A stretch of DNA of 64,000 nucleotides, taken from NCBI GenBank assembly GCA_964465185.1, contig CAYXKX010000001.1:16585-80584 (forward strand), read 5' to 3'. Positions within the stretch are counted from its first letter, which is position 1. Every line of letters begins with the position of its first letter. This document shows, in pieces, positions 1 through 64,000 of this stretch. Source of the stretch: an uncultured Chitinophagaceae bacterium. Lineage in GTDB: Bacteria; Bacteroidota; Bacteroidia; Chitinophagales; JADJOU01. The translations under genes were made by a program, and so were the position numbers. A model generated the notes under the pieces. It was given only the letters and a program-made list of their open reading frames with translations, was not told the origin of the DNA and made no database searches.

Positions 1-1920
1 CACTCTGCTTTTCTTTATCATGCTATTCAGCATGGTATGGATATGGGCATAGTCAATCCTACCATGCTAGAAGTTTATGACGAAGTGCCGAAAGATTTGA
101 TGGATTTGGTCGAAGATGTATTGCTTAATAGAAGGGAAGATGCTACGGAGAGATTGCTAGACAAGGCGGAGTCTCTAAAAGATGTCAAGAAAGATATTAC
201 AGTCAATATTCTAGAATGGAGAACAAAAAGCATCGAAGAGCGCATTAATCATGCCATCATAAAAGGGGTCGTTGAGTTTATTGATGAGGATACCCTAGAG
301 GCTTTTGAAAAATATGGAGAGCCGCTCAAAGTTATTGAAGGTCCCTTGATGGATGCTATGGGAATAGTGGGCGATCTATTTGGTAGTGGAAAAATGTTTC
401 TTCCGCAAGTAGTGAAGTCAGCTAGAGTCATGAAAAAATCTGTTGCTGTGCTGGAACCCTTTTTGCTCAAAACAGATGGCAAATCATCTAGTGCAGGTAA
501 AATACTCATGGCTACGGTCAAAGGAGATGTGCATGACATTGGTAAAAATATTGTGGGCATCGTACTACAGTGTAATAATTTTGATGTCGTTGACCTCGGC
601 GTCATGGTACCGAAAGAGCGAATCATAGAAGAGGCAATTAAACATAAGGTTAATGTCGTTGGTTTAAGCGGTCTTATTACTCCTTCCTTAGATGAAATGG
701 TCGATGTCGCTATAGAGTTTGAAAAACGCGGTTTGAAAATACCCATCATGATAGGTGGCGCTACCACGAGTGAGATTCATACGGCTGTAAAAATTGAACA
801 GAATTATTCTGGACTCACGATTCACGTTTTGGATGCCTCTAAAAGCGTTCCCATTACCACAAAGCTAGTGAGTACAGAAAAGGAAAACTTTATCGCTGAT
901 CAAAAGGCGCATTATTTAAAACTGAGGGAAGACTATCAAAAAAGGAATCAAAAAGTAGAGCTCATTTCATTGGAAGAAGCTCGCAATAATGCATTTCAGT
1001 GCGATTGGGAGAATAATCAACCAAAAAAACCTAACCACTTAGGTGTAGAAATTAGTGAGAATGTTCCTATTTCTCTAATACGGAAATATATCGACTGGAG
1101 TCCGTTTTTCAATAGTTGGGAACTCAAAGGTACCTATCCTCGTATTTTTGAAAATGAGAAATATGGCGATGAAGCTAAAAAACTCTATGACGATGCCAAT
1201 GCCCTATTAGATCAGTTAGAGAAAGATAGAATTCTATCAATAAATACCATTACTGGACTCTTCGCGTGTGATAAATCCAATGAGTCCTTGACCCTTTATT
1301 CTGATGACACGCGAAAAAATAATTTAGGTCAGCTCCACTTTCTACGTCAACAAACAAAAAAGCAGGAGAGTCAAAAAAATCAATGTCTAACGGATTTTAT
1401 TAGTCCTAATGGAGATTATATTGGCTTATTCGCCGTCACCGCTGGGTTAAATATTGAAGATTATCTCGAACAATATAAAAAAGAACACGACGACTATAAA
1501 GACATTCTACTAAAAGCCGTGGCCGACAGATTAGCTGAGGCCAGTGCAGAATGGCTGCACGAAGAGGTGCGTAAAAATCTTTGGGGATATGCTTCCGACG
1601 AGAATTTGACAAACGAAGACTTAATTCGTGAAAAATATAAAGGTATACGCCCAGCACCAGGTTATGCTGCCTGCCCAGATCACAGCGAAAAAGCGACTAT
1701 TTGGAATATCCTAGAAGTAGAAGAAAAAATTGGTATACAATTAACTGAAAACTATGCCATGTTTCCTACGGCATCGGTTTCTGGTTATTATTTCGGCTTT
1801 CCCGAAATATCCTATTTTGGAATTGGAAAAATAGGAGAAGATCAGGTTTCTGCTTTGGCTAATGCAAAAGATTTATCAGTCGATGAAGTTCGAAAGTTTT
1901 TGAGGCCAAATCTAGACTAA
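1..1920 (+). CDS. metH: Cobalamin-dependent methionine synthase, C-terminal two thirds (5' end lies outside the window)
   Basis: Frame 1 is open from base 1 ([20 protein letters not shown], pterin-binding module). It has the B12-binding DxHxxG motif ([11 protein letters not shown]) and the AdoMet-activation domain motif [15 protein letters not shown]. Confidence 0.95.
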
Positions 1921-1923
1921 CCT

Positions 1924-3477
1924 CTATTTGACCTTGACTATTCTTTGATCTATCTTTTTCTGCTTTTTAAAATATTCCGTTACGGTAACCCTGCCAAATT
2001 GATTTGGATAATATATTGTCCAATTAGCATCTTTAGTTTTTTCTATTACATCCTTAATTGGTTCATCTCCATTATAGCGCAAGGTAACATATTGCAATTC
2101 CTTTTTACCTGAACTCGCTCTATCAAAATTAGTATAGGCTACTATAAATTCAGATCGATCTTCATTAACTTGTGCGCTTCTGTAATCAAAAAATCCCAAA
2201 GCCTTTAGAGCTTTAGCCTGAAGATGAACTGAAATATAGTCTCCTCCTTCTAAGGCAATGCTACTCACCTTCTTTTTATGTCGGTCTCCATCAAGAAAAT
2301 TAAAATCTGCATCAAATTTAAAAACAGCTAAGTCGTTCACTTGCATCTTAGTAATGTTGCCATCCCTTCCGCCACTTAATGCGGCAAAAGCCAATCCAAC
2401 TCCATCGACAACTTTTTTATACCCTTCTCCGATGGCTATAATTTTACCATTGGATAAAGTAAGCGTTTTGTGAATTTTAAGAAAGCCCATTTCCTTAGAT
2501 CTATTCTTGGAATCAAAACCAAGGAAACCTTTAAAATCTTTAGACCACTCCTTGTACTTTTCTCTTAATAGTGTTCCATCTTCTTTTAATTCCCACAACG
2601 CAAGGCCTTGAGATTCATCCTTAAACACATTATCTTCATTCTTATAATAGGTTCCAACAAATTTTACTGATTTATAAAACGGATCATCTACCATAGAACT
2701 TGGTACAAATATATATTCCCCTAATTCTTCCCCGTTCGTTTCAAAAACTTTTTTCCAACTCTTTACGTCTATTGCTAGAATATTGATAATTACTGTCTTT
2801 GCCATTGGCCCCTTCATTTTCTCAATTTTGAAATAAGCAATGCCATCTTTCGTACCAAGAAAGTCAGGAAATGAGAGTTTAGATTTACTTACATAAGGGA
2901 ATACCTCCACTTTTTTTGAACCTGTTGTAAATTTTAATAATTTAAAGCTATTCATTTTTTCAACTTCACATTGTGCCACAGAACAAAATCCTTCACCTTC
3001 CAGGTCAAATAGCTCGGTGTTTTCTGCAAAATCTGCATCTCCATCCATTAATGAATATCTTAAATATTTTCTATATTCAGACTTATCTAGTTCAAACGTA
3101 TAGTCTAACAACTTCTTACCACTAACATCAAATACTTTATACTTAAAATCCTTATTCTTACCATCTAAAAATTTAAAGCATATTTCTCCATCTTGATAAG
3201 ACGATTCTATCAAATACAAATCACTAGTTTCAGTGAAATTAAATCGATTTATTGCCGTTGCATTCTCATCGGTAATTACTAATGCATAATCTTGCATTTT
3301 CTTCTTTGGTTTATCAATAGCATAAAGTAAATAGTGCCCTTGAAAGACATTATTTTGCGTTATATTTCCACTGCTTCGATAATAAACATCTACCTGTAGA
3401 TCGTCTAATTTTACTTTCTTTTGACCATATGACACTGCTGCAATAGCAATAAAGAGTAATATGTATAGTTTTTTCAT
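1924..3477 (-). CDS. Hypothetical secreted protein (517 aa), no recognisable catalytic motif
   Basis: Long ORF with an ATG start and an N-terminal signal peptide (MKKLYILLFIAIAAVSYGQ). It lies 11 bp downstream of the M48 peptidase gene on the same strand. Confidence 0.6.
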   Translation of the reverse strand: MKKLYILLFIAIAAVSYGQKKVKLDDLQVDVYYRSSGNITQNNVFQGHYLLYAIDKPKKKMQDYALVITDENATAINRFNFTETSDLYLIESSYQDGEICFKFLDGKNKDFKYKVFDVSGKKLLDYTFELDKSEYRKYLRYSLMDGDADFAENTELFDLEGEGFCSVAQCEVEKMNSFKLLKFTTGSKKVEVFPYVSKSKLSFPDFLGTKDGIAYFKIEKMKGPMAKTVIINILAIDVKSWKKVFETNGEELGEYIFVPSSMVDDPFYKSVKFVGTYYKNEDNVFKDESQGLALWELKEDGTLLREKYKEWSKDFKGFLGFDSKNRSKEMGFLKIHKTLTLSNGKIIAIGEGYKKVVDGVGLAFAALSGGRDGNITKMQVNDLAVFKFDADFNFLDGDRHKKKVSSIALEGGDYISVHLQAKALKALGFFDYRSAQVNEDRSEFIVAYTNFDRASSGKKELQYVTLRYNGDEPIKDVIEKTKDANWTIYYPNQFGRVTVTEYFKKQKKIDQRIVKVK

Positions 3478-3488
3478 GAGAAAAATTA

Positions 3489-4802
3489 TTAGTAATTAAT
3501 ATTATGTTTGATTTTGTAACTTTCTTTTATCCGATCAAGATCTCCAATCGTTAAATTATCGATAAATATAGTTAGTTTATTATATTCAGGGGAAAAATAT
3601 GGATTTCTAATGTCAACATAGCGCCCCAGCGTATGGTCTGATAATTTTTCGTGTATTAATACTAAACATTTATACATCGATTTTTTTAGAAAATAGCTTG
3701 TGTCGCCTTTGTGTTGCTGCTCGAGAATATAGTACATTGCGGCTGAAACCTTATTAGAGTGAAATAATACATCAACGCTTTGATAAGAAAAATCTCGTTT
3801 CATTTTTTTAAAAATATCTTCCGAAACGACGTATTTCTGTCCTTCTTTTCTTTCAAAACTTGCTAAATCTTCTTGCAATAACTGATATCTAATTTCTGGG
3901 TCTGGGTGTGTTTTGAATGAATCTAATTCTTCTTTACTTAAGCTAAACTTCATTTTATCAGCCATACTCTGTTTCTTATAAATCCATTTATTATTAAATG
4001 GTAAATCCTCAAATGTCAATGTTTCCTTTAATATTTCATTCATGTTGTAAAGCTCTGTATCAGCGTGTCTCAAATTATATGTGGCCAAAATTGCATCATT
4101 TAGATCATAGCCCGTATTCCGCAAATAGGATAAAGAAATAGAATCCGATTCTGATTCATGAACTCTACCATGCTTAGAGTCCGTAAACTCAAGACTTTTA
4201 AACAACTTCTCCAATCTTTCCAAACGACGATTACCCCTATCTTTTTTCGCATCTCTAAGCATAGATTGAATATCCTCTGAGCCCAGCATATTATGCAGCT
4301 CTTCAAAACTTTTCTTTGAATGTTGTTCTTGCCAATGAGCCAGCTCGTGTCCAATTATCATTGCTAATTGTGCCTCACTTTCTAAAATTTGAAGTAGCCC
4401 AATGTTTATAAAAATTGTACCATCAATATAGGTAGATGCATTTGGTATTGGCAGACGACTAAAATAAACTCTAAACTTGAGCCTTTGGAGGTCTGGATTA
4501 TTATTAATTAGTTCTGACAGTATTTGGTTAAGGTAATTCTCGTATTCTGAATTAAAATAAATTCTTGAATATTCATACTTTAGCCTGTTTTTAACAGGTT
4601 TCTTCAATTCCTTAAATTCTTTCTTATAATCACCTTGATATTCGTTCCAAATTTCATCAATTTTACTATCGACTGTTTCATACAATTTTACTCCTCGCAA
4701 ACTATCTCTTCTTATGAACATAAATTCCTCTTCTTCCTGCGAAAAACTAGGATGGGCTAAGAATAAAAAACAATTTAATAAAAAAAGGAGTCTTAAAGTC
4801 AA
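3489..4802 (-). CDS. M48-family zinc metallopeptidase, secreted
   Basis: HExxH motif in a typical M48 context (IIGHELAHWQEQH) and signal-peptide-like N-terminus (LLFLLNCFLFLAHPSFSQ). The only available start codon is TTG. Confidence 0.8.
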   Translation of the reverse strand: MTLRLLFLLNCFLFLAHPSFSQEEEEFMFIRRDSLRGVKLYETVDSKIDEIWNEYQGDYKKEFKELKKPVKNRLKYEYSRIYFNSEYENYLNQILSELINNNPDLQRLKFRVYFSRLPIPNASTYIDGTIFINIGLLQILESEAQLAMIIGHELAHWQEQHSKKSFEELHNMLGSEDIQSMLRDAKKDRGNRRLERLEKLFKSLEFTDSKHGRVHESESDSISLSYLRNTGYDLNDAILATYNLRHADTELYNMNEILKETLTFEDLPFNNKWIYKKQSMADKMKFSLSKEELDSFKTHPDPEIRYQLLQEDLASFERKEGQKYVVSEDIFKKMKRDFSYQSVDVLFHSNKVSAAMYYILEQQHKGDTSYFLKKSMYKCLVLIHEKLSDHTLGRYVDIRNPYFSPEYNKLTIFIDNLTIGDLDRIKESYKIKHNINY

Positions 4803-4908
4803 GCTTACTAAATGAGGTTGTAAAAATAGAAAATAATTTCATTTAATATTCACAAAATCGCCTCTCTAAGCAATAACTTTTTTTATATTAGCAATTAGTT
4901 AAAAAATA

Positions 4909-5259
4909 ATGCACCCAATCAAAACAAAAATATTAGACTATTGTCTTTCTCTCTCAAACACAGAAGAGGCATTTCCTTTTGATGATAAGGTATGGGTGGC
5001 AAAAGTTTATGGTAAGATATTTATCTTAATGAATTTAGTTGAGGATGATGTACGATTCAACCTCAAATGTCAACCAGAAAAAGCGGAAGAATTAAGAGCC
5101 GAATATGATTTTGTGCAGCCGGGATACCATATGAGCAAAAAACATTGGAATACAATACATTGGTTAGATTCTGGCTTAGATTGGAAAACCCTAAAAGACT
5201 GGATAGATCATTCTTACGAACTAGTATTATCGTCTGTACCTAAATCAAAGAGAATCTAA
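4909..5259 (+). CDS. MmcQ/YjbR-family protein (putative DNA-binding)
   Basis: 116 aa with family-typical segments EAFPFDD..VAKV.GKIF and KKHWNTI. ATG start. Confidence 0.7.
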   Translation: MHPIKTKILDYCLSLSNTEEAFPFDDKVWVAKVYGKIFILMNLVEDDVRFNLKCQPEKAEELRAEYDFVQPGYHMSKKHWNTIHWLDSGLDWKTLKDWIDHSYELVLSSVPKSKRI

Positions 5260-7511
5260 TAGGTAATAGAAATTCCCACTGATAGATTTCTACCTAAATC
5301 ATCTGAGAAGTAACGCAATCGGTTTAAATAATCTCTATATCTGGTATTGAGAATATTCTCCACTTGTAAATAAGCCATTATTCGCTGCGATTTTATTTGC
5401 CTTTCTATTGAAATTCTGCTACCCAACAATAAATAGGCATCGGGAGCAGGAATAAAATCTTGATCAGTATTGAGATTATTTTGCCTAAATGTATATTGTC
5501 CAGAAATCGCCCATGTTGGGTTTTCCCATTTTCCCCATTTGGATGCAGAAAATTCCATCTCTCCACGAAGACGATTGGCTGGCATAAAAATCAAAGGAAT
5601 GTCTTCAGTTAAATTCACCCCTTTTAGATAACTATAGTCTGCGGACAAATCAATCCCTTCCATTAGTTTATACTTTACTTTCGCGTCCAAACCGTAGATT
5701 TGGGCATGCGTTTGTTCATATATAAATACAGGATAAGCGCCTCTTATGGTCAATCTATATTGAGGCTGAGGTTTGAGATAAATGAAATCATTCATATTGT
5801 GGAAATAAACTTGGGCTTCGGTAAACAATCGCTCTGTCCAAGTAGATTGTATAGATACAGACGTTTTGAATGATTTTTCAGATTTTAAATTTGAGTTTCC
5901 TTCTTCTAAACTCGCTACTCCTTGATGCAAGCCGAATGAGTATAATTCATTTATGGCAGGATTTCTAACCGTAAATCCAGAGTTGAATTGTATATCCGTT
6001 TGCCTATTTAAATGATATAAATAGGAAATAGATGCTGCGCCATTATGAAAAAGGTGTGATAATTCAATATTCTCTCGAGGAATTGTTTTTGTAGTGGAAA
6101 ATATATTGAATGCCTGCATATCATATCGAAAACCAATATCGAATTTTGAATTTTCGTAATTATGACTATGGGTAAAAAATAAAGATGGCTCTATGGAACT
6201 ATAATTGGGAATTAATGGAGTTATACCCGTTTCAGGCTGATTGATATTCTCTGTATATTGAAATTGAACGCCTGATTTAGTAATAGAATTTTTGCGTGTC
6301 TTAATCCATTTTCCCTCCAAGAAATGACTGTGCTGAAAAATGAAAAGTGCGGGTATTTCAGATCTCCCTCCTCGTCGAACGTCATATTCTTTTCTATTAT
6401 TTATCTGCCCTGCATACAACAAATTTAATGCGTTACTTGAATCAATCAATTTGTTGCTTGATAGTTTCAACAAATGATGATTCACTTCCTGTCTAGGAGG
6501 CGCGATGTCTCTTCGATATTCATCTTCTGTGAAAAACGGCTGGCTGCGGCCTATGGCTTCATTCAAATCTGACGTATTGCTCACATGCGATCCTCTCAGG
6601 ACGCCCAATTCCGTATTGAAGCTGCTTAGAAATAAATTCGTCTTCCAATCTTTAAATAAAGTCTTTTCTGCTAAAAATGAAACGTTCATTTCTCTGCTTC
6701 CTGTATTTCGCAAATAATAGTCCGCCGTAGATTTATCCCCACTATTCTTGTATGTGCCCGTTAGTCTCCATGCTAAGTTAGGTTGATTCTTTTCCAATTG
6801 AACATTCGCGCCAAACCCGAATCCATTCGTTTCGAAAAAACTATTTAGCTTTCCATGTAAGTGCGGATCATCTTTGAAGCGATTAGCTTCTATAGAAATC
6901 AATGCACCCATATTGACCCCTTTAAACTCTAATGCAGAAACTCCTTTTATGACGCGTACTCTGTTTCCGGCTAATGGATCTATTTCTGGTGCATGATCAT
7001 TGCCCCATTGCTGACCAGTCTGTGCGATTCCTTGGTTGAGTATCGTCAATCTATTTCCATACAACCCTTGTATGATAGGCTTTGCTATACTATTTCCATT
7101 TTTTATAGTACGAACCCCCGTGGTTTTTTCTAGTAAATTTGATAAATTTTCCTTTGCCAATACATCAATTTGTCCTTGAGAAACAGCCTCAATTATAGGA
7201 TTTCGTTTAGCTCCTATCTTTACTTCATTCAGATGCTTGTGATAGTGGTGCAAATAAAATACCATACTGGTATCGCTAAAGATACTTAGATGATGCGTTT
7301 CAGCTTCACAGCCTTGATGAGATAGGCTTAAGTGATACTCATAACCAGAAACTAGCTTGTATGTAAACTCTCCTTTCGAGTTTGTTATCTCTGTTTTATT
7401 TAATTCCGATATGAAGCAACTAACTTTTACCAAAGGTTTATTCGTGGAAGCATCTAATACTTTCGCTCGCAGAATAAATGAGTCAGACTGTGAAATTGCA
7501 GTCTGACTCAC
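5256..7511 (-). CDS. TonB-dependent outer-membrane receptor with CarboxypepD_reg-like N-domain
   Basis: N-terminal ILRAKVLDASTNKPL..GEFTY domain, then plug and beta-barrel, ending in the aromatic residue typical of the family (..VGISITY). His-rich stretch LHHYHKH. The listed GTG start leaves no signal peptide; see findings. Confidence 0.9.
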   Translation of the reverse strand: MSQTAISQSDSFILRAKVLDASTNKPLVKVSCFISELNKTEITNSKGEFTYKLVSGYEYHLSLSHQGCEAETHHLSIFSDTSMVFYLHHYHKHLNEVKIGAKRNPIIEAVSQGQIDVLAKENLSNLLEKTTGVRTIKNGNSIAKPIIQGLYGNRLTILNQGIAQTGQQWGNDHAPEIDPLAGNRVRVIKGVSALEFKGVNMGALISIEANRFKDDPHLHGKLNSFFETNGFGFGANVQLEKNQPNLAWRLTGTYKNSGDKSTADYYLRNTGSREMNVSFLAEKTLFKDWKTNLFLSSFNTELGVLRGSHVSNTSDLNEAIGRSQPFFTEDEYRRDIAPPRQEVNHHLLKLSSNKLIDSSNALNLLYAGQINNRKEYDVRRGGRSEIPALFIFQHSHFLEGKWIKTRKNSITKSGVQFQYTENINQPETGITPLIPNYSSIEPSLFFTHSHNYENSKFDIGFRYDMQAFNIFSTTKTIPRENIELSHLFHNGAASISYLYHLNRQTDIQFNSGFTVRNPAINELYSFGLHQGVASLEEGNSNLKSEKSFKTSVSIQSTWTERLFTEAQVYFHNMNDFIYLKPQPQYRLTIRGAYPVFIYEQTHAQIYGLDAKVKYKLMEGIDLSADYSYLKGVNLTEDIPLIFMPANRLRGEMEFSASKWGKWENPTWAISGQYTFRQNNLNTDQDFIPAPDAYLLLGSRISIERQIKSQRIMAYLQVENILNTRYRDYLNRLRYFSDDLGRNLSVGISITY

Positions 7512-7554
7512 TATTAGAATATTTACTATTATTATTAACTTTCTCGTAATATTT

Positions 7555-8106
7555 CTAATTTACTGTAATTGGATAACTAATTTCCGCGTCTGTTTCTCCT
7601 CCAGCGTTGGTCATGTCGCCGCCAGAAACTCCCGCTGCCGATTTGTTTGGCTCATGTTTCAAGATTAGCTTTAAAACACCTGATCCTGCAGAACCCGTTT
7701 GCACTTTGTTGGATAATCCTATAGGATTGTTGGATGCATCTTTGTCATCATATGAAACTACAATCCCCGCAACAGTTGAGGTGAAGAAGAATTGATGCTT
7801 GGTCCCTTCTGCTAAAATCTCACTAGTTAACTCTTCATATTGACCATCGTGCAGAGTAAATAGTTTTATGCTTCCAGTATAATTCTTATTGGCTTTCAAT
7901 GTGCCTCCCGCTATAACAGGCGCTGTACCGCCGTCGCCATCAGGGTCATTAAAACTAAAACTGACGGTATCTGTAGCTGATTTTAGTTCATAAATAACAC
8001 GATTGATCGAGTCATGATCGCTATGATTATGGTCGTCTTTTTTACAGCTTGTGTTGAAAATTAATAATGTAGTTACTATTAGAATTAAATATGATAATTT
8101 TTTCAT
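7555..8106 (-). CDS. Lipoprotein with His-rich N-terminus (unknown function), co-oriented with the TonB-dependent receptor
   Basis: Lipobox (LLIFNTSCKKDD) followed by DDHNHSDHD. ATG start. The stop is adjacent to the receptor gene. Confidence 0.7.
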   Translation of the reverse strand: MKKLSYLILIVTTLLIFNTSCKKDDHNHSDHDSINRVIYELKSATDTVSFSFNDPDGDGGTAPVIAGGTLKANKNYTGSIKLFTLHDGQYEELTSEILAEGTKHQFFFTSTVAGIVVSYDDKDASNNPIGLSNKVQTGSAGSGVLKLILKHEPNKSAAGVSGGDMTNAGGETDAEISYPITVN

Positions 8107-8285
8107 TTGTGTGTTTTTTAAATTAAATAATTTAGTTTAGAATTTATAACCATCCTTATTAATAAAGATAAATAAAGGCTTTGCAAAGCTTTTTATTCTC
8201 TTCTATACCGAAAATTTCTGAAAATTCACAGAAGTATCTGCAATGAAAAAAAGGACATGGTAGACGAAATTGTCTATAGTAAATT

Positions 8286-8594
8286 TTAAAACACAGGAGG
8301 TCCTCGTTCCGACTGATGTTTGACAACATCTAAAACTATGGTCGAACGGTATAGTATATATTGATAAGAAATTTGAAGGTCACCACAGAAATGTAAATTC
8401 TGTTTAATTATATGAAACAATGAAAACTCAAAATGACAAATAGCACATTTTTCCTGAGCCTTATGAAACGTATTTTCAGAAGACGTATTGGAAACTTCGC
8501 TTTCTATGTGGTGCACGTGCGTCCATTTCTCTAACTGCGGATAGAGAAAGAGTGCTAGAAGAAATATCGATATAAATGTCTTCTTATTCATCAT
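8286..8594 (-). CDS. Small membrane-anchored His/Cys-rich protein (102 aa)
   Basis: N-terminal hydrophobic helix (FISIFLLALFLYP), then WTHVHHIESE and CAICHFEF motifs. It sits upstream of the lipoprotein and receptor on the same strand. Confidence 0.5.
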   Translation of the reverse strand: MMNKKTFISIFLLALFLYPQLEKWTHVHHIESEVSNTSSENTFHKAQEKCAICHFEFSLFHIIKQNLHFCGDLQISYQYILYRSTIVLDVVKHQSERGPPVF

Positions 8595-8675
8595 TAGAAG
8601 AGCGAAATTAAGTTAGAAAAATTAAATCAGCTACGAAATCTAGACTCTTAGTAAATTTACAAACAGATTTTAACT

Positions 8676-9425
8676 ATGATTTATCTCAAACGATTTTATC
8701 TCATTCCTTGGACATTATGGTGCGGACTTAGCTTCCTATTGCTTAATCTCGCTTTTTTTCCATTTATGTATCTTTTTTTGCTTTCTGGAAACAGCACGCT
8801 CTATCGTTGGACACACCAAATGCCAACAATTATAGGTAGAATTTCTGCTTTTCTCTGGGGAATACGCGTCATAGTATCTGGTCGAGAACATTTCGATATA
8901 AATACCCAATACATATTCGTCGGCAATCACCGCTCTTTCCTAGATGCCATCATTTCTGGAGGCTTTATTTGCAATTACAAAAAATTTATTGGTAAGGCCG
9001 AAATTCTTAAGTGGCCATTTATGGGATTCATTCTTCGGAAATTGTATATCCCCGTGAAACGGGAAGACAAAGACTCGCGTAAAAAGTCTATGGAACAGCT
9101 GATTGAAAAAATGAAAGAGGGTTATTCAATGGTCGTCTTCTCCGAGGGAAAATCTAATACTACCGACGAACCTCTGCTACCCTTCAAAGACGGAGCCTAT
9201 TCTACCTCTTGTGAAACACAAATCCCTATTGTTCCTTTCGTTATGTATGGTGCAGATCATCTATGGCCTAGAAAACAATTTCTCATTCGCCCCGGCAAAA
9301 TCTATCTCGACTTTTTGCCTATCGTAAAACCTTTAAAACCAACCGAAGACCAAATCAAGCAACAAAAAGAGACGGTTTACAATCATATGCTAGTAACCTA
9401 TAAAAAAAGAGAGATTGAGTATTGA
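8676..9425 (+). CDS. plsC: 1-acyl-sn-glycerol-3-phosphate acyltransferase family protein
   Basis: HX4D acyltransferase motif (GNHRSFLDA) and FSEG motif (VVFSEGKSN), plus an N-terminal membrane helix. Confidence 0.85.
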   Translation: MIYLKRFYLIPWTLWCGLSFLLLNLAFFPFMYLFLLSGNSTLYRWTHQMPTIIGRISAFLWGIRVIVSGREHFDINTQYIFVGNHRSFLDAIISGGFICNYKKFIGKAEILKWPFMGFILRKLYIPVKREDKDSRKKSMEQLIEKMKEGYSMVVFSEGKSNTTDEPLLPFKDGAYSTSCETQIPIVPFVMYGADHLWPRKQFLIRPGKIYLDFLPIVKPLKPTEDQIKQQKETVYNHMLVTYKKREIEY

Positions 9426-9433
9426 GAATTCTG

Positions 9434-12400
9434 CTAAATATTTTTCTTTGAAAATGTCAAAATATGCTCTAATTTATCCTTAGCTTCAATACAGTTTTTG
9501 AATGTCGAAAATTCTAATATGATATGCTGATTGGTTTGTTTCATCGAAGAGCCAACAGGATATTGGGCTAGATAGGTCAAGATATTTCCGAAAATATCGG
9601 ATTGAAAAAAACTGGATTCTTGACTCTGAATAAGGTAGCATCGCATTTTTCCATTTTTAATAATAATTCGCTCTATCCCTAGCTGAGTAGCAATCCATTT
9701 AAGCCTAATGGCATCACAGATATCTTGTATTTGTGCAGGCAGCTTGCCGTATACATCTTTCAATTTGGACAAGTAACTGATCATTTCTTTCTCTGACTTT
9801 ATTTGATTCAATTCTCCATACACATTGAGTCGTTCTTGCGACCCAGTAATATATTTATCTGGAATATACATATCATAGTCCGTCTCTATTTGGCATTCTG
9901 TGACATAAACTTTCTCTTTTCTATCATCAGCATAGAGGTCTTTATAGTCTCCTTCCTTCAATTCGGTAATCGCCTCATCCAATATCTTCATAAAGGTATC
10001 ATATCCAATATCTGAAATAAAGCCGGACTGCTCTCCACCTAAAAGATTTCCTGCCCCCCGCAGATCTAAATCGCGCATAGCTATTTGAAATCCTGAACCT
10101 AGCTCCGCATTTTGTTCCATAGCGCTGAGTCGCTGTTTGGCTTCATTGGTGAGGGTGCTATAAGGTGGGGATAAAAGATAGCAGTAGGCCTTGCGGTCGC
10201 TCCTTCCTACGCGACCGCGTAACTGATGAAGATCACTTAACCCAAATTGATGTGCATTATTTATTATGATGGTATTGACATTAGAGATATCAATACCCGA
10301 TTCGATAATGTTGGTGCTAAGGAGCAAATCATACTTTTTAGCAATAAAGTCGATAAGTGTTTGCTCTATTACTTCGCCTTCCAGCTGTCCATGAGCCATA
10401 GCTATATCGATATTCGGTAAGATAGCCTGCAGCATTTCTTTCATTTGAAATAAGTCTTTAACCTTATTGTGCACAAAGAAAACCTGTCCTCCTCTCCCTA
10501 CTTCATTTTGTATAATCTCTTTCAAATAGTCTGGGTCGAAAACCGTTAGCTCTGTATAAACTGGTTGACGGTTTGGAGGAGGCGTTTGAATGAGACTATA
10601 ATCTCTGGCTCCCAATAATGAGAATTGGAGGGTTCTAGGTATAGGAGTGGCCGTCAGCGTCAAGGTATCTACATTCAATTTAAACTCTTTTAGTTTTTCC
10701 TTGACCTGCACACCAAATTTTTGTTCCTCATCAATAATCAATAACCCAAGATCCTTAAATTTCACACTCTTACCAACGATGGCGTGTGTTCCTATGAGAA
10801 TATCGACTTTGCCCGCTTCTAAGCGCTTTAAAATATCGTTCTTCTCTTTGGTTGATTTAAATCGGTTGATAAACTCAACATTACACGGCAAACCCTCTAA
10901 TCGGCGCTTAAAGGTGTTATCATGCTGAAAGGCCAATAAGGTTGTCGGCACTAGAACGGCTACCTGCTTTGAGTCCGCTACTGCTTTAAAGGCGGCACGA
11001 ATTGCTACCTCAGTTTTTCCAAAGCCCACGTCTCCACAAATAAGCCGATCCATAGGTATCTCCTTTTCCATATCTATTTTTACATCTTGTGTTGCTTTGG
11101 CTTGATCTGGGGTGTCTTCATATTCAAATGAGGATTCCAACTCTAGCTGTAAATAGGTGTCTGGAGAAAAAGCGAACCCCCTACTGGCTTTTCTTTTGGC
11201 ATATAGCTTGATGAGATCCTCGGCTATATCTTTAATTTTTTTCTTGGTCTTGCGCTTAGTATTTTCCCAAGTATCACTTCCCAAACGATGCATGCGAGGT
11301 TCCGTTCCTTCCTTGCCTACATATTTACTGATCTTATGTATAGAATTGATGTGAACGTATAGAATATCATTATTCGCATAGATGAGGCGAACGGCTTCTT
11401 GGATATGTCCACCCACTTCTAACTTCTCCAAACCTGAAAAGCGACCTACGCCATGGTCTATATGCGTCACATAATCTCCTGGGACTAACTCTTTAATGGA
11501 TTTTAGTAATTGTGTTTGCGCAGATACATTTGTCCGAGAGGTTTGAATATCTCGTTTTCTTCGTGCGAATATTTCATGAGTCGTGAAAACAGCGACTTTT
11601 TGTTTACTATCTATAAACCCCTTGGAAAACTCGTGATTCAGTTCTGTAAACACAACATCTTGACCTAGATCATGAAATATAGTTCTATAACGTTGGTGTT
11701 GATTTTCATCTTCGGATTGGATAAAAACGCTGTATTCATCTTTATTTAGCTGACATAAGACTTGATGAAGTTTATTAAAATTCTTATGAATTATAGGAGT
11801 CGATTGCACAAAATGACTTGTAGTCTCTTCTCCATGTATCAAGTCTATTCTTTTTGGTAGGGAATGGAAATCTGGAAAATGAGAGTCTATGGAAATATCT
11901 TCCATGTCCTCATGGAACTGATTTATCATATGATTTAACTCCCAGTTAAGCTTTTGAAAAAAATGTTGTTCTACCCAAAGATTATCTTCAGACCTCAGGA
12001 GCTGAAAGAAATGTTGGGTTTCCGTTTTACGGCTTCGTGCTATGAAGGATGGCGATGGGGAAATCACGGCCTCCTTTCTCAATAATAGAGAGAGTTGGGT
12101 TTCGATGTCAAACTCACGAATTTCTTCAACTTCTACATCAAACAACTCAATGCGTAAAGGATGCTCATAGGCATAAGAATATATATCTAAAATATTTCCC
12201 CTTATCGCATATTGACCGTGTTCATATACATAGTTGGTTCTCTCATATTCTGTCTCATCTAGGAAATTAATCCATTCATTCAGCCGCAATTCTTGTCCAG
12301 TTCTTATTTCTCTTTTGAGATCCGGAGAAATATTGATCAATATGTTTTCAACCAAGGAGGAAGGATAGGCGAGAATTATTGCTGACGTATTGTTTCTAAA

Positions 12401-12772
12401 AGATTCTACAACCTGGTGGCGGACTATTTGTCTGCTTCGTGCTCGTTCGAGCCTCTTATTCTTTATTGTAAATGAAGGCTCCAGAAAACTATAAGGTCCA
12501 CCTGGATCCAAGATAAGGAGGTCTTGATATAAATTTCTGGCATCCTCTTCTGTATTGAGAAAAAATAGGTGTCTGCCTGCATTTTTCTTTATGTTGTTTA
12601 AAAAGACTAACGCATCAAACGAAGTTTTTGACAAAGTGTATTCTTTCTTAAACTCCGAGCCAATAAGCTCTTCGCGCCCTATGACCTTAAAACTTAGATC
12701 ATACAGCTCAACCAATGGGTTCATCTTTGAAAATGATATTTCTTCAAATGTATTAGCAAATCTTAAAGCCAA
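9434..12772 (-). CDS. mfd: Transcription-repair coupling factor
   Basis: 1112 aa. CarD-like region (GDYVTHIDHGVGRF), superfamily-2 helicase motifs (GDVGFGKTEVA, DEEQKFGV) and a TRG-type C-terminus. The listed start is TTG; an ATG 16 codons downstream is also possible. Confidence 0.95.
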   Translation of the reverse strand: MALRFANTFEEISFSKMNPLVELYDLSFKVIGREELIGSEFKKEYTLSKTSFDALVFLNNIKKNAGRHLFFLNTEEDARNLYQDLLILDPGGPYSFLEPSFTIKNKRLERARSRQIVRHQVVESFRNNTSAIILAYPSSLVENILINISPDLKREIRTGQELRLNEWINFLDETEYERTNYVYEHGQYAIRGNILDIYSYAYEHPLRIELFDVEVEEIREFDIETQLSLLLRKEAVISPSPSFIARSRKTETQHFFQLLRSEDNLWVEQHFFQKLNWELNHMINQFHEDMEDISIDSHFPDFHSLPKRIDLIHGEETTSHFVQSTPIIHKNFNKLHQVLCQLNKDEYSVFIQSEDENQHQRYRTIFHDLGQDVVFTELNHEFSKGFIDSKQKVAVFTTHEIFARRKRDIQTSRTNVSAQTQLLKSIKELVPGDYVTHIDHGVGRFSGLEKLEVGGHIQEAVRLIYANNDILYVHINSIHKISKYVGKEGTEPRMHRLGSDTWENTKRKTKKKIKDIAEDLIKLYAKRKASRGFAFSPDTYLQLELESSFEYEDTPDQAKATQDVKIDMEKEIPMDRLICGDVGFGKTEVAIRAAFKAVADSKQVAVLVPTTLLAFQHDNTFKRRLEGLPCNVEFINRFKSTKEKNDILKRLEAGKVDILIGTHAIVGKSVKFKDLGLLIIDEEQKFGVQVKEKLKEFKLNVDTLTLTATPIPRTLQFSLLGARDYSLIQTPPPNRQPVYTELTVFDPDYLKEIIQNEVGRGGQVFFVHNKVKDLFQMKEMLQAILPNIDIAMAHGQLEGEVIEQTLIDFIAKKYDLLLSTNIIESGIDISNVNTIIINNAHQFGLSDLHQLRGRVGRSDRKAYCYLLSPPYSTLTNEAKQRLSAMEQNAELGSGFQIAMRDLDLRGAGNLLGGEQSGFISDIGYDTFMKILDEAITELKEGDYKDLYADDRKEKVYVTECQIETDYDMYIPDKYITGSQERLNVYGELNQIKSEKEMISYLSKLKDVYGKLPAQIQDICDAIRLKWIATQLGIERIIIKNGKMRCYLIQSQESSFFQSDIFGNILTYLAQYPVGSSMKQTNQHIILEFSTFKNCIEAKDKLEHILTFSKKNI

Positions 12773-12806
12773 TTTGCTTCCACAGAATTTCCTTTCTCTG
12801 CCCGCA

Positions 12807-14093
12807 CTAATTCATTAGGTCCTCAATTTCATCCGCTTCTATAGGACAGCTCTTCATCAAATCCAAAACCCCTTTAGAGGTAACTACAAGGTCATTTTCT
12901 ATTCTTATTCCCAAATTTTCGTCCCATATATAAATACCTGGCTCATTCGTAATCACTGCATTTTCTGGCATTTTTATGTAGTGATTTCCCACATCATGCA
13001 CATCTAAACCAAGAAAATGACCTAACCCATGAGGAAAATATTTTTTAAATAAAGGATTATTTGGGTCTTGATTTTTGACCTCATCTTTGTTTAAAAGGCC
13101 AATTTCAATCAACTTTTGCTCCATAATTTTCTTCCCCTCATTATTCCATTCAGTTAATGTAAGGCTAGTGTTCGCTATTTCTTTGGCGGCTTTGAATACG
13201 TCCAAAGAAGCATTATAAATTTGTTTTTGTCTCGATGAAAATCTCCCGCCAATTGGAATTGTTCTCGATAAATCAGAGGCGTAATTTGAATAAGAACATC
13301 CAAAATCCATTAGTAAAATTTCTCCGTTTACCAAGGGTCGATTATTATCGTTATAATGCAGAATGCAGGAGTTTTGACCACTTGCTATAATAGAATTGTA
13401 TGCCTGAATAGCTTGGTTTTTGTGAAACTCATAAAGAATGAATGCCTCCACCTCATGTTCTGACTTGAAGTTTTTCATTTCTTTTAAAAGGCGTACAAAG
13501 GTCTCTGTAGTAATATCCGCCGCTTTTTGCATGACCTCGATCTCCTCATTCGTTTTTGCCATACGCAAACTACCTAATATTGGAGCGCTTCTTTCATATT
13601 TGTGCGTAGGAAAATCTCTTTTTAAACTTCGAAGTTTACGTAAATCCATATAATCGCCATCATAGCTGGCCCGATCGTGCTCATTCAAATTTACATAAAC
13701 ATGCTCCGCATGATGCATCATCGTTTTTAGCATGCTTTCTGCACTCTTATTCCAGTTCACATTTGCTACACCCGATATAGTTTTAGCCTCTTCAATAGTA
13801 TATTTAAACCCCTCCCAAACTTTGATGTGCTCACTCGTTTCGCGGACAAATAAAACTTCTCTCCACAATGGGTTGGGAGCGTCAGGGTATAAGATTAAAA
13901 TAGTTTCTTCCTGATCTATACCAGAAAGATAAAAAGTATCAGGGTTTTGAAAAAATGAAAAATTCGCATCTGCAGACTTATGAAAGATATCTCCTGAATG
14001 AAATATGGCTATTGAATTTGGTTTGAGATACTTAATAAATTGATTTCTTCTTCCTTGAAAAAAGTCAGTAGATAAGGCTAATGTTCTTTTCAC
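12807..14093 (-). CDS. Xaa-Pro aminopeptidase (M24B family)
   Basis: M24 metal-ligand motifs (DFGCSYSNYASDLSRT, HGLGHFLGLDVHD, EPGIY..IRIEND). GTG start. Confidence 0.9.
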   Translation of the reverse strand: MKRTLALSTDFFQGRRNQFIKYLKPNSIAIFHSGDIFHKSADANFSFFQNPDTFYLSGIDQEETILILYPDAPNPLWREVLFVRETSEHIKVWEGFKYTIEEAKTISGVANVNWNKSAESMLKTMMHHAEHVYVNLNEHDRASYDGDYMDLRKLRSLKRDFPTHKYERSAPILGSLRMAKTNEEIEVMQKAADITTETFVRLLKEMKNFKSEHEVEAFILYEFHKNQAIQAYNSIIASGQNSCILHYNDNNRPLVNGEILLMDFGCSYSNYASDLSRTIPIGGRFSSRQKQIYNASLDVFKAAKEIANTSLTLTEWNNEGKKIMEQKLIEIGLLNKDEVKNQDPNNPLFKKYFPHGLGHFLGLDVHDVGNHYIKMPENAVITNEPGIYIWDENLGIRIENDLVVTSKGVLDLMKSCPIEADEIEDLMN

Positions 14094-14118
14094 TTTAAAT
14101 ATTTTTTATAAGCTATAG

Positions 14119-14150
14119 AAAAAAAAAGTCGGCCTATTGAGCCGACTTTT
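14119..14150 (-). terminator. Rho-independent terminator downstream of the beta-barrel gene
   Basis: Stem AAAAGTCGGC/GCCGACTTTT (14124..14133 pairs with 14141..14150) with a 7-nt loop. On the minus strand it is followed by a T-run, seen as an A-run on the plus strand. Confidence 0.6.
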
Positions 14151-14170
14151 GTATAAAAATTCTCTTTAAA

Positions 14171-14872
14171 TTAGAAATAAAAACTCATCAAAGCAACAAG
14201 ACTTAATCCTGTAAATTGATTCGTATTAGTAGAGAATCTATTATAAAACATTACTCTAGGAGCTAAACTAAAAGCCGCATAGCTATTTCCTTCAAACTTA
14301 GTTTTAATCCCAAATTCTGCTCTTGCACCTAAATTGAAGTTATCAAACGTATTGTTAACTTGATTAGAGCTCGCCGCAAAACTACCGAAAGGTACTATGG
14401 TAAAGTTGGATTCTGACCTCAATGTCACGCTATTGATCAAGGTAAAATTTGTGAAAAATCCTCTTGGAGATTCTTTGCCTAAATTGAATCCGAAACCTAT
14501 CGGAACTTCTAGTGCCGTAATCTGATCAAAAGATGTTTTGCTTTTCACTGATGGGTCGTTATTAATCCATCTTTCAAATCCACCTGAAGTAATGCCAACA
14601 CCTAAGATACCATACATTCGTTTTGTAAGATTTTTATTAACTTCAAATCCACCATTCATTCCAAATCGACCACCTTTCATTACAGAGTGCTCACCTTCGT
14701 ACATGAAATCCATAGAAGGGCCACCATAAATGCGCATGTTTAGTTTTTTGGTTACCGATAATGCGTCCTTGTCAGATATATTCTTTAATGAAGTTGGGTT
14801 GTCTTGGGCGCTCGCATTGAAAAACATTACCGTTGTGCCAGCTATCAGAAACAATTTAACTAGTTTATTCAT
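14171..14872 (-). CDS. Outer-membrane beta-barrel (porin-family) protein
   Basis: Signal peptide (MNKLVKLFLIAGTTVMFFNASAQ), alternating hydrophobic beta-strand pattern and C-terminal aromatic residue (..LMSFYF). Confidence 0.65.
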   Translation of the reverse strand: MNKLVKLFLIAGTTVMFFNASAQDNPTSLKNISDKDALSVTKKLNMRIYGGPSMDFMYEGEHSVMKGGRFGMNGGFEVNKNLTKRMYGILGVGITSGGFERWINNDPSVKSKTSFDQITALEVPIGFGFNLGKESPRGFFTNFTLINSVTLRSESNFTIVPFGSFAASSNQVNNTFDNFNLGARAEFGIKTKFEGNSYAAFSLAPRVMFYNRFSTNTNQFTGLSLVALMSFYF

Positions 14873-14933
14873 AATTCAGATTTTTAGATTTTTAGATTTT
14901 TGAACTAGGGCAAAGATATAAATTTTAGTAATA

Positions 14934-15965
14934 TTGTATAAAATAATTTGCAGGGTGTCTAATTTTAAACTTTTTATAGAACCAAGTTTTTCACGATCAG
15001 CGCATAAGATTGATTTAAAGGATAAGATATTTCTTCTAGGGTCATGTTTTTCTGAGAATGTTTCTCAACTTCTCAGCCAGCGCAAGTTTCAGATCATGTC
15101 GAATCCACATGGTATACTTTTCGATATTTTGTCTCTTGAGCGTTGTCTGTCAGAAATTTGGGTTAAAAAACGATATGATCAAGCCGAATTATTTCAGCAC
15201 CGTGAACTCTATGGAAGCTGGAATCATCATACTTCTTTTTCAGATACCAGACCCGATCAAACCATAAACGCCATTAACGATTCCATCTACAATGGCTTCG
15301 AATTCTTATCCCAAACGAAACATGTTATTCTAACCCTTGGCAGTGCTTTTTCCTATTTTCATATCAATGAAAAGAGATGGGTGGCTAATTGTCATAAAGT
15401 TCCACAAACCGAGTTTAAAAAAATACTCCTCCCTATTGAAGATATCCTAACTAGTTTACATAATATTTATGACCTACTATTGAAAATAAATCCAGAAATA
15501 AGGCTGACATTGACCATAAGCCCTGTCAGACACCTAAGAGATGGTGTTATCGAAAATAACCAAAGTAAAGCGCGGTTAATTGAAGCGGTTAACTTATTTA
15601 CCCAGAAACATTCTGATGTTTATTACTTCCCGTCCTACGAAATAGTCATAGATGTTTTAAGAGACTATCGATTCTATGATATAGACTATGCCCATCCTAA
15701 TTTCTTGGCAACCAATATAGTTTTTGACTACTTCAGGGATTTATGTATAGACCCAAAGGCTTATAAAGATATGGATAAATTCTATCATTTATATTTGGCA
15801 ATGAACCACAGAGCCAATCACAGTGAAACAACCGACCACTTCAATTTTTTACAATCGAATAAGTCACAAGTGGATGAATACATAAAAGTATACCCACATC
15901 TAGATTTTAGCCCCGAATTGAAGCATTTCTCCTCGGAATTGGAGAAATTAAAAATTCGGACGTAA
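14934..15965 (+). CDS. GSCFA-domain protein
   Basis: Family-defining motif LLGSCFSENV near the N-terminus. The listed start is TTG; a GTG at 14955 is an equally plausible start. Confidence 0.85.
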   Translation: MYKIICRVSNFKLFIEPSFSRSAHKIDLKDKIFLLGSCFSENVSQLLSQRKFQIMSNPHGILFDILSLERCLSEIWVKKRYDQAELFQHRELYGSWNHHTSFSDTRPDQTINAINDSIYNGFEFLSQTKHVILTLGSAFSYFHINEKRWVANCHKVPQTEFKKILLPIEDILTSLHNIYDLLLKINPEIRLTLTISPVRHLRDGVIENNQSKARLIEAVNLFTQKHSDVYYFPSYEIVIDVLRDYRFYDIDYAHPNFLATNIVFDYFRDLCIDPKAYKDMDKFYHLYLAMNHRANHSETTDHFNFLQSNKSQVDEYIKVYPHLDFSPELKHFSSELEKLKIRT

Positions 15966-16619
15966 GCTCTCTTTTGAATAGAATTTTTTGATTATATCCA
16001 TAGCCTCATCTGTACTATCTACTATTTCTAACAGATTTTCATCCCCTTCTGAAATATACTTATTCTCTTTCATCGTTTGAATAATCCATTCTTTCAATCC
16101 TCCCCAAAAATCTGAACCATATAGAATAACTGGAATTTTATTTATCTTATCGGTTTGAACCAAGGTAAGAACTTCAAAAAGCTCGTCCATCGTTCCCAAT
16201 CCTCCTGGGAAAATAATGAAGGCCTGGGCATATTTCACAAACATGACTTTGCGAACAAAAAAGAAATTATAATCTAATGATTTATCTATGTCTATGTATT
16301 CGTTAGGTTTTTGCTCATTTGGTAGGGTTATGTTCAAGCCTACTGATTTTCCTCCAGCCTCCTGCGCGCCTTTGTTGGCCGCTTCCATTATTCCAGGGCC
16401 ACCACCGGTTATGACGCCATAGCCCTCTTGAACTAATTTAGAAGCCATTCGCTCTGCCTTTTCATAGTATATCTCATCTGGTTTGGTTCGTGCGCTACCG
16501 AATATGGATATACATGGTCCAATCTTAGGCATTTTCTCAAATCCCTCCACAAACTCGCTCATAATCTTGAACATCAACCAGGATGACTCTGCCTTGACTT
16601 CACTCCAATTTTTTTCCAT
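15948..16619 (-). CDS. LOG-family (TIGR00730) nucleotide phosphoribohydrolase
   Basis: PGGxGTxxE motif (FPGGLGTMDELFE) and GGGPGIMEA motif. Confidence 0.9.
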   Translation of the reverse strand: MEKNWSEVKAESSWLMFKIMSEFVEGFEKMPKIGPCISIFGSARTKPDEIYYEKAERMASKLVQEGYGVITGGGPGIMEAANKGAQEAGGKSVGLNITLPNEQKPNEYIDIDKSLDYNFFFVRKVMFVKYAQAFIIFPGGLGTMDELFEVLTLVQTDKINKIPVILYGSDFWGGLKEWIIQTMKENKYISEGDENLLEIVDSTDEAMDIIKKFYSKESLRPNF

Positions 16620-16692
16620 TTTGTTATATTTCCTTTTTTAATTTAAATAACAGTCTATACTCTGTGTCAGGAATGACGTTTGCTGACTAAAA

Positions 16693-18954
16693 TCAATCTA
16701 CAATCTTCACCTTCGCATATTTCAGCATAATTTTCTTTATGTTTCCATTAAAGTCAATGGTGGCAATTTTCTTGTCGCCTTCGCCCGAAATTTCCGTTAT
16801 TTCCCCTTTTCCGAATTGAATGTGCAAAATTTCCATACCCGAAACAAGTTTGTCAGGGCTATCAGCCATAAAATTAGACGTATCTACGTTGGAGGCTAAA
16901 TTCACTTGCTTAATGGTCTTGACTAATGAATTTGGCTGGTATTGCAGCGTACGCTTTGCAAATGGGTTTTCGCCCAATTCTTGATTTGGCGTTCCTTTAA
17001 AATCGATAATTTCTGGAGGTAGTTCTTTTAAAAAGCGACTCGGTTCACTAGGGTTGATCTGTCCGAATTTATAACGACTCGTAGCAAAACTCAACATTAA
17101 ATGTGCCTCGGCACGCGTCACTGCCACATAAAATAATCTTCGCTCTTCTTCCAAGTCTTCCAACGTATAGCTTGAGCGCTGCGACGGAAAAAGATTTTCT
17201 TCCAAGCCCACAAGATATACAGATTTAAACTCTAGGCCCTTAGATGCATGAATAGTCATAAGTTTGACGGATGGTTGGTCCTCCGTTTGGGTATCACGAT
17301 CCGTCAAAAGAGTAACAGATTGTAAAAATGACCCTAGAGATTTATCTGACGCCATTTCTTCATTTTCAATAACTTCGTCATTTTCGACGAATTCTTTAAT
17401 TGAGTTCAGCAACTCTTGTAAGTTTTCATAGCGACTCAAACCTTCTACAGATTTATCAGCATATAAATCGCCTAAAAGTCCCGACTGCTTGGCTATTTCG
17501 GTGGCAACCTCGTGGGCATTTCGCTCATTTTGTACTTGCTGAGCCCGAATCATGGTATAGAATTTTTCTATAGCTTCTCCTGTTCTCCCAGTGACTACTT
17601 TGTTTTCGCTAATTTTCTCTATGACTTCCCATATTTTCATGTTGTTTACAGAAGCATAAACCACCAATTTCTGAAAACTCGTATCGCCTATGCCTCTCAA
17701 TGGATAATTAATAACCCGCTTAAGCGCTTCTTCATCGAAGGGATTCACAATAAGTTTAAGATAGGCTATTAAATCTTTCACCTCCTTTCGCTGATAAAAG
17801 GAAATTCCTCCGTAAATAATGTATGGAATGTTTTTTCTTCGAAGAGATTCTTCAAACGAACGAGATTGAGAATTGGTTCGATAAAGTATCGCCACATCAG
17901 CATAAGATATTTGTTTGGTCATACAAAGTAGAAAAATCTCTTCCACGATTTGTTTTCCCTCATCATTATCCGAAAATGTTTTTAACAATTTGATTTTTTC
18001 CCCTTGGCTATTGGATGTCCAAATTGTTTTATCGAGCTGATGTTGATTGTGTTTAATAATCTTATTTGCTGCATCTACGATGGTTTGGGTGCTACGATAG
18101 TTCTGTTCAAGTTTAAACACTTTGGTATCTGGATAGTCTTTCTGAAAGCTCAAAATATTGTCAATGCTCGCCCCTCTAAATGCATAGATACTTTGGCTAT
18201 CATCTCCCACCACACAGATATTCTGATAGACATCGCCTAGTTTCTTGATGATGGAATATTGAGCGAAATTGGTATCCTGAAACTCATCGACCATAATGAA
18301 CTGAAATTTGTGCTGAAATTCATATAGCACTTCAGGAAAACGCACGATTAATTCGTAGAATTTCAGCTGCAGGTCGTCAAAGTCCATAGCATTGTTCTTA
18401 AAGCATTTCTTTGAATAATTTCGAAACACATCTCCCATTCTGGGTCTATTGGCTTCCACATCTTCCGCTATCAAATCTTCATTGGTAGCATAGAGCCGAT
18501 GATTGATTAGGTTGTTCTTGAGGTTGGAAATTCTGCTATAAACATAGTTAGCCTTATACAAATCTTCATTTAAGCCCAGTTCTTTAACCACTGTTTTTAT
18601 AACCGATTTCGTATCATCCGAGTCATATATACTAAAATTATTGGTGTAGCCCAACATGGAAGCCTTGGTCCTCAATATTCTAGCAAAGACGGAGTGAAAT
18701 GTTCCCATAAAGAGGTTACGAGCTTCAGAGCCTATCAATTTCTCGATTCGCTCGCGCATTTCCTTACTCGCCTTATTGGTAAAAGTCAGTGCGAGAATAT
18801 TATACGACTGCACACCCTGCTCCATCATAAAGGCGATTCTATAAGTCAGAACGCGCGTCTTGCCCGAGCCTGGACCGGCATTGATCATTACTGGCCCCTC
18901 AAATTCCGTCACTGCTTGGCGCTGGATATCATTAAGTTCGTCTAAATAGTGCAC
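16693..18954 (-). CDS. ATP-dependent DNA helicase, UvrD/PcrA/Rep family
   Basis: Walker A GPGSGKTRVL, motifs VDEFQDTN and YRS.Q, and C-terminal VAVTRAE. GTG start. Confidence 0.9.
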   Translation of the reverse strand: MHYLDELNDIQRQAVTEFEGPVMINAGPGSGKTRVLTYRIAFMMEQGVQSYNILALTFTNKASKEMRERIEKLIGSEARNLFMGTFHSVFARILRTKASMLGYTNNFSIYDSDDTKSVIKTVVKELGLNEDLYKANYVYSRISNLKNNLINHRLYATNEDLIAEDVEANRPRMGDVFRNYSKKCFKNNAMDFDDLQLKFYELIVRFPEVLYEFQHKFQFIMVDEFQDTNFAQYSIIKKLGDVYQNICVVGDDSQSIYAFRGASIDNILSFQKDYPDTKVFKLEQNYRSTQTIVDAANKIIKHNQHQLDKTIWTSNSQGEKIKLLKTFSDNDEGKQIVEEIFLLCMTKQISYADVAILYRTNSQSRSFEESLRRKNIPYIIYGGISFYQRKEVKDLIAYLKLIVNPFDEEALKRVINYPLRGIGDTSFQKLVVYASVNNMKIWEVIEKISENKVVTGRTGEAIEKFYTMIRAQQVQNERNAHEVATEIAKQSGLLGDLYADKSVEGLSRYENLQELLNSIKEFVENDEVIENEEMASDKSLGSFLQSVTLLTDRDTQTEDQPSVKLMTIHASKGLEFKSVYLVGLEENLFPSQRSSYTLEDLEEERRLFYVAVTRAEAHLMLSFATSRYKFGQINPSEPSRFLKELPPEIIDFKGTPNQELGENPFAKRTLQYQPNSLVKTIKQVNLASNVDTSNFMADSPDKLVSGMEILHIQFGKGEITEISGEGDKKIATIDFNGNIKKIMLKYAKVKIVD

Positions 18955-19042
18955 TTCTTTTAATTATGAATTGTGAATTCTTAATTGTAAAAATAGGAGA
19001 AGTAAGCCAGGTTTGATAGGATTTTACTAACACTTAAGTAAA

Positions 19043-20383
19043 TTATAGTGCGTCTAATAATTGACTACTATCTATTGTCGCTTGCTGGCGTTGCTTTAAA
19101 TCCTTAATTGTGACTTGGTTAGTATTCAATTCATTTTCTCCAATAATAATGGCATAAGAATATCCTGCCTTGTCTGCATACGTGAGCTGCTTGTCCATTT
19201 TTGCTATGCTAGGATATAGATCTACCACTTTTCCTTTAGCTCTAACCTCACTTAACAATGAAAAATATTGACTTGTCGCTAGTTCTGTTAAATTCAGAAT
19301 GAGCGTCTTTTTTCCTTCTGCGTTTTCTGGAAATCTCTTCAATTCAGTCATCACATCATACACCCTATCTAAACCAAAGGAAATTCCTATACCCGACATG
19401 TCCTTTAAGCCAAAGAGTTCGGTCAAATCATCATAGCGTCCTCCTCCTCCTATGCTTCCATAGACCATTTCTGTTGAAACCATTTCTAGAACTGTGCCAG
19501 TATAATAGTCTAAGCCTCTGAGAAGTTTGAGGTCGAATTTTAAATTTTTGGACTTGGAGTGGGTAAAAATATAGTTGAGCTCTTCGAGGCCTTCTGCTAG
19601 TTTTGAATTTTGAGTTTTGAATTTTGAGTTAAGTTCATCAGGTGATTGGGCAGCCAAAACATATGTTAGTTTATCTTTAGCTTCATTACCTATTAGTTGT
19701 GATAGTTCTTCTTTTACTTTTTCTTCACCTATCTTATCCCATTTATCTAGAATGGTAGAAACAGGGGTTACTTGACTTTCTTCAATACCCACTTCTTCAC
19801 ATATTCCATTGTATATCTTACGGTTATTAATTTTTATCTCAACCTTTAGATTAAGTTCTTTAAAAACCGAATCTATTAAGGTAATCATTTCGACATCGCC
19901 GACTAAACCCTTAGAACCTACAATATCGGCATCGCATTGAAAGAATTCTTGATAGCGCCCTTTTTGAGGTCTATCGGCTCGCCAAACCGGACCAATCACA
20001 TAGCGCTTAAATGGAAAGGTCAATTCATTTTGATGCTGAGAAACAAATCTGGCTAATGGAACTGTGTGATCATAGCGAAGACCTTTGGAGGAGATTTCTT
20101 TAGTAAATTCTCCATAGTTGATGTTTCCCGATTTGGATTGATTGATTGCTGCTTCCGTTAAATATTCCCCTGAATTCAATATCTTAAACAATAATTTATC
20201 TCCTTCGTCGCCATATTTTCCCTGCAAAGTTTCTAGTTTTTCAAACACAGGATTATAAATAGAACTAAAACCATATAATTCATAATGTTTTTTAATTACA
20301 GAAATGATGTATTCTCGTCTCAGATTCTCTAGAGGCAAATAGTCTCGAACTCCCTTGGGGTTTTGTGGTTTAATTTTTAACAT
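19043..20383 (-). CDS. hisS: Histidine--tRNA ligase
   Basis: Class II aaRS motifs (RYDHTVPLARF, FFQCDADIVG, GGGRYD) and a C-terminal anticodon-binding domain. Confidence 0.95.
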   Translation of the reverse strand: MLKIKPQNPKGVRDYLPLENLRREYIISVIKKHYELYGFSSIYNPVFEKLETLQGKYGDEGDKLLFKILNSGEYLTEAAINQSKSGNINYGEFTKEISSKGLRYDHTVPLARFVSQHQNELTFPFKRYVIGPVWRADRPQKGRYQEFFQCDADIVGSKGLVGDVEMITLIDSVFKELNLKVEIKINNRKIYNGICEEVGIEESQVTPVSTILDKWDKIGEEKVKEELSQLIGNEAKDKLTYVLAAQSPDELNSKFKTQNSKLAEGLEELNYIFTHSKSKNLKFDLKLLRGLDYYTGTVLEMVSTEMVYGSIGGGGRYDDLTELFGLKDMSGIGISFGLDRVYDVMTELKRFPENAEGKKTLILNLTELATSQYFSLLSEVRAKGKVVDLYPSIAKMDKQLTYADKAGYSYAIIIGENELNTNQVTIKDLKQRQQATIDSSQLLDAL

Positions 20384-20476
20384 GGGGCGAAATTAATGCT
20401 TTTTAGCCACGAATTCACGAATTAATTCAACTAGAAACTCATTGGATTAGTTTATAAATTATAACGTCTAAAATGT

Positions 20477-21640
20477 TTAAGCATTAGCTATTCTAGGTTT
20501 AAAATATGACTGAATAACTATATAAAACCAAAGGAAGACTGGCATCAACGCGCGAAACCCCTTTGTATGTAGGATTTCATTCTTAAACTCCTTTGGATAT
20601 CCGTCTATTGATGGTAAAGCGGTAAACAACATATATAGAATTAAAAAACCATAGCTCAACTTGTTTTTTTCTTTTTCTATAAAATTCCACCAAATAGCCA
20701 CAGCTGTGGATGCAATAATAATAGTAGGCGATTCTGAGCTACTGTTAAAAATAAAACAGGTTAAAATGCCTAACACCAATAACTCATATTTCAAATTTTT
20801 ATAGATATAATTTTTGATGAAAAGAGAGAATAATATTACAAACCCGAAAAGTACGAAAAGCCATGATGAAATATTTGGATTGTAAAGGTTTTTTCTAAAA
20901 AGACCTGGCAATGAATAGTCAATCATAGGATTCAAATTTCTATTCAATGAGTCCTTTAAGTACAATGATTTAATCCATTCAATATAATTGTCTAATGTAT
21001 AATCCCAGCTCGAAAAAATAGCAGGAATAATAATTGCTATTGCAAGTCCAAAGCCGAAGCCAAAAATGAATTTCTTTCCTGGTTTCAGAGAATAAAACAA
21101 CAGGGAAACTATTGGAAAAAGCTTGATTGTGGAGAAAAATCCAGCCAAGCAACCAGATAAAAAAACGCGATTTCTTTCAATAAAAATAAATGCTATAATT
21201 ATTATACCCATCATAGCATTTGTGATTTCAAAAGATAACCCTGAGATATAAATGTCTTGAAAACAAATTATTATCCACGAATAGTAAAACCCTTTTCTCT
21301 TGCGGAAAATTTTATCTATGGCATAAATATAAATCGTTGCGTTAAACAAAACCCATAATACCTTGTCAAGATGAAAGTATATTTGAGAAAAAGGGGCTAC
21401 TATAAGAGAAAATGCTGGACCATAAAGGAGAAAATCAAAATACTCATCTGGGTAAGTTTTGTATAATGGCGCCATTTCTCTAAAATGAAAATAGGCTCCT
21501 TGGAAAATCTTAAAATTATTTTGATAGTTTTCAGCGGTTAGGGCTCCTACAATAGATAATATTAGCGCTAACCCAATACTTGTATTTCGTTCATTGTTGA
21601 GCAAATAAATCTTGCCAGATTTTATAATACTACCTAACAT
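20477..21640 (-). CDS. Polytopic membrane protein, tentatively a GT87/DUF2029-like glycosyltransferase
   Basis: About 10 predicted hydrophobic helices across 387 aa. It overlaps the idi stop by 11 nt. The family assignment is by general resemblance only. Confidence 0.5.
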   Translation of the reverse strand: MLGSIIKSGKIYLLNNERNTSIGLALILSIVGALTAENYQNNFKIFQGAYFHFREMAPLYKTYPDEYFDFLLYGPAFSLIVAPFSQIYFHLDKVLWVLFNATIYIYAIDKIFRKRKGFYYSWIIICFQDIYISGLSFEITNAMMGIIIIAFIFIERNRVFLSGCLAGFFSTIKLFPIVSLLFYSLKPGKKFIFGFGFGLAIAIIIPAIFSSWDYTLDNYIEWIKSLYLKDSLNRNLNPMIDYSLPGLFRKNLYNPNISSWLFVLFGFVILFSLFIKNYIYKNLKYELLVLGILTCFIFNSSSESPTIIIASTAVAIWWNFIEKEKNKLSYGFLILYMLFTALPSIDGYPKEFKNEILHTKGFRALMPVFLWFYIVIQSYFKPRIANA

Positions 21641-22133
21641 TTTTTAATATTTCCTTAAACCAGAAACTATAAAGTTCTGATTGATCTTCAATATCTTGGG
21701 ATAAACTATCTAAAGCAATCCATCTAATTGATTCTATTTCATTTGGATTAAAGGGAATCTCGCCATCAAATTGACCCTCATAGACCACATCGTACTCGTG
21801 TTCTATTAATCCTGTTTGTTCATCCTTTGCTTTATATATAAATCTATATACTTCTTTTAATGAACATGTTATGTTTAACTCTTCTTTGAGACGACGCTGG
21901 GCAGCATCTTGAAAATCTTCGTTTTCTCGAGGGTGAGAACAGACCGCATTGGACCAGATTAATGGCCAGTGATATTTGGTCTTGGCTCGCTGCTGGATGA
22001 GCATTTCTCCTTTGGAATTATAAAGCAAAATGGATATAGCGCGATGAAGTAAGCCCTTTTCGTGAGCTTCCATCTTAGGCATTAATCCTAAAACCTCGTT
22101 GTTTTCGTTAACTAATACTACCTTCTCTTCCAT
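21630..22133 (-). CDS. idi: Isopentenyl-diphosphate delta-isomerase, type 1 (Nudix fold)
   Basis: Conserved WSNAVCSHP (catalytic Cys) and IEHEYD (catalytic Glu) segments. I chose the ATG at 22133; the ORF track begins at a TTG at 22148. Confidence 0.85.
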   Translation of the reverse strand: MEEKVVLVNENNEVLGLMPKMEAHEKGLLHRAISILLYNSKGEMLIQQRAKTKYHWPLIWSNAVCSHPRENEDFQDAAQRRLKEELNITCSLKEVYRFIYKAKDEQTGLIEHEYDVVYEGQFDGEIPFNPNEIESIRWIALDSLSQDIEDQSELYSFWFKEILKNVR

Positions 22134-22152
22134 ATTTTTTGCCACCAAGGCA

Positions 22153-22677
22153 CTAAGATTGTTTTTTGAACCAGGAACTATACATCACATAATTGTTTGA
22201 AATGCGCTGGAGGGTTTCTTTTTGTAATTCTTCGTTGATGTCTTTAATTTTTTTAGCAGGCACTCCTGCCCACACCTCGCCTGTTTTTATATGTGTGCCC
22301 TCCGTCACCACTGATCCTGCGCCGACAATAGAATTTGATTCTACAACCGCATTATCCATTACGGTTGCTCCCATACCGATCAGCACATTGTCGAGGATGG
22401 TGCAGCCATGGACTATGGCCTTATGCCCAATAGACACATTGATTCCAATATTAGTAGGGCACTTTTGATAAGTACAATGAATAATTGCTCCATCCTGGAC
22501 ATTAACCTTGTTGCCCATCTTGATATAGTGGACATCTCCTCGAACAATAGCGTTGAACCATATACTACACTCCTCGCCCATTTCTACCTCTCCTACAATA
22601 GTACAATTGGGCGCAATAAAGCAAGAGTCTGGGATTTGAGGTGTTTTTCCCTGAACGGATAAAATTAGAGCGGACAT
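22153..22677 (-). CDS. Gamma-carbonic-anhydrase-like hexapeptide-repeat protein
   Basis: Left-handed beta-helix hexapeptide repeats with the typical start (..IPDSCFIAPNCTIVGEV) and C-terminal helix. Confidence 0.85.
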   Translation of the reverse strand: MSALILSVQGKTPQIPDSCFIAPNCTIVGEVEMGEECSIWFNAIVRGDVHYIKMGNKVNVQDGAIIHCTYQKCPTNIGINVSIGHKAIVHGCTILDNVLIGMGATVMDNAVVESNSIVGAGSVVTEGTHIKTGEVWAGVPAKKIKDINEELQKETLQRISNNYVMYSSWFKKQS

Positions 22678-22703
22678 ATTTTGCGAATAATTTTCATTAT
22701 TAA

Positions 22704-24266
22704 TTACGGTTGGGTAATTTTCATTAAATACCCCTTTTTCTTCGTTTCAAGCTTTATTGTTTCCAAAAACAGTTCTTCGGGTTGAATTTCCTTCTCAATA
22801 TCACCAGCAGTCCAAAGACCATCGTTATTGCTGTCAAGCAGAATATAAATTTTAACCTCATCTCCGTAGATATCTTTAAAAAGCAATTTAGGCTGTTTTT
22901 CAATTGATTTCCATTCATTTTCAATGAGATGATACAATTTTGCCATTCTATTGGAAGCCAAATCTGGGTCTAAGGTGATTGTTAGTTCATTGAAAAATTT
23001 ATCTTGCGGATAAGTAGTTAATGTATGGGTTATTGCCTTATTGTAGCTAGAATTAGAATATAGGGCTTGGCTATCGAGAATCAGTGTATATTCCTTACCG
23101 TGCTCCAAACCAGTGATTAAGAGGTTGTTTTTTTGAAATTGAACATTTGGTTTCACTTGATTTTCGCCTAATTTTAACTTAATCTTATTGATGTCGATTT
23201 TATTTATAAAAGCATTAAATGGAATCATAACGGTGTCTGGACGGACAAGTTTAGAGCTTCTTTCCCCAGTATTCGCCAACAAATCAAGATATAGACTAGG
23301 TTTGCTGGCGGGTAGTTCTATCGTTTCATATTTATCCAAATTATACTTTAATCGCAGGGGATTTGTTTGAACGCTTGTTTTAATAATTAGCTTTAGTTGG
23401 CGGGGTGACAAATTTATTAAAACATGCTCGGGGTCCGTCAAGCTAGGAAAATAGATATCTTCGCTCGCTGAAATATTAAACTCTGAGGAAGAAATGGGTG
23501 TAACAAAAAAGTTTGTTTTCTTTTGGCTTTGCTGGAATAATTTAATTTTACTTAATACATGGCCTACTTTAATGGGTTCTTTTATAAAACCGATAGCCTC
23601 TGTTTTATCCCAAATCATATTCATGTTTGAATCTATGAATGTAAAGACATAAAAAGACTCATTCGCTAGGTTAGAAAACTGGGCTAAGCCATCTTTGGAG
23701 GGAGCCACATAGCGATAATTTTTTCCGAAAAAGTCAGACTTTGTTTTTACAAGACAAACCTTTGCCATATCGCTCCATGCATTGGTTTTTGCATCGCTCA
23801 AACCAAAAGTTAGCTTTCCGGTATCTAGATATTTTCCCGTGCTAAAGGTTAGACTGTAGTATGGCAGAAGATTGCCTTCATTGTTATCCCTTATTGCATT
23901 GGTTAAATTGATGGAATAAGTTGTGTTCGATTTGAGACCTTCTTCGAAAGTGAAAATTGCCTTTTTCCCTAAAACGCGTGCGCTAGGCATTGTGGGCGAG
24001 TATGGAGATACAGCTACATTTGTTTGCGGAAGATTTAACTCTATGAATTCATCAAAATAAAAAATAAGTTTATTGTCTGAAAACTGGAGGCTTTTTTGTT
24101 CCGGATAGGTTTTTGTAACCGTTGGCGGGGCGCTATCTTTTGCTCCACCACTTGGCATGACTATAGTCGCGCATGAACAAATCATGAGTAGAAAACCAAA
24201 CCCTAGAATTATAAATATCGATTTCATTCCGACACAAAAGTAATTGAAAGTTGAAAGCGTTGCCAT
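22704..24266 (-). CDS. Ig-like-domain lipoprotein (unknown function)
   Basis: Lipoprotein signal MKSIFIILGFGFLLMICSC, so the true start is probably the second ATG at 24227. The N-terminal region PPTVTKTYPEQ resembles SbsA-type Ig-like domains. Confidence 0.6.
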   Translation of the reverse strand: MATLSTFNYFCVGMKSIFIILGFGFLLMICSCATIVMPSGGAKDSAPPTVTKTYPEQKSLQFSDNKLIFYFDEFIELNLPQTNVAVSPYSPTMPSARVLGKKAIFTFEEGLKSNTTYSINLTNAIRDNNEGNLLPYYSLTFSTGKYLDTGKLTFGLSDAKTNAWSDMAKVCLVKTKSDFFGKNYRYVAPSKDGLAQFSNLANESFYVFTFIDSNMNMIWDKTEAIGFIKEPIKVGHVLSKIKLFQQSQKKTNFFVTPISSSEFNISASEDIYFPSLTDPEHVLINLSPRQLKLIIKTSVQTNPLRLKYNLDKYETIELPASKPSLYLDLLANTGERSSKLVRPDTVMIPFNAFINKIDINKIKLKLGENQVKPNVQFQKNNLLITGLEHGKEYTLILDSQALYSNSSYNKAITHTLTTYPQDKFFNELTITLDPDLASNRMAKLYHLIENEWKSIEKQPKLLFKDIYGDEVKIYILLDSNNDGLWTAGDIEKEIQPEELFLETIKLETKKKGYLMKITQP

Positions 24267-24348
24267 GAATTCACGAATTTTTTATTCATTTAATCATAGA
24301 CTTAGATTTTATCAATTAAATAAAATGGATAAGCCACTCTAGCCTAGC

Positions 24349-26625
24349 CTATTTTAGCTTGTTCTTTAAGGCTAAAAGTTTTGCCTGAAAATCATCTAAA
24401 ACTTCTTCTTTATTGATTGGTAATGGCAAGTGTCCTGTGGCATTTTTGATTGGTTTCTTCAGGGGTGTGTGCCCACTTGTCTGGCTTTGCGAATTTTCTC
24501 CCTTCATTGAGAGTGCCACTCGATTTCTTTCATAATCGACCTCAGTAATCGTCACCATTACTTTTTGTCCCAATTTGACCACTTCGTTAGGATCTTTAAT
24601 AAACGTGTTGCTCATTTGTGAAATGTGAATCATGCCATCTTGTTTAACTCCAATATTGACAAAGGCCCCGAATTTCGTAATATTGGTGATAATTCCTGGC
24701 ACGGTCATTCCGTCTTTTAAATCACTTATTGTAGATATTCCGTCTGCAAAACGAAACTCCTCAATTGGCGAACGAGGATCGCGTCCCGGCTTTTCCAATT
24801 CCTTGAGAATATCGTTCAGTGTAAAAAGACCTACTTTTTCCGAAACATAGTTGTTTAAGTTGATTCTTTTTCTTGTTTCGCTTTGCCTGATTAAATCTTC
24901 CACTTTACAGTTTTGGTCCTTGGCCATTTTCTCTACAATATAATAAGATTCAGGATGAACGGACGAGTTATCTAAAATATTGCTTGAATTAATTATTCTT
25001 AAGAACCCCGCTGCTTGCTCAAAGGCTTTCGGTCCCAAACCTGTCACTTTTTTAAGTTCTTGCCTTGATTTAAGAGGACCATTGGTCTGCCGATAGTCCA
25101 CAATGTTTTTTGCCATATTGGCCGATAAACCCGACACATATGTTAGCAAATGCTTACTCGCTGAATTGACATCTACCCCTACAAAATTTACGCAACTCTC
25201 TACAACTAAGTCAAGTGAAGACTTTAGCTTAGGTTGGTTCACATCATGCTGGTATTGTCCTACTCCAATTGATTTAGGATCAATTTTAACTAATTCGCTC
25301 AATGGGTCTAGAAGTCGACGACCTATACTAATGGCTCCACGAATAGTCACATCTTTATCTGGGAACTCCTCACGCGCAACTTCGCTAGCCGAATAGATTG
25401 ACGCCCCGCTCTCATTGACCATGAAAATTGAAATGGCTTTGTCAAAATCAATACTGCGAACCAAGGTCTCTGTTTCTTTGCTCGCTGTTCCGTTACCATA
25501 ACCGATTGCTTCAATTTTATATTTATCCACTAAGTGGGCTATGGTCTCCTTGGACTGCGACCACTGATTTTGCGGGGCGTGAGGGAAAATAGTTTCATAA
25601 TATAAAAAATCTCCATACTCATCAATACAAACCAGCTTACATCCAGAGCGAAATCCTGGGTCAAGTGCTAGGACTCTTTTCTGACCCAGAGGTGACGCCA
25701 ATAAAAGCTGACGAAGGTTTTCAGAGAAAACACCAATAGCTTCTTCATCTGCTTTTTGTTTACTCAATAGTCGAAATTCGGTTTCAATTTGCATTTTTAA
25801 TAGTCTCGCATAGCCGTCTTCAATAGCCTCTGCCACTTGATTTGCTGCCTCAGTTTGATTTTTGACGAAGATTCTTTTCAGACTATCTTCAGCTAATTCT
25901 TTAGAAATATTGACGTCCATAGCGAGCAAGCCCTCCTTCTCGCCGCGGCGAATAGCTAGCAGTCTATGGGAGGGAGATTTTGCTAAAGGCTCTGAAAAAT
26001 CAAAATAATCTCTATATTTCTGTGCTTCCTCTGTTTCCTTTTTGGTTGAGAGGACTTTCGAAGAAAGAATGGCGCCTTCTTCAAACTGTTTGCGAATTGC
26101 ATTTCTCGCTCGGCTATCTTCTGTAATCCACTCTGCGATTATATCTCTGGCTCCTTGTAGAGCCTCGTTGCTGTCTTTTACTTGGTCATTGATAAATTTC
26201 TCAGCTTCTGTTATTATATCAAAACCTTCTTGTTCATACAACTTCTTCGCCAAAAGTTCTAGACCTTTTTCGATAGCCATAGTGGCGCGGGTCTTGCGCT
26301 TAGGTTTATATGGGAGATAAATATCTTCCAAAAGCGTTGCATTCATGCAAGCCTCAATCTTGGCCTTTAGTTCAGGAGTTAGTTTACCTTGTTCCTCTAT
26401 GCTTTTTAAAACAGCCAACTTGCGTTTGTCCAGTTCGGTATAGTAAAGAATCTTTTCTACCACATTGGCAATCTGCACTTCATCTAGATTTCCTGTAGCC
26501 TCTTTTCGATAGCGTGCTATAAAGGGAATAGAGCAGCCTTCGTCCACCAATAAAGATACCTGCTGGATTTGGCGCTCAGGGATTTGAATTTCTCTGGAAA
26601 TGTGGGCAAGGTAAACGGCTTCCAA
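24349..26625 (-). CDS. tex: Tex-like transcription accessory protein with C-terminal S1 RNA-binding domain
   Basis: VPFIARYRKE-type motif (IPFIARYRKEATG), YqgF/RuvC-like core (ALDPGFRSGCKL), HhH region and an S1 domain (GIITNITKFGAFVNIG). I placed the start at the TTG at 26625. The track's GTG at 26703 adds 26 residues that do not resemble Tex and overlaps an intergenic repeat. Confidence 0.9.
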   Translation of the reverse strand: MEAVYLAHISREIQIPERQIQQVSLLVDEGCSIPFIARYRKEATGNLDEVQIANVVEKILYYTELDKRKLAVLKSIEEQGKLTPELKAKIEACMNATLLEDIYLPYKPKRKTRATMAIEKGLELLAKKLYEQEGFDIITEAEKFINDQVKDSNEALQGARDIIAEWITEDSRARNAIRKQFEEGAILSSKVLSTKKETEEAQKYRDYFDFSEPLAKSPSHRLLAIRRGEKEGLLAMDVNISKELAEDSLKRIFVKNQTEAANQVAEAIEDGYARLLKMQIETEFRLLSKQKADEEAIGVFSENLRQLLLASPLGQKRVLALDPGFRSGCKLVCIDEYGDFLYYETIFPHAPQNQWSQSKETIAHLVDKYKIEAIGYGNGTASKETETLVRSIDFDKAISIFMVNESGASIYSASEVAREEFPDKDVTIRGAISIGRRLLDPLSELVKIDPKSIGVGQYQHDVNQPKLKSSLDLVVESCVNFVGVDVNSASKHLLTYVSGLSANMAKNIVDYRQTNGPLKSRQELKKVTGLGPKAFEQAAGFLRIINSSNILDNSSVHPESYYIVEKMAKDQNCKVEDLIRQSETRKRINLNNYVSEKVGLFTLNDILKELEKPGRDPRSPIEEFRFADGISTISDLKDGMTVPGIITNITKFGAFVNIGVKQDGMIHISQMSNTFIKDPNEVVKLGQKVMVTITEVDYERNRVALSMKGENSQSQTSGHTPLKKPIKNATGHLPLPINKEEVLDDFQAKLLALKNKLK

Positions 26626-26692
26626 GTTCTTAAATTTTAGGTGAGCGAAAATAATAAAAGTGGGGTCAAATAGTGTTTCTTTGTTTGTTGGT

Positions 26693-26867
26693 GGTTGGAA
26701 CACAAAGTTGCACGAAGCTTTTCACAGAGTTGCACGAAGTTTTACTGCAGAGTTGGCAAAATGCGCAAAGATTTATTAGAGGCATTTTCTCTATAAGACC
26801 ATTTAGCAAATTGAATCTACTTTGAGTAACTTTGTGCTTAGACTTTGAGAAACTTTGTGTTCCAACC
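26693..26867. repeat. Symmetric heptamer array bounded by a 17-bp perfect inverted repeat
   Basis: GGTTGGAACACAAAGTT (26693..26709) is the exact reverse complement of AACTTTGTGTTCCAACC (26851..26867). Inside are about 6 direct CAC(A/G)A(A/G)G-type units on the left and 4 CTTTG(T/A)G units on the right. The 12-mer AGTTGCACGAAG occurs twice (26706, 26728). Confidence 0.85.
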
Positions 26868-27073
26868 TTTTTTAGTCAGTTTTTATGATAAATTCTTTTA
26901 ATACATTAAATTTCTGGTAAAAAACAAACTCCTTTTCTATTATATCTACCTATACCAAACCGATTACTTCTATCCCGAACTTGCGGGACTCTAAGAGTAA
27001 TCAAGGGCTGTATATATTATTGTTTTATTTTAGAATTATGTATAATATAGCTTAGTTTTGCCATAAGATTATT

Positions 27074-27766
27074 ATGTCAGTCAGTATCAATAAATATATA
27101 GGTTCATCGGGTTACTGCTCGCGAAGAGAGGCGGATGTCCTCATCGACGAGGGCCGTGTAGAGCTCAATGGAAGACGCGCCACCAAAACGGATGAAGTCT
27201 ATGAGGGGGATGAAGTTGTGGTGGATGGTCTGCGAGTGCAACCTAAAAAGAAAATGACCTATATCGTTTTCAATAAGCCTGTAGGAGTGACCTGTACGAC
27301 GGATTTGAAAGATAAAACGAATATCATAGATTTTATCAATCACCCTAATCGGATTTTTCCTATAGGACGATTAGATAAAGATAGCTCTGGTTTAATTTTA
27401 CTTACTGACGACGGAGACATTGTTAATCATATTCTGCGGGAAGAAAACCATCATGAAAAAGAATATGTTGTATTTGTAAGACAGGGTATCGAAAAGGACT
27501 TTGCTCGTCAGATGAGTTCTGGTAAAATGATAATTGATAAAGTTCAAATTAAACCGTGTAAAATCAAGGTTTTGTCTAAGCACAGTTTTAGCATAACCTT
27601 AACTCAAGGGCTTAACCGACAAATCCGAAAAATGTGTTCCACGCTTGGTTATACCGTATATGATTTACAGCGAATCCGTATAATGAATATTCAACTCGGC
27701 AATCTCAAACTAGGGAAATGGCGAAATCTGAGTGAAGTGGAAGTCAAGGGGTTGATGGGTAAATGA
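27074..27766 (+). CDS. Pseudouridine synthase, RsuA/RluF family
   Basis: N-terminal S4 domain (GYCSRREADVLIDEGRVELNG) and catalytic motif GRLDKDSSGLILLTDDG. Confidence 0.85.
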   Translation: MSVSINKYIGSSGYCSRREADVLIDEGRVELNGRRATKTDEVYEGDEVVVDGLRVQPKKKMTYIVFNKPVGVTCTTDLKDKTNIIDFINHPNRIFPIGRLDKDSSGLILLTDDGDIVNHILREENHHEKEYVVFVRQGIEKDFARQMSSGKMIIDKVQIKPCKIKVLSKHSFSITLTQGLNRQIRKMCSTLGYTVYDLQRIRIMNIQLGNLKLGKWRNLSEVEVKGLMGK

Positions 27767-27787
27767 CCTGTTTTATCCTGAGTCAAA

Positions 27788-28201
27788 TTATTTGGCATTT
27801 ACATGGTGCTTTTTCCAATATTCTTTGCCATAGCTGCATAAGATTTCTTCTCCAGCCTTTATATTTCTCGTCGCTATCAGACAAACTTGTTTTCTATTCT
27901 TAAATGCGATTTTAGTATTGTTTTTGAGTGCCTCCCCTACTTTGCCTTTCGCATCATTGGCATATTTGGCGAATCCTTCCACTGGCTTACTGTCGAGAAT
28001 TCTGGCGGGCGATATATCTATAAAATATTGATCATCTCCTGAAGCTGCTCTGATATGCGCTTCTTTATTCGTGATGATTTCTCCTTTGTATATAGACACC
28101 ACTTCGTCTTTATATATTTTAATGGCTGTAAATAATCCCGTTCCAGCATTCGGAATGTTGGAGTCGCGAAGGTATAAATAATCTGATTCGTTAGTTTTCA
28201 T
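27788..28201 (-). CDS. Minimal SET-domain protein (putative lysine methyltransferase)
   Basis: 137 aa. GxG-type motif NIPNAGTGLFT, pseudoknot-region motifs YANDA and EEILCSYGKEYW. Confidence 0.75.
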   Translation of the reverse strand: MKTNESDYLYLRDSNIPNAGTGLFTAIKIYKDEVVSIYKGEIITNKEAHIRAASGDDQYFIDISPARILDSKPVEGFAKYANDAKGKVGEALKNNTKIAFKNRKQVCLIATRNIKAGEEILCSYGKEYWKKHHVNAK

Positions 28202-28248
28202 TGTGATTGATGATTAAAGGGGGTTTTTTGTTAAAGGGAAGTATTGCT

Positions 28249-30384
28249 TTACTTTTCTATGCTTATCTTATACTTCCTATTGGCAATCGAAACCCAATAA
28301 AGCCCATTGCTAAGATGAGATAAGTCAAACTGATTTTCTACTATAGTTTCTAAGTGTTTGACGCCTAAAACATCATAAACCTGAATCAAAACAGGTGCTT
28401 CCAACCCTGAAATATAAACCACGCCCAATGATGGAGAAGGATATAGTACAATTTCTTTTGAGGTCAGAGTATTAATCTTTACTGGAAGAATGGACACGGC
28501 TTTACTAGAAGAATTTTTACAACCATTGATATCTTCAACCTCGACCTTATAGTTTCCTGACGTTGCAATAAATAAAGTATTTCGGCTCGAGTCAAGTTTG
28601 ACAGAATTCAAAAACCATTGATATTTAGGAAAACCCGATGTTGCTACAAGTTGATTACTTGATTGAACAATATTTATCGACGGTGAAGACAAAAGGATCA
28701 AATTTAAATTAACTATACTGTCACAACCATTTTGTGCTTTGGATTTTGCTTGATAAGCACCCTGTTGTTTATAATATTTGCTGCCAAATAAAATACTATC
28801 TCCTGTGCATATTGATTTGGTTATAGATGACATTTTAAAGCTATTAATCATTAGAGTTAGAGATATAATGCTATCACAGCCTTTTGTGTTAGTCAATTTA
28901 TTAATATAAACTCCAGCACTTTTTAGATATGTATTATTGAAATAGAAGCTATCTCCCTGACATATTGTTTGAGTTAGCGAGATATTGGACGTTGAATTTA
29001 CTATTAAATTTAGTGTCAAAATACTGTCACAACCTTGACTACTGAGTATAGTATCTCGATAGGTACCCGAAGCCTTTAAATAGACATTATTAAAAAGGAA
29101 GCTATCTCCCTGACATATACTCTGACTTATGTTTGTAGTTTTTTGAGGAAAGACGACTAGGGTTAAGGTCTCGATACTATCACAGCCCTTTGCATTAACA
29201 AACGTGTCTTTATAACTACCTGATGTGTCGCGATTTTTTCCATTATAGAAATAAGACCGAGGTGAACAAATAGCTTTTGTGCGGCTTGAGAAGGTAGTGG
29301 CACAAGCCACTACAGCACAATTGACGTAATCTTGCATGGCATTTGTCGCAGATTCGTAACAAAGTGTAGTTTTCGATCCTTGATTTTCGGAAGCAATCTG
29401 AGCCGAATCAAAACCCATTATTCCCATATAGTATTTATACAAATCTGAGCGCAGAACAACCTTGGCAGTAAATGCTGCTGATGAAGAAGTGCGACACTCT
29501 AGTCCTCCATTGATAATATTGTTTGTGTGAGCGAATCCGTTGTTATACATTTTGTTCGCGCTATATTCTCCTGTAGCTGGAAGCCACAGATTGTGCAGAA
29601 CTTGATGACAAGAAGGCTTGGGACACTGTGGCATCATCCAAAACCAAATTGCCGATTTAAATGCTAAAACTCCATCCTTTTGTATGGTATCTGGATTGTT
29701 TAACAATACGTTTTTATCATTGAAAATAAATTTGCTAAACTGTCCGTAATTATAATTCCATGACAACTGTATGGGACCTCTACCATAATACCCTTTACTA
29801 GCATTTGGTGGATACTCTGCATGAGCTTGGGAATAGGAGCCAGCAGAGGTTGCGCTTGAATATCCTACCTCATGCACAAAATATAAACCCCATTGCGCAT
29901 AATCGCCTGAAGTGCCTCCTCCTACCGGAGTTTGCCAGCCCCCTGTTGTTTCCTTGGAAATATTAGCGAGAAAAGCAGCTAATTCTCTTTTGTTGTTTTG
30001 TTTAGAAACTCGATTGACAAAATCTTTAAAATCAACATAGATAACGGTCTCAGGTGCAGTATTCGCATGCCACCAGGCTTCTACATCAGAGTAATTGTAG
30101 GTTATATTGGTTGATATCCTTGTGACCGTTGTCAACTCACCCCATACACCGATTTTTTTGCGTATAGTAACCTTATAATCCGCCATTTCTGAAACAGCTT
30201 GTTTGAGATTGGCATATGAATAAAAATCCGTAGTATAACCCTGCGGGTGAGTGCCGAATGTGCCCGCTCTTTTCGGAAATAATGAATTCCATTGAGTTTG
30301 AGTGATAAGGCTGTCTAGGTTCGTGTTTTGAGCCATTAAACTATAGCAGACCAAAGTCAATAATAAAATAATCCTTTTTTTCAT
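28249..30384 (-). CDS. Secreted GH19 glycoside hydrolase (chitinase/lysozyme-like) with four Cys-containing repeat modules and a T9SS C-terminal sorting domain
   Basis: Signal peptide; GH19 signatures (LANISKETTGG, YYGRGPIQLSWNYNYGQ); four repeats of about 50 aa (ICQGDSF.FNN.YLK..G.Y.......GCDSI..L.L); C-terminal VLYPSPSLGVVYISG..LIQVYDVLGV..LSNGLYWVSI typical of T9SS type A CTDs. Confidence 0.85.
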   Translation of the reverse strand: MKKRIILLLTLVCYSLMAQNTNLDSLITQTQWNSLFPKRAGTFGTHPQGYTTDFYSYANLKQAVSEMADYKVTIRKKIGVWGELTTVTRISTNITYNYSDVEAWWHANTAPETVIYVDFKDFVNRVSKQNNKRELAAFLANISKETTGGWQTPVGGGTSGDYAQWGLYFVHEVGYSSATSAGSYSQAHAEYPPNASKGYYGRGPIQLSWNYNYGQFSKFIFNDKNVLLNNPDTIQKDGVLAFKSAIWFWMMPQCPKPSCHQVLHNLWLPATGEYSANKMYNNGFAHTNNIINGGLECRTSSSAAFTAKVVLRSDLYKYYMGIMGFDSAQIASENQGSKTTLCYESATNAMQDYVNCAVVACATTFSSRTKAICSPRSYFYNGKNRDTSGSYKDTFVNAKGCDSIETLTLVVFPQKTTNISQSICQGDSFLFNNVYLKASGTYRDTILSSQGCDSILTLNLIVNSTSNISLTQTICQGDSFYFNNTYLKSAGVYINKLTNTKGCDSIISLTLMINSFKMSSITKSICTGDSILFGSKYYKQQGAYQAKSKAQNGCDSIVNLNLILLSSPSINIVQSSNQLVATSGFPKYQWFLNSVKLDSSRNTLFIATSGNYKVEVEDINGCKNSSSKAVSILPVKINTLTSKEIVLYPSPSLGVVYISGLEAPVLIQVYDVLGVKHLETIVENQFDLSHLSNGLYWVSIANRKYKISIEK

Positions 30385-30398
30385 TTTCTCTTCACATT

Positions 30399-31361
30399 TT
30401 ACACTTTAAACTCCACCCACAATGGATAATGATCTGACATCATAAACGACAGCGCCTGTTTTGTTAATTTTCTGTTGGACAAGGCTTTGTCAACAAAATC
30501 ATAGTTTCCTCCCGTTTTATAAATTAAGGAAAGATTTGGTACTTTCTTGGAATCATTAAACCATGCTATTTGGTCATAATACTTCGTTTCATCAAATATG
30601 GATCTAGTTACTGTTTCATTTTGCAATTCTTTAGGTATAAACAATCCTTCTGAGATAAAGGTGTCGTTCAACAAATCACCTCTTTTTTCAATATTAAAAT
30701 CACCCAAGCAAATAAGATTTTGGTGATAAACATTTATGTTTTTTGCCCAATCTGACATCCATTTTGCAATTCCCTTTAGTTCATTGATTCGATCTTTTGA
30801 TGCCTTTCCATAGAGTATATGCAGAGTAACTAATATAAAAGTTTGATTATTTGATTTGAAGCTAACGCCATAGGGCGAGCGCACAAATTGCTCCGTTAAA
30901 GCATCTTCCGATGCCACTTTAGTCCATTCTTGTGGAACTACCAATTCACAAGCCAACCCTGACATTTTTACCCTGCGCATATCAAATATATAACCCATTC
31001 GTTCATCATTTCCTGCACAACCCCTATTGACATCCGTAATGATAAATGCCCAATGTTCACCCAAAATTTTCATAAGATCTCGCAAAGATTTTAAGTTGCC
31101 CTTTATCTCTTGAATAGCTACGACATCAAATCGTTTTATTATTTCCGCAATACAAAGCAAAGATTGGAAATCTCGCTTAGGGCTATCTTTTGCAAGAGAT
31201 TTTTCTTTTTCTGTGATATCACCAAATCCGCGTATATTCCACGTAGCTATCAGAAGATTTTTATCTAAAACCTTTGGTGGAATTTTAAGATCTAAGTCGT
31301 CGCACAAAAGCTTTAAGTCGTCGAGCGTGGCTGCTGAAGGAGTGTCTAAAATGTGTTTCAT
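30399..31361 (-). CDS. Endonuclease/exonuclease/phosphatase (DNase I-like) family protein
   Basis: EEP motifs IATWNIRGFG, VVAIQEI, GDFN and SDHYPLWVEF. No signal peptide is visible. Confidence 0.85.
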   Translation of the reverse strand: MKHILDTPSAATLDDLKLLCDDLDLKIPPKVLDKNLLIATWNIRGFGDITEKEKSLAKDSPKRDFQSLLCIAEIIKRFDVVAIQEIKGNLKSLRDLMKILGEHWAFIITDVNRGCAGNDERMGYIFDMRRVKMSGLACELVVPQEWTKVASEDALTEQFVRSPYGVSFKSNNQTFILVTLHILYGKASKDRINELKGIAKWMSDWAKNINVYHQNLICLGDFNIEKRGDLLNDTFISEGLFIPKELQNETVTRSIFDETKYYDQIAWFNDSKKVPNLSLIYKTGGNYDFVDKALSNRKLTKQALSFMMSDHYPLWVEFKV

Positions 31362-31466
31362 TTGACCAATTTTTTGTTGGGGGAAGAAAGGGGGTGTAGT
31401 TCGTCTTTGTTTACATTTTTTTTGTTTGCTTTTATAATCTTTTTTTCAATAGAAATTTTATACCCC

Positions 31467-33326
31467 CTATCTTCCTACATGTACCATAAGAATTGCAATA
31501 TCGCTTGGACTAATACCGCTTATGCGCTTCGCTGCGCCTAGAGTCTTGGGTCGGATTTTTGTAAACTTCTGACGCGCTTCTATAGAGATAGAGTTTACTT
31601 TATTGAAATCAAAATTGTCAGGAATCATTAATTCTTCGAGCTTGAGCGATTTATCTACGGTTTCTTGTTCCTTATGAATATACCCCTGGTATTTATGTTC
31701 GATCTCTGCGGAGGTGAGTGACGAGGAAGAAAAGCTCTCGAAGACTTGCTTAATTTTATCTATAGTCATAAGAGATTCTAGACTGACTTGCGGTCGAGTT
31801 AAAATCATCGCCAATGGCATTTGTTGCTTCAAATCTGCTGTACCAAGGTCCGCAAACAAAGAATTCATTTCATCCGGCGTCACCTTGGTGTCTTGAAACA
31901 ATTGAAGAATGGACGTTATTTCGGCTCTTCTTGCTTCACACATTTGACTGCGCTCTTCATTAGCTAATCCAATTGCTTTGCCAATGGGCGTTAGTCTTTG
32001 ATCCGCATTATCGCCGCGCAACAATATCCTATACTCGGCACGACTGGTAAACATACGATAGGGTTCGTCTGTTCCTTTGTGAACGAGATCGTCAATCAAA
32101 ACGCCAATATAGCTTTCATGACGACCTAAAACGAGGGGGTCTAAATCGTCGATATTTCTTGTAGCATTTATTCCTGCCAATAAACCTTGTCCTCCCGCTT
32201 CTTCATATCCTGTGGTTCCATTGATTTGTCCTGCGAAGTAGAGACCCTTAATTAATTTTGTTTGGAGAGAATTATCCAACTGCATAGGTGGAAAATAGTC
32301 ATACTCTATGGCATATCCTGGTCGGTACATTTTGGCGTTTTCGAAACCAGGTATTAAACGCAAAGCTTTAAACTGAACATCATAAGGCAATGATGTAGAG
32401 AAGCCATTGACATAAATTTCATTTGTATTCCAACCCTCTGGTTCTACAAATATCTGATGTCTTTCTTTATCTGCAAAGCGATTGATCTTATCTTCTATAC
32501 TTGGGCAATATCTAGGGCCCACCCCTTCGATACTTCCATTGAACATAGGGCTTCTATCAAAGCCTTCTTTCAGCGCTTCGTGCACGCGATCATTTGTATA
32601 GGTTATCCAGCAACACCTCTGTTCCTTTGGTTTTTCTGTATTCATAAAAGAAAAGCCATCAATGATTGGGTCACCTTCTTGAACCTCCATTTTAGAATAA
32701 TCTAAGCTTCGACCGTCGATTCTCGGTGGAGTTCCTGTCTTCATTCTTCCACTTTCAAAGCCAAGAGAAAGGAGTTGTTCGGTAATACCTGTTGCTCTCG
32801 ATTCAGCCGCCCTACCTCCTCCAAATTGTTTGTCACCGATATGAATTAGCCCATTAAGAAACGTTCCATTAGTAAGCACCACAGAAAGGGATTCTATTTC
32901 TATTCCCAGTTGCGTTTTTACCCCACAGACTTTATCTCCTTTGATTATTAAGCCAGATACCATTTCTTGGTAAATATCAAGATTGGGTGTATTTTCCAAA
33001 CTATACCTCCACATTGAGGCAAAGAGGTTTCTATCGTTTTGAGATCTTGGACTCCACATCGCAGGACCTTTACTTCTATTGAGCATTCGAAACTGAATCA
33101 TAGATTTGTCTGAAATGATACCAGACATTCCACCGAGTGCATCTATTTCCTTAACTATTTGTCCTTTCGCTACACCGCCCATGGCAGGATTACAAGACAT
33201 CTGTCCTATGACCTGCATATTCATTGTGACTAGCAGAGTTTTTTTACCTATGGTCGCTGCAGCATGGGCCGCTTCACAACCCGCGTGTCCGGCACCAACA
33301 ACTATGACATCGTATTTATCAAACAT
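31467..33326 (-). CDS. mnmG: tRNA uridine 5-carboxymethylaminomethyl modification enzyme
   Basis: FAD-binding N-terminus YDVIVVGAGHAGCEAA, and MnmG/GidA-like sequence along the full 619 aa. Confidence 0.97.
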   Translation of the reverse strand: MFDKYDVIVVGAGHAGCEAAHAAATIGKKTLLVTMNMQVIGQMSCNPAMGGVAKGQIVKEIDALGGMSGIISDKSMIQFRMLNRSKGPAMWSPRSQNDRNLFASMWRYSLENTPNLDIYQEMVSGLIIKGDKVCGVKTQLGIEIESLSVVLTNGTFLNGLIHIGDKQFGGGRAAESRATGITEQLLSLGFESGRMKTGTPPRIDGRSLDYSKMEVQEGDPIIDGFSFMNTEKPKEQRCCWITYTNDRVHEALKEGFDRSPMFNGSIEGVGPRYCPSIEDKINRFADKERHQIFVEPEGWNTNEIYVNGFSTSLPYDVQFKALRLIPGFENAKMYRPGYAIEYDYFPPMQLDNSLQTKLIKGLYFAGQINGTTGYEEAGGQGLLAGINATRNIDDLDPLVLGRHESYIGVLIDDLVHKGTDEPYRMFTSRAEYRILLRGDNADQRLTPIGKAIGLANEERSQMCEARRAEITSILQLFQDTKVTPDEMNSLFADLGTADLKQQMPLAMILTRPQVSLESLMTIDKIKQVFESFSSSSLTSAEIEHKYQGYIHKEQETVDKSLKLEELMIPDNFDFNKVNSISIEARQKFTKIRPKTLGAAKRISGISPSDIAILMVHVGR

Positions 33327-33336
33327 ATTCTTTTGT

Positions 33337-33397
33337 GTTCCACGTGGAACGTTTAATTTATTCTAATAATGATTAACACTCATGTTCCACGTGGAAC
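33337..33397. promoter_or_regulatory. Two copies of the 14-bp perfect palindrome GTTCCACGTGGAAC (candidate operator pair)
   Basis: Exact copies at 33337..33350 (11 nt upstream of the mnmG ATG) and at 33384..33397 (within the last codons of ybeY). The second extends to a 16-bp perfect palindrome, TGTTCCACGTGGAACA. Confidence 0.7.
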
Positions 33398-33824
33398 ACT
33401 TTCTTTTTATATATTTTAAATATTTATCTTCTTGCCTTCTCATATCTCTTTTCTCCTGTTTGGTTTCATCATTATAATCTGATAAGTGTAAAAAACCATG
33501 AATTAATACCCTATTTAATTCTTCTTTCAATGAGACATGATATCTTTTTGCATTCTTTTTAACTTGTTTTAAAGAGATATAAACATCTCCTGTTAATTCA
33601 CATGCTTGATTAGATAGGTCGAATGTTAAGATATCCGTATTATAATTATGATTCTTAAACTCTCTATTCATCTTTATTTGCTCTTTACAAGAAATAAAAT
33701 TATAATTTAAACTAACCATTCTATTTCCACATCTTTTTTTTATATATCTTGATAAGACATTCTTATTTATCAACTCTAAAACTTCACTCTTATATTTAGA
33801 CTTAGTAAAATTTAATTCAATCAT
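33363..33824 (-). CDS. ybeY: Endoribonuclease YbeY (rRNA maturation)
   Basis: Zinc-binding motif HGFLHLSDYNDE (HGxLHLxGYDH-type). I chose the ATG at 33824, which abuts the stop of the upstream gene; the track's 33854 start would overlap that gene. Confidence 0.85.
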   Translation of the reverse strand: MIELNFTKSKYKSEVLELINKNVLSRYIKKRCGNRMVSLNYNFISCKEQIKMNREFKNHNYNTDILTFDLSNQACELTGDVYISLKQVKKNAKRYHVSLKEELNRVLIHGFLHLSDYNDETKQEKRDMRRQEDKYLKYIKRKCSTWNMSVNHY

Positions 33825-33825
33825 A

Positions 33826-34572
33826 TTAGTAAAATAAATATTTACCAAATTCATTTACCTCTATAATTGGTAATTGCCTCTTCTTATCAAAATAATCATA
33901 TCCTTCTTTTAGATTGGTCCAGAAATCCAATATATCTTGCCGTCCGATAAAATAATCCTTTTTCATTTTATTAAAATTATTGACAGATAACTTGGTAGGA
34001 AATATATGAATAGGAATTTTATCTAGACCTACATACTTTGAATATAGGTTAATTAGATAAATAGATTCAATCAGTGTATCCGTCATTGGTAGACAGCCAA
34101 TAGTTTCACAACCACCATGAATATAAATATCTCCTCCTAATTCTCCCTGTGCACCCAGAATACTATCGCTTTTATTTGGGTACGACACTTTTAAGGATAG
34201 ATGATACTTGCTTTGCGGATTGAAATTTTCTATCGTATAAAAACCCTCAGGTATTTGAAGATCTCCTTGTTTACGCTTTGGTCCTAAATCTCCTATAGTC
34301 TCACAAATAGGCAAAGATTTAATCATTATGTATTTACCACTATCGTTTGAAAACGCCCATAATTCTAATACTTTATTCCATTTAAACGCGCGCCAAAAAA
34401 TCTTATCCGTAGGAAAATTAATCTTCTTTGCTGTAAACCAAGACTCAATAGAATTATATCGCTTCATGTTTGCTGATGCTACACGAGGTTGTTGTAGTTG
34501 ATTCGTAAACCAGTCCTGGGCATTAAACGTATTCGACATAAAAATTAAGCAAAGAATTAAAATATATTTCAT
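33826..34572 (-). CDS. L,D-transpeptidase (YkuD-like) family protein
   Basis: Signal peptide and the catalytic His/Cys segment IYIHGGCETIGCLPMTD. Confidence 0.75.
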   Translation of the reverse strand: MKYILILCLIFMSNTFNAQDWFTNQLQQPRVASANMKRYNSIESWFTAKKINFPTDKIFWRAFKWNKVLELWAFSNDSGKYIMIKSLPICETIGDLGPKRKQGDLQIPEGFYTIENFNPQSKYHLSLKVSYPNKSDSILGAQGELGGDIYIHGGCETIGCLPMTDTLIESIYLINLYSKYVGLDKIPIHIFPTKLSVNNFNKMKKDYFIGRQDILDFWTNLKEGYDYFDKKRQLPIIEVNEFGKYLFY

Positions 34573-34943
34573 AATACAAAATTAACAAGCTATAATATAA
34601 ATATAATTTATTTTTTAAAAAGAGAAAATTTAGAATTATTATTATTTATGTGAATTTAAGGATAACTTATGGTTTTAAGTATTGACTTTCTCATTGAACA
34701 CAAAATTACTAGATTAATCAACAAAAAAAATAATTGTAAATATACTGATTATTAGACTTTAACATAATGTTATATACAATTGTGGATTAAATGAAAAAGA
34801 ACAAGTTTTTTAGAGTGAATTGTGAGTTGGCATTTATAACAATAACAAATATGAGAAGATTAATGAGGATAAATAAAGAGATAAACTAATTAAAAAAATC
34901 GTTGTTTATAAGTGTATTTCAATTAATAACTTGTCCACGAAAA

Positions 34944-35246
34944 TTATCCAAATATGTTCATACCTGGAATATTAGGAATTACACTCTTTAGTTCACTGAT
35001 AATAAAGGTTTCAGACTCCTTAAGTGCGTTACTAATAGTTTCATGTAATAATTTCTCTTGGTCAAACTTAGAGAGTAGGGTAAAATCGTCGTGGAGGGAA
35101 ATCGACGTAATGTCTTTTTTTCCGTTCGTTTTAAGGGTTACTAAATTTTTTTCGTCTGAAAAAGTGAAAGATTTCTCTTCCACAGTCTTTTTCATCTGAG
35201 CCGCTTTTTCTTTGATTTCTCCTAACTTGGATAAAATGTCGAACAT
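34944..35246 (-). CDS. YbaB/EbfC-family nucleoid-associated protein
   Basis: 100 aa. The N-terminal helix (MFDILSKLGEIKEKAAQMKK), beta core and C-terminal helix pattern are typical of YbaB. Confidence 0.8.
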   Translation of the reverse strand: MFDILSKLGEIKEKAAQMKKTVEEKSFTFSDEKNLVTLKTNGKKDITSISLHDDFTLLSKFDQEKLLHETISNALKESETFIISELKSVIPNIPGMNIFG

Positions 35247-35271
35247 TTGAATTTATTTTAATTGTTTATTT

Positions 35272-36327
35272 TTATATTGAAGGATTGTACAAGTCCCCAC
35301 AGATTGTGTTTTCTCTAGCTCCTGTAACAGAAGCAAGTACATTGTATTTATTTTCTAAAAATCTCACTCCCATCAAAGACATAGCTAAAGCTTCCTTATA
35401 TTCAATTAGATATGAATCGATGGGTAAGGGGTTTAATTCTCGTTCTTTTAATATTTCTAAAAGAAAAAGGTTTTGAGCACCACCTCCAGTTATCAAGAGA
35501 GACTCTGAATCATCAACAAAAGAAACAATTTGGTCGACAAGATGCTCATAAAACGTTCTAAGAATATCATATGTAGATAAATTAGTTCGTTCACAAAGGG
35601 CGATTATTTCTTTAGAAAAACTATTGTCTAAGCTCTTTGGAAAAGTTAATTTAAAAAAAGGAAGTTGATTTAATGCGTTTAGTAAATCCAAATCTATAAT
35701 TCCCATTCTCGCAATTTGGCCATCTTTATCAAAAGGCAAACCCAATTTCTCGGCGAAATGATTGATGACTTGATTACAAACACCAATATCAGAGGAAATA
35801 ATTGTGTTCTCTTCTTTAATAGAAATATTCATAATACCGCCTAGGTTTAGACAATATTTTATCGCTGGAAAAAAAAGCAAATCACAAAGAGGAACAATAG
35901 GCGCACCTTGACCTCCAGCCATAACATCGCGCTCACGAAAATTGTTTATTAGGCGAAAACCAGAACGGTTAGCCAGGGTCTGACCACAACCAATTTGTTT
36001 AGTAATTCCTTTTTCAGGAAAATGAAAAACCGTATGTCCGTGCGAAGCAACAAAATCAACTTTTTCTATATTATTTTTCTCAATAAAAAGTTTACATTTT
36101 TCGCCCATCCATAGACCAAATTCTATATCAAGTTTAGACAAATTTTGTTCAGAAATTTCACGACAATTTTTTAATTGATTATAAAGGGAAGAAGAAAAAT
36201 TTATTGTAGACCCTGCAAGAATTTTATATGAATAAACGCCATCCTTTTCTGCTATTAAAGAATAGCAGATATCAAGTCCATCAAGAGATGAACCAGACAT
36301 TAGACCTAAAGAATAGAACTGTGCCAT
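35272..36327 (-). CDS. anmK: Anhydro-N-acetylmuramic acid kinase
   Basis: N-terminal GLMSGSSLDGLD motif and the ASKHA-fold C-terminal motif ITGGGAQN. Confidence 0.9.
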   Translation of the reverse strand: MAQFYSLGLMSGSSLDGLDICYSLIAEKDGVYSYKILAGSTINFSSSLYNQLKNCREISEQNLSKLDIEFGLWMGEKCKLFIEKNNIEKVDFVASHGHTVFHFPEKGITKQIGCGQTLANRSGFRLINNFRERDVMAGGQGAPIVPLCDLLFFPAIKYCLNLGGIMNISIKEENTIISSDIGVCNQVINHFAEKLGLPFDKDGQIARMGIIDLDLLNALNQLPFFKLTFPKSLDNSFSKEIIALCERTNLSTYDILRTFYEHLVDQIVSFVDDSESLLITGGGAQNLFLLEILKERELNPLPIDSYLIEYKEALAMSLMGVRFLENKYNVLASVTGARENTICGDLYNPSI

Positions 36328-36411
36328 AGTTTTAGAGAGCGCAAAGATAGATTAGAAAAAATATACCTGATTTATAATTCAAAAAAATGGATTAACAAAA
36401 GCATGTGTATT

Positions 36412-37785
36412 TCATAAACGAAATAGTTTTTTTATCCATTTGAATAAAGAATAGGGTGGATAGCGAAAAGCTAAATCTATCCAATTGTATGAGCGAACCA
36501 CCCCGCGTTGATGGGAGAAAGCAAGAAAGCCGGCTTTTCCGTGATAGTTTCCCATTCCACTAGCGCCGACACCACCAAAAGGTAAATTCTTATTGGAGAA
36601 GTGAATAACAGTGTCATTAATACATGCTCCTCCCGAAGGAAAACGGTCTAGAATTTTCTGCGCCCAAGAATTGTTGCCGAAAAGGTATAAAGATAGCGGT
36701 TTTTCTTTAGGATATAATGTGTCAAGATCAGAATCCTTTTCAAAAGTCAAAACAGGTAAGATAGGTCCAAAAATTTCTTCTTGCATCGCTTTACAGTCAA
36801 GAGATATAGGGTATAAAATGGTTGGCGAAAGATAGAGATTAGATTTATCTGATTTACCACCATAGTATATTTCTTTCTCTTCAATCAAATTGACTAATCT
36901 TTCATAAGCTACCATATTTATAATCCGACCGTAAAAGGGTGAGGTTGAACTATCCATGCTATAAAGCAATTCAATTTCTTTTACCAAAAGAATAAGAAAA
37001 TCATTTACTATAGAATTATGCACAATTAAAAAGTCCGGTGCAATACAAGTTTGTCCGGAGTTGATAAGTTTTCCCCAAACAATGCGCCGTGCAGCAAGCG
37101 CCAAGTCCGCCGTATTGTCCACAATACAAGGGCTTTTCCCTCCTAATTCTAAAATAACAGGCGTTAAATTTTCTGCAGCAGCAGCCATCACCTTTTTACC
37201 TACGGTTGTGCTACCCGTAAAGAATATCAAATCAAAAGGAAGACGAACCAAATCCTCACTAACATTTTTATCTCCTTCAATAAAACAGACATAACAGGGA
37301 TCAAAACAAAAAGAAATAATTTTTGCAATAATTTTGTTCGTATTGGGCGTATGCTCAGATCCCTTAATAATGGCGCAATTTCCCGCCCCAATGGCGGCCA
37401 CTAAAGGTAAAAGAGTTAGTTGAAACGGATAGTTAAATGGTACAATATTTAGACAAACGCCCAGAGGGTCATATCTTATATAGCTGCTCGAAGGCAAAAG
37501 ATAAAGGGGAGAAAAAACAGATTTATCCGACGCCCAAGAGTTTAAATGGGAAACAAATAAATCGATTTCATTCAAAACTAACCCAAGTTCTGTAAAAAAA
37601 ATTTCTTCTTTGGACTTGTGTAAATCTAAGAATAGGCCAGAATAGATTTCATTTTCATTATCGAGAATAGTAGATTTTAATTTTAATAAATTGGCTTTTC
37701 TAAAGGCAACCTCTTTTGTTTTTTGACTAGCAAAAAAGGATTTTTGGTTAGAAAACAGTAAATTTAGATTGTATTTTTCCATCAT
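36412..37785 (-). CDS. NAD(P)-dependent aldehyde dehydrogenase (ALDH3-like, fatty-aldehyde type)
   Basis: ALDH signatures FTGSTTVGK, ELGGKSP and catalytic Cys GQTCIAPD. I chose the ATG-ATG start at 37785. The in-frame TTG at 37797 abuts the alkB-like stop. Confidence 0.9.
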   Translation of the reverse strand: MMEKYNLNLLFSNQKSFFASQKTKEVAFRKANLLKLKSTILDNENEIYSGLFLDLHKSKEEIFFTELGLVLNEIDLFVSHLNSWASDKSVFSPLYLLPSSSYIRYDPLGVCLNIVPFNYPFQLTLLPLVAAIGAGNCAIIKGSEHTPNTNKIIAKIISFCFDPCYVCFIEGDKNVSEDLVRLPFDLIFFTGSTTVGKKVMAAAAENLTPVILELGGKSPCIVDNTADLALAARRIVWGKLINSGQTCIAPDFLIVHNSIVNDFLILLVKEIELLYSMDSSTSPFYGRIINMVAYERLVNLIEEKEIYYGGKSDKSNLYLSPTILYPISLDCKAMQEEIFGPILPVLTFEKDSDLDTLYPKEKPLSLYLFGNNSWAQKILDRFPSGGACINDTVIHFSNKNLPFGGVGASGMGNYHGKAGFLAFSHQRGVVRSYNWIDLAFRYPPYSLFKWIKKLFRL

Positions 37786-37797
37786 TGTAATATACAA

Positions 37798-38856
37798 CTA
37801 TCCTAGGTTAGAGCCAAAACTTTGTAATTTATAGGCATCAAGTTTTTTGTGAACAAAATAATACCATAAAGGAGGCAAGGTGCTCAAGAGCATCATACCG
37901 GGATAGCCAGTTGGCATCTGAGGACTATCGTCAAAATGACGTAAAATTTGATATTTTCTGCTTGATATGTAATGATGATCAGAATGGCGAGAAAGCTCGA
38001 AAAGCAATATACGACCAATTGGATGATTAGAATTCCAGGAATGAACAGGCATGGTTCTTTCATAATCACCATTTTCTTTGCGTTTTCTTCGCAGACCATA
38101 GTGTTCAATATAGTTAACGGTTTCTAAGAGAAAAATTCCTATTAAAGCGGCGGCCAGAAAGGCTAAGAACGTTTTAAATCCAAAAAGAAAATAAATAAAT
38201 CCAAGAAGACCAAATTGAATTAGCGAAAACCAGATCATTTTGTTTTGAAAAGAAAAGAAGCGAAACCCATTGCGCTTTAGGATTACAGATTGGATTTTCC
38301 ATGCGGAAACATATCCCAAAAAAATGGATCGCAAATGAAAGGCATAAATAGATTCTCCTCGTTTAGCCGATGCAGGATCTTGGTCTGTAGAAACATTTTG
38401 GTGGTGACCATAGTTGTGTTCGACAAAGAAATGCATATAGAGCGAAGTCATCAACAAGGATTGACTCATAAGCTTTTCATACCAGGTGTTTCTATGTCCC
38501 AATTCATGTGCGACGTTGATGCCCATAATGCCGCAGGCCAGCCCCATAGAAATTATTTTCCCGACGATTAAATATGTTTCTGTTGTGTTTCCAATTCTAA
38601 ATAGGAAATAAAAAAGCAGCGCAAACTGACAAGGAACAAATAGGTAAACCATCCAATCATAAAACCGAGATGAATTGGCGATGGCTTCTTGATCAACGGA
38701 AAAATTCGTTTCATCGGCAACAGAGAATAATTCTAGAAAAGGAATTATGCCGAAAATAAATACAGGGGCGGTATAAACAAATAGGGAATTAGACCACAAA
38801 GAAAAACCAATGATCAGAGGAATTAAGAGGCTAAATAGATATTTGTATTTTTTCAA
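37798..38856 (-). CDS. alkB: Alkane 1-monooxygenase (AlkB-like membrane di-iron hydroxylase)
   Basis: Histidine boxes HELGHR, EHNYGHH and LSRHSDHH, plus NYIEHYGL, and multiple TM helices. TTG start. Confidence 0.85.
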   Translation of the reverse strand: MKKYKYLFSLLIPLIIGFSLWSNSLFVYTAPVFIFGIIPFLELFSVADETNFSVDQEAIANSSRFYDWMVYLFVPCQFALLFYFLFRIGNTTETYLIVGKIISMGLACGIMGINVAHELGHRNTWYEKLMSQSLLMTSLYMHFFVEHNYGHHQNVSTDQDPASAKRGESIYAFHLRSIFLGYVSAWKIQSVILKRNGFRFFSFQNKMIWFSLIQFGLLGFIYFLFGFKTFLAFLAAALIGIFLLETVNYIEHYGLRRKRKENGDYERTMPVHSWNSNHPIGRILLFELSRHSDHHYISSRKYQILRHFDDSPQMPTGYPGMMLLSTLPPLWYYFVHKKLDAYKLQSFGSNLG

Positions 38857-38917
38857 TTTGCGGGTTAAATTTATTTTTCTGTGCCCACGGTTTAAACCCG
38901 TGGCAACAGAAAAAAGT

Positions 38918-40489
38918 CTATTTCAATGAAATCTGAATCACCGCCGGAATGGGTTTGCTATTGCCTCCATTTGGCCAATGGCTGATAAAATTATCTTTAT
39001 CCTTTGAAGTTTCTCCTGGATGTTGTACGCTTAAAAACAGCGTTTTATAATCAGGGCTAAAATATGGACCCGTAAATTCGGCTGCATTTGGAGCGGAGGC
39101 TATTTGTAAAACTTTCCCAGCATTTTTCCCAGAAACGGGCACCATGAAAAGACCGTTGTTTTTAAAATGTTCGTATTGTTTTTTCTTTTGTGCACCAGCC
39201 GCTATGTCCGAGGTAAACCAAAGATTGTTCTTATTGTCAAAAGCAAGATTATCAGGACATGAGAAACCACTATCCTCACCACCAGTAAGGAAATATTCAT
39301 GTTTAAATTTTAAAGAACCCGCGTCTGTGTTTTCTTCCATAATTTTTAGAATAGATCCATGGTAGTTTCCTTTTGGTTTATTATTCGTTAAGGAAATAAA
39401 AACATCTTTGGTCACAGGGTGAATTTCAATGTCTTCTGGTCTGGCTAGAGGAGTAGCCTTGGCAATTTTAGCGGCATTTCGAGTTTGAATCAACAACTCT
39501 ATCTGGGAAGTATAGTGCTTGCTAAGTTCCATATGTATATCTTTATCCAAGGGAACCCAATCTCCCGATTCTAAATTGGCAACATAAAGTATGCCTTTGT
39601 CTAAATTATCTTCCGCGTCTGATATGAATTTATATAAATGTTCGTCGTTAGTGTCATCGCCGGTATAAACAACTACTTTGCCATTTTTAGCAAGAGTCGT
39701 CGTAGCGCACTCATGTGCCATGCGGCCCATACTGATGTGTTTTTTAGCTTCCCCACTTATTGGGTCTATTTCTACAACCCATCCATAATGTTCAGGAGGA
39801 TTGTCATAAAATTTTTCCCACCCAAATTCACTCTTTGTTCGAGTGACCATTCCATCTTTATACACGGATTCACCATAAAACATGTCATAATTTTCCTCAC
39901 AAGTCAAGATCGTATTCCACGGCGTCTTTCCTCCAGCGCAGTTTCCGAGAGTACCCATTGCTATATTCTTGCCTAAGATTTCTACATTGTTTGCAAAAGG
40001 AATCAAAGTCAATGCGGAAAAACGTCTGTTGTATGGACTATTTTTTATGTACTCCCATTTATTTGTTTTTGCATTTTTCTTAATATGAACAAGCGCTCCG
40101 CCCACAGAGTACATTTCTTTTTCAACTTCTTCCTTGGTAGGTGTTTCAGTCATTTTATCTAAAATCATAAATCGATCTGGAGATTCGTGATTTACCCAAA
40201 GAATACCTTCGTTACCATTTTTAGTTAAGGGCACGAAATTGATATAATCATTATTAAAACCAAAGCTCTCCTTGTCTGTCAAGGCATCCTGCCATTGAAT
40301 AAGCACATCATATTTCAACTCTTTCGTTAAAACCACCTCATCGTCATTGGAAAATGAGATGCCTTCATACTCCGTTTCAGACAAAGAAGGTTTGTTTTTA
40401 AGTGCGGGCAATTCAGCTGCAAAGCTTGTATCTAAAGTTGATACGGCAGAAGCAGCAGAAATAAATTTTAAAAAGGAACGACGTTTCAT
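38918..40489 (-). CDS. phoX: PhoX-family (DUF839) secreted phosphatase with Tat-type signal
   Basis: Twin-arginine signal MKRRSFLKFISAASAVS; I chose the ATG at 40489. The beta-propeller-like body has PED/PDN segments (RPEDIEIHP, CPDNLAFD) typical of PhoX. Confidence 0.8.
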   Translation of the reverse strand: MKRRSFLKFISAASAVSTLDTSFAAELPALKNKPSLSETEYEGISFSNDDEVVLTKELKYDVLIQWQDALTDKESFGFNNDYINFVPLTKNGNEGILWVNHESPDRFMILDKMTETPTKEEVEKEMYSVGGALVHIKKNAKTNKWEYIKNSPYNRRFSALTLIPFANNVEILGKNIAMGTLGNCAGGKTPWNTILTCEENYDMFYGESVYKDGMVTRTKSEFGWEKFYDNPPEHYGWVVEIDPISGEAKKHISMGRMAHECATTTLAKNGKVVVYTGDDTNDEHLYKFISDAEDNLDKGILYVANLESGDWVPLDKDIHMELSKHYTSQIELLIQTRNAAKIAKATPLARPEDIEIHPVTKDVFISLTNNKPKGNYHGSILKIMEENTDAGSLKFKHEYFLTGGEDSGFSCPDNLAFDNKNNLWFTSDIAAGAQKKKQYEHFKNNGLFMVPVSGKNAGKVLQIASAPNAAEFTGPYFSPDYKTLFLSVQHPGETSKDKDNFISHWPNGGNSKPIPAVIQISLK

Positions 40490-40572
40490 CAGGAGAAAAG
40501 TTAGTATGTAAATGTAAAACAAATAAAGAAAAACAAATGTTTCACAAAGGTTAATTATCTCTTAGCGATAAT

Positions 40573-41094
40573 TTATTTCTCAAAATCCTTAAACAACAAA
40601 CTCGGCTGTATTTCGCTATTGTTTTGGTATTTGCCGCTTTTATAGTAGTCACATTCCCCATCGATACTATGGTAGTATATCTGACAAATTTCTACTCCAG
40701 GATATATACGTAATGGCTGAATAACAAAAATCTCCAAAGTCCAGAAGCCGGAAAAACCAACATCGCCGAAACCAGCGGTGACGTGAATAAACATACCTAA
40801 ACGTCCAATAGAACTTCGCCCCTCTAGCATTGGCACATGCGATAGAGTTTCCGTAAATTCAAGCGTTCTACCGAGATAGAGTTTATTCGGTTCTAATAAT
40901 AAACCGTCTTCGGGAATGATTAGTTTGCTCGCTGTGTTTTCTTTTTTCATATCGAGCTCATAATTATCATAAACCATAAGCTCATTATGAAGACGCAGGT
41001 TGTAGCTGTTTGGATTCAACTGAGCAGAACTGTATGGTTCTATGATGATATCTTTGCCTATTCGTTTCTGTATTTCTTTACCGCTGAGTATCAT
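40573..41094 (-). CDS. dcd: dCTP deaminase
   Basis: MILSGKEI.. start, and the segments EGRSSIGRLG and GFSGFWTLE are characteristic of Dcd. Confidence 0.9.
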   Translation of the reverse strand: MILSGKEIQKRIGKDIIIEPYSSAQLNPNSYNLRLHNELMVYDNYELDMKKENTASKLIIPEDGLLLEPNKLYLGRTLEFTETLSHVPMLEGRSSIGRLGMFIHVTAGFGDVGFSGFWTLEIFVIQPLRIYPGVEICQIYYHSIDGECDYYKSGKYQNNSEIQPSLLFKDFEK

Positions 41095-41123
41095 GGTTCT
41101 TTTTGCTAGTTAATGGTTAAGAA

Positions 41124-43733
41124 TTACTTCATCGTAATGGTCATGAGGGCATTGCCCATGGCGGGAATGACAGAGGTCATTTTACGGGCCATTTTGTACT
41201 TCACATCGAGCCAAAGAGTGGTAGTGTCCGTTGCATTTTCTGTGTTGACGATTTCTACCTTTTGCAAGCCATTTTCCATACCGATGTATGTTATTTGTAC
41301 CAATTTAGCTTTTCCACTCATAATGTCGGGCATGTTGCAAACGATGGAGAATCCGTCCTGTAAAGGTAAACCAGCTACCATGAGGTCCTGAATGGATCCA
41401 TCAAAAATGGCCGCTCCTTCCCATGAAATTACAAGGTCCTTTCCCATAAGGTTTCCTTTACAGCTGGTGTCGGTAAATGTGAAAATAGTCTCCTGGCCAC
41501 TTTGAGCCATGGTGCGTGTCTTGAGTTTAAATTCAGGGGTGATAAGTGATTTATCTTTCATTTCACCCATTGCGCTTTTAGAGACATCTTCAATTTCAAA
41601 ATCATTACCTACTTTTTTAATTGTCCGTACCATAGTCATTGGCATTTTTTGTCCTTGAACTTCTAGGAGAACGTCATAGGATAGGTTAATTTCTTGTAGG
41701 GGGTTCTGTATAAGGGGAAGAGTTTTTTCTGCTTTGAGGTTTTTTTTAGCTTCGAGTTTTACACCAGATATATTAACAGTAAGCTCCTTAAGTTTATCAG
41801 AAACATCCTGTGGCATTTCCTTTTGGTAGGGTGTACCGATGACTTCACTGAGAAATTTTTCAATACCCGCATACATTGCTTTATTGTTGAGGGGCTTATA
41901 GAAGCCATGTCCTTCGTCCTTTGCTAATAGATAATCCACTTTCTTTCCTTTGTCTCTCAAGGCTACTACGATTTGATCTGCCTCAGCTTGCTTGACTCGT
42001 GGGTCGTTTGCTCCCTGAATAACAAGAAGTGGTTTTTTGATTTTGTCTACATGAAATAGTGGGCTAGCTTGGCGGATGAGTCTCTTTCCTTCATCGGTGT
42101 TAGGGTCACCAACCATTTCATAAAGCATGGCTCTTCCAGCCTCCCAGTATGGCGGAATAGACTCTAACAATGTGAAGATATTGCTCGGGCCGACTATATC
42201 TACTCCACAAGTATAAAGATCTGGAGTGAAAGTCAAACCAGCTAAGGTGGCGTAACCACCATAACTTCCTCCCATAATAACGAGTTTTTTTGGATCAGCG
42301 ACGCCATTGATAATAAGGTGTTGAATACCCCACGTAATGTCGTCTTGCATGAGTTTACCCCATTGTTTATCACCTGCATTAAGAAACTTTTTACCATAAC
42401 CACCACTAGCTCGGAAATTTGGTTGAAATACAGCGAAACCGCGATTGCATAAAAACTGAACTTCGGCGCTATATCCCCAGTTATCCCTTGGACCCTTTGG
42501 TCCTCCGTGTATCAAGGCAATCAAAGGCAAATTTTTCTTAGCCCCCTTAGGTAAAGACAAATATCCGTTTATATACATCCCATCACTACTCGCATAACTA
42601 ATTGGGAGCATTTCCACTAGCTCAGATTCTATCGCCTTCAGTTTAGGTCGAGGACAATATTGGAAGGTAAGTTCACGGGTTTTGGAATCGAAATAATAAA
42701 CTTCGGGCACAAATTTGTCACTATAAGTTGAAAGAAGCATTTTACTATAGTCATTGGTATAACTGCTATAGCCTATTTCTCTTCCCGGAAATTTAGATTC
42801 TAAAAATTTATGGTTGTCTTCCCATGTTTTATTCTTCCAATAGCGAATACGCTTATCGTTTGTATAGGAAGTGTAAATAATTTCTCTTGTATTGTCATCG
42901 ACGAAGAGACTTCCAAAATCGACTTGACCTTGCGGATCTTTTTCAACTAGAGTTAACTGCTTGGTTGTTGGATTCATAAGGTATAGTTCGGATTTATCTA
43001 ATTCTCCTTTATTCGTTTCGAGATAAACCTGACTATTATCCTTATTCCACATAAGAAAAGCGGCCCCTTCTTTCACATTCGTACTATATATTTCTTCTAG
43101 TTTATTACCTGCATCTATTCTATAAGTAACGGTATTTCCTTTCTCGTCCGTTTTGCTCAGTAGTCGTAGCTTTTCATCCCAGTCGAAATTAAAGTCAGTG
43201 ATGCGATCCTTATTTTCATAGATCATGTCTAACTTACCCGTAGTGATGTTCAATTGGAATAGGTCGTGCCATTTTTTATCTCTATTGTTCAATCCTACAA
43301 GGAGAATAGAAGGATTTTTCTTGCTGACCATTTGGATATTGGCAGTTACATCTTTCATGGGAGTCAGGTTGCGAGCTTCTGGTAATTTGCCTATATAGGG
43401 GTCTAGGGCGAAAATATTCATGTTCTCATCACCGTCATTATCGCGCACGAAGAGGATATTTTTTGCATCTTCAGTCCAGAAATAACCATACATTGGCCGT
43501 TTTTGGTTAGTTAAAGGAATTGCTTTATCAAAAGACTCGTCGAATTTTTTAATCCATAGGTTCATAATCCCCTCATATTCCTTTAGAAAAGTGACGTATT
43601 TGCCGTCAGGGCTCAGCTGGCTACCAGATATTTCTGGGTTGCCAAAGAATAATTCACGGTCAATAAGTTTGGCATTTTGTGCGTCCATAGAAAATGTAAG
43701 TAGTGCAAATAATGTAATAAAAAGTTTGTGCAT
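41124..43733 (-). CDS. S9-family serine peptidase (prolyl oligopeptidase/DPP-like) with an extra C-terminal domain of about 240 aa
   Basis: Signal peptide [19 protein letters not shown] (ATG at 43733), beta-propeller region, nucleophile elbow GGSYGGY, and acid/His residues (GANDPRV, DEGHGF). About 240 residues follow the catalytic His. Confidence 0.9.
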
Positions 43734-43820
43734 AAATAGAATTATTATAAAAAACAAAATTAAATTAAAGCCAACAGTTGGTTCGTTAAACTAGCTAAAA
43801 GTTACAGAAAAATAGTAGTA

Positions 43821-43850
43821 AATAAAAAAATCCCCAATAATAGGGGATTT
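43821..43850 (-). terminator. Rho-independent terminator downstream of the DUF805 gene
   Basis: Stem AAATCCCC/GGGGATTT (43828..43835 pairs with 43843..43850) with a 7-nt loop, followed by a T-run on the minus strand. Confidence 0.6.
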
Positions 43851-43874
43851 TAATAAAAAAATAAATTGAAAAAA

Positions 43875-44270
43875 TTAGTAAGCCTTAGGATCAGGACCAT
43901 ATAGGTTTTCACCTACATCTCCAGCTTTTGCCATAAAGTAGATACCGATGAAAGGTCCAACACAAGGAATCATAGAAACAAAATACCACCAGCCACTCTT
44001 TCCTATATCGTGAAATCTTCTTACAGATACGGCGATACCAGGAATAATAAGAGCTAAATAAAAAGCCATACTAATATAACCAAGATTCATTGGTACTTCT
44101 TTCTCCCCCACAGGATAATTAAATTTATAAGATGTGCCCAAAAGACCATCCAAAATAGAAATAAGAATTAAAAAAATAATGGTGAAAAGAACAAACATCC
44201 AGTATTCCTTCCTTCTAGCCCTTCCGCTAAAATTTGCATAGTTTTTAAAACAATGAATAAAATAGTTCAT
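43875..44270 (-). CDS. DUF805-family inner-membrane protein
   Basis: The GRARRKEYW motif plus three hydrophobic helices is typical of DUF805/YhaH-like proteins. Confidence 0.8.
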   Translation of the reverse strand: MNYFIHCFKNYANFSGRARRKEYWMFVLFTIIFLILISILDGLLGTSYKFNYPVGEKEVPMNLGYISMAFYLALIIPGIAVSVRRFHDIGKSGWWYFVSMIPCVGPFIGIYFMAKAGDVGENLYGPDPKAY

Positions 44271-44371
44271 AAGCTGTAATTTTTATGTTAATAAATTTCC
44301 TACTCTTGGGCTTTTCGGAGAACGCCAAAATGATAACAAGGCAATATTATGTTAAAAAAAACAAATCAAAA

Positions 44372-44692
44372 TTATTTTTTACGCATGGAAATGGCATATT
44401 CCGAAACGGCAACTATTTCTTCTGGGGTTAACAAGTTTTTATAGGGCGCCATAGCGCCTTTCCCATTCGTCACCTGGTGGACAATCTGGTCTATGCTCAA
44501 GCTGGATGCGGTTATATCCTTTGCACCACCAAAACCCATTTTGCCATCAATGCCATGACACGAGGTACATCGCTCTATATAGATGGTTTTGCCATCTGGT
44601 TTCAAGGAGGCCTCTTCTTTTTTCTCCAGTTTACAAGAGTGGATTAAAAACAAAGTAGCTGTCAAAAAGACAGCATTAGTTGGTAATTTCAT
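44372..44692 (-). CDS. Class I c-type cytochrome (lipoprotein-anchored)
   Basis: Heme-binding CTSCHG and a distal Met (GKGAMAPY). I chose the ATG at 44692, which gives the lipoprotein signal MKLPTNAVFLTATLFLIHSC. The longer track ORF overlaps the upstream gene extensively. Confidence 0.8.
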   Translation of the reverse strand: MKLPTNAVFLTATLFLIHSCKLEKKEEASLKPDGKTIYIERCTSCHGIDGKMGFGGAKDITASSLSIDQIVHQVTNGKGAMAPYKNLLTPEEIVAVSEYAISMRKK

Positions 44693-45518
44693 ATTGCGTA
44701 TGTTGGCTTTTGTATAAAACATTGATATAATACTCATGAATTTGTCTGTTATATATCTCAACTTTGCTGGTATTAAGTGCAATTCTTCCCTCATTGAGGG
44801 CCACAATTTTCAAAATATTCTTGCCTGCTTGCGGAAGAACTTTAAAAACCACTTTCTCATCTGTTAGTAGAAAGTTGTCTATTACAACGTTTTCATTAAA
44901 CACGATTTGCACCCTGTCTCCATCTACTTTTTGGTTATCATAGATTTTTAGATAGAGCGTATCAGCTCCTGCGTTAATTTCCACCTTATCATTTTCGCGA
45001 ACTTGAATGAAATTAGCTTCTTTTTTTATTTTTTGACTTAGCAAATTAGTCAAAATAGCTTCTTCATCTTTTTCTGACAACTTAATTGGTTTTTTCTCCT
45101 CTTTAGGATATAGATTAAACTTAAAATCACGACAGATGACATTTATGTGACCCGAAGGGCAGTTTTGAGAATCTAAACTTTTAAATATACCGGCGATGGT
45201 ATAAATATTTTCTAAAAGAAAATAGACCTTTCCTTGAAAAAATATGGCACAGTCTGATTTGCTTCGGGCATATTCTCGCAAGTAAATTGTTTTATCTTCC
45301 GGGTTGAAATCTCCCGTGATCATGTGATTAACTGTCTTATTATTTTCATCTCTACTTAGGTTTCCTGTCACTTGGTAGCTAGAGTCAATGCTGATTTGAA
45401 CTTCACAGTTTAGGTTTTTCTTGTCTGAATACATGATAGAACCTTGAAAATCATTTTTCTGTCCAAGTAGCAACTGTCCTATAGCTAAACCCAACAATAA
45501 TGAAATAATTTTTTTCAT
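44676..45518 (-). CDS. Hypothetical secreted protein (280 aa)
   Basis: Signal peptide MKKIISLLLGLAIGQLLLGQ. No recognisable motif. The 3' end overlaps the cytochrome c start by 17 nt. Confidence 0.55.
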   Translation of the reverse strand: MKKIISLLLGLAIGQLLLGQKNDFQGSIMYSDKKNLNCEVQISIDSSYQVTGNLSRDENNKTVNHMITGDFNPEDKTIYLREYARSKSDCAIFFQGKVYFLLENIYTIAGIFKSLDSQNCPSGHINVICRDFKFNLYPKEEKKPIKLSEKDEEAILTNLLSQKIKKEANFIQVRENDKVEINAGADTLYLKIYDNQKVDGDRVQIVFNENVVIDNFLLTDEKVVFKVLPQAGKNILKIVALNEGRIALNTSKVEIYNRQIHEYYINVLYKSQHTQYEITN

Positions 45519-45564
45519 ATATTTAAATATAAGTTAGCTTTAGATAGAACAGTCAAGATTCCGT

Positions 45565-46404
45565 TTAATAAAGCTCTTTGTCCTGAATTTCGCTATCGTT
45601 TAATTTAACCTTCTTGTTGCTTGATTTGCGCATGCGCATATTGAGCATTTCGATAAACAAAGAGAAAATGATTCCGAAATAAAGATACCCTTTTGGAATG
45701 CTGTGTACAGCTACCGAATCCAATATTCTCAAATGTGCCATATGAGCCCCTTCGGCAACCAGCATAACGCCTATTAAGATTAGAAAAGATAACCCAAGAA
45801 TCTGAATGGTAGGATGATTGTTGACAAAGTCAGAGACAGGACCAGCGAACTTAAGCATAATCAAAATAGAGATAAGAACAGATATAATCATAATCTCCAT
45901 ACCGGTAGCATAGCCAAAGCCAACTGGTGGTGGCGCTAGACTCACCAAACCTATCGCTGTCAAAATAGAATCGAAGGAGAACACTAAGTTTAAAAGTGCA
46001 ATCTGAATAATGGCTTTAGAAACCGAAGAAGCTGTCTTACCAGAAGTATGTTCTGCACCCTCCATCTTATCATGAATCTCAGAAACAGCCTTATAAAGAA
46101 GGAAGAGCCCACCAAATAAAACGATTAGGCTTTGGCCAGATATACCAATATCTATAAAATGAGTGTCAAGTGACAGAAATGGTTGATTGAGTTTGAGAAT
46201 CCAGGTCAAACCGAATAACATTAAGATTCTGAAAAGTAGAGCAAGAAAGAGCCCAATTCTCCTCGCCTTAGGCCGATCCGCTTCTTTGAGCTTCCCCGTC
46301 ACAATAGAGATAAAAACGATATTGTCTATACCAAGAATAATTTCAAGAAAAGTTAGGGTCAGAATAGCCATCAGTGAGGCTGTCGAGAAAAGAGAAGTCT
46401 CCAT
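45565..46404 (-). CDS. TerC-family integral membrane protein
   Basis: Conserved ILGIDNIVFISI and FSFDSILTA segments, and about 7 TM helices. Confidence 0.9.
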   Translation of the reverse strand: METSLFSTASLMAILTLTFLEIILGIDNIVFISIVTGKLKEADRPKARRIGLFLALLFRILMLFGLTWILKLNQPFLSLDTHFIDIGISGQSLIVLFGGLFLLYKAVSEIHDKMEGAEHTSGKTASSVSKAIIQIALLNLVFSFDSILTAIGLVSLAPPPVGFGYATGMEIMIISVLISILIMLKFAGPVSDFVNNHPTIQILGLSFLILIGVMLVAEGAHMAHLRILDSVAVHSIPKGYLYFGIIFSLFIEMLNMRMRKSSNKKVKLNDSEIQDKELY

Positions 46405-46637
46405 TTAACTAATGCGATTTTTGAATGATAAAATTTAATAATACTTCGTCTGCGAAAGTAATATAGAAAAAGTAAAAACTCCGGAATACATCTTGTTTAA
46501 AGATTCATAGATAAAATATTCGCTTGATAATTATTTATTATTTTTGTAATGGGTGTTATCGTTGGCTTCTTTATCAAGAAGCAAAATCTAGATAGCTATG
46601 GTATTATTTCATATAACTTAAACCAAAACACAAGAAT

Positions 46638-48134
46638 ATGAAGTTAGGATTATTTTTTAGCCATGCCTGGAACGACAAGGCTGGAGACAGAGTTAAAAAA
46701 CTACTAAATCATTTACAAATAAGCTACGATGTCTGGTTAGATAAGAAAAGAATTCCTATCGGCGATGTTATAAATGATGAGGTATATAAAGGGATATCTG
46801 ATTGCGATATTTTTGTTAATATTTGGAGTAAAAATGCGGCTAACAGTGAAGGCGTTCGATTTGAAATCAAGGCTGCGCAGCAACTTAAGAAGCCATTTTT
46901 GATTTTAAAAATTGACGAAGAATCCATAGAAACTAATGAATACTTAAAAGGGCGGGAGTTTATCGATTTTAATTTTGATGATGTCAGGTTTGAAGAACAA
47001 TATGTGTTTTTAGACAATCATTTAATGAGATTGCAAATTGCTAAATTGGTCCAAAATAATCTTATAGAGGGTAACAGTGACGAGTTAATAGGTTTAGATC
47101 AAAAGAGAGATCAGGTCAAAGACGTTTTAGACGAACTAGAAGACTATCAAAAACGCCGTTCATTAGGCGCTAATGGCAACGATAGCAGTGATACCTATAT
47201 TCAGTCTAGCTTGTCAAAGGGCATGCAACTGGCGGCCAATGACCCCATATTATCTCAATTCATGCAAGGTTTAAGCGATATTTCAAAGGCACATCCAAAA
47301 AAAAGCGAGGATGCCTTAAAGCAAAAGTTAACAATAGATCTAATAGACAAAATAGACCCGCAAGGTGTTCATCCATATCTGGCGATAATGAAAAAGGAAA
47401 TGCTTAAACGGCCAGAAAGTTTAATAACAACTAATACTCAAAAAATAGATGAGCAAAAAGTTATGAAGGTTTTTCAAATGAAAATTAGAGAATTAGAAAA
47501 CCAAAAACACGCAGAAGACAAAAAAAATAAAGGAGAAAACCTTTTTTGGAATTTATTGACAGGCATAAAAGATCTGGGCATTGATTTACTTAACAGCTAT
47601 ATTACAGATAGTCCCAAACTATTACTTAAAATGCATCAAGGGGCCAGTGAGGTAAACGAACCTCGCTTGTTTAATTTACTGTCCATAGTTATTCGATATA
47701 TTCAAATGGAGAAGGAGCAAAAAACCTCAACCACGCGCGCACTTTATGATTATTTACCGGAGTCATTTTTAATCAACAACACAGCAAGGCTTCTCATAAA
47801 AGCCGGAGTTTTTAAAGAAAATACATTGGATTATAGCTTTGCAAGTTCAGCAGGAATTGATAAAATTATGTTACCCTTTTTTGATGGAGCCAAGAAGGAA
47901 AAAATTGAAAACTTTATACGACATGTAGAAGAAAACTATAATATCAAAGATTCAAATTTAGATTGGTTAAAAATAGCAGCGGGGTTAATTGTTGTTCCTG
48001 CCTTATTGGGAGGATTATCAGATGGGTCATCCGATAATTCCGATGGATCGTCTTCTCTTCTTGGAGGAGGATCATTCGAAGATAAAATGGCATCTGCGGG
48101 GTTAGATGCGAATTTTAAGATCAATTATGATTAG
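46638..48134 (+). CDS. TIR-domain protein with uncharacterised helical region, C-terminal transmembrane tail anchor and S/G/D-rich tail
   Basis: Residues 1-125 carry TIR hallmarks: LFFSHAWND, DVWLDKKRIPIGD, CDIFVNIWSKNAANSEGVRFE (candidate catalytic Glu-76) and KPFLILKID. A hydrophobic helix WLKIAAGLIVVPALLGGL lies at 47964..48017, followed by the tail SDGSSDNSDGSSSLLGGGS. Confidence 0.8.
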   Translation: MKLGLFFSHAWNDKAGDRVKKLLNHLQISYDVWLDKKRIPIGDVINDEVYKGISDCDIFVNIWSKNAANSEGVRFEIKAAQQLKKPFLILKIDEESIETNEYLKGREFIDFNFDDVRFEEQYVFLDNHLMRLQIAKLVQNNLIEGNSDELIGLDQKRDQVKDVLDELEDYQKRRSLGANGNDSSDTYIQSSLSKGMQLAANDPILSQFMQGLSDISKAHPKKSEDALKQKLTIDLIDKIDPQGVHPYLAIMKKEMLKRPESLITTNTQKIDEQKVMKVFQMKIRELENQKHAEDKKNKGENLFWNLLTGIKDLGIDLLNSYITDSPKLLLKMHQGASEVNEPRLFNLLSIVIRYIQMEKEQKTSTTRALYDYLPESFLINNTARLLIKAGVFKENTLDYSFASSAGIDKIMLPFFDGAKKEKIENFIRHVEENYNIKDSNLDWLKIAAGLIVVPALLGGLSDGSSDNSDGSSSLLGGGSFEDKMASAGLDANFKINYD

Positions 48135-48175
48135 CCACAACGACAATAAGGCACTAATGGCGCCTAATTAACTTA

Positions 48176-48293
48176 AATTTTCTCCCATTGTTGGTTCTTA
48201 TTGACCAACAAAAATTCTATGAGTTAGGTTTGTTGGTGAAAAACACCAACAATGGGAAAAAAATAGGAAAAAAGAAATTTGACCAACAAAAAA
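48176..48293. repeat. Nested inverted repeats built from a CCAACAA/TTGTTGG core between the TIR gene and recQ
   Basis: The outer arms TCCCATTGTTGGT (48183..48195) and ACCAACAATGGGA (48245..48257) are exact reverse complements. So are the inner arms ACCAACAAA (48204..48212) and TTTGTTGGT (48229..48237). The direct repeat TTGACCAACAAAAA occurs at 48201 and 48279. Confidence 0.8.
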
Positions 48294-48294
48294 C

Positions 48295-50511
48295 CTACAT
48301 CAAATTTTCCCCAATAAACTGCAACTTAACCAAACGAATATCATCTTCAGGTAAATCGTCGTCTAAGAAGTTTTCGTAACATTCTTTGATATTGCCCGTT
48401 TCGTTTTTTTGAAAAAATTCCATCATTTCATCGATGACTTCATCGTCAAGGATTTCTTTTAAATAGTATCTGATGTTGAGTTTGGTGCCGTTGAGGACTA
48501 TAGACTCCAGTTCATCTACAAGATTTGTAAATTTCAAACCGAGTTCTTTTGAAATCGTTTCTAAAGAGATTTTTTTATCTATAGCTGCTATGATTTTTAC
48601 CTTGTCACTGCTTTTATTGACTATGGTTTTGACCATGACATCATCTGGACGCATGATGTCATTTTCTTCTACATAGTCGGCTATAACCGTACAGAAGGAT
48701 TTGGCATACTTGGCCGCCATGGCCTTGGTGACACCGGTTATGTTTCCAAATTCTTCTTCATTAACAGGATATTTCAAGCACATTTCTTCTAGAGAAGGTG
48801 CTTGAATAATCACATATGGAGGCTTGTTGGCTTTTTTTGCTTCTATTTTTCGTACATCCAATAGTATGTTATACAGCTCCTTATCCATTGTGGATGTGTT
48901 GTTGCCAGCCAATACGATATCTCCCTCGGTTTCATAATTATGATTTAGAGAAATATGAATAGGATAGTTCTTTTTGATATAATCAAAGCCCTTTTTTGTC
49001 AGTTTAAGGGTTCCATATTCTTCGACCTCTCTATATACCAAACCATGAATAATTGTTGTTCGCAAAACAGAAGTCCAATAGTGTTCGTTTTTATCACTGC
49101 CTTTGCCGAAAAAAGGCATTTGGTCGTGTTTGTAGGACAATACCCCGTCAGATTTTATTCCCATGGCAATATTCATAATATGGGGCAAATAATGTGATTC
49201 AAGGCTTGAATTTATAATATTAAGTGATAGGGAAATGTCTTCGGTGACGTCAACTTTTTCTTTTGGATTGACACAGTTGTCGCACATTAGAGATTCAGTA
49301 CAAATTTTACTATCATATTCCTCTCCAAAATAATTTAGCAAATATTTCCTTCTACATTCTCCAGATTCAATGTAGGCAACCGTTTCGTCTATGAGTAGCA
49401 TGCCTCTTTCTCTTTCGGTCACGGTCTTGTCGCTTAGCATTTTTTCTACTTTATGGATGTCTTTGTAGTTAAAATAGGCGATACAGTTTCCTTCGAGCCC
49501 GTCTCTCCCGGCTCTCCCTGTTTCCTGATAGTAATTCTCTAGAGATTTGGCGATATTATAGTGAATGACAAATCGAATATCGGGCTTATCTATCCCCATG
49601 CCGAAGGCTACGGTAGCCACAATGACATGAATATCTTCTGCTAAAAACTCATCTTGGGTATTGGCTCTTAGTTTTGCTTCTAGACCTGCATGATAGGGCG
49701 CCGCTTTAATACCATTTAAACAGAGCGTTTCTGCTATTTTCTCCGCAGATTTTCTATTAAGTACATAGACAATACCAGATTTTCCTTCCTGGTTTTTAAT
49801 GTATTGGATAATATTTTTTACCGCCCAATCATCGTTGATTTTATATCGGATCTCATAGTATAAGTTTGGTCTATTGAAGGAGGATATGAAAAGATCGTAT
49901 TCTTTTAAGCCTAGGTTTTTGACTATATCTGTTTGTACTTTGGGTGTAGCGGTTGCCGTCAAAGCCATAATTGGCACTTTGTAAGGAATTTTTTTAATCG
50001 CGTCTTTTATTTTTCGATACTCAGGACGAAAGTCGTGTCCCCATTCAGAGATACAATGTGCTTCGTCGATAGCGACAAAAGAGATCTTAAATGCCTTCAA
50101 AAACTCTATATTATCTGGTTTGGCCAATGTTTCTGGGGCAATATAGAGGAGCTTGGTCCTACCTTCTATCACTTCTTTTTCTACTGCTCTTTTTTGTCCT
50201 ACATTGAGTGTACTATTATAGAAATGCGCTACGTTTTCATTTTCATTGTAGTTTCTTACTAGGTCTACTTGGTTTTTCATCAATGCAATGAGAGGCGAGA
50301 TGATAACAGCTGTTCCTTCGGAAATAATACCGGGCAATTGGTAGCACAATGACTTTCCTCCACCTGTTGGCATAAGCACGAAAGTATCCCTACCAGAGAG
50401 AATGGACTCTATGATTTTTTCTTGCTCACCTTTGAACGTATTGAATCCAAAATTCTTTTGGAGTAGTTCGGATAAGCTGGATTGAGAAATACTATTCGGC
50501 GCCACAAGCAT
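48295..50511 (-). CDS. recQ: ATP-dependent DNA helicase RecQ
   Basis: Motifs FGFNTFKGEQE, MPTGGGKSLCYQ, DEAHCISEWGHDFRPEY and the RQC zinc region (C..C..C..C), with an HRDC-type C-terminal region. ATG at 50511; a TTG lies one codon upstream. Confidence 0.95.
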   Translation of the reverse strand: MLVAPNSISQSSLSELLQKNFGFNTFKGEQEKIIESILSGRDTFVLMPTGGGKSLCYQLPGIISEGTAVIISPLIALMKNQVDLVRNYNENENVAHFYNSTLNVGQKRAVEKEVIEGRTKLLYIAPETLAKPDNIEFLKAFKISFVAIDEAHCISEWGHDFRPEYRKIKDAIKKIPYKVPIMALTATATPKVQTDIVKNLGLKEYDLFISSFNRPNLYYEIRYKINDDWAVKNIIQYIKNQEGKSGIVYVLNRKSAEKIAETLCLNGIKAAPYHAGLEAKLRANTQDEFLAEDIHVIVATVAFGMGIDKPDIRFVIHYNIAKSLENYYQETGRAGRDGLEGNCIAYFNYKDIHKVEKMLSDKTVTERERGMLLIDETVAYIESGECRRKYLLNYFGEEYDSKICTESLMCDNCVNPKEKVDVTEDISLSLNIINSSLESHYLPHIMNIAMGIKSDGVLSYKHDQMPFFGKGSDKNEHYWTSVLRTTIIHGLVYREVEEYGTLKLTKKGFDYIKKNYPIHISLNHNYETEGDIVLAGNNTSTMDKELYNILLDVRKIEAKKANKPPYVIIQAPSLEEMCLKYPVNEEEFGNITGVTKAMAAKYAKSFCTVIADYVEENDIMRPDDVMVKTIVNKSSDKVKIIAAIDKKISLETISKELGLKFTNLVDELESIVLNGTKLNIRYYLKEILDDEVIDEMMEFFQKNETGNIKECYENFLDDDLPEDDIRLVKLQFIGENLM

Positions 50512-50624
50512 CAAATTTTGAGACTAAAGATAATATTTTTTTAACAAGTGATAGAAAAATTAAAATCCTCAAAAAAAATTGGTTCTAGTATTTTGCAGTC
50601 AAATAAATTCTGTTAGAAATCAAG

Positions 50625-51257
50625 ATGTACATTCTTGCCATTGACACATCTACTAAATGCCTTTCCTTATCGCTGATAGATATATCGAAAGAAAACTGTA
50701 TAGCCCATTATATAGAAACGGAGGAAGAAAACAGTCATGCTAGAAAAATTAATTTGTCCATACAAGACATTTTAGAAAAATGTGACATAAAAATGGAGGA
50801 TTTATCTGCGATAGCTTTGAATGAAGGGCCGGGCTCATTTACTGGATTGCGAGTGGGCTCCTCGACGGCAAAAGGACTCTGTTATTCTTTGGATCTTCCT
50901 TTGATTAATATATGTGGGCTGTGTGCATATGCTAGGTTTTTATATGAACTAAAAGTGGATGATTTTAGCGATGTATTTATTCTGCTTGATGCTCGAAGAG
51001 GAAATTACTACTATGGTCATTTTCCTTCCAGCAATGCGGAAGAACAAGCTAAATTCGGTCACATATCTGACATAGAGGTAAGTATGAATAGTAAAAAAAA
51101 GCCCTGGATTTATTATTTAGATAAGGATAGTGAGCCCCTTCTAAGCGCAAAAGACTTAACTCATGTCGTAATGGAAAAATGGAAGCAAAAAGTATTCGCA
51201 GATATTCGAAATTTTGAACCGCAATATATCGTCAATAATTACCAAACTAAGAAATGA
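50625..51257 (+). CDS. tsaB: tRNA threonylcarbamoyladenosine biosynthesis protein TsaB
   Basis: ILAIDTSTKCLSLSL start and GPGSFTGLRVG motif. Confidence 0.85.
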   Translation: MYILAIDTSTKCLSLSLIDISKENCIAHYIETEEENSHARKINLSIQDILEKCDIKMEDLSAIALNEGPGSFTGLRVGSSTAKGLCYSLDLPLINICGLCAYARFLYELKVDDFSDVFILLDARRGNYYYGHFPSSNAEEQAKFGHISDIEVSMNSKKKPWIYYLDKDSEPLLSAKDLTHVVMEKWKQKVFADIRNFEPQYIVNNYQTKK

Positions 51258-51850
51258 TTTTTGATCCTATTCGATTGCAAAAATTTAGATTGATGTTTCT
51301 CAAATTGAGAGCAATTAGTGGATCTAGTCGGTATTTCATTTTGAACATAATAAACAATCAAGAACTAATCAGTGTCGGTAAGTTAGTAGAACTTACCAAT
51401 ATGGACCAACCCATAGTCAGTCAGCATTTGGCGGTTCTAAAAAAAGCAGATTTGGTTTTTTCCAAGGCCCTGAAAAAAGAGCGACATTACTGTGTAAACA
51501 AGTCTGAGCTCGACAAACTTATCTTTTTTTGTCAGCGTTTGAGAGGCGAAAATGAGGAAGTAGAGGTTGAATTGAATAATGCCTACTCAAGAGTTTTGGA
51601 GGCTTATAAGTATTTTAAATTTCTGCTTCATCCAGGAAGAATGTCGCTGATGGAAATAATGAATAGGCGGGGGTTATCGAGCGTCAATGAATTAGCGGAA
51701 ATCTCAAAGCAATCTCAATCAATCGCCTCCCAGAATTTAAAGGTTCTTAAAGATTTGGCGATGCTTATCAAAAAAGAAGATGGTAGGAGAATAATTTATT
51801 CTTTGAACAAGGAGCGCATCGAAGCTTTATATAGTTTATTGAAAGATTGA
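51254..51850 (+). CDS. Tandem ArsR-type winged-helix transcriptional regulator (two wHTH units in one chain)
   Basis: Two ArsR-like recognition segments: LTNMDQPIVSQHLAVLKKADLV and ISKQSQSIASQNLKVLKDLAML..GRRIIYSL. The start overlaps the tsaB stop (ATGA). Confidence 0.7.
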   Translation: MIFDPIRLQKFRLMFLKLRAISGSSRYFILNIINNQELISVGKLVELTNMDQPIVSQHLAVLKKADLVFSKALKKERHYCVNKSELDKLIFFCQRLRGENEEVEVELNNAYSRVLEAYKYFKFLLHPGRMSLMEIMNRRGLSSVNELAEISKQSQSIASQNLKVLKDLAMLIKKEDGRRIIYSLNKERIEALYSLLKD

Positions 51851-51954
51851 AAATAGTTGGGTTAAAATATAGACAAAAAATAGGAGTTTGTGACAAGCGA
51901 ATTTTAAAAATTATTTGTTGAGCTGTAGCTTTGCATATTATGACTAGGGTCGTG

Positions 51955-51981
51955 TTTTTTTTATTTTTTTTTTTTTTTTTT
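51955..51981. repeat. Long homopolymer tract T8-A-T18
   Basis: Read directly from the sequence: T8 at 51955..51962, A at 51963, T18 at 51964..51981. Confidence 0.95.
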
Positions 51982-52198
51982 AATATAAAATATTCATTTT
52001 TTTAAAAAAATGGCAAAGGGAAAGTTTTTTGGAATTTGAAACGTTTGGTGCCCAAAAAAGAAAAATATCCACATTTTCGTCTAATATTTTTTATTTTGTT
52101 TTATCTTTTTCAATATAACTTCCTGTGGTATTTTCAAGAATAATTCCAAAAAACCATCGACCAAAGTTGAAAAGCCAAGTTCGAGTAAGCGAGGATTA

Positions 52199-52612
52199 TT
52201 GGAGAAATATAGCAAGTTATTAGGAGAAGAAGTAGATGATGAAAAACTCTATGGTTTTATTGACGCATGGATGGGTGTTCCATATAAATTTGGCGGAAAA
52301 ACGAAAACAGGAGTGGACTGTTCTAACTTTACCTGTGAGTTATTGAGGCAGGTCTATGCATTCCCTAGCACCTTTTATTTTCCCTCTTCAAAATTGGCAG
52401 AACAGGGGAAAAGAATAAATAAAAATGAGGCAAAAGAAGGGGACCTTATTTTTTTCTCAATTAATCAAAACTCAAAAATTTCACATGTGGGGATTTACCT
52501 GACTAGAAATAAATTCGTTCATGCAAGCACAGGAAAAGGAGTCATTATTAACTCATTGGATGAGGATTATTACAAGAAAAGAGTTGCTTTTCTTTCAAGA
52601 ATTAAAAAGTAA
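52199..52612 (+). CDS. NlpC/P60 (C40) cell-wall peptidase domain protein; the 5' end appears disrupted (see findings)
   Basis: Catalytic Cys context GVDCSNFTCELL and His context ISHVGIYL. The listed TTG start gives no signal peptide, although a lipobox is encoded in frame just upstream. Confidence 0.8.
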   Translation: MEKYSKLLGEEVDDEKLYGFIDAWMGVPYKFGGKTKTGVDCSNFTCELLRQVYAFPSTFYFPSSKLAEQGKRINKNEAKEGDLIFFSINQNSKISHVGIYLTRNKFVHASTGKGVIINSLDEDYYKKRVAFLSRIKK

Positions 52613-52658
52613 TACCAATGTGATTTGGTTTATAGCCTAAATCATTAGGGTATAAAAA

Positions 52659-53585
52659 CTACTTAAATCTCCAATATTTAGCTTGTAGGGCATCTAGGAA
52701 GACTGTAAAGCGCACCTGTCCAGACAAATAGGCGTCACTTTGTGAAGGATTGCCTCGTATGTCTTCTGTACTACCAATAATTCCAGGATATCTTGATTCA
52801 GGATTTCTATTAGCCATTGCCTCTACCAACGCAGCTTTAGCAGGGTCATAGTTGGCATAGAAGACTGCGGGATCCACATAGTTTTTGCCGCTAACATCAT
52901 CCAAATAGTCCGTAAACGTATAAGTATAGGTAAAATCAATGCCTATGGAATAAACTCTTTTTGGCTCGACGAATCGCACTCCCAAAGAGAAAGGTAAAAT
53001 CAAACCAATGAGATTATATTTTTGCCCATAAGGCTTAATGCCTTGACCTTCAGTGCCCAGCGGTTGAAGCTCTATTTCCTCCCCTTTGTACCATGTTTTT
53101 GGGTTAAAACTAAAAAGTCCGATACCAGCACCAGCATAGGGAGATATGAGCCATGTATTATTATAATCCCAGCTGTAGGATGTGCCCCATGCCTCTTCTG
53201 TACGAAAATGTTCATAGCGCACATCAATTGTTAATGAATTAACAGCGGTATGAAAACTAAGATTGCGAACTAATCGGCCCCATTCTTCATCATATTTTTC
53301 TTTAGACTTATTGTCGGAATCATATCCAGATAAATAGAGGTGGTTGAAATTGGCCCCAAAACTAAATCTGTTTAACATATTGTATCTGTAGCTTAATGAG
53401 TAAGCCATTTTATAATTCTTAGGATTGAAGGATTCTGTAATAAACGTAAAAGGATGACGATGATGATTAACAATATTCAAATCCCCAAAATAATAGGCAA
53501 ATCCCATGCCACCTCCCACCTCGTGGGTTTGAGAAGACAAGTTTAACGCAGCAATGCAGCAAAAGATAATTAAGTTTTTCTTCAT
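52659..53585 (-). CDS. Outer-membrane beta-barrel protein (resembles the DUF6089 family)
   Basis: Signal peptide MKKNLIIFCCIAALNLSSQ, alternating beta-strand pattern, aromatic-rich C-terminus. Confidence 0.55.
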   Translation of the reverse strand: MKKNLIIFCCIAALNLSSQTHEVGGGMGFAYYFGDLNIVNHHRHPFTFITESFNPKNYKMAYSLSYRYNMLNRFSFGANFNHLYLSGYDSDNKSKEKYDEEWGRLVRNLSFHTAVNSLTIDVRYEHFRTEEAWGTSYSWDYNNTWLISPYAGAGIGLFSFNPKTWYKGEEIELQPLGTEGQGIKPYGQKYNLIGLILPFSLGVRFVEPKRVYSIGIDFTYTYTFTDYLDDVSGKNYVDPAVFYANYDPAKAALVEAMANRNPESRYPGIIGSTEDIRGNPSQSDAYLSGQVRFTVFLDALQAKYWRFK

Positions 53586-53646
53586 GTAGCTAATACCCTA
53601 CAAAAATAGAAGAAAATGTGGAAAAGAGTATTATTTAAAAATTAAT

Positions 53647-56397
53647 TTAAAGAAATTGAGAAGTATAGCCTGACTTACAGGATTTTAAATTCTCAACTAA
53701 TCCTTGAAAAATCAAAGAGCCTCCACCATCGCCACCTTCTGGCCCTAGATCTATGACATAATCTGCATTGCGAATTACGTCCATATTGTGTTCTATTATA
53801 ATAACAGAATGCCCATTTTTCACTAGTTTCTCCATAGCAATTAGAAGCTTTTGTACATCGTAAAAATGCAGGCCTGTTGTCGGTTCATCAAAGATGAAAA
53901 GGTGCTTTGCCATACCAGTACTCTTAGCTAGATAGCTAGCCAATTTGACACGCTGAGCTTCTCCGCCACTGAGGGTAGAGCTAGACTGACCTAATTTTAA
54001 GTAGCCAAGACCTATTTCTTCTAAAGGTTTAATTTTCTCAACAATGGATTTATGACCTTGAAAAAAAATGACAGCGTCTTCAATAGTCATTTCTAATACG
54101 TCGAAAATATTTTTTTCATTATAGGTTACATCTAGCACATGTGTTTGAAAGCGCTTCCCTTTGCACTCGTCGCAGACCAACTCAACATCAGCTAAAAACT
54201 GCATAGAAACAGTTTGTACGCCATCACCTTTACAGCTTTCGCATCGTCCGCCGACTACATTAAATGAAAAGTCTTTGGGCATTAATTTGAGCAATTTAGA
54301 GGCGGGTAAATTGGAGAATAAATCACGAATAGCATCATATGCTTTGACATAGGTCACAGGATTGCTTCGACTGCTGCGCCCTAAGGGATTTTGATCTATG
54401 AGTTCTACATGCTCTATACTCTTTATATCACCCTTTATATCACTGTGCAGCCCAGGCTTATCAACTGGATTTCCTAGCTTAAGCATTAAGGCAGGATAGA
54501 GTATTTTTTTTATCAAAGTCGTTTTACCAGAGCCCGAAACTCCCGACACGACAGTTATACAATTTAATGGAATTTTAACGTCGATGTTTTTCAAATTATG
54601 ATGGCTAGCGCCAATGATTTCAATATATTTTCTAAAACTTTGAAAATACTCCGTTCGCTTGACTTGTTCTATTCGGGTTAAATAAAGTGTAGTCAAACTA
54701 TTTTTATCAGAAGATAATTTATCAAAATCGCCTTGATAAACAACATGTCCACCATGCACTCCCGCTTTAGGACCAATGTCTATAATATAATCACTCGCTC
54801 TTATGATATCTTCCTCGTGTTCAACAACAACGACTGTATTGTTTAAATCACGTAATTTTCTCAAAACTGTAATGAGTCTCTTTGTATCTCTAGGGTGTAG
54901 GCCAATAGAAGGTTCATCTAGAATATAGAGCGAATCTGTTAGGTTACTCCCAAGCGTTCGAGTCAGGTTTATGCGCTGACATTCTCCCCCACTTAGTGAA
55001 TTCGCCAATCGATTTAAAGACAAATATCCCAAACCTACATCATTCATAAAGCCCAAACGATATTCTATTTCAAATATAATACGTTTCGAAATTTCGGAGT
55101 CATTTGCATTAAGCTTTAGATTTCCAATAAAATCTATGAGCTGCCAAATAGACATAGAAAGCAAGTCAACAATAGGAGTATCTTGAATCTTGACATTAAA
55201 AGCATCTTTTCGAATTCTGTGTCCGGAACATTCTTTACATAGACTTTTGCCACGATATCGCGAATACATAATTCTATACTCGATTTTATACAAATTGCTT
55301 TCGACCATTTTAAAAAAATCATTGATTCCTTTGGTATTTTTATTTCCATCCCATAGAAGGTCGAGTTCTTTCTTAGTCAATAAATGATATGGTCGGTGAA
55401 TGGGAAAGCCATTTGCTTCTGCTTTTTTAATGAATGCCGTATGATACTCTTTTGATTTAGCTCCTTTCCAAGGTGCCACGCACTCTTCAAATAGTGTTCT
55501 AGTTTTATCGGGAATCACCAAATCATCATCTATTCCTAGCACATTTCCCATTCCTTCGCATGCTTGACAAGCACCATAAGAATTGTTGAAGTTGAAAAAT
55601 TGAGGACTCGGTTGTTCAAATATAATACCATCTGCCTCAAAGCGATTATTGAAAGGGTGAGTTTTATTTTGATCTATATTGTATAGGACACATTCGCCAT
55701 GGGTCTCTTCAAAACAAGATTGAATACCATCGGCAAGTTGTTGGTAGAAATCTTCGCTAGATTCATCAGATAATGAAAATCTCTGGACTACAACGGTTAA
55801 ATTCTTTTCTTTTTTCCAATCAGCCAAAGATTCTAAAACATCATCTATTTTTTCAAATGAATTTTTTCTATAAACACGATTGAAACCCTTAGATAATAAA
55901 ACGGTTAATTGTTGTTCTAAAGCTTTTTCTAGTTTGATTTCAAATCCGAGAAACCATTTATCAGATTGTTTTTGTGCTTTCAAAAAATTGACAACATCAG
56001 AAACCTCATCTTTGGAAACTAATTTGCCAGATTTTGGAGAGTATGTCTTTCCAATCCTGGCATACATCAATCGCAGATAATCATAAATCTCTGTCATAGT
56101 TCCCACTGTCGAGCGGTTGGTCGCTCCTGCAACCTTTTGTTCTATCGCTATGGCAGGGCATAGACCCTTTATATATTCGACATCGGGTTTGTTCATACGC
56201 TGCAAAAACTGGCGCGCATAGCTTGATAAACTTTCGATATATTTTCTTTGACCCTCAGCATAGAGGGTATCTATGGTCAGCGAAGACTTTCCTGAGCCAG
56301 ATACGCCTGTAACAACCACGAGTTTATTTCGCGGAATGGTAACGTCAATATTTTTTAGATTGTGGGTTTTAGCCCCTTTAATCTGTATATCTTGCAT
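53647..56397 (-). CDS. uvrA: UvrA-family excinuclease ABC subunit A (divergent; lacks zinc-module-1 ligands)
   Basis: Two ABC ATPase modules ([10 protein letters not shown] twice, LSGGE signatures), and CxxC pairs for Zn modules 2 and 3 ([15 protein letters not shown]; [16 protein letters not shown]). Confidence 0.9.
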
Positions 56398-56680
56398 GGA
56401 AGTTTGGAAATCTACAAAGTTATACTAAGAAGACTATTCCATACTATGAATTATGTAATTATTTTTTATTCCCAATAAATGCTACTAACCGCCATAATAT
56501 ACTTTTACAATAAATTAACACAATATGCGTTTAAAAATTAAACTTGAACAAAAAAAAAATATCTTAATGTCATAAAAAGTTATTACTTTTGTGATAGATA
56601 ACAAAAAAAAATTTCGAAAGCGCCTATGGTATAAAATCTCTACTCAATAATTATTTATTAACTTTCTAAAAACGTTGAGT

Positions 56681-57256
56681 ATGAAGACCAAGGTAGCTAT
56701 GCAGGATATCGATCTTATCCACCAGTATGTAAACGGTGACGACACCGCATTTGAGGCTTTATTTTTAAAGCACAAAGATAGAGTTTACACTTCCATTTAC
56801 GTTATTATCAAGGACCACGATTTGGCCGATGATATTTTTCAGGAAACCTTTATTAAAGTTCTTCACAAACTAAGGGAAGAAAAATATTCTGAAGAAGGAA
56901 AATTTATTCCATGGGTAATGCGAATTGCGCATAACTTATGCATGGATCATTTCCGAAAGAATCAAAAAGAGAAAATCGTAGCAAATGATAATCCCGAATA
57001 TGATATTTTAGATAATTTATCTATTGAAGAGTCATTTAAAGAAGATCAAATTATTTGCGATGAAGAATCTATTGATATTTCTAAATTTTTAGAACTTCTG
57101 CCAGATGAGCAAAGAGAGATTATTGTGCTTAGACACTATTATGATTATAGTTTTAAGCAAATCGCAGAAATGACTGGCACGAATATAAATACTGCATTGG
57201 GTCGCATGCGCTATGCTTTGATTAATCTCCGAAAGTTGATTAAGAAAGGAAAGTAG
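56681..57256 (+). CDS. ECF-type RNA polymerase sigma-70 family factor
   Basis: Region 2 (DLADDIFQETFIKV, PWVMRIAHNLCMDHFRK) and region 4 (REIIVLRHYYDYSFKQIAEMTGTNINTALGRMRYA). ATG at 56681; the track begins at a TTG at 56675. Confidence 0.85.
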   Translation: MKTKVAMQDIDLIHQYVNGDDTAFEALFLKHKDRVYTSIYVIIKDHDLADDIFQETFIKVLHKLREEKYSEEGKFIPWVMRIAHNLCMDHFRKNQKEKIVANDNPEYDILDNLSIEESFKEDQIICDEESIDISKFLELLPDEQREIIVLRHYYDYSFKQIAEMTGTNINTALGRMRYALINLRKLIKKGK

Positions 57257-57292
57257 ACCTTAAGACCAAGAATTTTTTAGTTTTGCTCTCAC

Positions 57293-58354
57293 ATGAAAGA
57301 GCACCCTTTAGTTCAGTTTGATTATCCCATTTCCGAATCTAATATTGGAAAGCATCCCGCTGAGCCAAGGGATGAGGCCAAGCTATTTATTTACAATACG
57401 CAAACGGATGAAGTTGTAATTGATAAATATTATAATTTATCCCACTTTTTACCAGCAGAAAGTTTAATGGTAATGAACAATACGGGCGTTATCCCAGCAA
57501 GAGTTGTTTTTACCAAAGATACAGGGGGCAAGATAGAAGGATTGATTCTATTTAACGAGGGCATACAACCCGATGGAACTATTCCCGCCATTGTAAATAA
57601 GAAAATTGTACCAGGGAGAAGGCTCTTTATTGAAGAGTATACCTTTGAGATAAAAAAACAAGATAGCCAATATTTCTATTTAAAACCCATGTTTGATGTG
57701 GAGCTACTTCCTGAAATTTTAGTCAAATACGGCACGACTCCAACCCCTAAATATTTGGGTAAATTGGACATGGATGAAACTATGTTGCGAGATCGCTATC
57801 AAACGATTTACGCAGAAGAAAAGAAATCGGTGGCCGCTCCGACTGCTTCCTTGCATTTTACGCAAAGAGTTTTTGAAAGTCTTTCTAATAAAAATATACA
57901 ACGCGTCGACGTAACGCTGCATGTTGGTATGGGAACATTTGCTGAAGTTTCTGAGGAGAATATTCAAAAAAGGAAATTACATATGGAGCCCATTTCAATT
58001 TCAAGGTCAACGATAGAAAAAATTAGACAAACAAAAGACGAAAAGAAAGAAATTATTGCAGTGGGAACTACAGCAATTCGAACCCTTGAGTCGCAGTCAG
58101 AATTATTATTAGACCCAGATTATAACTCCGATATTCTCACAACCACTGATCTCTTTATCCTTCCAGGTTTTGACTATAAAGTCGCCGATATTCTCATCAC
58201 CAATTTCCATGTACCCAAGTCGTCGTTAATGGCTCTGGTACAAGCCTTTTTAGAACATAAAAAATCAAAAAAGGATTTAGTAACCCTCTATAAAATCGCA
58301 TTGGAGAACGAGTTTAAGTTTTATTCTTTCGGAGATAGTATGTTAATTATATAA
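57293..58354 (+). CDS. queA: S-adenosylmethionine:tRNA ribosyltransferase-isomerase
   Basis: N-terminal FDYPISES..HPAEPRDEAKL, then SVAAPTASLHFT and AVGTTAIRTLES motifs. Confidence 0.93.
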   Translation: MKEHPLVQFDYPISESNIGKHPAEPRDEAKLFIYNTQTDEVVIDKYYNLSHFLPAESLMVMNNTGVIPARVVFTKDTGGKIEGLILFNEGIQPDGTIPAIVNKKIVPGRRLFIEEYTFEIKKQDSQYFYLKPMFDVELLPEILVKYGTTPTPKYLGKLDMDETMLRDRYQTIYAEEKKSVAAPTASLHFTQRVFESLSNKNIQRVDVTLHVGMGTFAEVSEENIQKRKLHMEPISISRSTIEKIRQTKDEKKEIIAVGTTAIRTLESQSELLLDPDYNSDILTTTDLFILPGFDYKVADILITNFHVPKSSLMALVQAFLEHKKSKKDLVTLYKIALENEFKFYSFGDSMLII

Positions 58355-58360
58355 ATAAAT

Positions 58361-59683
58361 TCACCTCCATCTGCCAATATTATTCCAATACTGTGTTTTT
58401 GTTAAATTCATTGCAGGAGTATTTCCCGCATGAATATGATAGGTCCACCAACCGTTAAAATAGAGCGACAGACTAAATAGTATTCCAAATAAAATTCTGG
58501 TAGTTTTTTTTATCATCATATTCTCAATCAACGAACCCAAAGGAAAGGCTAATAAGGGAAAATACTGAATCATAGCGCGCCCAGAGTACCAGCCATAATC
58601 AATAATATCCCAGGCGGTGATGAGATAATGTGAGATAAGGATGAGCACAACAACGGTCAAGCGCTCACAACCAAAACGCATAAAATAGTACAAGCCAAGG
58701 TAGGACAATATCATGGCAGGACTGTAAATTAAAAACCCAGATTTGTAGCTAAGGAAAAATTCAACTAAATGAGGCTTTAGCCAAGAGAATCCTTGATCTG
58801 CATATGAATATGCAAACCAGTCGTTAATCGCATACTTCCAATAAAAAAACTGGATGCTAGGAAGTATTATAAAGCATAGCAGACCAAGAAGAATCCAGTT
58901 TGTTTTTGCTGACCAGAAGGTGAATCGGGATTTAAAATCATTCAAAGAGTTAATGCCCCATAGGAATGGAATGAGTATACAAATAACATCAGTCGGTCGA
59001 ATGAGGGTGACAAATCCACATAGAAATCCTAAAAGCATTGTTTTTCGTGCACTAGGCGATACATAAAATTTCATTGTCATATAAATGACCAAGCAATAAA
59101 GGGAAAAGAGGAGGGGATTCGCTTGGGTTTGATCAATAGATAAATAGTTTAAAAGAGGGGTGCAGATTATAAGAAAAAGCAAGGCAATTCCTGTGATTTT
59201 ATCGCTAAAATAATTCAATAGAATTTTTCGTAAAAGAAATACGCCCACTAAGGCATAGAGAAACATACCTATCCCCAAAAAAGCTTGATATGGAAATGAA
59301 AAACCATCTGATGGGTGCGAATTGGAGATGAGCGTATAGCCATGTGCCAGTAAAAAAAAGGGTGACATAGCTAAAGCCTGCCCGCAGTTGTATTGCATAA
59401 TTCTACCCGAGCTAGAGTTGTATCTTCGAGCTTGTTCAAAGTGAGGAGTAGGCGAATACTTTTCTCTAATATTGTATTGAAATTTACATTCTTTTAAATC
59501 TTTATAAATAAAGATGGCAGGCAGATACATATAATAACCAGAGACGTCCCAAGAAATAGTTGCTTCACTGCCTCCCTTTGTCCATTTGGGATAGAAGGAA
59601 AAGCCAGCATATACCATCATGCCATAACAAGCAAGCAGAGCCAATAAAGAATAGCGATTTTTTATTTGATTAAATCTATCCAT
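58361..59683 (-). CDS. Polytopic membrane protein, candidate GT-C-type (ArnT/PMT-like) glycosyltransferase
   Basis: 440 aa with more than 10 hydrophobic helices. The assignment rests on topology and general resemblance only. Confidence 0.45.
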   Translation of the reverse strand: MDRFNQIKNRYSLLALLACYGMMVYAGFSFYPKWTKGGSEATISWDVSGYYMYLPAIFIYKDLKECKFQYNIREKYSPTPHFEQARRYNSSSGRIMQYNCGQALAMSPFFLLAHGYTLISNSHPSDGFSFPYQAFLGIGMFLYALVGVFLLRKILLNYFSDKITGIALLFLIICTPLLNYLSIDQTQANPLLFSLYCLVIYMTMKFYVSPSARKTMLLGFLCGFVTLIRPTDVICILIPFLWGINSLNDFKSRFTFWSAKTNWILLGLLCFIILPSIQFFYWKYAINDWFAYSYADQGFSWLKPHLVEFFLSYKSGFLIYSPAMILSYLGLYYFMRFGCERLTVVVLILISHYLITAWDIIDYGWYSGRAMIQYFPLLAFPLGSLIENMMIKKTTRILFGILFSLSLYFNGWWTYHIHAGNTPAMNLTKTQYWNNIGRWR

Positions 59684-60231
59684 TCCAATTGAATGCTCTC
59701 GGTTAAATCAGCTTTATAAAAATCAGAGAGTGCTTTTGATTTTATATCGTATTTATCTTCTTTTACAGGCTCTAGTATTTCAATAGCTTTCTTGGAACGA
59801 GGTCCCCAGCGAAATAGTTCTTTCTGTTTTTCATTTAATCCGAATACAATTGGAATAGATTTAGAGCCGTTTGTGAGAAATAGATTCATTAATTCTTCGT
59901 TTTCATCGCGCTGATGAATTTTGATTTCGATATCTGGTTTGATTATTTGAATACCGCGGAGAAGAGGAAGGAGTATGCAAGCATCTAAGCACCAGGCTTC
60001 CGTTATGAGGTGCAAACTGCGTACTTTAGATTTTTGAAAGGCGTTAAATAATTTTTTATTCAACGAAAAATGAGATTGAATATACTTTTCCAGCTCGTCG
60101 TTTTTGACAATATGTGGATGATAATCATGCCCATAGTGGATTCCAGACTGAGCTCTAATAATAGATTCAATAATGACATCAAAAAATTCAACCGTATGGC
60201 TGGAGGCTTTGGAAATGGCTTCTTCTAACAT
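59662..60231 (-). CDS. Thioredoxin-fold family protein
   Basis: The segment ITEAWCLDACILLPLL resembles the WCxDA motif of flavobacterial thioredoxin-like proteins. It overlaps both neighbouring genes. Confidence 0.55.
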   Translation of the reverse strand: MLEEAISKASSHTVEFFDVIIESIIRAQSGIHYGHDYHPHIVKNDELEKYIQSHFSLNKKLFNAFQKSKVRSLHLITEAWCLDACILLPLLRGIQIIKPDIEIKIHQRDENEELMNLFLTNGSKSIPIVFGLNEKQKELFRWGPRSKKAIEILEPVKEDKYDIKSKALSDFYKADLTESIQLEWIDLIK

Positions 60232-60926
60232 ATGATTTGAATTTTTTCGATCGGTATTAACTCAATTTGATGTAACGCACGATAGAGCTGAATAACGGCT
60301 ATGACGTCGTTTTGACAATATTCAACGATTCTCATCAAATCATTTTCATGCCAATAGATATGACCTACTTGACTACCATCAATATCCGCCTTGGGAGTAG
60401 GAATATTAAAAATAGTTGTAAGGGTTTCTAAGGAGGTATAGTTTTTATAATCCCCAAATTTCCAAAGCTGTAGGGTATCCAAAAGTTCTATTTCCCATGG
60501 TTTTTTATCCTGAAAATCTAAAAGAGAAGGAATTGAAATTCGGTTGATCAGAAATCGACGACAGAGATAAGGAATATCAAATTCTTTGATATTATGACCG
60601 CAGAAAATATAGTTTTTTTTCAGTTGAAGGCAAAAGTTTTTGAACTCTTCTAACAATATTTTTTCAGTATCCGCTGCAAAGGACTTAATTCTAAATTCAT
60701 CTTTTGCGCTGTGATAATAACCCACGGAAATACAAATAATTTTTCCGTATTCTGCGAAAATAGCGGCTTTAGTTTCGTAGGCCTCTTCGATATTTAAGCT
60801 TTTGAGATATTCATTCTTCTCATATTTTTTTTGCCAAATATGCTTTACCTCATCTGAAGCCGCATTAAATTTTTTATACTGAGAAACGGTTTCTATGTCT
60901 ATAAAAAGTATGCTATCTTGTTTCAT
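60225..60926 (-). CDS. 3'-5' exonuclease (DEDD/RNase H-like fold)
   Basis: Exo I motif LFIDIETV, then GHNIKEFDIPYL and Y.QNDV-type (EYCQNDVIA) motifs. ATG at 60926; the track begins at a TTG at 60938. Confidence 0.7.
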   Translation of the reverse strand: MKQDSILFIDIETVSQYKKFNAASDEVKHIWQKKYEKNEYLKSLNIEEAYETKAAIFAEYGKIICISVGYYHSAKDEFRIKSFAADTEKILLEEFKNFCLQLKKNYIFCGHNIKEFDIPYLCRRFLINRISIPSLLDFQDKKPWEIELLDTLQLWKFGDYKNYTSLETLTTIFNIPTPKADIDGSQVGHIYWHENDLMRIVEYCQNDVIAVIQLYRALHQIELIPIEKIQIIC

Positions 60927-60975
60927 ATATTTAGTCAAAATTAGTTCTCAAAAATAATAGTTTGAATTTGTTTTC

Positions 60976-62250
60976 TTACAAATACTTTTTCGGCCACCAC
61001 TTCTTCAATAATTGTAAAATCTCATTCTCACGAGGATTTTTATTAGGCGCGTATAAAATCGCATCCTTGACTTCGGTTGGTAGAAATTCTTGCTCAATAA
61101 AGTTGCCTTCATACTTGTGTGCATATTGATAGTCTTTCGCATAGTCGAGTTCCTTCATAAGTTTTGTAGGTGCATTTCTCAAGTGCAATGGCACAGGGAG
61201 GTCTCCAGTTTCTCTGATCAACTTCTGCGCAGACTTTAAAGCCATATAGGATGCGTTACTTTTGATTGAGGTAGCAAGGTAAACTACTGTATGGGATAGA
61301 ATAATACTACACTCTGGGTAGCCGATTTTAACGACGGCTTCAAAACAGGTATTGGCTAGCAAGAGTGCATTGGGATTAGCCATTCCGATATCTTCTGATG
61401 CAAAAATGATCATGCGACGGGCGATGAACTTAGGGTCTTCGCCACCTTCTATCATGCGGGTCATCCAGTAAACAGCGGCATTAGGATCAGAGCCACGCAT
61501 GGATTTTATAAATGCACTGATAATGTCATAGTGAAATTCTCCATTCTTGTCATATTTTGCACTACTGCTCTGCACGATGGAATGTATCAATTCATTGTTG
61601 ATGACTAATTTTTCTTGCGATGAACTCTGACTCGCCAATTCTATCATTCCTAAAAGCTTTCGAGCATCACCTCCAGAGAGTCTTAGAAGGGCATCCCACT
61701 CTATGATTTCAATGGTGCGTTTATTTAGTGATACATCTTTTTCTAATGCTGATAAAGCTATTTTTTTTAAGGAGTCAGAACTCAACTCCTCTAAAACATA
61801 AGTTTTACATCTAGAAAGTAGGGCGCGATTGACTTCGAAAGATGGATTCTCGGTTGTAGCACCTATAAGTAAAATGCGCCCTTCCTCAACAGCCTTTAAT
61901 AATGAATCTTGTTGAGACTTATTGAATCGATGTATTTCATCAATGAACAATAAAACGCGCCCAAGTTCAATACTTTTCTCAATAATTTCACGTATATCTT
62001 TGACGCCAGCCGAAATAGCTGAAATGGAGAAAAAAGGCAAATCTAATTCTGCAGCTATGAGATAAGCCAAGGTAGTCTTTCCTACGCCGGGATTTCCCCA
62101 AAAAATGATCGAGGGGCAATTCTTTTGTTTGAGAAATTGACTAATAACCCCGTTTTCGGAAATGAGTTTTTCCTGACCGATATAGTCCTCAAGTCGATTT
62201 GGACGCATTCGCTCCGCCAGAGGTTTTAGTAGTTCTTTCGATTTTTCCAT
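60976..62250 (-). CDS. rarA: Replication-associated recombination protein A (AAA+ ATPase)
   Basis: Walker A GNPGVGKTTLA, Walker B LFIDEIHRFNK, GATTENPSFEV, and the MgsA C-terminal region (YDIISAFIKSMRGSDPNAAVYW). Confidence 0.93.
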   Translation of the reverse strand: MEKSKELLKPLAERMRPNRLEDYIGQEKLISENGVISQFLKQKNCPSIIFWGNPGVGKTTLAYLIAAELDLPFFSISAISAGVKDIREIIEKSIELGRVLLFIDEIHRFNKSQQDSLLKAVEEGRILLIGATTENPSFEVNRALLSRCKTYVLEELSSDSLKKIALSALEKDVSLNKRTIEIIEWDALLRLSGGDARKLLGMIELASQSSSQEKLVINNELIHSIVQSSSAKYDKNGEFHYDIISAFIKSMRGSDPNAAVYWMTRMIEGGEDPKFIARRMIIFASEDIGMANPNALLLANTCFEAVVKIGYPECSIILSHTVVYLATSIKSNASYMALKSAQKLIRETGDLPVPLHLRNAPTKLMKELDYAKDYQYAHKYEGNFIEQEFLPTEVKDAILYAPNKNPRENEILQLLKKWWPKKYL

Positions 62251-63149
62251 TGAGTGATGAATAGGGGTAAAAATACAGATAAAAGTATAAAAACTACTCC
62301 AGCATAAAATTGAAGATTGAAACCCGTGTGTTCATGGAAGAGGAGGGCTGCAAAGATTAAGCCATAAATGGGCTCAAGATTTACGGTAAGTGTCACAAGA
62401 AAAGGTTCTAATTTTTGCAAGGCAAAAATGGAAAGTAGAAACGGAACATTGGTGCAGAGAAAACTGAGAATAATAATATAAAATCCGTTGCTGATATTGA
62501 TCTGATCCAGAAAATGGAAATTCCCAAAAAAGAAAACAAAGAGGAACAGGCAGAGCCCCCCTGAAATCATCTCGACAAATGATAAAACAGTTGGTTCTAC
62601 TCTATTTGACATTTTTCCATTCATGATTGTAAAAACAGAAGCGAGAAAACTGGACATGATTCCATAAGCAATAGCCCATTCATAATGCCCTGGATTATGG
62701 AGGTCTAATGCCTTTATTTTATTTCCATTTGCTATAAAATACATCCCAAAGATCGCGATGATACTGATGATGATTTTTTCTAGAGAAATTTTTCTAGAGA
62801 CTCGCGTGAAATATTCTATCCAAATAACAAACATGGGACTTGTGCCAAGGCAAACTAATGCAATAGAGGAAGAATTATTTTCTTTGATAGATTGATAGAA
62901 GCAAAGCCAGTGAATGCATATGATGGCGCCTATTAAGCACAGCCATAAAATCTGCTGCCGAGACAATTTATTGACATGTAGTCTAGTCATCGGTAGAAGA
63001 AAAAATCCGAAGGCTGCAAGAAACATGCGAATTAATACCAGGCCCTGGGTTTCTATAGTAATAAGCTTTCCCAATATGGCCGTAAAACCCCACAGAAAAA
63101 CGGCAAGGTGAATTTGAAACAAGGGGTTAGAAAATAAACGAGGCTTCAA
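62226..63149 (-). CDS. EamA/DMT-family transporter
   Basis: Ten hydrophobic helices in a two-fold EamA-like arrangement. I prefer the TTG at 63149 (MKPRLFSNPLFQIHLAVF..). The ATG at 63224 would overlap the divergent aminotransferase gene by 35 nt. Confidence 0.7.
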   Translation of the reverse strand: MKPRLFSNPLFQIHLAVFLWGFTAILGKLITIETQGLVLIRMFLAAFGFFLLPMTRLHVNKLSRQQILWLCLIGAIICIHWLCFYQSIKENNSSSIALVCLGTSPMFVIWIEYFTRVSRKISLEKIIISIIAIFGMYFIANGNKIKALDLHNPGHYEWAIAYGIMSSFLASVFTIMNGKMSNRVEPTVLSFVEMISGGLCLFLFVFFFGNFHFLDQINISNGFYIIILSFLCTNVPFLLSIFALQKLEPFLVTLTVNLEPIYGLIFAALLFHEHTGFNLQFYAGVVFILLSVFLPLFITQWKNRKNY

Positions 63150-63189
63150 TTTAGATTTATAACTTTGTAAAAGTATAAAAAACCATTCT

Positions 63190-64000
63190 ATGAACAGAAA
63201 ACAGTTTATTGCTTCGTTGAGCATTGGTGCGCTATCAGTACCTAGCCTTTTAAGTGTTAACTCAAAAGATAAGGTAAAGGTTGCATTGCCTTCGACAGAA
63301 AGCTGGGAGCAAATTCAAAAGCAGTTTAAGGTTTTAAAAAACCATATATACATGAATAATGGCACGATGGGCATAACACCAAAACCTGTGCTCAAGGCAC
63401 TGGAGGAGGCTTTTGATACATTAGCTCTTATTGGGGCCTATCCATCATATACGAAGATATTAAAAAATACACTCGCGACTCTAGTTAAGGTGGAACCTAG
63501 TACCATAGCGATAACCAAGAATGTAACAGAAGGGATAAATATAGCATGCTGGGGACAGAATTTAAAGGAAGGGGACGAAGTTTTAATGACTAAGCATGAG
63601 CATGTAGGCGGCTGTGCGGCCTGGTTATATCGAGCACGAATACACGGAATCAAAATTAGAACCTTTGAATTAGGAAAAACAGCCGAAGAAACTTTTTCTA
63701 ATTTCAAGAAAGCCATTTCACCTAAAACAAAGGTAGTGGCGGTGCCTCATATACCATGCACCATAGGTCAAATATTGCCGGTAAAAGAAATATGTGCCGA
63801 GGCAAGAAGGCAAACTATTACATCTATTATTGATGGGGCGCATCCGCTTGGTATGATTCAATTTAGTATTGAAGATATCGATTGCGACTATTATGCGGGC
63901 TGCTTGCACAAATGGCTATTAGCTCCTTTGGGCTTAGGATTTGTATATATCCGTAAAGACAAACTAGAATCGACTAATTTATTTAATGTTGGTGCGTATA
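63190..64000 (+). CDS. Class V aminotransferase-fold PLP enzyme (cysteine desulfurase / isopenicillin-N-epimerase-like), 3' end outside the window
   Basis: It is absent from the ORF track because no stop is reached. ATG at 63190, open to the window end. The translation MNRKQFIASLSIGALSVPSLL...IYMNNGTMGITPKPV...TKNVTEGINIA...DGAHPLG...YYAGCLHKWLLAPLGLGFVYIRK is typical of the family. The two minus-strand track ORFs here are antisense shadows. Confidence 0.8.
   Translation, partial: MNRKQFIASLSIGALSVPSLLSVNSKDKVKVALPSTESWEQIQKQFKVLKNHIYMNNGTMGITPKPVLKALEEAFDTLALIGAYPSYTKILKNTLATLVKVEPSTIAITKNVTEGINIACWGQNLKEGDEVLMTKHEHVGGCAAWLYRARIHGIKIRTFELGKTAEETFSNFKKAISPKTKVVAVPHIPCTIGQILPVKEICAEARRQTITSIIDGAHPLGMIQFSIEDIDCDYYAGCLHKWLLAPLGLGFVYIRKDKLESTNLFNVGAY

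Follow-up and report, generated by a model that had tools for sequence, protein, structure and literature searches.

A 498-aa protein encoded in the analyzed DNA (64,000 nucleotides in full, referred to below as the window) joins an N-terminal TIR domain to a large helical body. The head has a TIR fold, and Glu-76 in it occupies the catalytic position and is conserved throughout the family. The body is novel and rare, and no partner gene is shared between the lineages that carry it. A protein with this TIR head and helical body is one among many uncharacterized bacterial TIR architectures, and it may act as a one-gene immune or stress switch. By analogy with characterized enzymatic TIRs, we tentatively read it as a self-contained single-protein TIR NADase that would be gated by oligomerization and would cause growth arrest or abortive infection upon a trigger. 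This is our best explanation, and we judge it to fall somewhat short of probable.

Results

The gene and its relatives

46638..48134, plus strand: complete TIR-family gene, stop included, 498 aa from an ATG start (open reading frame listing and sequence)

Sequence comparison confirmed that this open reading frame encodes a genuine protein and not a chance one, since it has a TIR_2 match and 18 clusters of full-length homologues with a conserved N-terminus and an invariant Glu-76. These homologues are 36-44% identical to the 498-aa protein. Their N-terminal consensus is M-x-L-K-L-F-[FY]-SHAW, and many further columns are conserved. The motifs and coordinates quoted in an earlier sequence-only reading of this DNA, checked against the sequence, are all correct.

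The family is very small. It comprises 19 clusters among 5.8 billion proteins and 38 representatives among 1.84 billion, and is present in 4 of 185,579 species genomes, all of them Chitinophagaceae MAGs. In distant relatives with high GC content, the TIR head, a conserved middle module (GxSGNxxSxxY; DDxxK…IDP) and a DUF1232-like core recur, and these proteins likewise end in an (F/W)EDxMA peptide. TIR_2 matched all of the distant relatives tested (10/10). A TIR domain is present in all relatives of the body whose N-terminus is retained, which indicates that the head and the body are functionally linked. Its sporadic occurrence, great rarity and lineage-dependent contexts indicate that the family is accessory rather than core.

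The C-terminal ends are exchanged among the relatives. Depending on the variant, the protein ends in a hydrophobic helix, in a soluble DUF1232-like part or, in P0031 and P0044, in an unrelated domain. Such swapping is typical of sensor-effector conflict proteins. In the soluble subfamily, some members have a partner gene of ~150 aa downstream. Neither the window nor the Bacteroidota loci contain this gene, and its product has no match in Pfam.

The TIR head

46638..46982, plus strand: TIR domain, residues 1-115 (Pfam TIR_2, AF2, Foldseek)
46863..46865, plus strand: putative catalytic Glu-76, codon GAA (invariance and alignment to the TIR NADase Glu)

The sequence-only reading had placed a TIR domain at the N-terminus and proposed structure prediction and Foldseek as a check. 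Both recovered the TIR fold. Pfam TIR_2 (PF13676) matches residues 6-114 with E=2.3e-17 and 64 bits, compared to a gathering cut-off of 28. In the AF2 model, residues 1-115 form alternating strands and helices with pLDDT values of 85-92. Foldseek matches to the head are exclusively TIR domains, with SPARTA TIR-APAZ, SARM1, AbTir and MyD88 ranking first. The best of these matches have target-normalized TM-scores of up to 0.74 and a probability of 1.00, at E-values of only ~1e-3. When a profile search of the PDB is taken together with Foldseek, SPARTA TIR-APAZ, AbTir, PdTIR and SARM1 are at the top.

Glu-76 had been proposed to lie at the catalytic position, and its conservation and alignments support this. 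It is invariant in 19/19 family members and 7/7 distant relatives. It is aligned with the Glu of PdTIR 'KEL' and AbTir 'YEL', and with E77 of SPARTA TIR-APAZ ('GVLKE77L'), which we take to be the catalytic residues of these proteins. The TIR head is probably NAD-cleaving.

The head could also generate a signal like Thoeris ThsB, with an ADPR-derived product activating an effector whose gene lies elsewhere in the genome. TIR domains are able to produce cADPR isomers or His-ADPR, and weak sub-threshold matches to this type of protein were found with PF08937 (13.1 bits, cut-off 21.2), PADLOC ThsB (E=6e-5) and the NCBIfam model for Thoeris type III ThcB4 (21.8 bits, cut-off 220). However, all ThsB matches are under the cut-off and cover the generic TIR core only. 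A ThsA-like SIR2/SLOG or Macro gene is absent beside the gene, and none is among the listed neighbor families (best 25 of 89). In addition, the signaling systems known to us keep the sensor and the effector in one operon. We consider the signal-generating role improbable. No named system had been recognized in the sequence-only reading, and our scans agree, the PADLOC and NCBIfam matches being sub-threshold and confined to the TIR head.

The helical body

46980..47165, plus strand: two long helices, residues ~115-176 (AF2 helices 115-143 and 147-176)
47175..47198, plus strand: invariant loop G180-N181-D182-x-S184-x-x-Y187, hallmark of the middle module (invariant across the family)
47235..47405, plus strand: three-helix unit, residues ~200-256 (AF2 helices 203-218, 222-239 and 246-256)
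47550..47942, plus strand: C-terminal helical core, residues ~305-435 (invariant columns)

The ~380 aa beyond the TIR domain are all-helical in the AF2 model. Residues 125-498 have no match in Pfam, NCBIfam and PADLOC scans, and the only matches in the protein are to the TIR core. Foldseek searches of the PDB with the body returned designed helical repeats only (best E=0.22), and searches of BFVD gave no credible match (best E=0.096 at a TM of 0.12). AF2 confidence for the body is low, with a pTM of 0.37-0.44 and a pLDDT of 57.8 when it is modeled alone. No internal repeats were found by profile self-comparison. The body is uncharacterized, and it is absent as a described entry from Pfam, NCBIfam, PADLOC, the PDB and BFVD. 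Its earlier description as free of recognizable motifs is correct in that no known family or fold is matched, but a number of motifs in the body are invariant, and the body is part of a wider superfamily linked to TIR domains.

The two long helices directly after the head end in a conserved L164-x3-E168-D169-x3-R173, and this region is kept in the distant relatives. They are a candidate coiled-coil or oligomerization stalk. The GNDxSxxY loop that follows recurs as GxSGNxxSxxY in the distant high-GC relatives. Its AF2 pLDDT is below 50, and it is probably flexible or located at an interface. Within the body, AF2 confidence is highest for the three-helix unit, which contains F208, I215, P220, K228, D240-P241 and L248. 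It is tandemly duplicated in variants of ~590 aa (P0004, P0009, P0010 and P0021).

The C-terminal core contains Y321-x-T323-x-x-P326 and a DUF1232-like segment, I379-N-N-x-x-R384-L-L (47751-47807). Profile-profile alignment pairs 'YMPYAYLINNTARLL' with 'GLLDDAYLVH' of the soluble relatives. The invariant YxYLINNTARLL aligns with the 'D-L-x-P-D…G-x-L-G-L-L-D-D-A-Y-L' core of the distant relatives, and the DUF1232 Asp-Asp pair is changed to Asn-Asn in the 498-aa protein. The aligned region of one relative, P0041, matches Pfam DUF1232 with 26 bits at a cut-off of 23, and the 498-aa protein itself has no match to Pfam DUF1232 (PF06803) at E<=1. We regard the homology as real at the profile level, profile-profile alignment being its sole support. 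DUF1232 is a domain of unknown function, and the homology therefore contributes nothing on mechanism.

The hydrophobic helix and the C-terminal tail

47964..48017, plus strand: marginally hydrophobic helix W443-L460, possible membrane anchor (KD19 and Hessa; low AF2 confidence)
48018..48071, plus strand: variable Gly/Ser/Asp-rich linker, residues 461-478 (pLDDT <35; length and sequence vary in the family)
48072..48131, plus strand: conserved C-terminal peptide [YS]-F-E481-D482-x-M484-A485-x-x-G488 … Y497 (invariant columns)

Residues 443-461 are the only hydrophobic maximum in the protein, and 37-38 residues come after them. W443-L460 has a KD19 of 1.76, a simple Hessa sum of +4.1 kcal/mol and a proline in the middle of the helix. 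For the hydrophobic segment, KD19 ranges from 1.4 to 2.0 and the simple Hessa sum from +4 to +8 kcal/mol. The uncharged core measures 16 aa here and 12 aa in most members, with a conserved Asp/Glu at its end. W443, A447 and A448 are invariant. The segment is not a confident membrane-spanning helix because it is too short in most members, and its role as a membrane anchor appears marginal. The flank charge averages +0.8 on the N-terminal and -2.7 on the C-terminal side, a hint that an anchor would adopt an N-in, C-out topology.

The sequence-only reading had called the protein tail-anchored. A lone C-terminal hydrophobic segment is indeed present where it was proposed. However, its core is short, and soluble relatives without the hydrophobic helix keep the terminal peptide, as WEDEMAR..AELG.S. 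The S/G/D-rich tail of 38 residues was likewise described correctly in length and composition, but it ends in a peptide that is conserved family-wide.

Flanking DNA

46405..46637, no strand assigned: divergent intergenic region shared with terC, 233 bp (read from sequence)
48149..48267, no strand assigned: hairpins, a small GC-rich one at 48149-48165 and a long core at 48182-48258 (RNA fold)

The gene is located between a divergent terC upstream and a convergent recQ downstream, both confirmed by Pfam. The region shared with terC has the extent given earlier. It contains a candidate Bacteroidetes-type -7 box, TATTTTTG (46539-46546), and a palindrome with 7-bp arms, GCTTCTT-TATC-AAGAAGC (46565-46582). 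Scanning for sigma-70-type promoters is uninformative for such an organism, and the candidate box was read directly from the sequence.

The 160 bp between the TIR gene and recQ (48135-48294) are structured, as had been noted, with an RNA fold of -42 kcal/mol and z=-5.2. A terminator-like site is found at 48165..48149 on the minus strand, and the hairpins are a probable bidirectional terminator. In Rfam, no family reaches the threshold for the downstream hairpin, and only sub-threshold noise from miRNA models was observed. No repeat of the element is found within the window, where it is unique.

The neighboring recQ and the likeness of the head to SPARTA bear on the possibility that the protein is a degenerate or orphan form of a known system, either a SPARTA TIR-APAZ without its Argonaute or a PsyrTA/RqlHI-like module with RecQ. 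SPARTA TIR-APAZ proteins are the nearest solved TIRs in sequence and structure and likewise carry the domain at the N-terminus, and the PADLOC PsyrT model has a match among the window proteins, presumably to RecQ. However, the TIR-APAZ alignments end at ~134 residues and the body is all-helical. The PADLOC model for Ago-associated TIR (Aga_TIR) covers residues 30-112 only, and no Argonaute adjoins the gene. As for PsyrTA, PsyrA is DprA-like and not TIR-like, and the 498-aa protein has no match to the PsyrA model. The recQ gene is convergent, lies beyond a strong hairpin and encodes the full RecQ set (Zn-binding, RQC, HRDC), and a RecQ neighbor is found in no other family member. The orphan origin is already largely refuted, and we give it next to no chance. 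A PsyrTA/RqlHI module with the adjoining recQ was rejected as a candidate, PsyrA being DprA-like.

Genomic context

The gene stands alone, as the sequence-only reading had described. Its neighbors encode TerC and RecQ, and all-against-all BLAST of neighbors across loci found no partner gene common to the lineages. None is conserved in the Bacteroidota branch. Among the best 25 of the 96 models matched in the window-wide PADLOC scan, only helicase models are present and Ago, ThsA, cyclase and STING are missing, in line with the earlier statement that such partners are absent. Features of CBASS and Pycsar are missing as well, with no SAVED, STING or cNMP-binding domain in the protein (Pfam, PADLOC) and no cyclase among the neighbors examined.

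Homologous loci were examined in the same way. For 68 neighbors in ~10 contexts, PADLOC gave generic matches only (dCMP deaminase, MotB-like, cold-shock and HTH proteins), and the best 25 of 89 Pfam families are metabolic. No defense system, integrase or transposase was recognized in ~12 independent contexts, all of which are housekeeping. Searches of IMG/VR viral contigs, PLSDB plasmids and INPHARED phages recovered no relatives. The earlier proposal of a defense module is not borne out by these contexts or by a copy on any plasmid, phage or viral contig. The refuting condition given with that proposal has a mixed outcome: the family is not a syntenic core gene, but enrichment near defense or mobile genes was not found in this small sample of contexts. 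A defense role is plausible.

In close species the gene is syntenic, with 86-87% identity compared to 86-96% for the housekeeping neighbors. Synteny and neighbor-like divergence look like stable vertical inheritance. The GC content of the gene equals that of the genome.

These observations bear on a chromosomal role outside immunity, in which a membrane-associated TIR would take part in stress-triggered NAD/nucleotide signaling or turnover, or a pure interaction TIR would sit on a DUF1232-like body. Every context examined is housekeeping or metabolic, sister species retain the gene in synteny with divergence like that of its neighbors, and signs of mobility are absent from plasmids, phages, viral contigs and GC content. 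The DUF1232/YkvA-like core also favors it, none of the papers found linking DUF1232 to defense. Against general physiology stand the extreme rarity and patchiness of the family (4/185,579 genomes; 38 representatives/1.84 billion), and the strict conservation of the catalytic Glu speaks against a TIR that serves as a scaffold only. Furthermore, the characterized bacterial TIR enzymes that we know of act essentially all in conflict, defense or virulence. We consider the non-immune role unlikely, though its chance is appreciable.

One context pointed to a possible NADase toxin, either delivered or interbacterial, such as one loaded into a contractile injection system. At locus L004, on chromosome OY970254.1, a phage-type tail sheath gene is convergent with the gene of the homologue, and a gp19-like tail tube gene is close by. 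However, the sheath and tube genes are missing in the syntenic locus L005 and in all other contexts. According to Pfam, neither a signal peptide nor a delivery domain such as the T9SS C-terminal domain is present in the protein, its TIR domain starts at residue 3, and a conserved adjoining immunity gene is absent. Delivery as a toxin is very improbable. The contractile-injection payload was rejected as a candidate, the sheath and tube genes being present only at L004 and missing in L005.

Discussion

Comparison with known TIR systems

The best match in sequence and structure is SPARTA TIR-APAZ (PDB 8i87, 8oz6, 8z92 and 8ifk), which likewise has an N-terminal TIR and is 24-26% identical over ~134 residues. 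The local catalytic motif is shared, reading S-x-GV-x-F-E76 here and E-GVLK-E77 in SPARTA. The SPARTA NADase is activated by oligomerization, and by analogy we propose that a similar mechanism might operate here. SPARTA differs in having an APAZ domain and an Argonaute partner, both absent here, whereas the hydrophobic C-terminal helix and the terminal peptide are found here and not in SPARTA.

SARM1 likewise fuses a TIR domain to a helical regulatory region, and its TIR is among the Foldseek matches. It is an animal NADase composed of ARM, SAM and TIR domains, whose activity is gated by self-association. Its domain order is reversed compared to the N-terminal TIR here and Pfam reveals no ARM or SAM homology, so the likeness is an analogy only. 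AbTir, PdTIR and TcpB-type proteins also combine a TIR domain carrying a catalytic Glu with long helices, possibly for multimerization, and their weak sequence matches span the catalytic position. Unlike the present protein, they are much shorter, their coiled coil precedes the TIR domain, and they have no middle module, DUF1232-like core, hydrophobic helix or terminal peptide.

The single-protein systems TIR-II, V, VI and IX of E. coli, compared here by description, are likewise stand-alone proteins in which TIR is the only recognizable domain (PMC11350192). In that study, 12 of the 32 TIR loci tested defend against phage, the TIR catalytic residue is needed in 12/12 defending loci, single proteins account for 4 of the 9 new TIR systems, and one system has a transmembrane segment (PMC11350192). 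The E. coli systems belong to Proteobacteria and are partly located on mobile elements or phages. In contrast, the present family is confined to Bacteroidota-like genomes, its contexts are housekeeping, and its proteins include a large helical body that is conserved.

Proposed mechanism

From these features we infer an enzyme that would be gated by oligomerization, may associate with the membrane and could act in defense or conflict. The TIR enzyme would most likely be constitutively present and normally inactive. It would consist of a SPARTA-type head with Glu-76 fused to an all-helical body containing the stalk helices, the GNDxSxxY loop, the three-helix unit and the DUF1232-like core. The short C-terminal hydrophobic helix may tether the protein at the inner membrane, with the flexible linker and the terminal peptide following it. 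By analogy with characterized enzymatic TIRs, the body would hold the TIR heads away from each other until the protein is triggered to self-associate. The heads would then pair, creating composite active sites that cleave NAD+, and either NAD+ would be depleted or an ADPR-derived product would be made. The outcome would be growth arrest or abortive infection.

The single-protein NADase is favored by the TIR head and its invariant Glu, the linked body, the modular C-termini, the accessory distribution, the absence of a partner gene, the E. coli precedent and the flank charges. It is disfavored by the housekeeping contexts, the absence of copies on mobile elements, the vertical-like inheritance and the genome-like GC content. 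The low-confidence body model (pTM 0.37-0.44) and the short hydrophobic segment also weigh against it.

In a more specific and quite unlikely form of this reading, the protein would be the first example of a new membrane-tethered, self-sufficient TIR immune sensor-effector. In it, the short conserved peptide (Y)FEDxMA..G would be extracytoplasmic and would control the cytoplasmic NADase via the single C-terminal TM helix, and the middle module would be a new TIR-gating domain that spans phyla. If this were true, the terminal peptide would report envelope events, for example phage adsorption or injection. The protein would then mirror, in bacteria and with inverted topology, the logic of Toll-like receptors, and the middle module (GxSGNxxSxxY and DDxxK…IDP) would be combined with interchangeable C-terminal sensors.

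Significance

Immune systems of bacteria, plants and animals have TIR domains as a common enzymatic core, and differ in how the TIR is kept off and turned on. The body described here is always coupled to a TIR with the catalytic Glu, and its conservation extends from low-GC Bacteroidota to bacteria with high GC content. If the housekeeping role were true, the protein would be a rare case of an enzymatic bacterial TIR outside conflict. Should the protein act on its own, as a one-gene system, its body would represent a new gating mechanism, possibly with a membrane-coupled trigger. To our knowledge, few defense systems of Bacteroidota have been tested, and such activity would extend experimentally grounded TIR biology to this phylum.

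The TIR gene and its head

The TIR gene (46638..48134, + strand) has an ATG start and encodes a 498-residue protein. The peptide motifs and coordinates assigned to it in the sequence-only reading were all correct on re-reading, as were the spacings of 233 bp to the divergent terC and 160 bp to the convergent recQ. Pfam upheld the identities of both neighbors, and RecQ is full-featured (DEAD, Helicase_C, Zn-binding, RQC and HRDC). Two features of the coding region are referred to below.

46863-46865, + strand: GAA codon of Glu-76, read from the sequence
47964-48017, + strand: hydrophobic stretch W443-L460, followed by 38 residues

Residues 6-114 match Pfam TIR_2 with 64 bits (cut-off 28, E=2.3e-17). 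The window protein can be aligned from end to end with 18 other protein clusters, at 36-44% identity; the N-terminus is conserved, and about 90 columns are invariant. The TIR_2 match and these homologues show that the ORF is not a chance ORF. Its GC content (34.9%) matches that of the window (36.2%).

An AlphaFold2 model was built with the 19-sequence family alignment. Residues 1-115 form a confident domain of alternating strands and helices (pLDDT 85-92). Foldseek against the PDB returned solely TIR-fold proteins and fold relatives, with about 134 columns aligned. The top matches are SPARTA TIR-APAZ chains (24-26% identity), followed by the TIR domains of SARM1, AbTir, MyD88 and TLR2; DNPH1, BcmB and nucleoside deoxyribosyltransferases are the fold-related matches. 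When PDB sequences were searched with the family profile, SPARTA TIR-APAZ, AbTir and PdTIR scored best (E about 4e-4), and the family motif S-x-G-V-x-F-E76-L lined up with E-G-V-L-K-E77-L of SPARTA TIR-APAZ. Single-sequence alignments place Glu-76 on the glutamate of 'KEL' in PdTIR and of 'YEL' in AbTir. The aligned residues of these three proteins are established as their catalytic glutamates. Neither the 19 family members nor seven distant relatives vary at Glu-76. Since it is invariant and aligned to these glutamates, the head has the hallmarks of an enzymatic TIR. Domain match, predicted fold, structural search, alignments and invariance thus agree on the TIR domain and the catalytic position of Glu-76 that had been proposed. 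The ThsB-type, retron TIR and Argonaute-associated TIR models of Pfam, NCBIfam and PADLOC all fell far under threshold and covered the TIR core only.

The helical body

Residues ~115-498 have no match at E<=1 in Pfam, NCBIfam or PADLOC. The body is all-helical in the AlphaFold2 model, with moderate to low confidence (pTM 0.37 for the full model; pLDDT 57.8 and pTM 0.44 for a body-only model). Foldseek searches with the body-only model found nothing credible in the PDB (best E=0.22, a designed helical repeat) or in BFVD (best E=0.096 at TM 0.12). Profile self-comparison detected no internal repeats in the window protein. The sequence-only reading had described a stretch of ~310 residues without recognizable motif. 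This holds in that no known family or fold was matched, but the stretch contains several invariant elements. The elements invariant in the family, including those of the C-terminus, are as follows.

L164-x3-E168-D169-x3-R173: end of a long helix
G180-N181-D182-x-S184-x-x-Y187: loop, predicted to be flexible
Residues ~200-256: three-helix unit, with invariant D240-P241
Y321-x-T323-x-x-P326: body
I379-N-N-x-x-R384-L-L: body
W443-x3-A447-A448: start of the hydrophobic helix
F-E481-D482-x-M484-A485-x-x-G488: terminal peptide

The three-helix unit is tandemly duplicated in three homologous variants of ~590 residues (P0004, P0009 and P0010), and likewise in P0021.

The wider superfamily and the C-terminus

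Only 38 of 1.84 billion representatives were recovered in an exhaustive HMMER search with a body-only profile, and just 5 reached E<=1e-30. All 10 of the longer distant body relatives checked carry an N-terminal TIR_2. Profile-profile comparison relates the window family to a group encoded on contigs of 55-70% GC (E=1.4e-48 over 380 columns). The alignment spans the TIR, the stalk of long helices, the GxSGNxxSxxY loop and the DDxxK…IDP unit, up to YMPYAYLINNTARLL in the one and 'GLLDDAYLVH' in the other. This last region passes the Pfam DUF1232 (YkvA) threshold in the homologue P0041 (26 bits against 23). The window protein gives no Pfam match to DUF1232, and no characterization of DUF1232 was found in the searchable literature.

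The C-terminal ends are modular. Members of the branch nearest the window family (P0026, P0027, P0028, P0030 and P0034) have a hydrophobic helix, a G/S linker and a FEDxxA peptide. The high-GC branch is soluble, yet its C-terminus is WEDEMAR..AELG.S. In P0031 and P0044 the C-terminal domain is unrelated. The P0031 gene, on a 3.4-kb contig (JGI 3300075153), encodes an alternative non-helical C-terminal domain, and the next gene encodes a KilA-N domain protein; nowhere else in the superfamily was a phage or mobile association hinted at. P0038, a metagenomic protein of 331 residues, opens with the C-terminal tail of a superfamily member (…SWERYKEDEITKISSENGLSLS), directly followed by the TIR head of another; some genome would then have tandem paralogues, or a gene call that reads through.

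Downstream of two soluble members that share 46% identity lie homologous genes of ~150 codons (56% identity). The conserved gene, with a helical product, lies on the same strand as the TIR gene at three homologue loci.

L011:5432-5905: ~150-aa gene after a soluble high-GC TIR member
L012:2060-2533: the same
L019:4330-4773: the same

Its product has no Pfam match, and it was not found in the window or in any Bacteroidota locus. Together with the TIR gene it may form a two-gene variant of the system.

A tail anchor had been proposed for the window protein. The hydrophobic segment is the sole hydrophobic maximum and lies 37-38 residues before the C-terminus, but it is marginal (KD19 1.4-2.0; simple Hessa sum +4 to +8 kcal/mol). 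Its uncharged core is short, 12 residues in most members (for example AAAAVIGVVLVA, then Asp or Glu) and 16 with a central Pro in the window protein. The mean flanking charge is +0.8 before the segment and -2.7 after it, which would fit an N-in, C-out orientation. Because the soluble branch keeps the peptide without the hydrophobic helix, the terminal peptide and the body may be able to function in one compartment. Given the marginal segment and the soluble relatives, we treat a C-terminal membrane anchor as plausible but unproven.

Distribution and genomic context

The window family is extremely rare: 5.8 billion proteins yielded 19 clusters at 90% identity. Peptide-pattern scans found at least 4 loci among 185,579 species genomes, 4 of 4 in Chitinophagaceae MAGs, and, among 241 million metagenome records, at least 4 more that are full-length; these counts are lower bounds because the scans rely on peptide patterns. 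No copies were found in IMG/VR viral contigs, PLSDB plasmids or INPHARED phages. Close species hold the gene at the same place (loci L002 and L003, 87% identical; L004 and L005, 86%), with neighbor genes 86-96% identical. Lineages <=60% identical share no neighbors at all.

Among 68 neighbor genes in about 10 contexts, PADLOC gave generic matches only (dCMP deaminase, MotB-like, cold-shock and HTH proteins), and the best 25 of 89 Pfam families are metabolic. Inspection of the contexts one by one gave the same picture. In the window, the gene is surrounded by S9 peptidase, DUF805, cytochrome c, TerC, RecQ, TsaB, ArsR and UvrA genes. Among the best 25 of 96 PADLOC models matched window-wide there are helicase models only (DpdF 2.8e-184, RTasHel 1e-116, PsyrT 1.6e-101, GajB 1.4e-107), most likely reflecting the housekeeping RecQ (48295-50514) and UvrD, a second helicase elsewhere in the window. 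The family's rarity, unshared neighbors and generic contexts therefore make the TIR gene an accessory, sporadically distributed, stand-alone gene, with no defence-island or mobile-element association in the small sample available. This bears out the absence of a partner noted from the sequence. Homologues are neither syntenic across lineages nor bound to terC/recQ, but a recognized defence system, integrase or transposase was found in none of about 12 independent contexts. The housekeeping contexts and the stable synteny speak for a non-immune chromosomal role, the main rival to the mechanism proposed below and a less likely one in our estimate.

On the Chitinophagaceae MAG chromosome OY970254.1 (L004:11574-14775), the TIR-family gene has four genes beside it, an isolated one for a phage-type tail sheath (504 aa) and those for a dCMP deaminase, a T4 gp19-like tail tube and a methyltransferase. 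The syntenic L005 has the deaminase alone of these four. The contrast points to genes gained or lost locally, or to a fragment of a contractile-injection or prophage module. Only the L004 sheath and tube suggest a delivered toxin, a weak alternative. In the window, an ORF of 280 codons (44676-45518, - strand) separates the cytochrome c gene from terC. Its product starts with a signal-like sequence and is matched by no Pfam family, and at the 3' end the ORF overlaps the long cytochrome c ORF call with a TTG start (44372-44806).

The DNA flanking the TIR gene contains the following elements.

46539-46546: candidate Bacteroidetes-style -7 promoter box TATTTTTG, upstream, read from the sequence
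46565-46582: 18-bp palindrome GCTTCTT-TATC-AAGAAGC after the candidate box, read from the sequence
48149-48165: small GC-rich hairpin, downstream
48182-48258: core of a long hairpin, downstream

The palindrome may serve as an operator or form a hairpin in the 5' UTR. The structure suspected in the 160 bp before recQ was borne out by RNA folding, with a nested hairpin region (48149-48267) at -42 kcal/mol (z=-5.2). It has no second copy in the window and no Rfam family, and TTGACCAACAAAAA occurs twice near it. The region is probably a bidirectional terminator between the convergent genes.

Proposed mechanism and relation to known TIR systems

We tentatively propose that the window protein is a single-protein TIR enzyme gated by oligomerization; the full mechanism, including a role in conflict, has in our view slightly less than an even chance. 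The helical body, possibly with the tethered terminal peptide, would keep the TIR heads apart. A trigger would then make the protein self-associate, by way of either the long helices or the hydrophobic helix, which is rich in small residues, and the paired heads would cleave NAD+. The observed basis is the TIR fold with its catalytic glutamate, a body strictly coupled to TIR, C-terminal ends that are modular, and the missing partner. For the window protein we infer enzymatic activity, gating, membrane association and the biological role.

The working mode would be most like those of SPARTA TIR-APAZ, SARM1 and the single-protein TIR systems of E. coli. In E. coli, 12 of 32 cloned TIR loci gave phage protection, the TIR active site was needed in 12 of 12 protective loci, and 4 of 9 new TIR systems are single proteins (PMC11350192). 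Unlike SPARTA, the window protein has no APAZ domain and no Ago gene beside it, and an orphan SPARTA-like protein is a weak alternative. Thoeris-like signalling with an unlinked effector is likewise weak; there is no ThsA nearby and the ThsB models are sub-threshold. CBASS and Pycsar effectors differ in that the window protein lacks a sensor domain and the neighbors examined include no cyclase. Nor does it belong to PsyrTA. A PsyrTA-like pair with recQ, another weak candidate, was rejected because PsyrA is DprA-like according to the literature.

The window protein is a true TIR-superfamily protein whose body is undescribed; the head is of a known kind, and what appears new is the body. Bacterial TIR architectures without characterization are numerous, and defence is supported here by neither function nor context. 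The TIR-specific middle module, conservation that spans phyla and the conserved tethered peptide make the family a clean candidate, easy to test, for a new form of TIR gating.
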